Positions 1 through 32,000 of a stretch of DNA of 32,000 bases are shown piece by piece; within the stretch, counting starts at the first letter, position 1, and each line of letters begins with the position of its first letter. The position numbers and the translations under genes are program-made. The DNA comes from an uncultured Alphaproteobacteria bacterium. GTDB taxonomy: Bacteria > Pseudomonadota > Alphaproteobacteria > Rs-D84. Location of the stretch: positions 120,001-152,000 of the forward strand of contig OZ007020.1 of the NCBI GenBank assembly GCA_963931495.1, read 5' to 3'. The notes beneath the pieces were generated by a model. It did no database searches. It worked only from the letters and a program-made list of their open reading frames with translations, and was not told the DNA's origin.

Positions 1-621
1 CATTGTCGCATCAGACGCATCATCAGACGGCAAACGCCATAAATACAACGTGTTGTCCGTGTTAACAGATGTCGTTTCAATAATCCCCCCAGATGACGAT
101 ATACCCAAATCAATCGCATCAGCATGCCACGACCCAAATGTTCCATATGCACGTGTGCCGTCCAAAAATCCCATATTATCCCCACCCAGTGATACAATTT
201 CACGCGTGCGCATTGGACTGATTTCATCCGACGAAAAAACAATAACACCCTGTAAAGTTGCCCGTCCATTGGAATCATTGGATTTCAATACCCGTAATTG
301 ATACATATCACCTGCGTCGGTTAAATCAGCCGACACGCCATATGGAACCAGTTCAGAAATATTTACACGGGTTATATTACGCCCAACCGCCGACAATAAA
401 TTTTGACGATGATCCATTATATAGCGTTCCAGCGCATCTTGGATATCAGACATCTGGCGTGTTATTGCGATGTTTTCAGCACGCTGGGTAACGGTTTGTT
501 GATATTGAAATATAAACGGCATTATGATTGCCGCCAACGCAATACTCATCAACAATTCAACCAACATGCTGCCATGCTGGGATAATTTTTCGTGGTTAAA
601 AGGTATATGTATTCTGTTCAT
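1..621 (-). CDS. Type IV pilin-like (PilV / minor-pilin-like) protein; 5' end complete, 3' end runs off the window (at least 207 aa)
   Basis: Not in the supplied ORF track because there is no stop in the window. Hand translation of the minus strand from ATG 621-619 is uninterrupted down to position 1: MNRIHIPFNHEKLSQHG|SMLVELLMSIALAAIIMPFIFQYQQTVTQRAENIA...AYGTFGSWHADAIDLG...LYLWRLPSDDASDATM. The N-terminus is prepilin-type: Gly, Glu at +5, then about 20 hydrophobic residues. The start overlaps the stop of the upstream gene (ATGA, 618-621). Confidence 0.6.
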   Translation of the reverse strand, partial: MNRIHIPFNHEKLSQHGSMLVELLMSIALAAIIMPFIFQYQQTVTQRAENIAITRQMSDIQDALERYIMDHRQNLLSAVGRNITRVNISELVPYGVSADLTDAGDMYQLRVLKSNDSNGRATLQGVIVFSSDEISPMRTREIVSLGGDNMGFLDGTRAYGTFGSWHADAIDLGISSSGGIIETTSVNTDNTLYLWRLPSDDASDATM

Positions 622-1823
622 TGCACTAAATCCATTGGCATTGCACTGCGCCAATCATCAGACATTATTACCGAAAATTCATTTGCCACCGGTAATGCCG
701 GCACAGACGCACGACGCAGGTGTAATTCTGTGATACGTGGCGGGTTTAATGATGGAAATGTCCACGATCCAATTCGCAATGGTGCCGTCGTTGACATCAA
801 CAATTCGCCAGAAATTGTTAATCCAAAATTATCATAAAATATGATTTCTTCGGTTGATATAAATGATGTCTTGACCGTATGTGCAGATATACCTGTAAAT
901 GCACTGATTGTACGCGAAGAATCAGATTTTAATTCAAAATTATTTGCCACGTTTACAGAATTTGCCACCGTTGCCCGATCTGTTATTATCCGACCATTAG
1001 TTGAAAATCCATCGCCATTTAACTTGTTTGCATATATATTACGAAATCCAGACATATCACCTGTGACGCGCAATTTACCAAATGCTGTATTTTGTGCATC
1101 CAAACTGGCCCCAGATGAAAAGTACAGTGTATCGGCCGACAAACTAGCTGTTTCAATAAATGGCACAGATGCATTTTTTATCTTTCCAGAATCTGCAACA
1201 ACACCGCCAACATTGTAAGCACGATTTTTATTCATATTCAAATCACGAAACATTGTGTTCAGTTGTTCTTCGCTGTTTTCCGTACGATGCAGATATTTTG
1301 TTTTATCTTCGCCGGTGATATCGCGCGAAATTTTATATATTAAGTCCCCTGGACGAAAATCTGGGGCCGATACCGCCCATGCACCACCATATGCAATTCC
1401 GTCAGAACCCACAACCGCGGCATCAGAACCAATATGACGCGCAACCTGATTTGTACGCAAACTTGATTGATTCAAATCAAACGACAAATACACATCTGTG
1501 ACTGTTGCGCCATTTAATGAATATTTATCAATAAATCCTGCGACTGGGACATCGGATATTGAATCCAATTCTTCATCAGATAATTTTATCTGGGCAACAT
1601 CAGGCCAAGTATTTTGATTTAATCGGACAAAATTCAAAACACTGTCGCGCAAACCTATAATCTTGTTGGCCGCCGCAATATCACGCAACGTGTTATTTGT
1701 ATCGGCAATCTGGCCATACAAGAACGGCGCCGCCATCGCAACAATCGCCATGGCCAGTAATACTTCGGTCATACTGGCACCACGTTGTGAATTCGCAAAA
1801 ATACGCACCCTAGAAGCAGTCAC
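618..1823 (-). CDS. Large type IV pilin-like protein (PilV / tip-adhesin-like), 401 aa
   Basis: The N-terminus MTASRVRIFANSQRG|ASMTEVLLAMAIVAMAAPFLYGQI has a leader ending in Gly, Glu at +5 and a hydrophobic alpha1-N helix. The start is GTG at 1823, with an alternative GTG at 1808. It shares AYGG.W and YLHR...NTMFRDLNM motifs with the downstream paralogue. It overlaps the upstream gene by 14 nt. Confidence 0.65.
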   Translation of the reverse strand: MTASRVRIFANSQRGASMTEVLLAMAIVAMAAPFLYGQIADTNNTLRDIAAANKIIGLRDSVLNFVRLNQNTWPDVAQIKLSDEELDSISDVPVAGFIDKYSLNGATVTDVYLSFDLNQSSLRTNQVARHIGSDAAVVGSDGIAYGGAWAVSAPDFRPGDLIYKISRDITGEDKTKYLHRTENSEEQLNTMFRDLNMNKNRAYNVGGVVADSGKIKNASVPFIETASLSADTLYFSSGASLDAQNTAFGKLRVTGDMSGFRNIYANKLNGDGFSTNGRIITDRATVANSVNVANNFELKSDSSRTISAFTGISAHTVKTSFISTEEIIFYDNFGLTISGELLMSTTAPLRIGSWTFPSLNPPRITELHLRRASVPALPVANEFSVIMSDDWRSAMPMDLVQ

Positions 1824-3165
1824 TGCGCCCGTCCATTAAACACTGTTTGATATTTATACGTTGTTCCAATCTGTGCCAAAAGACATATTGGCATATTATG
1901 TATTGTGACAACGACATTTGATTATAGTTACCGTCCAGTTCACTGATTATCGCGCGGCAATCCGTTGTCTTTGAACTGTCCGCAGATGGATTATCAATAA
2001 CCTTTATCGCGCCATTATTTAATCCGTTCAATAAAATATCTGGTAATACAGATGTTCCCGCCGGCCGAATATCAATAACCACCGCCCCAGATTCGCCCTG
2101 GTTCAATGCATCCGATGTTTGATCGCGCATCGTTATGTTTGATGCCGCAATGTATCCGGTATCTATGCCACTGTTTGTAATATATTCTAAATCATCTGGG
2201 TCAATATAGACGTCTTGGCCGCGCGATGTATCAATATACGAACTGACATCCAATCTTTCTACGCTGAAATTAATATTTTCACTTAAAACATCACCATTTA
2301 CGTTCCAATCCGGCGGCCCATAAAAACTGGTGCGACCCGCCGACATTGAAAAATCATATACAGACGCAACATTTGATGTGAATGCACCCGTATCACCAAA
2401 CATGGATACCGTACGGGCATCAACACGCCCAACCAACAGCGTCCCACGCGTTAACGACAATGCTGCTTCGCCCAGGCTGTTTTGAAACACAGCATTATTG
2501 GCAATCATAACATCAATGTTACTGCGGGTGTTGCGACCGCTTTCCGTGCCGAACAGCGACAATGTTCCAAACTGGCCCGACGAAAATTCACCACGCGCCG
2601 CAAAAACATCACCACCATTGTTAAACGAAAAACCACCCATGTCTAAATCTGTCAAAAACGCACTGTTGTCCAAATTTGTTTCATTACGGCGAACAATGTC
2701 TGAAAAAGAATCATCCAATGCCAATCCGACAATAATATCATCACCAGATACAGATGCATAAAAACCAATCCTGCGCGCTAATTCCGCCAATTGAACCCCA
2801 GACAAATTTCCACCCGATAAACGCAAATATGCATTAACCAATGTTGCCGACTTGTTTATAACCAATGAAATATCTTGGTCCAATGCGGTACGTGCAACAA
2901 ACCCCAGGGGTAATCCATATGGTTCCAACAAATCAGAAAAATCATTCCCAGATACAACCGTCACATTATATGGCAAATCGGCCGCATTTTCGCGAATAAA
3001 TATACGCGCCGCAGTTTGCGCAACATCAACCTTTTGCGTTGCAGAAAACATCTGGGCATCCATATCACGCGCGGCCAAACGCTGGGCAAAAAAGGGGATA
3101 AAAGAAAATATCAACGTCAGTGCCAATAACGCTTGTAATAAAAAATTACCACTTTGTCTGTGCAC
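1810..3165 (-). CDS. Large pilin-like protein with Gln instead of Glu at +5, 451 aa; first gene of the operon
   Basis: A GTG start at 3165 lies 7 nt after AGGGGGG (complement of 3173-3179). The N-terminus is MHRQSG|NFLLQALLALTLIFSFIPFF. An internal block VRRNETNLDNSAFLTDLDMGGFSFNNGG matches the motif in the two downstream paralogues. The C-terminal ~50 aa contain 4 Cys. Confidence 0.6.
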   Translation of the reverse strand: MHRQSGNFLLQALLALTLIFSFIPFFAQRLAARDMDAQMFSATQKVDVAQTAARIFIRENAADLPYNVTVVSGNDFSDLLEPYGLPLGFVARTALDQDISLVINKSATLVNAYLRLSGGNLSGVQLAELARRIGFYASVSGDDIIVGLALDDSFSDIVRRNETNLDNSAFLTDLDMGGFSFNNGGDVFAARGEFSSGQFGTLSLFGTESGRNTRSNIDVMIANNAVFQNSLGEAALSLTRGTLLVGRVDARTVSMFGDTGAFTSNVASVYDFSMSAGRTSFYGPPDWNVNGDVLSENINFSVERLDVSSYIDTSRGQDVYIDPDDLEYITNSGIDTGYIAASNITMRDQTSDALNQGESGAVVIDIRPAGTSVLPDILLNGLNNGAIKVIDNPSADSSKTTDCRAIISELDGNYNQMSLSQYIICQYVFWHRLEQRINIKQCLMDGRSDCF

Positions 3166-3189
3166 AGAAAAGCCCCCCTGTTGTAAAAA

Positions 3190-3241
3190 ATGTTAGCAAC
3201 TGAAAAAAAATATTGCAATCAGTTTTAAGATGCTCTATTAT
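3190..3241. promoter_or_regulatory. Putative back-to-back sigma70-type promoters sharing one palindromic -35 hexamer
   Basis: TTGCAA at 3213-3218 is its own reverse complement. On the plus strand, a 17-nt spacer leads to TATTAT (3236-3241), upstream of the DUF4167 gene. On the minus strand, a 17-nt spacer leads to TAACAT (complement of 3190-3195), upstream of the pilin-like operon. This is motif reading only. Confidence 0.3.
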
Positions 3242-3310
3242 TCCCATGTTGAATAAAAAACAGTAACGGCAAAGGCCATAAAAATAATTTCCTGTTAAAA
3301 AAGAAAGAAA

Positions 3311-3631
3311 ATGCAAAATAAAAAAAACCAATCATCTGTTGGAATGATGATTCAACGTTGTCACAAATGGCGGCAAAAAAGAAAACAATACATGGACCAG
3401 GCACGTCAAACAACTGACGAAATTGAACGTGAACGCTTGATGCAGGCGGCCGAACACTATGGCCGTATTGTAAATGCGGAACAGGGAAAAATTGATTCCA
3501 CCCGTGATCCAAAGGACAAGGGGACAACCGCTGATGAAATTGCCGAAATCACACCGGATTCATCTGAAAATTCCGATGCCGGCGATGATGATGACGCGGG
3601 CTTTCCCGACTTTATAACAAACGGGAAGTAA
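3311..3631 (+). CDS. DUF4167-like small protein with an acidic C-terminal tail
   Basis: The core KQYMDQARQTTDEIERERLMQAAEHYGRIVNAEQ resembles the alphaproteobacterial DUF4167 consensus (..Y..LARDA...GDR..AEN..QHAEHY.RI), recalled from memory. The C-terminus is DSSENSDAGDDDDAGFPDF. The start could instead be the internal Met pair (MMIQR). Confidence 0.55.
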   Translation: MQNKKNQSSVGMMIQRCHKWRQKRKQYMDQARQTTDEIERERLMQAAEHYGRIVNAEQGKIDSTRDPKDKGTTADEIAEITPDSSENSDAGDDDDAGFPDFITNGK

Positions 3632-3705
3632 GTTGTATTGAACTGTACTTTATCCCTTGAATTTTTGCTGTGTTTTGCTATTCTTTTGCAAAAGGAAGTT
3701 TCAGC

Positions 3706-5229
3706 ATGGACAGCAATTATACAGTTTTAGCACGCAAATATCGCAGCCAAGATTTTCAATCTCTGATTGGCCAAGATGTATTGGTCAAGACATTAACCAC
3801 GGCGATTAATACAGGTCGCATCGCGCATGCATATATTTTTACCGGAATTCGCGGAACTGGAAAAACCAGTACCGCGCGCATATTGGCCAAGGCGTTAAAT
3901 TGTCTGTCGTCTGATGGACCAACCGCAACCCCATGCGGCGTGTGTGAAAACTGTCGCGCAATTGCCGCGGGCCAGCATATTGACGTAATGGAAATTGACG
4001 CCGCATCGCATACAGGTGTGGATAACATGCGCGATATCTTGGACGCCGCACAATATCGCCCAACAAATGGCCGGTACAAGGTTTACATCATTGACGAAGT
4101 TCACATGCTGTCAACCAGCGCATTTAACGCGTTATTAAAAACACTGGAAGAACCACCAGCACATGTCATCTTTATTCTGGCAACCACAGAAATACGCAAG
4201 GTTCCGGTTACAATACTGTCGCGTTGTCAACGATTTGACCTGGTTCGGGTACCACTGGAAACATTAAAAAAACATTTTGCATGGATTGCAGACCAAGAAA
4301 AAATTGAACTGTCTGATGGCGCAAATGAATTGTTGGCACGGGCCGCCGATGGTTCGGTGCGTGACGGGTTGTCTTTGCTGGACCAGGCGATTGCACAAAC
4401 TGGCGGACATGTTGATGAAAAATCTGTGTTGGATATGTTAAAGCGCACTGACCGTGGGGTTGTGGTTGATTTTATGGAAACACTGTTGTCGGGCGATGTG
4501 GCGGCGGCGCTGGCACGGGCAGATGATATATATACCAATGGCGCGGATTTTGCAATGTTGCTGAACGACATGATGGAATGGACGCACTGGGCAACACGCA
4601 TGCATCCCGCACTGAAAGCCGGCGATGCAAATAATTCACCATATACCGCGGACCAGCGTGAAAAAATGCGCCAAATTGATGCGCGGATTTCATTAAATAC
4701 TTTGTCGCGAATATGGCAAGTTATGGTCGCATCTGTACCAGAAATCCAATCCGCCGGAAATCAAAAGCAATGTTTTGATATGTTAATTGTGCGACTGATG
4801 CATATCGCAGATATGCCATCTGTGCCGGAATTGTTAAAGCGAAATCCAGAAACATTAAAGCCAACACCTGTACAGCCAGCGGCTAAAAACACAACCATAA
4901 ATATTAATAATGCCGAAGATTTGGCAAATGCGCTGAAATCGTCCAAAGAAATTCTGTTGTATTCGTACTATACCAGTAATATAGAAATCGCAGAAATCAC
5001 CAGTGGACACATTAAATACTTTGACCGCAAAGGCGACGCGGATTTCGCACAAAAATTATCGGCATGGCTGAATGATAAAACAGGTAATCCGTGGACACTG
5101 GAACGTGTGACAGAATCACAACACACACATACATTGACCGAACAAAAGCAAGAAGAACTGGAATCTGACCCATTGGTTGCCAGTGCGATGGATTTATTCG
5201 CAGATGCGGAAATCGTCGGCGTTAAATAA
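3706..5229 (+). CDS. dnaX: DNA polymerase III subunit tau/gamma
   Basis: Motifs present: Walker A GIRGTGKTSTARILAKALNC, Zn module CGVCENCRAI, Walker B IIDEVHMLS and SRCQRF. I prefer ATG 3706 (AAGGAAG 7 nt upstream) over the track start at 3670. Confidence 0.93.
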   Translation: MDSNYTVLARKYRSQDFQSLIGQDVLVKTLTTAINTGRIAHAYIFTGIRGTGKTSTARILAKALNCLSSDGPTATPCGVCENCRAIAAGQHIDVMEIDAASHTGVDNMRDILDAAQYRPTNGRYKVYIIDEVHMLSTSAFNALLKTLEEPPAHVIFILATTEIRKVPVTILSRCQRFDLVRVPLETLKKHFAWIADQEKIELSDGANELLARAADGSVRDGLSLLDQAIAQTGGHVDEKSVLDMLKRTDRGVVVDFMETLLSGDVAAALARADDIYTNGADFAMLLNDMMEWTHWATRMHPALKAGDANNSPYTADQREKMRQIDARISLNTLSRIWQVMVASVPEIQSAGNQKQCFDMLIVRLMHIADMPSVPELLKRNPETLKPTPVQPAAKNTTININNAEDLANALKSSKEILLYSYYTSNIEIAEITSGHIKYFDRKGDADFAQKLSAWLNDKTGNPWTLERVTESQHTHTLTEQKQEELESDPLVASAMDLFADAEIVGVK

Positions 5230-5248
5230 ACAAAAGGATAAATATATC

Positions 5249-5707
5249 ATGAAACAGGAATACGGGGCATCTTTGATTGAAATTGTCGGCGTATTGGCAA
5301 TCGCTGGTTTAATGAGTGGCGCCGCCATCGGTATGTATAATGTTATTCGCAATAACCAGGCGCGCAAAATCGCATCTGTGGAAATGCAAGAAATCGCACG
5401 CGATGCCAAACTGTTGATGGAAATGCGCGGTGACTATACGGGGATATCTGTGGATTATTTGGTTGAACAAGGTGCGCTGGCCAATAATCATGCGCCAATT
5501 GGGGGCGACAATTGGTCCGTGACCGCAACCAGTGATGGCCAGGCATTTTCAATTAACCTGACTGATTTAAGCCAAGGCGAATGCCAATATTTTGCCACCA
5601 CACCACCACAATGGGCCGCGCGCGTCATCGTGAACGGTTTTGAAACAGACATTTCGGATAACTGTTTTACAACAAATACGAATCAATTATCGTTTGTGGT
5701 TGAATAA
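5249..5707 (+). CDS. Type IV pilin (major-pilin-sized, 152 aa)
   Basis: MKQEYG|ASLIEIVGVLAIAGLMSGAAIGMYNVI has a short leader, Gly at -1 and Glu at +5. A C-terminal Cys pair (GECQYF...26 aa...DNCF) is typical of the pilin D-region. ATG 5249 follows AGGA and lies 19 nt after the dnaX stop. The track start at 5177 overlaps dnaX and I reject it. Confidence 0.8.
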   Translation: MKQEYGASLIEIVGVLAIAGLMSGAAIGMYNVIRNNQARKIASVEMQEIARDAKLLMEMRGDYTGISVDYLVEQGALANNHAPIGGDNWSVTATSDGQAFSINLTDLSQGECQYFATTPPQWAARVIVNGFETDISDNCFTTNTNQLSFVVE

Positions 5708-5710
5708 CAG

Positions 5711-6385
5711 ATGAATGTATGCAAGGTTATTTTTATCGGACTGTTTGCGTTGGCTGGATGTGCCCAATATCACAGCCCCCAGCGCAGCACATGGCCCGAA
5801 TACCTGCGTGGGGCCAGTTTTACCGACATGACCGAAACGGCACGTATCGCCAAGCGACCGGTATATATGGGCGCCGGTGGAAAATTGGTCAGTTCACTGG
5901 ACACGCCGGCACAAATGGATTATGGCGACGCCACAGAAAATCAGACGGCAATCAGTCTGAATTACATGACAAGTTTGGAATATGAATTGTATGATGCATT
6001 ACGTAAGCCGGGGATTTCTGTACAGCGTGCCGGGACAGATGTTGTGCTTATATTGGTGCGCGATGCAATTATGGAACTGGATGTCGCAGATATATCCCCA
6101 GATGGGGCCGATACATTAAAAATTATATCCAAAATACTTAAAAAATACGACGCAACATTTATGGAAATCGCCGGGTATACCGACGCAATGCGCAATCAAC
6201 AGGCTGCGGACGCACTGTCGTTGGATATGGCACAACGTGTCGGCGTATTCTTGTCCCAAAACGGAATTAATACCACCCGCATGTTTATCGTTGGGCGCGG
6301 CGCAGCACGCCCAATCGCCGCCCAGGATGATATTGGACGTCTGACCAACAGACGGGTTGAAATCCGTCTGGTACCGGCACGATAG
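5711..6385 (+). CDS. OmpA-family peptidoglycan-binding lipoprotein
   Basis: The lipobox is FALAGC near the N-terminus. The C-terminal OmpA-like domain reads GYTDAMRNQQAADALSLDMAQRVGVFLSQNGI...GRGAARPIA...TNRRVEIRLV. The gene starts 3 nt after the pilin stop. Confidence 0.85.
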   Translation: MNVCKVIFIGLFALAGCAQYHSPQRSTWPEYLRGASFTDMTETARIAKRPVYMGAGGKLVSSLDTPAQMDYGDATENQTAISLNYMTSLEYELYDALRKPGISVQRAGTDVVLILVRDAIMELDVADISPDGADTLKIISKILKKYDATFMEIAGYTDAMRNQQAADALSLDMAQRVGVFLSQNGINTTRMFIVGRGAARPIAAQDDIGRLTNRRVEIRLVPAR

Positions 6386-6460
6386 CACAAGAATAAGTTT
6401 CGCTTTCATTTTCAAAAAAATGTTGCTATACTGCAACCATAAACAAAAAAGGATGGAATC

Positions 6461-7126
6461 ATGGCAAATAAAAATTCAGAAAATCCGGCTGTAAAAAAGT
6501 ATGTAAAAACAGGTATTATTGCGGCAATCGTTATCGCGGTGGCGGCGGTTGGTGTATGGGCGATATCTGCGGTACGTTCCAGTGGCGGGGCCAGCGTTGA
6601 AGAAGCAATGGCCGTTGTATCACCTGATGCGGCAAATGCGGCAGATTTGCGTATCGCGGTAATTCGTATGGACGCAATCCAAACAGACGCAGCGGTATTA
6701 AAGGATTTGACAGAACAACGCGCAAAATACGAAAACGAATTGCGCGATGAACTGGAATCCAGACAAAAAGAACTGGAAACAGAAAAAACAGAAATTGAAA
6801 AATCCCAGGATGTTTTATCACGCGATGCGTTGCAACGCCGTATCGTTGATTATCAAAATCGCGTAACTGAACTGCAACGCGATTTAACTGAACGTGCACA
6901 AAGTGTGGAATTATCTTATCAAAAGGCTCTGAATGAAATCCAGACAAAGCATTTGGACCCGGTCATAGAAGGTATCATTGCAAAAAAGAACTTGGCATTG
7001 GTGATTGATGGCCGCTTTGCACGAATTGGTGAAAACGCAACTAATTTGGATATAACAAACGAAGTTATTTCGGCGTTGGATAAGAAAGTTTCTAAAATCA
7101 AAATGGAAACACCCCAGGGCTTTTAA
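6461..7126 (+). CDS. skp: OmpH/Skp-family periplasmic chaperone
   Basis: An N-terminal hydrophobic anchor is followed by a long charged coiled-coil (EQRAKYENELRDELESRQKELETEKTEIEK). The position immediately upstream of lpxD is canonical. AAGGATGG precedes the ATG. Confidence 0.75.
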   Translation: MANKNSENPAVKKYVKTGIIAAIVIAVAAVGVWAISAVRSSGGASVEEAMAVVSPDAANAADLRIAVIRMDAIQTDAAVLKDLTEQRAKYENELRDELESRQKELETEKTEIEKSQDVLSRDALQRRIVDYQNRVTELQRDLTERAQSVELSYQKALNEIQTKHLDPVIEGIIAKKNLALVIDGRFARIGENATNLDITNEVISALDKKVSKIKMETPQGF

Positions 7127-7227
7127 GCACCAGAATCATAAAACATACAAACGTCGTCGTTATGGCGGCGTTTGTTTTATAATTAAAATATGTTTTGAAT
7201 TTACAAATTTTTGGGTATAATTCCGTC

Positions 7228-8271
7228 ATGTTAAATAAAATAAAGTCTTGGTTTATGCCGGCGGCCACACAAACAACAGCCGGTCAATTGGCTGAAAAAT
7301 TCGGCCTGGAACTGCGTGGAAATCCACAAACAGTGGTGCGCGGGGTCGCACCAATTGCCGATGCGCGCCCGGGACAATTGGCGTTCTATTCCACAGAACA
7401 AAACAGTTCGGCATTCAAAATATTACCAATTGATGTATTAAAAAATACTCGTGCCAGTGTAATTTTGGTTCAACCCGAACATGTGTCTGATGCACCGCGT
7501 GGGACGACGTTGTTGGTTACGGATTCGCCGCGCGGGAATATTGTAAAAATATTGGGCGAAATATATCGCGAACAACCACGGTACGGCATCAGTCGCCGTG
7601 CAACAATTGAACGTGGCGTTTTTTTCAGAAAACGCGCCACGGTATATGTCGGGCAATATGCGACCATTGAACGTGGCGCAGTTATTGAACCAGATGTGAA
7701 AATATATCCAGGGGCATATATCGGGCGCAACGTCACAATTGGGCGTGGAACAATTATTCAAACGGGCGCACATATTGAAAATGCGACAATTGGTTCTGAT
7801 TGCGTGATAAATTCTGGGGCGGTTATCGGCAAAGATGGATTTGGATACACACGACAAAACGGCCACAATGTATTTATTCCGCATGTCGGACGTGTCGTAA
7901 TTGGAAATCGCGTGTCGGTTGGTGCGAACACCTGTATTGACCGTGGCGCAATGACAGATACACGAATTGGTGATGGTACCAAAATTGACAATTTGTGCCA
8001 AATCGCACATGGTGTTGTTATTGGATGCGAATGTTTTCTGGCGGGCGGTGTCGGACTGGCGGGTGGTGTTGTTGTCGGCGACCGCGCATTACTGGCGGGC
8101 CAGGTTGGAATTGCAAACGGCGTACATATTGGTAATGATGCCGAAGTTGGCGCGCACAGCGGTGTATTCAGAAACGTCCCAGATGGCGCACGTCATATGG
8201 GATATCCTGCGGGCCCGGGTACAGAATTTATGCGACATTATGCATGGTTGCGCAAACAAGTAAAAAATTAA
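7228..8271 (+). CDS. lpxD: UDP-3-O-acylglucosamine N-acyltransferase
   Basis: The LpxD N-terminal region is (Q)[33 protein letters not shown], followed by left-handed beta-helix hexapeptide repeats. The start is uncertain: ATG 7228 is preferred, 7255 is possible, and the track start 7195 is a TTG. Confidence 0.9.
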
Positions 8272-8293
8272 ATCTGATTTCAAGGGGGAATAA

Positions 8294-8746
8294 ATGATTG
8301 ACGCAAAGGGAATTGAAAAAGTTATTCCGCATCGTGGCGCGATGCGTTTAGTAGATGAAATTCGTGAATATAATGAAACCAGCGGTGTTGGTATAAAATA
8401 TGTTCGCGATGATGAATTCTGGTGCGCAGGGCATTTCCCGGACAATCCGATTATGCCGGGCGTATTGACCATTGAAGCGTTGGCACAAACGGCGTGCTTT
8501 ATCGCATTGGCCCGCATGGGGGTTACCGATGGCAAAACGTTGGGATATTTTACAACAATGGAAAAAATTAAGTTTTCACATTTTGTAAAACCGGGTGACG
8601 TATTGGAATTACACGTTGAATTAATCATGTCAAAAATGCGTTTGTACAAGTTCCATGGTATTGCGATGGTCAGTGGTAAAAAAGTTTCCGAAGCGACATT
8701 TACCGCGATTATGGATTCGCATAATCCACTGGAAAAAAATGTATAA
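8294..8746 (+). CDS. fabZ: 3-hydroxyacyl-ACP dehydratase
   Basis: Motifs IPHRGAMRLVDEI and GHFPDNPIMPGVLTIEALAQ are present. AAGGGGGA precedes the ATG. The position after lpxD is canonical. Confidence 0.93.
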   Translation: MIDAKGIEKVIPHRGAMRLVDEIREYNETSGVGIKYVRDDEFWCAGHFPDNPIMPGVLTIEALAQTACFIALARMGVTDGKTLGYFTTMEKIKFSHFVKPGDVLELHVELIMSKMRLYKFHGIAMVSGKKVSEATFTAIMDSHNPLEKNV

Positions 8747-8773
8747 CAAATACCATTGGTATTTTTACAGAAT

Positions 8774-8801
8774 AAAAAATCCCGCGATTGCGGGATTTTT
8801 T
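8774..8801. terminator. Bidirectional Rho-independent terminator (fabZ / TPR gene)
   Basis: AAAAAATCCCGC-GATT-GCGGGATTTTTT: a 7-bp GC-rich stem with a 4-nt loop, flanked by an A-run and a T-run. Confidence 0.75.
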
Positions 8802-8814
8802 ATTACATAATACA

Positions 8815-9810
8815 TTATTGTTGTTGTAATCCAGCGATTACGCCTTGGATTCTTTCCATACTGGCAGAATCCGCCAGCGCCGCCGCAATTGTATATGCAG
8901 ATTCCAAATCACTGCGGGCCGCCGCCACATTTCCAAGCCCCAGATTCAATGCCGCAGATTTTTCAAAATACGACATCGCCATACTGGACAAGTTTTCGCG
9001 TGCAGACACAGATGTCGCACCCTGGATTTGTTCGGATATTACACGAACCGCGGATGCATAATCATCAATTGCCGATGTATAATTGCCCAATGCGGTATAC
9101 GCTTCGGCGCGTTCGGCATAGACAGTTGGGCTGACCACGCCATCCGGACGTGCAAGTGAATTTGTGTAATCTGCGATTGCACCCTGCCAATTTTTTAACC
9201 ACAGGTTTAATTGACCACGTTTGGCATACAAATCACGCATTTGCAAAACGTCTGTGGGATTGGCTGTTTGGGCCGCCAATGCGTTATTTATATCACTTAA
9301 TGCGGATGCATAATCTTCCAATCGCATATTTAACAGTGCGCGATCATAATATGCGATTGCATTCATTGAATCGCGTTCAATCGCCGTGTTAAAATCGTCC
9401 AGCGCATGCCGGAAATCAGACAATTGCATATACGCTTCGCCACGCAAAATATATGAATTTATATCCGCATTTCCCGAATCAATCGCCGTTGTTAAATCCG
9501 CAATTGCACCATTAACATCACCCGCGACCAATTTGTCACGGCCACTGGCATAATAATCAGATGGTTGCAACAGCGCTTCTTCGGTGATTTCAACATTATT
9601 CGGTGTTGCATCCGTTATGATTCCATGACTGCGCCCCAAAATATAAAATGTGGCCGCAATAAAGAACAGTATTATGAACCAGTAAATATAAATCGCCAAA
9701 GAACCCCCGCCCTGCTTTGCCGGCTTGGTCGTTTTAACGGGCGCAGTGCTGCGTGGACGACCACGGGTTGTGTTTTTTGTTACATTCTGTTTGGCGGTAT
9801 TTTTTTTCAT
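8815..9810 (-). CDS. Membrane-anchored tetratricopeptide-repeat protein
   Basis: A basic N-terminus is followed by one TM helix (LAIYIYWFIILFFIAATFYIL). Repeated TPR-like units follow (A..D...AI......A.AYY.RA.....L.DY..A). AGGAAGGGAG precedes the ATG. Confidence 0.75.
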   Translation of the reverse strand: MKKNTAKQNVTKNTTRGRPRSTAPVKTTKPAKQGGGSLAIYIYWFIILFFIAATFYILGRSHGIITDATPNNVEITEEALLQPSDYYASGRDKLVAGDVNGAIADLTTAIDSGNADINSYILRGEAYMQLSDFRHALDDFNTAIERDSMNAIAYYDRALLNMRLEDYASALSDINNALAAQTANPTDVLQMRDLYAKRGQLNLWLKNWQGAIADYTNSLARPDGVVSPTVYAERAEAYTALGNYTSAIDDYASAVRVISEQIQGATSVSARENLSSMAMSYFEKSAALNLGLGNVAAARSDLESAYTIAAALADSASMERIQGVIAGLQQQ

Positions 9811-9838
9811 ATAAAACTCCCTTCCTTTAATTGGAATT

Positions 9839-10537
9839 TTAGAGAGTTTTTATCAACGCGTCAATTGTTTTCTGTTCTATTTTGCGAATTTTTCCAACAG
9901 ATAAATTTCCTAGTTCAATCGGCCCGAATGATATGCGATGCAGTTTTATTACTGGGCATCCGCATGCGCGCAGCACAATACGTATTTCGTTCTTTTTTCC
10001 TTCGTCCACAGTTACACGTAATACATTATCAGAAACGTGCACAATTTGCATTGGACGATATCGTACACCATCAACTGTCACACCGCGCGTGGCACGCGTC
10101 AATCCGTGTTCATCAATATTTGATACAGTTGCCAAATACGTTCGCGCAATATGCGATGATGGCAATGTCATGCGACGGGCCAACATGCCATCGTTTGTCA
10201 TCAATAATAACCCTGTGGTTTTATAATCCAGCCGTCCGATATACTTCAAATTTTTATACCCATCCGGCAATACATCATAAATTGTTCGGCGCCCCAATGG
10301 GTCACGCGTTGTTGTCATTGTATTAATCGGCTTGTGAAACGCATACAGCACGGTTTCGCCATGTCGCGATATGCGTTTGCCATCAACCATAACAACATCA
10401 TTTGATTCAACAAAAAACACCGGGGTTGTAATGATTTCGCCATTTACAGAAACATGGCCATGCGCAATTAAATCTTCGGCACCGCGGCGCGACGCGATAC
10501 CAGAATCAGAAATAAATTTTGCAATTCTTGTTTTCAT
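9839..10537 (-). CDS. RsuA/RluB-family rRNA pseudouridine synthase (S4 domain + catalytic domain)
   Basis: An S4-like N-terminus (IAKFISDSGIASRRGAEDLIAHGHVSVNG) and the catalytic motif GRLDYKTTGLLLMTNDG are present. The start overlaps the rsmE stop (ATGA). Confidence 0.85.
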   Translation of the reverse strand: MKTRIAKFISDSGIASRRGAEDLIAHGHVSVNGEIITTPVFFVESNDVVMVDGKRISRHGETVLYAFHKPINTMTTTRDPLGRRTIYDVLPDGYKNLKYIGRLDYKTTGLLLMTNDGMLARRMTLPSSHIARTYLATVSNIDEHGLTRATRGVTVDGVRYRPMQIVHVSDNVLRVTVDEGKKNEIRIVLRACGCPVIKLHRISFGPIELGNLSVGKIRKIEQKTIDALIKTL

Positions 10538-11190
10538 TGTAACATCCGACTGACCGCGATGGCCGCCGCCAATTCGGCGCGTAATATTGTTTTTCCCAAT
10601 CCAATTCCAATCGCGCCCGATGCATCCAATGCCGCAAATTCACGGTCGGAAAATCCGCCTTCGGGTCCAATTAAAATTTGCGTTGTGCCACGCGCATCAC
10701 CCGGCAATTCAGCCCCATATGCCGCACGTTCATCGGCAAAGGCAATATGCGATAAATCAATTTCATCAAATTTTTTAATTGGCAATATTTTTGGCACACT
10801 GTTACGATTTGATTGTTCGGCACTTTCGGTTACTATCTTTTCCATACGTGCCCAATTTATGTGATTTGCAACCGTTCGTTCAGTAATTACCGGCTGGAAC
10901 CCAGATACCCCCATCTGGGTCGCCATATTCAGTAAATCATCTGTTTTTTTAATTGGCGAAAACAAAACAGTAATATTGTTTGATGGGTCTGGATGCGATG
11001 TTGTTTCACCAATCATTATTGTTTTATTGTCGTCCGACAGCATCGCGTTATATTCTGTGCCACCACCAAATGCCAAAAAATCATGCCGACGCATTACGCG
11101 CGTCAAATAATGCACCACATCATGTGGGGCCGATATTGACATGCCTGTCATAATATTATCGCATAAAAATATACGCGGGATATTTTTCAT
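10534..11190 (-). CDS. rsmE: 16S rRNA (uracil1498-N3)-methyltransferase
   Basis: The RsmE C-terminal SPOUT motif LIGPEGGFSDREF and the ending GKTILRAELAA are present. Size is 218 aa. Confidence 0.8.
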   Translation of the reverse strand: MKNIPRIFLCDNIMTGMSISAPHDVVHYLTRVMRRHDFLAFGGGTEYNAMLSDDNKTIMIGETTSHPDPSNNITVLFSPIKKTDDLLNMATQMGVSGFQPVITERTVANHINWARMEKIVTESAEQSNRNSVPKILPIKKFDEIDLSHIAFADERAAYGAELPGDARGTTQILIGPEGGFSDREFAALDASGAIGIGLGKTILRAELAAAIAVSRMLQ

Positions 11191-11209
11191 AAACTTTTAT
11201 ATTTCCTGA

Positions 11210-11238
11210 TTTATAATCGGGTAAAAATCTGATATAAT
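11210..11238 (+). promoter_or_regulatory. Putative extended -10 promoter of the coupling-protein gene
   Basis: TGATATAAT lies at 11230-11238, and TTTATA lies 17 nt upstream. The ATG at 11248 is only 9 nt downstream and has no Shine-Dalgarno, so the mRNA would be near-leaderless. Confidence 0.35.
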
Positions 11239-11247
11239 CATAACACA

Positions 11248-13470
11248 ATGGTTGAAAAGTTCAAGATTTTATCCGCCGGTGGCAAATCCAAGGGGCTGAA
11301 TATATTCAAATCCAGCGCATATAAAGAAACTATGCGCAACCCGATGGCGTCACTGTTCTGGTCAATGCGGTGGGCCATTGGGATATGGATTATTTGTGCG
11401 ATTGCGTTTGGTGCATCTTTTATCATTGAACATATATGGCGATATGGGTGGTCACCGGCAACAGCACATTGGATATCACTGTATCTGCACAATATGTTAA
11501 CCAGTTGCGGTTTGTCGGTTATTGCGGAAATACCGTCGTGGTTTGTTCGTACGTTGATGCATACTGATTTTGCGTGCATGACGCCACTGTTACCGATAAT
11601 TGCATACTTTTTTATGGCGGACAGCACTTTGATTAAAGAATTCAACCCGTACAGCAGCGATAAACTTGATGACAAATCATCAAACAAAGCGACCAAGGAA
11701 GATATTGAAAAAATGGGACTGTTAAAGGGATTCATGATGGTTTTGGGGTATTTCAAGAAAAAGCCATTAATGATGAACGAATGTCTGTCTGCGTTGTGTT
11801 TGGCGCCCCCGGGAACCGGTAAAACCTACGGCGTTGTATTACCAACAATTTTTGAATGCAATAATGTTTCAATGATTGTCAACGACCCAAAGCCAGAATT
11901 GTATCAAAATTCATCTGCATACCGTTCAACCATTGGACCGGTGTTTATTATGAACTGGGCGGGGCAAGATGACCCAGAACGTGGAATATACTATCCATCG
12001 TGGAATCCGCTGTCACCGGAACACGTACCATTCAATTCAGAACAACGCGACTTGTATGTTGATTCAATTTGCAATGTTTTAATCGCAGATAAAACGTCAT
12101 CATCAGCAGATCCACACTGGACCATTTCTGGGCGCGCGGCGTTGTCTGGACTGATTCAGTTTATGTTGTCCAAGGTGGAACGTGCACGGGCCGATGATTA
12201 TTTCTATGCCCGCATCACATCCGGAACGTTTGATTCAGATGATGCCGCCGTGTTGGGGGATTATTATCTGTCTATGATGAACAACCCGAATGCATATGCC
12301 GCACATGCGTTGTTACAACGCGGCGAATTAAATGCGATGAATTATGTCCATGTCGGAACATGGGATAATATTCCCGACGCATGGCGTGGACACGAAGCAT
12401 CACTGTCCATGATTTTGGATTGGATTAACGCCAGTCAAATTACAATGGCCCAACAAATGGAAGAACGACGCCGTGCCGGGGATCAAATGGTGATGATGGC
12501 CGATCCTATGCATGATTTATTTATGAATGCGGTGGATGAAGCACGCCAATATTCATACGCACATCGTGCAATATTAGAATTAACACAACTGGCAAATACG
12601 CCGGACAAAGAACGCGGTTCTATTATTTCCACAGTAATGGCCGGATTATCAATATTCCGTAACGCGGCGGTACGTAATCGCACCAGTCATTCAGACTTTC
12701 ACTTTGCGGATTTACGCGGACTGCGCGATCCGCGCGATGGCAAAGTAAAGCCAGTAACCGTATATCTGTCAATAAACATGGTTGATGCCGAAGCATTAAA
12801 TCCAATTACCGGGATATTCATTGAATTAATGACGGATTTCTTGTTATCAAATCCACCCGAAGGAATGCATGACGGCGAACGACTGGGGCCGTATCCAGTG
12901 CTGTTTGTACTGGACGAAATGCCGAAAATGCAAAAATTACAGGCCGTGATTCAGGGACCGGACCTGGGGCGGGGACAAAAAGTATCTTATCTGATTATTG
13001 GCCAGGATATTCACCAGATTCAGGAAAAATATGGTGCAGATGCCGCCGCAACAATTATATCTACGACAGCGGCAAAAATCGTACTGCGTCAAAATGATCC
13101 TGATACAGCAACACGGTTTTCTGAAATGATGGGGCACAAAATCAAAATAAAAACTGTCAAAGGGCCCGATGGTAAAGATAAAGAAGAAAAATCCGAAGAA
13201 TTACTATACACACCAATGGACATAATGAAACTGGACGATAAAAAACAACTGGTTATATTCCAGGGATGGTATCATCGCCCGATTGAGGCAGACAAACAAA
13301 TGGCATTTAATGACCCACGATTGGCTGGATACATGGCCATGGGCGCATGCAGCCCGTTGCCAGAATTTTTAATCCCATCACATCATGCTGCATTGGGATA
13401 TTCAGGCAAACCACGTATGTACATTCCACAAACCAAAGAAATCAAAGACTTAGAACCCGTGGCAAAATAA
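11248..13470 (+). CDS. Type IV secretion coupling protein (TraG/VirD4 family ATPase), 740 aa
   Basis: The N-terminal region has hydrophobic helices (WAIGIWIICAIAFGASFII; TPLLPIIAYFFM). The Walker A context is LCLAPPGTGKTYGVVLPTIFECNNVSMIVNDPKPELY. The Walker B is VLFVLDEMPKM, followed by GRGQKVSYLIIGQDIHQI. The start is uncertain (11248, or the internal Met at MRNPMASL). Confidence 0.85.
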   Translation: MVEKFKILSAGGKSKGLNIFKSSAYKETMRNPMASLFWSMRWAIGIWIICAIAFGASFIIEHIWRYGWSPATAHWISLYLHNMLTSCGLSVIAEIPSWFVRTLMHTDFACMTPLLPIIAYFFMADSTLIKEFNPYSSDKLDDKSSNKATKEDIEKMGLLKGFMMVLGYFKKKPLMMNECLSALCLAPPGTGKTYGVVLPTIFECNNVSMIVNDPKPELYQNSSAYRSTIGPVFIMNWAGQDDPERGIYYPSWNPLSPEHVPFNSEQRDLYVDSICNVLIADKTSSSADPHWTISGRAALSGLIQFMLSKVERARADDYFYARITSGTFDSDDAAVLGDYYLSMMNNPNAYAAHALLQRGELNAMNYVHVGTWDNIPDAWRGHEASLSMILDWINASQITMAQQMEERRRAGDQMVMMADPMHDLFMNAVDEARQYSYAHRAILELTQLANTPDKERGSIISTVMAGLSIFRNAAVRNRTSHSDFHFADLRGLRDPRDGKVKPVTVYLSINMVDAEALNPITGIFIELMTDFLLSNPPEGMHDGERLGPYPVLFVLDEMPKMQKLQAVIQGPDLGRGQKVSYLIIGQDIHQIQEKYGADAAATIISTTAAKIVLRQNDPDTATRFSEMMGHKIKIKTVKGPDGKDKEEKSEELLYTPMDIMKLDDKKQLVIFQGWYHRPIEADKQMAFNDPRLAGYMAMGACSPLPEFLIPSHHAALGYSGKPRMYIPQTKEIKDLEPVAK

Positions 13471-13472
13471 AC

Positions 13473-14513
13473 TTAAAAACTTAATCTTAATCCGGCGGCG
13501 ATAAATGGTGTTTCTGTGGTCACACCCCCCGATATCCACAGGTCAATATTTTCGTTATATTTATACCGAAATGACGCAATTGCCGTATGATCCATATAAT
13601 CATCCACATCGCGATTCCATATGCCTGTATCAGAAAATATGTATGTTAATGACACACTGTAATTCAAAATATCATAACTGACCCCGGCACCGGCCGCCAA
13701 GCCATCTGATACGCGCCCAATCGGATTTTCATCATATATCAAACGCCCGGTTAATCCGAACATCCAACTGTTATATTGCACATTAATACCACCAGATACC
13801 TGGGCACGCCAATCCGCAGTTACGCGTGGGGTGTATGCATCCGTACGATATTCATTGGGATGCGACATAAACGATGCGCCAAATGCATATGCGGCCTTTA
13901 TCTTGCCAGACGGCTGGCGAATCTTTATTCCGATATCTGTGGCATAATCATAGTGATGCGCCAATCCTGATACAGATAATCCGTATTGCGCGCCATTAAT
14001 TGAAACACTGGCAATATTTATGCGTGGCGCACTGCGCCCGGTGGTAAGTGTTGTATCCGATATAACCGGACCATCTGGGGTAATTTGTTTATAAAACAGC
14101 GGCTTATCATTAACGCGTAACCCACCGACATCTGGTAATCCAACCCCCAGTTTGCGCGCAATTGAATCTGTGAATCCGATTTCCAGACGGCCAAAATCAT
14201 TATTTTGCCAATATCCAAATACTTCGCGAAAGAATTTATCTTCGTCAATCGCCGCGGCGTCAATTGCATAAACAGCACCAATTGAATTTACATCGGCAAA
14301 CTTGTACGCCGCCGCACCACGCACCCGCCAATCACCAACAAAATCAGGGCGTTCAAAATCGGGTTCTAAAATACCAATTGTGCCGTATCCCGTCAGCCCC
14401 AATGATACATCGTCTGATTCATATTTTAATTCAACACCGTGGGCCGGCAACGTCAACAATCCAATCACACATAAAAATTGTGTCCCCAAAACAGGACGCA
14501 TAAAACGTTTCAT
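13473..14513 (-). CDS. Outer-membrane beta-barrel porin-like protein
   Basis: The signal peptide is MKRFMRPVLGTQFLCVIGLLTLPAHG|VE. The sequence alternates amphipathic Gly/Tyr/aromatic-rich beta-strand patterns. The C-terminus is the OMP signature ...GLRLSF. Confidence 0.7.
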   Translation of the reverse strand: MKRFMRPVLGTQFLCVIGLLTLPAHGVELKYESDDVSLGLTGYGTIGILEPDFERPDFVGDWRVRGAAAYKFADVNSIGAVYAIDAAAIDEDKFFREVFGYWQNNDFGRLEIGFTDSIARKLGVGLPDVGGLRVNDKPLFYKQITPDGPVISDTTLTTGRSAPRINIASVSINGAQYGLSVSGLAHHYDYATDIGIKIRQPSGKIKAAYAFGASFMSHPNEYRTDAYTPRVTADWRAQVSGGINVQYNSWMFGLTGRLIYDENPIGRVSDGLAAGAGVSYDILNYSVSLTYIFSDTGIWNRDVDDYMDHTAIASFRYKYNENIDLWISGGVTTETPFIAAGLRLSF

Positions 14514-14518
14514 ATGAC

Positions 14519-15427
14519 TTAATCCTGGGTTTCTTTTAATATTGCATCACGCAGTTTGTTGTATGCGCGTTCTTCTATCTGTCGTACACGTTCGCGCGAA
14601 ATTCCGTATTTTTGCGATAAAGATTCCAATGTTGCAACCGGATCAGATAATCGCCGCGCGGTTAATATTGCCCGATCACGTTCAGGTAATTTTTCCAGAT
14701 TTTTTCGTAACAGTTCATATCCGCGACTGCGAAATTCCATTTGTTCAATACTGTCTTGTATACTGTTCTGTTCGTCCGGCATATTGGACAGCATATCATT
14801 ATTATCATCATCAGAACGCACCGGCGCATTCAGTGACACATCACGCGCCGACATGCGCGTTGACATGCGACGAACGTCATTTTCAGAAACATTCAGATAA
14901 TCTGCAATTTGTTTTGTCTGGTCATCCGACAGATTGCCATCCATTATCCCCAGTGCCCGACGCGCGCGGGATAAATTAAAAAATACACGTTTCTGGTTTG
15001 CCGATGTACCAATCTTTACAATTGACCAGTTTTGCAGAATTGTTTCGTATATTTCGGCACGAATCCAAAACATCGCATATGTTGAAAAACGAAAGCCCTT
15101 TTCAGGGTCAAATTTTTGTAATGCCTGCATCAGGCCCATATTACCACTGGCAATCAATTCACCAAACGGTACGCCATAGTTACGAAAATCATACGCAACC
15201 GATACAACCATGCGCAAATGGCTGGCCACCAGTTTTTCCGCCGCGACTTCGTCATGATTTTTTACCCATTTTGTGGCATAATCATATTCTTCTTCGGCCG
15301 ACAAAATCGGGAATTTTTGTATATTTTGGATATACTGGCCCAGACTGGTTTCGTCATTAACCCCACGGGCCGCAACCAACGTCTGGTTTTGTGTAACTGG
15401 TAAAGCGTTCTTGATTTGCTTTTTCAT
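14519..15427 (-). CDS. rpoH: RNA polymerase sigma-32 (heat-shock) factor
   Basis: Sigma70 regions 2-4 are present, plus the RpoH box LQNWSIVKIGTSANQKRVFFNLSRARRAL (compare E. coli QRKLFFNLRK). Size is 302 aa. Confidence 0.9.
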   Translation of the reverse strand: MKKQIKNALPVTQNQTLVAARGVNDETSLGQYIQNIQKFPILSAEEEYDYATKWVKNHDEVAAEKLVASHLRMVVSVAYDFRNYGVPFGELIASGNMGLMQALQKFDPEKGFRFSTYAMFWIRAEIYETILQNWSIVKIGTSANQKRVFFNLSRARRALGIMDGNLSDDQTKQIADYLNVSENDVRRMSTRMSARDVSLNAPVRSDDDNNDMLSNMPDEQNSIQDSIEQMEFRSRGYELLRKNLEKLPERDRAILTARRLSDPVATLESLSQKYGISRERVRQIEERAYNKLRDAILKETQD

Positions 15428-15492
15428 AACTTTTATAGTATAGCAATAAAATAAGATTTATCAAGGTACCAAATAAAACAGGAGATTTTTTC

Positions 15493-16143
15493 ATGGCATC
15501 CATTTTGGAAAGAAATAAAAAATTAACCCAAAAGAAAAAAACACGCGCAGACTATGCCGAAGACGCCCTGTATCGCGAAGTGTGGGAAGAAGTTAATAAT
15601 GAAAAAACAATGGCATTCGTTAAAAAATATTCACGGTATATTGTGGCGACGGCGTTGGTAATCCTGATTATCACAACCGCAATCACAATTGGGGTACGTA
15701 CATATCGCGGACACAAAATGGCAATCGCAGAAACATATGAAACAGCCGCACTGAAAATGGATGCAGATATGTTAAATGCGGTCGCCGAAAATACCAGTGG
15801 CGCAACAGGTGACCTGGCCCTGTTCCAGGCATATATGCTGGATGGTGACATTGAAAAACTGGAACGATTGGCCAATAATGGCGATGCACGCGATTTTCGT
15901 GACTTGGCACGCTTGCACATTGTTGGACTGCGTGGCGATGATATGACCGCCGCCGAAGTTGAAAAGTATTTGGCACCACTGGATACAAAAAAATCACCCT
16001 ATTACTACACCAGCCGTCTGACCGTGGCGCAAAAATACCTGGCCACGGGGGACCGGGATTCGGCAAATAAATGGCTGGATATAATCATAAATGACCCAGA
16101 TGCGCCGGCGGTAATTTCGGCCAATGCCCAGGCATTAAGATAA
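15493..16143 (+). CDS. YfgM-like membrane-anchored TPR-like protein
   Basis: An N-terminal cytoplasmic basic segment is followed by one TM helix (YIVATALVILIITTAITIGV) and a helical periplasmic domain. The position directly upstream of bamB-der mirrors the conserved yfgM-bamB-der arrangement. Confidence 0.6.
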   Translation: MASILERNKKLTQKKKTRADYAEDALYREVWEEVNNEKTMAFVKKYSRYIVATALVILIITTAITIGVRTYRGHKMAIAETYETAALKMDADMLNAVAENTSGATGDLALFQAYMLDGDIEKLERLANNGDARDFRDLARLHIVGLRGDDMTAAEVEKYLAPLDTKKSPYYYTSRLTVAQKYLATGDRDSANKWLDIIINDPDAPAVISANAQALR

Positions 16144-16158
16144 AATGGATTCAAACAC

Positions 16159-16890
16159 ATGAAAAAGTTCGTCACAATTGCATCTTGTTTGGTATTACTG
16201 GCCGCGTGTGCAGAACATGATCCGATATTGCCAGGGGTACGTACACCGGTATTCGGTGGCGATGAATTCAAAATGCTGGATACAAATGTACCAAATCTGG
16301 GGGATGAAATTGTTACCCCGGCCCCACAGGATTGCCCATATACCCAAGATTCGGAAAATATAATTTGGGACGGCGAACGCAAAATATTCAGTGGGTTTCC
16401 AATAAAAAATTCTGTGGCCAGCGCACAAACACCCGTGTGCGATAATGGGTATGTGTACGCCGGATTAACCACCGGCGAATTGGTTAAAATAAATCCCAAA
16501 AATCGTAAAATTATGTGGATTGCGGATATTTTCCGTACCAGTAATATGACCGGCGGCGCATCAATATTGGATATTATTGCGCCGATTGTTGTACGTAAAA
16601 ACGATGTATATGTCGGCGGATTGGGGGATGCGTTCTGTCGCATAAGTGCAACATCTGGGGACATAAAATGGTGTGACTGGATTGGTACTGCAATGCCATT
16701 CATTATATCCGACAATGTCGCGTTCGTAATGGGTACTGATGATTATTTGTACGCAATTCGTACATCTGATGGTGCGGTATATTGGCGCACAGAAATCGGC
16801 ATGCAATCTGAACCAAAATATAAAAACAGGGTTCTGACCGTGGGGGACATCCGTGTAAATGCCGAAAATGGCGATATCATCACAAAATAA
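16159..16890 (+). CDS. bamB: BamB-like PQQ/beta-propeller lipoprotein, unusually short (243 aa)
   Basis: The lipobox is LLAAC. Repeated blade motifs are visible: YVYAGLTTGELVKINPKNRKIMW, VYVGGLGDAFCRISATSGDIKW and YLYAIRTSDGAVYW. The synteny is with the yfgM-like gene and der. Confidence 0.6.
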   Translation: MKKFVTIASCLVLLAACAEHDPILPGVRTPVFGGDEFKMLDTNVPNLGDEIVTPAPQDCPYTQDSENIIWDGERKIFSGFPIKNSVASAQTPVCDNGYVYAGLTTGELVKINPKNRKIMWIADIFRTSNMTGGASILDIIAPIVVRKNDVYVGGLGDAFCRISATSGDIKWCDWIGTAMPFIISDNVAFVMGTDDYLYAIRTSDGAVYWRTEIGMQSEPKYKNRVLTVGDIRVNAENGDIITK

Positions 16891-16939
16891 CAACTGGATT
16901 TTTACGCGATTTTATGATATAATTGCGTACATGACTGGG

Positions 16940-16971
16940 GGGACGCTGGCAATTGGCGTCCCTGTTTTTTT
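16940..16971 (+). terminator. Rho-independent terminator-like hairpin downstream of bamB and upstream of the tail-fibre-like gene
   Basis: The stem is GGGACGC (16940-46) paired with GCGTCCC (16956-62) around a 9-nt loop. TG and then T7 (16965-71) follow. Confidence 0.6.
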
Positions 16972-16997
16972 ATTCAACATTTAATCCAAAGGAACAT

Positions 16998-18008
16998 ATG
17001 ATGCACAAAGTAACATATATCGCCGATGGCGATACCAGTGAATTTATTTTTAATTTCCCATTCTTTCAACCAGATGATGTTAAAGCATCTGTTAATTTTG
17101 ATATTCAACCAAATACAACGTATACAATAATACCAAACGAACCACGCAGCGACGGCAAATACATCGGTGGAAAAATTGTTTTCAAATCTGTCCCAATTCA
17201 TGGCGCAGAAATAACAATATGGCGAAAAATAGAACTGGGGCGAACAATTGACTATCAACCAACACTGCCAATCAGTACAGATTCTTTGAACGCTGATTTT
17301 AATTTCTTGTTGGAATATTTGCGTGATATATACGAACTGGATAACAATGTTGCCAATATTGAAAACGGATTGCAATTTCTGGATTCTATTCAATCACAGA
17401 TTGATGCACTGGGCGATTTCTCGCAACTGGCAACCAAGGCAGAATTGGCACCAGTGGCATTCAGCAACGATTTTACGGACCTGGAAAATCCGCCATCAAT
17501 CCCCAATCCAGATGATTTTGCACCGGTTAACCACACACATAATGAATATGCAACGCATTCGGAAACAGATGAACTGAGTGAACGCATAGATACATTGGAA
17601 TCTGGCACGGGGTCATTACCACAAAACATGGATTATGTTGAATACTGGGACAGCGCAGACACAACAGACCACAGTCATGCAAAGCCCGGCGTGGCGACCC
17701 CAACCGACCACGGTTGGTATCGCGTATATAAATCTGGGTGGTGCGAACAAGGCGGACAAGTCACAGACACGCAATCTGCAACACAACATTTTACAAATGT
17801 CAATCTGCCGATATACATGGTTAATATTGCATATTATGCAACCGCCACAGACACCCGTGCGTCCGGCACAACAAACTATGCAATGCGTATTGTTGAACGT
17901 ACGGTAACAAAGATAAAAGTTTCTGGTACAATCCATACCGACAAGACATATTACAACAATTCTTGTCTGTGGTATGTTTGTGGAAATTCATTTATAATTC
18001 CAGAATAA
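16998..18008 (+). CDS. Phage tail-fibre-like protein (T7-type N-terminal domain, gp53-like C-terminal domain)
   Basis: The N-terminus KVTYIADGDTSEFIFNFPFF...EITIWRKIELGRTIDYQPTLPISTDSLNADFNFLLEYLRDI parallels T7 gp17 (VLTYQLDGSNRDFNIPFEY...[34 protein letters not shown]). A mid-region NHTHNEY motif is present. The C-terminus GWYRVYKSGWCEQGG...VNLPIYMVNIAYYATAT...CLWYVCG resembles the common tail-fibre tip domain (G.....SGL..QWG...V.FP.AF.......T...W.A.G). I prefer ATG 16998 after AAAGGA; the track start 16953 lies inside the terminator hairpin. Confidence 0.65.
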   Translation: MMHKVTYIADGDTSEFIFNFPFFQPDDVKASVNFDIQPNTTYTIIPNEPRSDGKYIGGKIVFKSVPIHGAEITIWRKIELGRTIDYQPTLPISTDSLNADFNFLLEYLRDIYELDNNVANIENGLQFLDSIQSQIDALGDFSQLATKAELAPVAFSNDFTDLENPPSIPNPDDFAPVNHTHNEYATHSETDELSERIDTLESGTGSLPQNMDYVEYWDSADTTDHSHAKPGVATPTDHGWYRVYKSGWCEQGGQVTDTQSATQHFTNVNLPIYMVNIAYYATATDTRASGTTNYAMRIVERTVTKIKVSGTIHTDKTYYNNSCLWYVCGNSFIIPE

Positions 18009-18036
18009 AAAAAGCCCAAATTGGGCTTTTTTTTTT
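18007..18036. terminator. Bidirectional Rho-independent terminator (tail-fibre-like gene / Yip1-like gene)
   Basis: AAAAAAAGCCCA-AAT-TGGGCTTTTTTTTTT: a short GC stem extended by A/T-run pairing. Confidence 0.7.
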
Positions 18037-18038
18037 AC

Positions 18039-18632
18039 TTATAACAAGCACGATAACGTTGCACTGGAATTCTTTAACATAAACCATCCAATACGATAAT
18101 CTGTGGCATATACGGTTATCAAGAACAATGCCAAAATACAGATAACAACAATCACATTACTGCGCTTGCCACGCATGCAATACAACGCAATATTATAAAA
18201 CAAGAACAGTACATACGCATCAACCAATAAACTGATTATCCATATTGACACACAATTAAACGCCAACGAATTTAATACCAATACCACAGGATATATAAAG
18301 AATACAGATGCCAATCCCTTGACCGCAATTTCCCAATCACGTTCACCACCGGTAATTTCAGACACCAACATCAATAATCCACCCATTACAAATAACAATG
18401 CAACGGCCAATACCGGAACAATTATTATCGCAGTAAATACCGCGCCAATTGTAATTGTGGCACCGCCAATCAAGCGCAACAATAATACCAAGCATCCACC
18501 CACTAAACCATATATGAATGCCTTTAACATTGCTTCTTCCATATTGCCATCCGCAACAATTTTTGTGAAATAGCGTTTCGGATTTATCAACAAGTCTTTC
18601 AAACGCTTTAACCCGTTTTTTAATTTTTTCAT
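18039..18632 (-). CDS. Yip1-domain polytopic membrane protein
   Basis: The N-terminus is LINPKRYFTKI. Five predicted hydrophobic helices follow. Size and topology are typical of the Yip1/DUF1282 family. No other homology is visible. Confidence 0.6.
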   Translation of the reverse strand: MKKLKNGLKRLKDLLINPKRYFTKIVADGNMEEAMLKAFIYGLVGGCLVLLLRLIGGATITIGAVFTAIIIVPVLAVALLFVMGGLLMLVSEITGGERDWEIAVKGLASVFFIYPVVLVLNSLAFNCVSIWIISLLVDAYVLFLFYNIALYCMRGKRSNVIVVICILALFLITVYATDYRIGWFMLKNSSATLSCLL

Positions 18633-18685
18633 TTCATACCCCTATTTGATTATTTATATTTTTGCTTTATAATACAAAAAAATCA

Positions 18686-20029
18686 ATGGAAAAAGTAATG
18701 ATAAAAATTGCAATCGCAGGACGTCCAAATACTGGCAAGTCCACACTGTTTAATAATCTGACTGGGACACGGGACGCGTTGGTACACGATCGCCCCGGCG
18801 TAACACGCGACACAATTGGCGGGACCATCAAAAATCGCGATATCCAGATTTTTGATACCGCCGGTCTGGAAAGCACAAAAACAGAAATCGCAACAAATTC
18901 AACCACAATGGCACTGGATACTGTTGCATCGGCTGATGCGATTTTATTTGTTGTTGACGGACGCGTCGGATTAACACCCGCCGATACAGAATGGGCCCGC
19001 ATGATTCGGCGAAAAACACGGGCACCAGTAATGCTGTTGGTGAACAAGGCAGAATCTGGTAAAAAATTGGCCGATGTGCACGATTTTTATAAACTGGGGT
19101 TCGGTGAACCTGTATTAATTTCGGCGGAACACAAAATCGGATTTGACCAGATATTTGATTTCATAGATAAAATCGCCCCAGACGCGTTAAATAACGCACC
19201 TGTGCATGATGCACCCCAAAAATTAAAAGTCGCAATTATGGGGCAACCAAACGTTGGTAAATCTACGTTGGTTAATCGGATATTGGGGCAAAACAGACAA
19301 ATCGTTATGGATATGCCCGGCGTAACGCGCGATACTGTAAAAATACCGGCAAATTTTTATGGGCGCGATATCATACTGATGGATACGGCGGGGCTGCGGC
19401 GCAAATCTGGGGTGCGGGACGATGTTGAAACACTGTCTGCGTTAAAATCATTGGATGCAATTGAAAAATCTGATGTCGTTATATTGGTTGTTGACGCAAC
19501 CAAAAACATTGAAAACCAGGCACTTGGCATTGCATCACGTGTATATGATGCCGGCAAGATTTTGTGTGTTGCATTAAACAAATGGGACCTGGTTGCGCCA
19601 GAAATTCGTGACGAAAAACTGTTAAAACTGAAACACCAATTTACGAATTCGTTTCACCAGATAATTAAACCAATGATACTGGCAATATCTGCCGAACATG
19701 GCACTGGGGTTAAAAATATGTTCCGCCGCATATACGAACAGTGGGATATATCAAATACAGATGCCCCAACCAGTTTGATAAATCGTATTATTGAAAAACT
19801 GATTGATGCACGCCAACCGCCAATGTCGCGATTAAAGCGACCGATGAAAATAAAATTCGCCCGACAAACAGGTCGCCATCCAATGCGGATAACGATAAAT
19901 GTTGGTGGCGCATCAGACATTCCTGAATCATATACGCGGTATTTACGTCGCGGATTGGCGGGTGAATTAAAATGGGAACATTTGCCAATTATTATTGAAT
20001 ATAAAAAAGACGAAAATCCGTTTGATTAA
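18686..20029 (+). CDS. der: Ribosome-biogenesis GTPase Der (EngA), double GTPase domain + KH-like domain
   Basis: The two G domains begin with G1 motifs GRPNTGKSTLFN and GQPNVGKSTLVN, and have DTAG and NKAE/NKWD motifs. The start is ATG 18686 or 18698; the track start 18662 is a TTG inside a TATAAT box. Confidence 0.93.
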   Translation: MEKVMIKIAIAGRPNTGKSTLFNNLTGTRDALVHDRPGVTRDTIGGTIKNRDIQIFDTAGLESTKTEIATNSTTMALDTVASADAILFVVDGRVGLTPADTEWARMIRRKTRAPVMLLVNKAESGKKLADVHDFYKLGFGEPVLISAEHKIGFDQIFDFIDKIAPDALNNAPVHDAPQKLKVAIMGQPNVGKSTLVNRILGQNRQIVMDMPGVTRDTVKIPANFYGRDIILMDTAGLRRKSGVRDDVETLSALKSLDAIEKSDVVILVVDATKNIENQALGIASRVYDAGKILCVALNKWDLVAPEIRDEKLLKLKHQFTNSFHQIIKPMILAISAEHGTGVKNMFRRIYEQWDISNTDAPTSLINRIIEKLIDARQPPMSRLKRPMKIKFARQTGRHPMRITINVGGASDIPESYTRYLRRGLAGELKWEHLPIIIEYKKDENPFD

Positions 20030-20049
20030 TATAATTACAACATGCAATC

Positions 20050-20083
20050 AAAAAACGGCATATTAACATGCCGTTTTTTTTTT
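20050..20083. terminator. Bidirectional Rho-independent terminator (der / infB)
   Basis: AAAAAACGGCAT-ATTAAC-ATGCCGTTTTTTTTTT. Confidence 0.8.
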
Positions 20084-20098
20084 ACCGAATGCCCAGAA

Positions 20099-22483
20099 TT
20101 ACAACGTGGCGCGAATTTCTTGAACTTCATAACATTCAACGCGGTCGCCTTCCTTTAAATCATTATATTTATCAAAAGACATACCAAATTCAACGCCGGC
20201 CCCAGATACTTCTTTGACTTCGTTCTTTTCACGACGCAGTTCACCAATTTTACCGTCATAGATAACAACGTTATTACGTAACAGGCGCACAAAGGCATCC
20301 TTTTTTATTACGCCTTCGCTGACCCGACAACCGGCAACACGTGTGCCCTTGCCAACCGTGAACAGCGCGATAACATCGGCATATCCGATAAAGTTTTCTT
20401 TTCTTTCTGGGGCCAATTTACCCGCCAAGATTTCTTTGATTTCGTCTGTGATACGATATACAACACTGTGATAGCGAATATCAACCCCAGATGCACGCGC
20501 CATATCGCGGACCATCGCATCCGCACGAACATTAAACGCAATAATCACCGCCCCAGATGCCGATGCCAGACGGATATCACCTTCGGTAATCTGGCCAACA
20601 CCCGCGGACAATATATCAACACCAACCTTGTCCGTGTTGATTCCGCGCAACATATCGGTAATTGCTTCTACACTGCCCTGGACATCGGCACGCAAAACAA
20701 TCGGCAGAACCATTTTTTTATTTTCATCACGTTTGGCAAACAATTCCTGTAACGAAGAACGCTTTACGGCATTTGCCTTGTCGCGCGCCAATTGTTTACG
20801 ATATTCGGCAACTTCACGCGCGTGGGCATCTGTATCCATAACACGCATTTCATCCCCAGAATTCGGCACAGATTCCAGCCCCAGCACCACGGCCGGTTGC
20901 CCCGGTTTTACAGACTTTACACGTTCGCCAAATGAATTAATCAGTCCACGCACGCGTCCAACGGTTTCGCCGACAACAAAAACATCCCCAATTTTTAATG
21001 TTCCTTGGCGTACCAATATTGTTGCCGTTGCCCCCAATCCGCGTTCCATTTTTGCTTCTACGACATATGCCGCCGCCGGCATATCCGGATCCGCTTTCAG
21101 GTCCATTATTCCGGCCTGTAACAAAATGGCGTCTTCCAGTTTATCCAATCCGATATGTTTTGTTGCCGAAATTTCAACACATTGAACATCACCGCCCATT
21201 TCTTCAACCTGGACTTCTTGTTGTAGCAAATCTGTTTTTACACGGTCTGGATTTGCGTCTGGCAAGTCAATCTTGTTAATCGCGACAATAAACGGAACAT
21301 TGGCCGCACGAATATGATTAATCGCCTCAATAGTTTGTGGCATGATTGAATCATTTGCCGCAACCACCAAAACAACAATATCTGCGATTTGCGCGCCACG
21401 TGCACGCATTGCGGTAAATGTTTCGTGACCTGGCGTATCTAAAAACGTTATCATTTCACCAGATTTCGTTTTAACTTCGTACGCAGAAATATGCTGGGTT
21501 ATTCCACCTGCTTCGCGGGCCGCGACATTTGCATGACGGAATGCATCCAACAGCGATGTTTTTCCGTGGTCAACATGTCCAACAACCGTCACAACCGGTG
21601 GACGCGATTGCAAGTTTTCTGGGTTTGGTTGACGTTCCAGTTGGTCTGCATGCGGTTTTACAACAACACGTTTTACCTTGGCCCCAAATTCGCCCGCGAT
21701 CAATTCAGCCGTATCGGCATCTATGGTCTGGTTTTGGGACGCCATCATCCCCATTTCCATCAATTTTTTGATAACGTTACCAACCTTTTCCGCCATGGCG
21801 GCCGCCAAGTCTTTGACAGTGATCGTATCACCCAATGTGACAACGTGTTCAACCTTTTGCGGTGCGGTAAATATCGCACGCGCTTTTTCCCGGAAACGTT
21901 TCAGTGATGCTTCGGACCGGCGACGATTTGCCCCACGCAGTCCAATTTCATCGTCGTCATCATCGCCACCAATAACAATATCGTGCAATGATATTTTTCC
22001 GGTCTTTTTGAAATCTTTCTTGGTTCCGGCAAACTTTGATGGGCGAAAATCATCATCTTCGCGTGCATGTCTGTTATGTGACGTATCAGAATGCTGCTTT
22101 TTCTGCGATGGCGCACTGCGTTCAGGAACATCGGCGGCAACAGATTCAACAGCGCTGGCACTTTCACGCGCGGCCAGTTGTTCTTTGACCTGTTCGTATT
22201 CACGTGTTTCGCGTTCAATTTCGGCGGCACGCGCGGCACGTTGCGCTTCTTCTTCGGCAGCACGTTTTTTGCGTTCTTCTTCGCGTGCACGGGCCGCCGC
22301 CAATACAGCGCGCAATTTTTCATCCGCGGCACTGTGTGGGGCGGTTGGCGCGTTTGGTTCTTCGCGCAATTCTTTGCTGCCGGGGGCAACAACGCGGCGG
22401 CGGCGTTCAACGAACACCGCATCGCCCTTTTTGCTTGCCACCTGATCAATTGTTACAGATTTTCCAAGTGTCAATGTCGCCAT
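20099..22483 (-). CDS. infB: Translation initiation factor IF-2
   Basis: The G domain reads [25 protein letters not shown] and NKID. An Ala/Arg/Glu-rich N-terminal region and a conserved C-terminal domain are present. I prefer ATG 22483 (GGAG 8 nt upstream) over the GTG at 22492. Confidence 0.95.
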
Positions 22484-22503
22484 AAAGTTCACTCCATACG
22501 TGT

Positions 22504-24042
22504 TTATTCTTCGCCCTGGGTTATTCCGTACGCCAGTTCGCGCGCCTTCATAATCACACGACCGGCCAGACGCGGACTCATCGTATCTTCGCCCAAGATT
22601 TCAATTAATTCGTCTGTTGATAAATCAGCCAAATCATCCAAAGACTTTATTCCTGCGTTACCCAATTGCATTATAACCGGACGTTTGATAAAGTCAAAGT
22701 TCAACAAGTCATCTTGCATCCCCAGTTTATGGCCGTTATCTTTGTATTCTTGTTCTTGCTTTTCCAAATATGCCTTGGCACGATTTTGCAATTCAGCGGC
22801 CAATTCAGGGTTAAAGCCTTCTATGCTTTCCAGTTCACCGACATCAACAAAAGCGATTTCTTCAATCGTTCTGAACCCTTCGGTAATCAACAGATGTGCC
22901 AGCATTTCATCAACATCCAATCCAGCAATAAACAGTTCTGTTTTTTCTTTGACTTCTTTGGCACGACGTTCTTGTTCTTCGGTTTCGTTCATGACGTCAA
23001 TGTTCCATCCGGTCAATTGTGATGCCAAGCGAACATTTTGGCCACGGCGCCCGATTGCCAAAGACTGTTGATCTTCGTTCACAACAACCGCCGCACTGCG
23101 CGTATCTTCGTCAACGATAATCTTGGCAACCTTGGCCGGCTGCATTGCGTTAACAATGAATACGGCCGGATCTTCGGAATATAAAATCACGTCAATTTTT
23201 TCGCCGTGACATTCATTGATAACCGGTTGGATACGTGTTCCCTTGATACCAACCGTCATACCAACCGCATCAATTGATGGATCCTGGGTTTCAACGGCAA
23301 TCTTTGCATGGCTGCCGGGGGCACGTGCCACAGATTTAATTTTAATAACACCTTCGTATATTTCTGGCACTTCTTGGACAAACAACTTTTCCATAAACAT
23401 CGGATGCGTGCGCGTCAAGAAAATCTGGGGACCCGAATTACTGCGTGCAACGTCCATAATCAGCGCACGTACACGATCCCCAACCGCCAAACGTTCCCCA
23501 GGAATTAATTCTGTATTTTTAATATAACCTTCGGCTTTACCATTTATGTCAACAAAAACGTTTCCAAATTCAATACGTTTTACAACACCACTGACAATGT
23601 CCCCAATATTGTCTTTGAATTCTTCGTATTGGCGGCCCTTTTCAGCATCACGAACGCGTGCCGTCATTATTTGACGCGCGGTTTGAAATGCCATGCGCCC
23701 AAATTCAGGTTCCGGCAACGCATCTTCAACCACATCACCAACCTGGGGATTTGGGGCATATTTTTTTGCCGCATCCACCGTCAACATCGTGTTTGCATCA
23801 TATTCTTCACCCTTGGCCGCCGGTGATTCAATCACTTCAAACAAACGCTTTACATGTATTGCCCCATTTTTACGGTCAATTTCGGCCGTAATATTGAATT
23901 CTTCGCCATATTTATGTTTAGCGATTTTTGCAATTGCCGCTTCCAGTGATTCAAAAACGATTTCACGGTCAATCTGCTTTTCTTGGGCCAATGAATCTAT
24001 TGCCAATAATAAATCCTGGCGGGGCATAGAAACAAAAGACAT
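22504..24042 (-). CDS. nusA: Transcription termination/antitermination factor NusA
   Basis: The N-terminal domain, S1 domain (GDIVSGVVKRIEFGNVFVDI), KH1/KH2 (IGRRGQNVRLASQLTGWNIDV) and C-terminal HhH repeats are present. AAAGGAGA precedes the ATG. Confidence 0.95.
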   Translation of the reverse strand: MSFVSMPRQDLLLAIDSLAQEKQIDREIVFESLEAAIAKIAKHKYGEEFNITAEIDRKNGAIHVKRLFEVIESPAAKGEEYDANTMLTVDAAKKYAPNPQVGDVVEDALPEPEFGRMAFQTARQIMTARVRDAEKGRQYEEFKDNIGDIVSGVVKRIEFGNVFVDINGKAEGYIKNTELIPGERLAVGDRVRALIMDVARSNSGPQIFLTRTHPMFMEKLFVQEVPEIYEGVIKIKSVARAPGSHAKIAVETQDPSIDAVGMTVGIKGTRIQPVINECHGEKIDVILYSEDPAVFIVNAMQPAKVAKIIVDEDTRSAAVVVNEDQQSLAIGRRGQNVRLASQLTGWNIDVMNETEEQERRAKEVKEKTELFIAGLDVDEMLAHLLITEGFRTIEEIAFVDVGELESIEGFNPELAAELQNRAKAYLEKQEQEYKDNGHKLGMQDDLLNFDFIKRPVIMQLGNAGIKSLDDLADLSTDELIEILGEDTMSPRLAGRVIMKARELAYGITQGEE

Positions 24043-24076
24043 TCGTTTTCTCCTTTGATTTATATGTCTCTATTGA

Positions 24077-24104
24077 AAGGGCGGGGTTTTTCAACCCCGC
24101 CCTT
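24077..24104 (-). promoter_or_regulatory. Perfect 12-bp hairpin in the predicted nusA 5' leader (possible attenuator)
   Basis: AAGGGCGGGGTT-TTTC-AACCCCGCCCTT. On the nusA strand, A7-G-T7 precedes it and only a short U tract (TTTCAAT) follows. It lies 35-62 nt upstream of the nusA ATG. Confidence 0.4.
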
Positions 24105-24131
24105 AAAAAAACTTTTTTTAAGAACACATGT

Positions 24132-24159
24132 ATTATACAGGCGAATCGTACAAATGCAA
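24132..24159 (-). promoter_or_regulatory. Putative sigma70-type promoter of nusA-infB
   Basis: On the minus strand: TTGCAT (complement of 24154-24159), a 16-nt spacer, then TATAAT (complement of 24132-24137). Confidence 0.45.
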
Positions 24160-24209
24160 GAAAAATCTGATTTTTATTACGAATTCAGACAAAAAAGCAC
24201 TAAATATAT

Positions 24210-24238
24210 TTGACGGTATTGATTTTGGGCTTTATACT
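24210..24238 (+). promoter_or_regulatory. Putative sigma70-type promoter of the lptF/G-lptD-surA-rlmN block
   Basis: TTGACG (24210-15), a 17-nt spacer, then TATACT (24233-38). The ATG at 24246 is 7 nt after the -10 and has no Shine-Dalgarno. Confidence 0.45.
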
Positions 24239-24245
24239 GGAAATT

Positions 24246-25304
24246 ATGAAAATATTAGACAGGTATTTTACGCGTCAACTGGTCGCGATTTTTGTGATGC
24301 TGTTGCTGGTGCTGACCGGACTGGCATGGATGATGCAAATTTTGTCCATGATGAAATTTTTATTAAATTACGGCATAGAAATAACCAGTTTCTTGGGATT
24401 GACCGTTTTAATGGTGCCGTTTATTGCGTCTATTATCATACCATTTGTTACATTTATCGCCGTGATGTTTGTGTATAACAAACTGATATCCGATAACGAA
24501 ATCACCGTCATGGCGTCATCTGGGTTGTCGCCGCGTCAAATTGCCCAGCCGGCGTTGTCATTGGCCGTTGTACTGACGATTGTGCACCTGGTATTAAATT
24601 TATGGATTGTCCCGGCATCCCAGGCACAATTTTACAGTACACAGTGGAACTTGCGTTATGGGTTGGCACATCTGAAATTACAAGAATCCGCATTTACCAA
24701 GATTTCAGACGGTCTGGTCGTGTATGTTGATAAAGTATCTGGGCATGATTTATCGCAAGTAATGCTGTCTGATATGCGGGATGAAAAATCCCCAATTACT
24801 ATCTTTGCTGAAAAAGGTAAACTGGTATCAACGACGCGTGGGCTGTCTATTGTCATGTCAAATGGATTGTTACAGGTCAGTGGCGATACATTAACCACAG
24901 GCACATTTGAAACATTTGATATGGACTTGAACGTTGCAAGCAAAGAAGGTGAAACGTCATTTCGTGTGCGCCGGGTGCCAACAATGGAATTATTAAAAAC
25001 AGTTCTGAATTCATCATCTGAACCCCAGCATCAGATGGTTTTAGCAGAATTATCCAGTCGCTTTTTGGGTCCAATTATGAATCTGTTGTTGGCGGCATTA
25101 TGCACGGTTATATTATTGCGCACGTCTTTGTTGCGTCGCAGAACCAGTTTTGCGCCAATTATTGCCGTCGCAGCAATGGCCGTCGCAATGTCGTTGTTTA
25201 TGTCTTTGTCCAGTATGATTGATTCTGTAACAGAATTTTTCGTGCTGGCGGGTGTATTGTTTGTAACACTGGGGATTATTTTATTTACGTTGTTCAAAAA
25301 GTAA
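24246..25304 (+). CDS. LptF/LptG-family LPS export permease
   Basis: The N-terminus is MKILDRYFTRQLVAIFVMLLLVL, typical of LptF/G. It has three N-terminal TM helices, a periplasmic beta-jellyroll-sized segment and three C-terminal TM helices. I cannot assign F versus G by eye. Confidence 0.85.
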   Translation: MKILDRYFTRQLVAIFVMLLLVLTGLAWMMQILSMMKFLLNYGIEITSFLGLTVLMVPFIASIIIPFVTFIAVMFVYNKLISDNEITVMASSGLSPRQIAQPALSLAVVLTIVHLVLNLWIVPASQAQFYSTQWNLRYGLAHLKLQESAFTKISDGLVVYVDKVSGHDLSQVMLSDMRDEKSPITIFAEKGKLVSTTRGLSIVMSNGLLQVSGDTLTTGTFETFDMDLNVASKEGETSFRVRRVPTMELLKTVLNSSSEPQHQMVLAELSSRFLGPIMNLLLAALCTVILLRTSLLRRRTSFAPIIAVAAMAVAMSLFMSLSSMIDSVTEFFVLAGVLFVTLGIILFTLFKK

Positions 25305-27319
25305 TGAAAAGTAATTTTACATTTTTTATGTTCTTGGTTGTAATACCTGTGGCCGCACACGGTATGGCGGTTGATGTTAATGAACCAAAAACAATAACCG
25401 CAGATAAAATAGAATACGACGTAAATTCAAAAACAATAAAAACATCTGGGAATACAGAAATCGTTAATAAATCGGGCCAGCGCATGACGCTGACCGATTC
25501 TTACCTGACCCAGGGGGGAAAAAATTTATCAGGTTCAGATATAAAAATATGGCTGGGCAACCATGTTTATATTGAATCAGATGATATAACACACAGTGGC
25601 GATGACACAATCGCGTTGGATGCAACATTTACTGCATGTGATAATTGCGACGAATATGGCGACGCATGGAAAATATCAACCAGTAAAATCGTACACGATA
25701 ACAATGACCACACAATAACTTTCTATAACCCAGTATTACGAACATATGATGTGCCTGTATTTTGGTTGCCGGTGTTTGAAATGCCGGACCCATCTGTGAA
25801 ACATAAAAGCGGTTTTTTAACCCCAGATTTTGGTTCAACCAATAATATGGGAACGCAAATAAATCTGCCACTGTATATCGCATTTTCAGATACGCACGAT
25901 ATGACAATTACGACGTCATATCTGACCCAAGAAAATCCATTGTTTCAATTGGAACATCGGTTAAATTTAAGTCATGGGCAATTTCGTACAAATGGTGCAT
26001 ATACGCATAATCGCGCCGGCGAAGATCGTTGGTACATATTTAACAACGATGTAATTGAACTGGGTGAATATGCACGGGCAACTGTATTTTTAGAACGGGC
26101 GTCCGATAAAACATTTTTACAAAAATACGGATTTTACGATGCCCAGCCATATTTGGATTCCGGGGCCCAGATTGAAGTGTTTGGGCAATCAGGATATGTT
26201 GTTGCCGATGCCCACATATTCCAAGAATTGCGCAGCACGACTGGACACTATGTAACACCGGCCGGAAATATTTTACCAAACGTCCGCGCCACATACCAGA
26301 CGGCACCATTGTTCAAAGAAACGTATCTGACATTGGACGCCGATGTGTTGGGTATATCGGGCGATAACACATCTTCACAACGTTTAATTGGCGATGTACG
26401 CATCATATCACCGTGGACACTGTGGGGCGGCAACAGAATCACCGCCAGTTTATCTGCACGATATGATTTATACAATTTTCACAACACTGATATGATTGAT
26501 CGGCAAAAATTTTCAGGACTGAAAAATCGCTTTTTGCCCAGTGGGTATGTTGAATGGGGACTGCCATTATTCAAAACATCCACGCGATGGACCCATGTTA
26601 TTGAACCACGCGCGCGATTAACGGTTATGCGTCATACAGATGAAAATCAATTTGCATTAAATAATGATTCTGCGGGTGCGTTACTGTCAGATGCAACGTT
26701 GTTTTCAGATAATCGTTTTACTGGTCTGGATTTATGGGAAAATGGAACATATGCTGATTATGGCATGCGATACGCCGCATTCAGCCAAAGTGGCGATTCA
26801 CTGGAATTATTTGTCGGACAAACATATGATTTTGACACGCGCGCAGATACAGATATCAACAGTGGATTTCATAATGGCGCGTCTGATTTTGTTGGTCGTG
26901 TTGAATATTCAAACACAGAATGGATTGATATCGCCACGCGTTTTCGTCTGGCGCGTGAAGACTTGTCATTACGCCATATTGAAACAACTGCGATTCTGGG
27001 GACATCAAAGAATTTTATAAACATCGGCCACATCTGGTCACAGCAATTCATTGATGGGTACAGTATTGATGATAATACAAATGAACTGGTCGCAGGGATT
27101 GGTATCCAATTGACGGGACGTTGGTCTGTGCGCTTTAATGCAATATACAATATTACAAATGAAAAATTTCAACGGCATTCTGGGGGAATATACTATAATC
27201 ATCCATGCTATTATTTCGGGATTGGTTACCATCATGACAGTGCTGTTAAAGAAGACTATGTCGGAAATACGACTCTGCAATTCAAATTTGGTATGAGCAT
27301 AGATGGACAGAAATATTAA
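25304..27319 (+). CDS. lptD: LPS-assembly outer-membrane protein LptD (OstA)
   Basis: The signal peptide is MKSNFTFFMFLVVIPVAAHG. An OstA_N-like segment follows (ITADKIEYDVNSKTIKTSGNTEIVNKSGQRMTLTD). The C-terminal domain is a large aromatic-rich beta-barrel. The start overlaps the upstream stop by 1 nt (TAATG). Confidence 0.9.
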   Translation: MKSNFTFFMFLVVIPVAAHGMAVDVNEPKTITADKIEYDVNSKTIKTSGNTEIVNKSGQRMTLTDSYLTQGGKNLSGSDIKIWLGNHVYIESDDITHSGDDTIALDATFTACDNCDEYGDAWKISTSKIVHDNNDHTITFYNPVLRTYDVPVFWLPVFEMPDPSVKHKSGFLTPDFGSTNNMGTQINLPLYIAFSDTHDMTITTSYLTQENPLFQLEHRLNLSHGQFRTNGAYTHNRAGEDRWYIFNNDVIELGEYARATVFLERASDKTFLQKYGFYDAQPYLDSGAQIEVFGQSGYVVADAHIFQELRSTTGHYVTPAGNILPNVRATYQTAPLFKETYLTLDADVLGISGDNTSSQRLIGDVRIISPWTLWGGNRITASLSARYDLYNFHNTDMIDRQKFSGLKNRFLPSGYVEWGLPLFKTSTRWTHVIEPRARLTVMRHTDENQFALNNDSAGALLSDATLFSDNRFTGLDLWENGTYADYGMRYAAFSQSGDSLELFVGQTYDFDTRADTDINSGFHNGASDFVGRVEYSNTEWIDIATRFRLAREDLSLRHIETTAILGTSKNFINIGHIWSQQFIDGYSIDDNTNELVAGIGIQLTGRWSVRFNAIYNITNEKFQRHSGGIYYNHPCYYFGIGYHHDSAVKEDYVGNTTLQFKFGMSIDGQKY

Positions 27320-27327
27320 AAGGAAAT

Positions 27328-28155
27328 ATGATGAAAAAAATACTGTTGATGATAATCGGAATATCATGTATTGGCATGTCGGCAAATGCCGCCAGTGTCG
27401 TTGCCACTGTTAATGGCGAACCAATTACTGATATTGACGTAACTGCACGAACAACACTGATGACCAAGCAAGGAAAAACATCAACCGATAATCGTCGCCA
27501 GGCATTACAGAACATTATTGATGATAACGTAAAACTGGCATATGCGGCAAACTTTGGCGCTGTACCAGATGACGAAACAGTTGCCAAAGAAATTGAAAAA
27601 ATGAAACTGGGCGATTTAACCGCAACTGAACGCGCAATGGCCAATAATGCCGTCAAGGCCGAAATCGCGTGGCAAATCGTGGTTGCGCGCACCGTGTTGC
27701 CCACTGTTGAAATTACAGATGCAGATATTGCCGCAGAACGCAATGCATTGGCGCGCGAAAATGGATTGCCAATTGAAATGACAATTATTCGCCTGGTTGA
27801 TATTCCTGCGGATGTCGCAACAAAACTGACCAAGCCCAAAAATTGTGATGACGCAATGCAAATGGCGCGTAATCTGGGTGGCGTACCGCAAAAGTTCACC
27901 GCACTGCAATACGAATTGGCCCCAGATATTCGCAATCGTGTTATTGATTTGCCACGTATGACATGGTCGCCTGTTGTTGATCGCAGTGTACTGTTGGTAT
28001 GCGATACAAAAAAAACATCTGAATATGGAAAACTGGATGAAATGATTGAACAAAACGCCATGTTCAAACAAGCAATGTTCATTGCCGATCAACAATTAAA
28101 GCAACTGCGCCGCAAAGCGGTCGTTGTAATTAATGATGACAGATATAAATTATGA
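27328..28155 (+). CDS. surA: SurA-like periplasmic chaperone (SurA N-terminal domain, degenerate parvulin-like C-terminus)
   Basis: A signal peptide is followed by VVATVNGEPITDIDV, the SurA_N hallmark. The position after lptD is canonical. At 275 aa it is short, and I could not find a clean parvulin motif. Confidence 0.65.
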   Translation: MMKKILLMIIGISCIGMSANAASVVATVNGEPITDIDVTARTTLMTKQGKTSTDNRRQALQNIIDDNVKLAYAANFGAVPDDETVAKEIEKMKLGDLTATERAMANNAVKAEIAWQIVVARTVLPTVEITDADIAAERNALARENGLPIEMTIIRLVDIPADVATKLTKPKNCDDAMQMARNLGGVPQKFTALQYELAPDIRNRVIDLPRMTWSPVVDRSVLLVCDTKKTSEYGKLDEMIEQNAMFKQAMFIADQQLKQLRRKAVVVINDDRYKL

Positions 28156-29258
28156 AACCCGTATTGTTTAATTTTACAGATGCACAAATAACAGAATTCG
28201 TAACAGAACTGGGCCAGCCAAAATTCCGTGCACGGCAAATTCGTGACTGGTTAAATCGTGGGGCACCTGATTTTTCGGTGATGAAAAATTTGCCGGAATC
28301 TTTGCGTGCGCAATTAAACGAAATTGCACAGACTTTGCCGGTGCGCGTGGTAAAAAAACTGGAATCATCGGACCGACAAACAACCAAGTTTTTATTGGAA
28401 CTGGGTGACGGGGAACAAATTGAATGCGTGCTGATGCGCACCAGTTATGGTAACAGCGTGTGTGTCAGTTCCCAGGCCGGATGTGCCATGGGGTGTAAAT
28501 TCTGTGCCAGCACACTGTTAGGACTGAAACGCAATTTAACAACAAACGAAATTTTCGCACAAATTCTGGTTGCACAGTGGGAACTGCGTGGCGACCGCGA
28601 ATCTGACCGGCATATTCATCCAAACGGTGATGCCAATAATGGCGACGTATCACATATTGTTGTTATGGGTACAGGTGAACCATTGCAGAATACAGAAAAT
28701 GTTATCGGATTTATTGAACGCGCTAATTCAGATATGGGTATCGGATGGCGTAAAATTACTGTATCAACATGCGGCATAGTGCCGGGAATAAAAAAATTAA
28801 CTGAATGGGGACGACCAATTAATTTGGCAATATCACTGCATGCGCCAACCGATGAATTGCGCAGCAGAATTATGCCAATTAATAATAAATACCCGTTAAG
28901 TGATGTATTGCATGCCGCGTTTGAATTTTCTGGATTGCATAATCGGCAATTGATGATTGAATACATTTTATTGGCCGTGCGTAATGAAAACGGTGAACCA
29001 GAATTATTGAATTGTACACCTGAATACGCTGAAAAATTGTCGGATTTGTTGCGCGGGAAAAATTGTATGGTAAATCTGATTCCATGGAATACAGTGGATG
29101 AACGCGACTTTGTGTCGCCGTCGGGCAATGCGGTTCATCGCTTTCAAGATATTTTAATTAAAAATGGAATTCATACCAGAATACGCCGTGAACGTGGTAA
29201 TGACATCGGCAGTGCATGTGGACAATTACGGTTAAATAACAAAAAGGTTAACAAATGA
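28152..29258 (+). CDS. rlmN: 23S rRNA/tRNA (adenine-C2)-methyltransferase, radical SAM
   Basis: The N-terminus is KFRARQIRDWL. The radical-SAM motif is CAMGCKFCAS. GTGEPL and the C-terminal GSACGQL are present. The start overlaps the surA stop (ATGA). Confidence 0.93.
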   Translation: MKPVLFNFTDAQITEFVTELGQPKFRARQIRDWLNRGAPDFSVMKNLPESLRAQLNEIAQTLPVRVVKKLESSDRQTTKFLLELGDGEQIECVLMRTSYGNSVCVSSQAGCAMGCKFCASTLLGLKRNLTTNEIFAQILVAQWELRGDRESDRHIHPNGDANNGDVSHIVVMGTGEPLQNTENVIGFIERANSDMGIGWRKITVSTCGIVPGIKKLTEWGRPINLAISLHAPTDELRSRIMPINNKYPLSDVLHAAFEFSGLHNRQLMIEYILLAVRNENGEPELLNCTPEYAEKLSDLLRGKNCMVNLIPWNTVDERDFVSPSGNAVHRFQDILIKNGIHTRIRRERGNDIGSACGQLRLNNKKVNK

Positions 29259-30001
29259 AATTACAATATGTAACATGTTCAGACCCACGGGAAAACCTGG
29301 CAACTGATGCCGTATTGCAATTGGCACAATCGGCGCCAATTGTAGAAATTGCAATCCAGGCACATCCATCACGTATGTCATTCGGTATGCCACGTAATAA
29401 CTGGTTCGGAAAGCTGTTGACGGAAAGTTTATACATGAACCCATTCCCAAATCTGGCGGTCCACGTGAATATGGAATGGTGTAACGATTTATGCCAAGGA
29501 AAAATTGCCCCAGAAATACAAAATTGGCTGTCTTTGTATCATACAAACGGCAAGCCCGTAATTCGCCGCTGGCAAATTAATATACATGGCAGCAAAACAG
29601 AAACATTTAATGCCGATGCGATTGCAAAATTATTAAATAATTTTCATGACAACGAATTTATTTTTCAATATGGAAATACAGAATACGACAAGATACAAAA
29701 ATTAAACGCAACAGGGGCACGTTTTTCTGTTCTGTATGATATGTCTTGTGGTACAGGCGAACTGGCCAAATCATGGAATTCGCCACTGTTCGCCAATCAC
29801 CCCCAGGGATATGCCGGTGGATTGTCGCCAGAAAATATTAATGAAAATTTGGGTAAAATTGCCCAGGTTGCCGGCAATCGCACGGATATATGGATTGACG
29901 CCGAAGGTAAGTTAAAAAACCCAGTGACAAAAAAATTTGATATAAACCGCGCCAAACAATATATAAATACTGCATTACAATGGAACCAGCGCCAGAAGTA
30001 A
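29255..30001 (+). CDS. Hypothetical TIM-barrel protein resembling phosphoribosylanthranilate isomerase (TrpF-like)
   Basis: The C-terminal half VLYDMSCGTGELAKSWNSPLF...GYAGGLSPENINENL...IWIDAEGKLKNPVTKKFDINRAKQYI parallels the TrpF pattern LLD....GGSGK.FDW.L......LAGGL.PENV.......VDVSSGVE......KD..KI..FI. The N-terminal half is not recognisable. The start overlaps the rlmN stop (ATGA). Confidence 0.45.
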   Translation: MKLQYVTCSDPRENLATDAVLQLAQSAPIVEIAIQAHPSRMSFGMPRNNWFGKLLTESLYMNPFPNLAVHVNMEWCNDLCQGKIAPEIQNWLSLYHTNGKPVIRRWQINIHGSKTETFNADAIAKLLNNFHDNEFIFQYGNTEYDKIQKLNATGARFSVLYDMSCGTGELAKSWNSPLFANHPQGYAGGLSPENINENLGKIAQVAGNRTDIWIDAEGKLKNPVTKKFDINRAKQYINTALQWNQRQK

Positions 30002-30002
30002 C

Positions 30003-30032
30003 AAAAAATACCGGCAAACGCCGGTATTTTTT
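30003..30032. terminator. Bidirectional Rho-independent terminator (TrpF-like gene / rpsO)
   Basis: AAAAAATACCGGC-AAAC-GCCGGTATTTTTT. Confidence 0.8.
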
Positions 30033-30033
30033 G

Positions 30034-30306
30034 TTATTTACGCAGACCTAATTTTTTAATCAAATCTTCGTATTCTGTAACACTGTTCTTTTTGATGTAC
30101 GCCAACAGTTTTTTGCGGCGATTAACCATCTTGTTCAAACCGTGTCTGGAATGCAAATCCTTGTGATTATTTTTCATATGCACGGTTAAGTTGCGAATAC
30201 GTTCTGTTAAAACAGCAACCTGGGACGCGGCAGACCCACCGTTATCCTTGTCACTTGTTTTGAATTCTTTAATTAATTCGCCTTTTTTTTCTTTTGTAAC
30301 GGACAT
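30034..30306 (-). CDS. rpsO: 30S ribosomal protein S15
   Basis: The 90-aa protein contains [46 protein letters not shown], which is unmistakably S15. AAGGAA precedes the ATG. Confidence 0.95.
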
Positions 30307-30322
30307 TTTTGTTTTCCTTTTG

Positions 30323-31204
30323 TTATTTTATTGTTCGTTTCGGACGCAGTGTGCCATCATCAATCATTCCAATGCCAATAAATTCGCCACCAGAATATAC
30401 ACGATATAACCCGTGCGCCATGCTTGTCGCGATAAAACCGCCATTTTTATACAATCTGGCCGATTTACCGTCAAGATTCAGAACCGGAATGCCCCCCAGT
30501 CCAAAATCAATTGGTTCCAGATATTTACCAGAATCCGCACCATTATTAACCAGATTTTCCAGAAAATCAAGTTTTACAGTATCTTTTATATCAACGCCAA
30601 TTGTTTCAGTACGGCGTATCATGTCAACTGTTGCAACCGTACCACACGCGTTCGCAATGTCGCGCGCCAATGCCCGTACATACGTGCCACGTGCACATCG
30701 TACACGGAATTTATATGAATTCCCGTCGGCACCGACCAATTCCAGCGCATCAATATGTACACGACGGGCCGGCAAATTCACCGCCCCGCCACGACGCGCA
30801 ATATCATATGCACGTTGTCCGTCAACATGCAATGCACTGAATGCGGGCGGAATCTGGTCAATATCACCAATGAATTGATCCAGCACCCCACACACATCAC
30901 CATAACCCGGGACAATATCCGTGCGACGGATTTCTGTGCCATATATGTCCAGAGTGTCTGTTTCAAAGCCAAATTGTACGGAAAACAAATACTCTTTAAC
31001 AGATGGACACATATCTTCAACATACGGAATCATTTTTGTTGCCGCGCCAATTGCCACCGGCAACACCCCAGACGCCATTTCATCCAATGTACCAATGTGC
31101 CCAAACTTATGCGCCCCCAGCACACGTGCCACACGGGACGCCGCAGCGCGGCTGAATATTCCAGATGGCTTGTCCAGTAAAATAAATCCAGATATATCTG
31201 ACAT
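30323..31204 (-). CDS. truB: tRNA pseudouridine-55 synthase
   Basis: The sequence [16 protein letters not shown]...[19 protein letters not shown] is the TruB catalytic Asp motif. Size is 293 aa. The position upstream of rpsO is canonical. Confidence 0.93.
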
Positions 31205-31351
31205 GGTAATGGTATTAAATCTTATTTTTTTCTTTTGTACAGTATTTTTTCGTTACACAACACATAAAAACCGGAAATAACATTTATTGATTGCCGCCAG
31301 GCAACAAATAATTTTGCCGATAATCTGGCGGTTTTCTTGGGACAGCCCTAT

Positions 31352-31858
31352 TTAATGCGATCGCACACACATTCGTTCGCGTGATGCGCGCGCGATAAAT
31401 TTGGCCAGTTCTGAACGTGCACCTTCGCACTTTGGCCATATCTGGCGCAAATTTTTCAAATCAATAACTGCATCGGCCATGCCATGTTGGAATGGCACTT
31501 CGCGCCATACATGTGGCGTTTCTGTTCCATCTGCACATATATTTGATATCGGCGCTGTTGGTGATTCTATGAACATACGCTTGCCGTCTGTGCGGATGTT
31601 ACGACCAACCCAAAAGCGTGGCCCCCATTTTATATCAGACGTAAAATCATACCCATCCACCGAAAAAATATATTTTGTCCCCAGCCGAAATGATGGTGCC
31701 ACATGTTTATACGTATACACAACAGATGGCGCAATAAAATCATACGCCAACAAAAATTTCTTTAATTCTTTTGGGGATTGCAACACGCGATAATTTTCAA
31801 ACACAGTACTGTTCCATTGTGTATCAAAAACAATTAACGGTCGTACAAATATATGCAT
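31352..31858 (-). CDS. Hypothetical protein, 168 aa, no recognisable motif
   Basis: A clean ORF with AAAGGGGA 4 nt upstream of the ATG. It has no signal peptide or TM helix. It is Trp/aromatic-rich (WGPRFWVGRN, HVWREVPFQHG). Confidence 0.5.
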   Translation of the reverse strand: MHIFVRPLIVFDTQWNSTVFENYRVLQSPKELKKFLLAYDFIAPSVVYTYKHVAPSFRLGTKYIFSVDGYDFTSDIKWGPRFWVGRNIRTDGKRMFIESPTAPISNICADGTETPHVWREVPFQHGMADAVIDLKNLRQIWPKCEGARSELAKFIARASRERMCVRSH

Positions 31859-31877
31859 GTGTTCCCCTTTGTTTTTA

Positions 31878-32000
31878 TCAGCCGAATAAATTCAATTGCA
31901 CATTGTGTTTATCCGGCTGGGCCACACTGGTTTTATTCGTTTTGTCGGGCTTTGTCGGCGTTGGCGGTGCCACATCCACAACGGTAACATTACAACGCTG
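31878..32000 (-). CDS. 3' end of an unidentified gene entering from the right edge of the window
   Basis: Hand translation of the minus strand from 32000 gives QRCNVTVVDVAPPTPTKPDKTNKTSVAQPDKHNVQLNLFG*, with the stop TGA at the complement of 31878-80. Only 40 codons are visible, so this is weak. Confidence 0.3.
   Translation of the reverse strand, partial: QRCNVTVVDVAPPTPTKPDKTNKTSVAQPDKHNVQLNLFG

Follow-up and report, generated by a model that had tools for sequence, protein, structure and literature searches.

The window, that is, the whole 32-kb stretch of DNA analyzed, begins within a minus-strand operon containing three consecutive genes, here called P1, P2, and P3, that encode large prepilin-type proteins resembling PilV. 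The alphaproteobacterial chromosome of the preliminary description is that of Candidatus Enterousia (order Rs-D84), a gut bacterium with a genome of less than 1 Mb. The trio shares its operon with housekeeping genes encoding a Zn-ribbon/DUF3426 protein, a 155-aa protein, and RluD. The features of the window are as follows, a slash in an N-terminal sequence standing before position +1.

3173..3179, minus strand: Shine-Dalgarno-like AGGGGGG, 7 nt 5' of the P1 GTG (3165-3163), read from the sequence
1810..3165, minus strand: P1, 451 aa, GTG start, PilV-like prepilin-type (open reading frame)
1810..1823, minus strand: 14-nt overlap of the P1 stop and P2 start (open reading frame coordinates)
618..1823, minus strand: P2, 401 aa, PilV-like prepilin-type (open reading frame)
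618..621, minus strand: ATGA overlap of the P2 stop and P3 start (open reading frame coordinates and translation)
1..621, minus strand: P3, 207 codons without a stop, leaving the window at its start (translation)
5249..5707, plus strand: gene for a small prepilin-type protein (152 aa, MKQEYG/ASLIEIVGVLAIAG...) bearing a Cys pair at its C-terminal end
11248-13470: VirD4/TraG-type gene

The last two genes were overlooked in the preliminary description.

The three open reading frames had been given exactly in that description, the Shine-Dalgarno sequence and both overlaps are real, and extension of the contig to lower coordinates has completed P3, which measures 439 aa (L001:11203-12522), with its N-terminal 207 aa inside the window. 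The junctions are conserved across 79 species loci: P1 and P2 overlap in 79/79, by 14 nt in 64 of them, and P2 and P3 overlap by 4 nt in 37, their junction lying between -4 and +4 nt in 72, with extremes of a 17-nt overlap and a 19-nt gap. The 14-nt overlap of P1 and P2 implies translational coupling. P1, P2, and P3 are jointly transcribed and translationally coupled, which suggests that the three proteins are made in similar amounts.

Each protein has a prepilin-type N-terminus, and the pattern noticed earlier, including Gln, Glu, and Glu at +5, proves near-invariant over about 80 species. The leaders measure 6 aa in P1 (MHRQSG/NFLLQ), 15 aa in P2 (..NSQRG/ASMTE), and 17 aa in P3 (..LSQHG/SMLVE). 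Gly occupies -1 in 79/80 sequences of P1 and in 81/81 of both P2 and P3; residue +5 is Gln in P1 (79/80) and Glu in P2 (80/81) and P3 (81/81); and all three share Pro at +18. The Pfam N_methyl model matches P2 below threshold in hmmscan (E = 0.016; 15.2 bits versus a curated cutoff of 21.2).

The paralogy of the three proteins is real though remote. Pairwise identities are 23-25% (BLASTP, E = 4e-6 to 2e-4), and hhalign relates P2 to P3 at E = 6e-12, P1 to P2 at 1.5e-4, and P1 to P3 at 6e-3. Only the first 190-240 residues of each protein share this similarity; none is detectable among the C-terminal halves, already described as different. Within the genus, conservation is uniform along each protein, the C-terminal halves being conserved like the N-terminal ones, and across deep lineages alignment persists in the N-domains only. 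The 4-Cys module reported for P1 is borne out by the invariance of C403, C425, C442, and C450, with a C-terminal module at residues ~380-445. AF2 models place an N-terminal helix of ~40-55 residues ahead of an alpha/beta domain (pLDDT 75-89), with helix 5-59 and strands in P1 (pLDDT 77-89 at residues 5-150) and helix 18-56 and a beta-sheet in P2 (75-88 at residues 18-170). Except for the 380-445 module of P1 (~81), the C-terminal halves have pLDDT values below 50 in the models, and Foldseek, proposed earlier as a check, found no significant match to the models in PDB or BFVD. Each protein opens with a class III (prepilin) signal; the PilV-like pilin domain that comes next spans ~190-240 residues and is closed by the motif L-x-R...N-x-M...(D/N)-(M/L)-G-x-(N/H)-x-I-x-N, and the remaining C-terminal half is beta-rich and lineage-specific.

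Aligned by hhalign with a profile of seven PilV proteins, P3 scores E = 8e-14, P2 5.5e-12, and P1 1.8e-7, with probabilities of 93.8-98.1% and collinearity over 189-217 columns; without the membrane helix the values are 7e-11, 7e-8, and 2e-5, and reversed-sequence controls give 0.2-0.5. A P3 profile matches 314 clusters in a library of 1.84e9 protein representatives, and 14 of its 53 tail hits are Pfam Shufflon_N proteins (best E = 3.8e-74), genuine members of that family being recovered at E = 1e-11 to 1e-8. Reciprocally, a PilV HMM matches P3 representatives at 1e-9 to 5e-14, and R64 PilV alone matches a P3 orthologue in phmmer (E = 7.6e-4). The L.R...N.M..D(L/M)..G..I.N block named in the preliminary description is indeed present in R64 PilV, with its key positions unchanged across the seven PilV proteins. 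The kinship with PilV/Shufflon_N proposed in the preliminary description thus stands in profile-profile comparison but has two bounds: the homology ends at about PilV residue 240, the tail-fiber-like second constant part being absent (the constant region of TP114 PilV spans 345 aa; PMC9045228), and hmmscan with Pfam Shufflon_N gave no hit to P1, P2, or P3. More generally, the curated models of Pfam and NCBIfam have no significant match to the trio proteins, N_methyl matching below its cutoff only. We therefore regard the trio, on sequence evidence, as remote PilV relatives and not as family members by curated model. By hhalign, P1, P2, and P3 resemble PilV more than one another, suggesting an ancient split without recent diversification; the reading favored below takes them as anciently diverged paralogues of a PilV-type minor pilin.

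Surveying related genomes, we found the ordered trio in 80/80 species loci; counting the window and L001 as well, all 82 sequences searched have it, and its flanks are conserved. Three distant lineages (L175, L178, and L180) likewise carry ordered trios, each among different housekeeping genes. The L175 genes have the same order and one-to-one orthology, the first matching P1 at 1.7e-11, the second P2 at 7e-23, and the third P3 at 5e-37; the L180 genes are giant (1236, 1083, and 1188 aa), and in L181 the first two giant genes are visible before the contig ends. Each paralogue, judged from these alignments, represents a separate ancient line of orthologues. No shufflon, sfx repeats, or Rci recombinase was found at these loci, and the lack of sfx repeats and Rci argues against DNA inversion.

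As first reported, the 32-kb window lacks a pilus ATPase and platform protein as well as a secretin and a prepilin peptidase. In two congeners, L047 and L048, a pilO-pilP-ATPase-platform cluster in R64 gene order lies at most 8 kb from the trio, with matches to PAP_PilO (E = 8e-8) and pilP_fam (E = 4e-7), a T2SSE ATPase with 30% identity to R64 PilQ and 165 metagenome relatives, and a T2SSF platform protein. Neither an A24 prepilin peptidase nor a secretin was found by HMM, phmmer, and motif searches of the window and of the Enterousia-lineage and metagenome loci, covering ~10 kb on each side of the trio or ATPase and excluding the seven plasmid PilV reference loci. Beside the trios of the three distant lineages, pilus genes never occur. 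The 152-aa protein encoded at 5249-5707 has a sub-threshold N_methyl match (E = 0.03) and carries Gly at -1 and Glu at +5 in 76/76 species, and its gene is syntenic with the trio in 77/82 sequences searched; we propose the protein as a candidate for the major pilin in the trio's presumed filament.

If the resemblance to PilV came only from hydrophobic helices and composition, the trio would be three unrelated hypothetical membrane proteins, a view with which the lack of significant Pfam/NCBIfam hits, the empty Foldseek result, and identities of only 23-25% agree. The sequence comparisons already contradict it, making it highly improbable: the signal survives helix deletion and is not reproduced by the reversed controls, the alignments are collinear over 190-217 columns with a common invariant motif, and Shufflon_N proteins are retrieved at library-wide significance. 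It is also unlikely, if not to the same degree, that the trio proteins are uncleaved membrane anchors or a short periplasmic pseudopilus with an envelope role (secretion or fiberless cell-cell contact) rather than pilus subunits. A plain anchor would hardly account for Gly -1, Glu +5, and Pro +18 being nearly invariant, the proteins are homologous to pilus-tip adhesins and not to type II secretion pseudopilins, and the lineage's assembly genes belong with those of R64-type type IVb pili (PAP_PilO, pilP_fam) and not with GspC/L/M. Such a role would nevertheless suit the operon shared with housekeeping genes, the lack of a peptidase, secretin, or major-pilin operon beside the trio in any lineage, and a published survey of Rs-D84 genomes in which type IV pili are unreported. 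It could also draw on weak NCBIfam matches to GspI, XpsI, and GspK, but these reach 13-18 bits against cutoffs of 44-150.

Under a hard-wired adhesin repertoire, the possibility raised in the preliminary description, P1, P2, and P3 would each cap their own pili and bind their own receptor, three fixed genes replacing shufflon variation. This agrees with a PilV-like N-domain common to three proteins with unrelated C-terminal halves, with the receptor specificity set by the C-terminal part of PilV in R64 and TP114 (PMC9045228; PMC5297154), with the absence of a shufflon and Rci, and with N-domains alone being alignable between deep lineages, which points to C-terminal halves changing over long times. 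However, genes of a repertoire would be expected to be gained, lost, and varied in copy number, yet there are exactly three in the same order in 80/80 species and in three distant lineages; within the genus, conservation is no lower in the C-terminal halves than in the N-terminal ones, the split of the paralogues is ancient, translational coupling means co-expression and not choice, and P1 differs systematically at +5. We consider a repertoire a poor fit and rather doubtful. The occurrence of the same ordered trio in ~80 species and in other lineages suggests instead that it is probably a fixed three-part pilus tip and that its members are not adhesins exchanged for one another. We favor, with a probability of roughly 60%, a fixed heteromeric tip/initiator-adhesin complex of a type IVb-like pilus.

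In such a fixed tip, a prepilin peptidase would cut P1, P2, and P3 after Gly -1, and their N-terminal helices and pilin domains would join them into a heteromeric cap/initiation complex, presumably with 1:1:1 stoichiometry. P1 may be outermost, having Gln and not Glu at +5 in Enterousia; Korotkov and Hol reportedly described GspK without Glu5 in 2008. The argument from a cap lacking Glu5 does not hold everywhere, since the first paralogue carries Glu at +5 in L175 and L180, and Glu5 is absent from some of the seven genuine PilV proteins too. Beneath the cap, a type IVb-like machine (PilO-PilP-ATPase-platform), whose genes would lie elsewhere in the genome, would build the filament, perhaps from the 152-aa pilin. 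The three differing C-terminal halves, displayed jointly at the tip, would form the binding surface. Candidatus Enterousia has a partner-dependent lifestyle (PMC12306168), and the three-part tip probably serves to attach this bacterium to partner cells, possibly in cooperation with the bacterium's own type IV secretion system.

Among known systems, PilV is the tip adhesin/minor pilin of the thin type IVb pili of IncI1 and IncI2 plasmids (R64, whose thin pilus is conjugative, and TP114; Shufflon_N, PF04917). Like it, the trio proteins have ~400-475 aa, a prepilin-type leader, a hydrophobic N-terminus, and a homologous pilin domain; they have a counterpart of the PilV motif L-Y-R...N-x-M-x-T-x-(I/L)-D-M-G-x-N-x-L-N-N at equal distance from the N-terminus, followed in both by a divergent region thought to hold binding specificity; and genes similar to R64 pilO-pilP-pilQ-pilR occur in the trio's lineage. 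In contrast to PilV, one gene with switchable ends in R64 and TP114, the trio consists of three separate conserved genes without sfx repeats, Rci, or a Pfam hit, homologous only to about residue 240, and it is chromosomal among housekeeping genes, outside any pil/tra operon or conjugative element. PilV2, a PilV-family minor pilin of the type IVb pilus of the Pseudomonas aeruginosa PAPI-1 island, is encoded by a single fixed, chromosomally integrated gene in a ten-gene pil cluster with no rci listed and no prepilin peptidase of its own, and it binds partner LPS glycan (PMC5297154). The trio likewise comprises fixed chromosomal PilV-related genes without a prepilin peptidase at the locus, but it is far remoter in sequence, triplicated, and apart from assembly genes, whereas PilV2 lies in the pil cluster of a mobile island.

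The preliminary description also likened the trio to CofB (enterotoxigenic Escherichia coli CFA/III) and TcpB (Vibrio cholerae TCP), type IVb initiator minor pilins that form trimers at the tip, capping and priming the filament (PMC7248040). Neither sequence nor fold comparison could relate the trio to CofB, TcpB, or GspK; as large proteins (430-520 aa) with a pilin domain and extra beta-rich domains, CofB and TcpB may still serve as a functional analogy for a three-subunit cap, although they are homotrimers of one gene product and the trio is three distinct paralogues. Heteromeric tips are represented by GspK-GspI-GspJ, the tip complex of type II secretion (PMC7248040) with GspK as its oversized capping subunit, and by the tip complexes of PilV/W/X-type core minor pilins in type IVa pili. 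These belong to other families and are much smaller (100-330 aa) than the trio proteins, but like the trio they are different pilin-like proteins encoded adjacently.

The three genes near the start of the window (P1, P2 and P3, together the trio) are laid out as the preliminary description had read them, in tandem overlapping frames with a GTG start at 3165 and a Shine-Dalgarno sequence before it. The third frame, which runs out of the window, was completed by an exact-protein look-up that led to a 356-kb metagenomic contig (L001) and gave a full P3 of 439 aa. Within the window, the P1/P2 overlap spans 14 nt and the P2/P3 overlap is ATGA.

1810-3165, minus strand: P1, 451 aa, GTG start
3179-3173, minus strand: AGGGGGG, 7 nt before the P1 GTG
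618-1823, minus strand: P2, 401 aa
1-621, minus strand: P3, read by translation, open frame running out of the window

All three proteins follow the class III signal rule, with a short, basic leader that closes on Gly(-1) ahead of about 20 hydrophobic residues, and the prepilin-type signatures are near-invariant over about 80 species, which supports the prepilin nature that had been claimed for the trio.

Prepilin signatures of the trio (species counted)
P1: Gly -1 in 79/80, Gln +5 in 79/80, Pro +18 in 79/80, leader 6-8 aa
P2: Gly -1 in 81/81, Glu +5 in 80/81, Pro +18 in 81/81, leader 13-18 aa
P3: Gly -1 in 81/81, Glu +5 in 81/81, Pro +18 in 81/81, leader 13-19 aa

Tip subunits without Glu5 are known. 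Moreover, several annotated plasmid PilV proteins, those of Serratia, Edwardsiella and Salmonella IncFII (L010, L011 and L012), carry Ser or Leu rather than Glu at +5, so that loss of Glu5 is not unusual in this family. By curated models, P2 falls below cut-off for both N_methyl (PF07963; 15.2 bits vs 21.2, E 0.016) and TIGR02532 (13.6 vs 16.3), and P1 and P3 match neither; the P1, P2 and P3 families each have more than 700 homologues, all of them without annotation. AlphaFold2 models place a confident N-terminal helix before an alpha/beta domain in P2 (helix 18-56, pLDDT 75-88 up to residue 170) and in P1 (helix 5-59, pLDDT 77-89 up to residue 150). The middle and C-terminal regions of both models are unreliable, apart from a confident C-terminal module in P1 (residues 380-445) that holds four invariant Cys. 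Foldseek searches against PDB and BFVD returned nothing significant.

The N-terminal domains of the trio resemble the pilin domain of PilV. We compared family profiles with a profile built from seven plasmid PilV proteins (IncI1, IncI2, Serratia, Edwardsiella, Salmonella, Xanthomonas and Ralstonia; R64 PilV taken from NC_005014), and all three matched, with or without the membrane helix, while reversed-sequence controls gave E 0.2-0.5.

Profile-profile comparison (hhalign) of the trio with PilV
P3: E 8e-14, 98.1%, P3 14-238 with PilV 4-241; without membrane helix E 7e-11
P2: E 5.5e-12, 97.5%, P2 12-214 with PilV 4-233; without membrane helix E 7e-8
P1: E 1.8e-7, 93.8%, P1 4-195 with PilV 5-235; without membrane helix E 2e-5

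Ten residues are invariant in the seven PilV proteins (L196, R198, P205, N208, M210, T212, D215, M216, N219 and N223), forming the motif L-x-R...P..N-x-M-x-T..D-M..N...N at PilV ~195-225, and this motif is found in the trio at the same place and spacing, the motifs aligning with one another. It reads YLHR-x8-LNxMxRDLNM..N..YNVG in P2 (invariant L178, R180, N189, M191 and L195), LYLWRVPS....DATMLSGLNLGGHxIxN in P3 (invariant L194, R196, P198, M207, L211 and N212) and VRRNExNLDNSAFLTDLDMGGFSFNNGG in P1 (invariant R160, N161, L174 and G177). Independently of hhalign, a HMMER profile of the P3 family retrieved 314 clusters at E <=1e-3 among 1.84 billion representatives. Genuine Pfam Shufflon_N proteins (best E 3.8e-74) make up 14 of the 53 long tail matches of this profile, and seven strong PilV-HMM matches (1e-111 to 2e-35) were retrieved by it at library-wide E 1e-11 to 2e-8; reciprocally, the PilV HMM matches P3 representatives at 5e-14 to 1e-9. 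Given the agreement of the hhalign, helix-deleted, reversed-control and HMMER results, homology of the P1-P3 N-terminal domain to the PilV pilin domain is established. The kinship proposed in the preliminary description therefore stands as homology and as a shared motif, but not as a match to the curated Shufflon_N model (PF04917), which in hmmscan found nothing in P1, P2 or the 207-aa P3 fragment (E <=1) or in full P3 (E <=0.01); by that model, family membership is not established.

The same searches bear on other possible identities. Scores for XpsI, GspI and GspK were far below the NCBIfam cut-offs (17.7 vs 150, 13.6 vs 44 and 13.2 vs 130), ComGE appeared only below threshold in family scans of the trio, and a PsiA match in the Pfam/NCBIfam scans was spurious. 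The likeness to CofB and TcpB that had been suggested found no counterpart in sequence or fold, as neither protein was an entry in the PDB profile search or the Foldseek PDB searches. In a PDB sequence search with the P3 and PilV profiles, only pilin N-termini matched (E ~0.01), showing that the PilV family has no solved structure.

In TP114, PilV has a constant region of 345 aa, and shuffling is confined to the final 69-113 aa (PMC9045228). Compared with this protein, the trio lacks the second, tail-fibre-like part of the constant region, the alignments stopping at PilV 233-241. Signs of a shufflon were also absent: window 1-3700 holds only chance-level short repeats where sfx-like repeats were sought, and the search for an rci-type recombinase proposed earlier found no Rci homologue in 82 sequences (80 species loci, the window and L001). 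The trio lies outside any type IVb pil operon (pilL to pilV) in the window, amid housekeeping genes. It is well supported that P1-P3 belong to the PilV-type minor pilins, in a type IVb system like that of R64 but lacking a shufflon.

Within the trio, pairwise identity is 23-25%, and profile-profile comparison relates P2 to P3 (E 6e-12 over 226 columns) and P1 to P2 (E 1.5e-4) and P3 (E 6e-3). This likeness is limited to the N-terminal 190-240 residues; set against one another or against the PilV C-terminus, the C-terminal halves gave background values only and have no detectable kinship, so that the all-against-all comparison bears out a shared N-terminal region with unlike C-terminal halves. 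P1, P2 and P3 occur in this order with the same neighbours in 80/80 species loci, as in the window and L001. P1 and P2 overlap in 79/79 species loci; between P2 and P3, 37/79 loci show a 4-nt overlap and 72/79 a spacing within -4 to +4 nt. Within the genus, conservation by column stays level from one end of each protein to the other, and the C-terminal halves equal the N-terminal ones in this respect.

Surveying relatives extended the same arrangement to distant lineages, where the trios sit amid quite different housekeeping flanks and the C-terminal halves differ completely.

L175 (GC 35%): 469-455-489 aa; first gene like P1 (1.7e-11), second like P2 (7e-23), third like P3 (5e-37), N-domains alone alignable
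L178 (GC 29.5%): 469-446-482 aa; Gln at +5 in the first protein, as in P1
L179 (GC 36%): 443 aa (P2-like) and 609 aa (P3-like), then the same Zn-ribbon gene as in L001
L180/L181 (GC 45.5%): 1236-1083-1188 aa; PilV HMM 1e-23 to 1e-28, all with Glu +5
L180:3551-14143: giant trio, flanked by housekeeping genes (sua5, corA, H+-PPase)
L181:5798-12770: first two giant genes, then the contig ends

About 30 more representatives of 900-1,240 aa carry the N-terminus of the giants (..QKGSMMVEALAMLGLITMVTPVLYKK). Since trios recur in such distant lineages, three differing PilV-like genes in a row are an old recurrent unit.

How three such proteins are used can be read in two ways. The preliminary description saw a hard-wired repertoire of alternative PilV-type adhesins, a reading that meets the unlike C-terminal halves on one side and, on the other, a set of features that require its revision. 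The data favour instead one obligatory heteromeric tip or initiation complex, because the number and order of the genes have been fixed over deep time, the genes are translationally coupled, their divergence is ancient, with each paralogue nearer to PilV than to its neighbours, the C-terminal halves are uniformly conserved within the genus, and P1 differs systematically at +5. For a tip complex there are precedents in the tip trimers of CofB and TcpB and in GspK-I-J (PMC7248040). With the trio as a heteromeric complex, the complete difference of C-terminal halves between deep lineages fits a binding surface adapting to host or partner over long timescales. Cleavage, tip location, stoichiometry and target of the three proteins are what we infer here.

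The window also encodes a candidate major pilin, a gene absent from the preliminary description.

5249-5707, plus strand: prepilin-type gene, 152 aa, beginning MKQEYG (leader) and ASLIEIVGVLAIAG..., with a C-terminal Cys pair, between dnaX and the OmpA-family lipoprotein gene

This gene is syntenic with the trio, and its product has Gly -1 and Glu +5 in 76/76 species. As had been noted, the window itself holds no pilus ATPase, platform protein, secretin or peptidase; what this seemed to imply needs revision, however, since two Enterousia species (L047:3-4596 and L048:3-2268) carry an assembly cluster 6-8 kb from the trio, past the OmpA lipoprotein and skp genes, in the gene order of R64 pilO-pilP-pilQ-pilR.

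L047/L048 cluster: PAP_PilO protein, 434 aa (PF06864, E 8e-8, above cut-off)
L047/L048 cluster: pilP_fam protein, 233 aa (TIGR03021, E 4e-7, just below cut-off)
L047/L048 cluster: T2SSE ATPase, 542 aa, 30% identity to R64 PilQ
L047/L048 cluster: T2SSF platform protein, 29% identity to R64 PilR

Metagenomes contain 165 relatives of this ATPase, and its conserved neighbours are limited to the PilP-like, platform and PilO-like proteins, a ~140-aa lipoprotein that often precedes such clusters, lpxC, lpxK and gyrB. The same cluster occurs at L117:7404-12662. Two records of MAG UMGS860, one with the trio (L092) and one with this cluster (L117), have the identical length of 125,164 bp, from which we judge that both probably lie on the same contig, ~90 kb apart. 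In the fetched loci (the window and other Enterousia-lineage and metagenome loci), covering ~10 kb to each side of the trio or the ATPase, neither an A24 peptidase nor a secretin was found; the search combined an A24 HMM built from four sequences, R64 Pil proteins as phmmer queries, the GxGD(V/I)K motif and clusters of the genes next to the ATPase.

Downstream of P3, L001 continues into further conserved genes.

L001, 20 nt 3' of P3 (within L001:12543-13520): Zn-ribbon and DUF3426 membrane protein, 169 aa
L001, 0-nt spacing after the Zn-ribbon gene (within L001:12543-13520): secreted protein, 155 aa, before rluD
L001, after the 155-aa gene: RluD-type pseudouridine synthase
L001, downstream of P3 (within L001:14581-19563): Cys-rich protein, 1,051 aa, signal peptide and C-terminal membrane segments, without Pfam match

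The 169-aa and 155-aa genes are kept in 81/82 sequences, the divergent locus L179 likewise has the Zn-ribbon gene 3' of its P3-like gene, and the two genes may share an operon or function with the trio. The 1,051-aa gene is kept in 70/82 sequences and adjoins, within the same interval, a variable gene for a 586-aa LRR_5 protein (20/82); both products are possible surface or effector proteins. On the other side of P1 and farther along the window lie four more genes outside the housekeeping set.

3311-3631, plus strand: 106-aa ORF divergent from P1, basic N-terminus and very acidic C-terminus (..SENSDAGDDDDAGFPDF..), without family match, kept in 80/82 sequences
11248-13470, plus strand: VirD4/TraG-type T4SS coupling protein, 740 aa (T4SS-DNA_transf, TrwB_AAD_bind, TraG-D_C), between rsmE and the porin-like gene, with no other T4SS genes beside it in the window
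13473-14513, minus strand: porin-like protein, 346 aa, signal peptide, alternating beta-strand pattern and C-terminal Phe, without Pfam match
16953-18008, plus strand: 351-aa ORF between bamB and der, coiled segment ...NIENGLQFLDSIQSQIDALGDFSQLATKAEL... and Thr/Tyr-rich C-terminus, without Pfam match

By its sequence, the 351-aa product resembles phage tail-fibre or receptor-binding proteins. The remaining window genes are housekeeping (dnaX, OmpA-family lipoprotein, skp, lpxD, fabZ, rsuA, rsmE, sigma factor, bamB, der, infB, nusA, lptFG, lptD, surA, rlmN and truB), and extending the contig beyond the far window end added only mutS, parAB and gidB. Promoter-like sequences number 14 (11.0 in shuffled sequence, sd 3.5), as expected, and terminator-like ones 8 (4.3, sd 2.1), a modest excess only; neither count is informative.

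P2 has relatives in 204 species-level genomes; those with names are Candidatus Enterousia, and the remainder are MAGs labelled "uncultured Alphaproteobacteria/Rickettsiales" from the guts of birds, ruminants and humans. Related pilus-ATPase loci are also present in JGI metagenomes with the prefixes JGI20166J26741 and Ga0123353, which we take to be termite-gut samples. One sequence carrying the far end of the window (L094, ena:ERZ21564551:s287.ctg000449c; 958,617 bp) has a "c" suffix in its name; it is probably a circular assembly and likely a complete Enterousia genome of ~0.96 Mb. Enterousia belongs to the order Rs-D84, and its MAGs in a published genome survey are 0.75-1.0 Mb, lack the TCA cycle, respiration and standard transporters, and have been proposed to come from obligate symbionts or parasites (PMC12306168). 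That survey mentions type IV pili for one other lineage but not for Rs-D84 (PMC12306168).

That the trio is retained in genomes of <1 Mb across ~80 species speaks for an essential part in the way of life of these hosts. PilV and PilV2 bind LPS of recipient cells (PMC9045228, PMC5297154), and by this analogy, together with the dependent lifestyle, the trio likely serves in attachment to partner cells. Going further, we tentatively propose, at a probability of about 35%, that the trio belongs to an unrecognised, widely conserved module in which it would form a heterotrimeric type IVb-like pilus cap, the partner-cell attachment organ of obligately dependent Rs-D84 gut bacteria with <1 Mb genomes, its three-gene plan being reused in other uncultured lineages with C-terminal domains of up to ~1,000 residues. 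The published survey left open how Rs-D84 bacteria keep hold of their partner cells, and the trio is a specific candidate that can be put to the test. The case also defines a three-gene module that recurs, and offers for uncultured dependent gut bacteria a candidate attachment device open to experiment.

Known PilV-type adhesins belong to conjugative plasmids and islands, where a single gene diversified by DNA inversion decides the mating partners of the donor. Here, in contrast, the core chromosome of hosts stripped of most metabolism carries the family as three large paralogues in fixed number and order, and the PilV superfamily now extends far past the Pfam model, through mostly unannotated clusters that include trios of 1,083-1,236 aa. 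The tips of type IVb pili are homotrimeric in CofB and TcpB, and the trio offers a natural test case of whether they can be built from three different subunits; if so, the heterotrimeric cap would be to three different proteins what the homotrimer of CofB/TcpB is to one.
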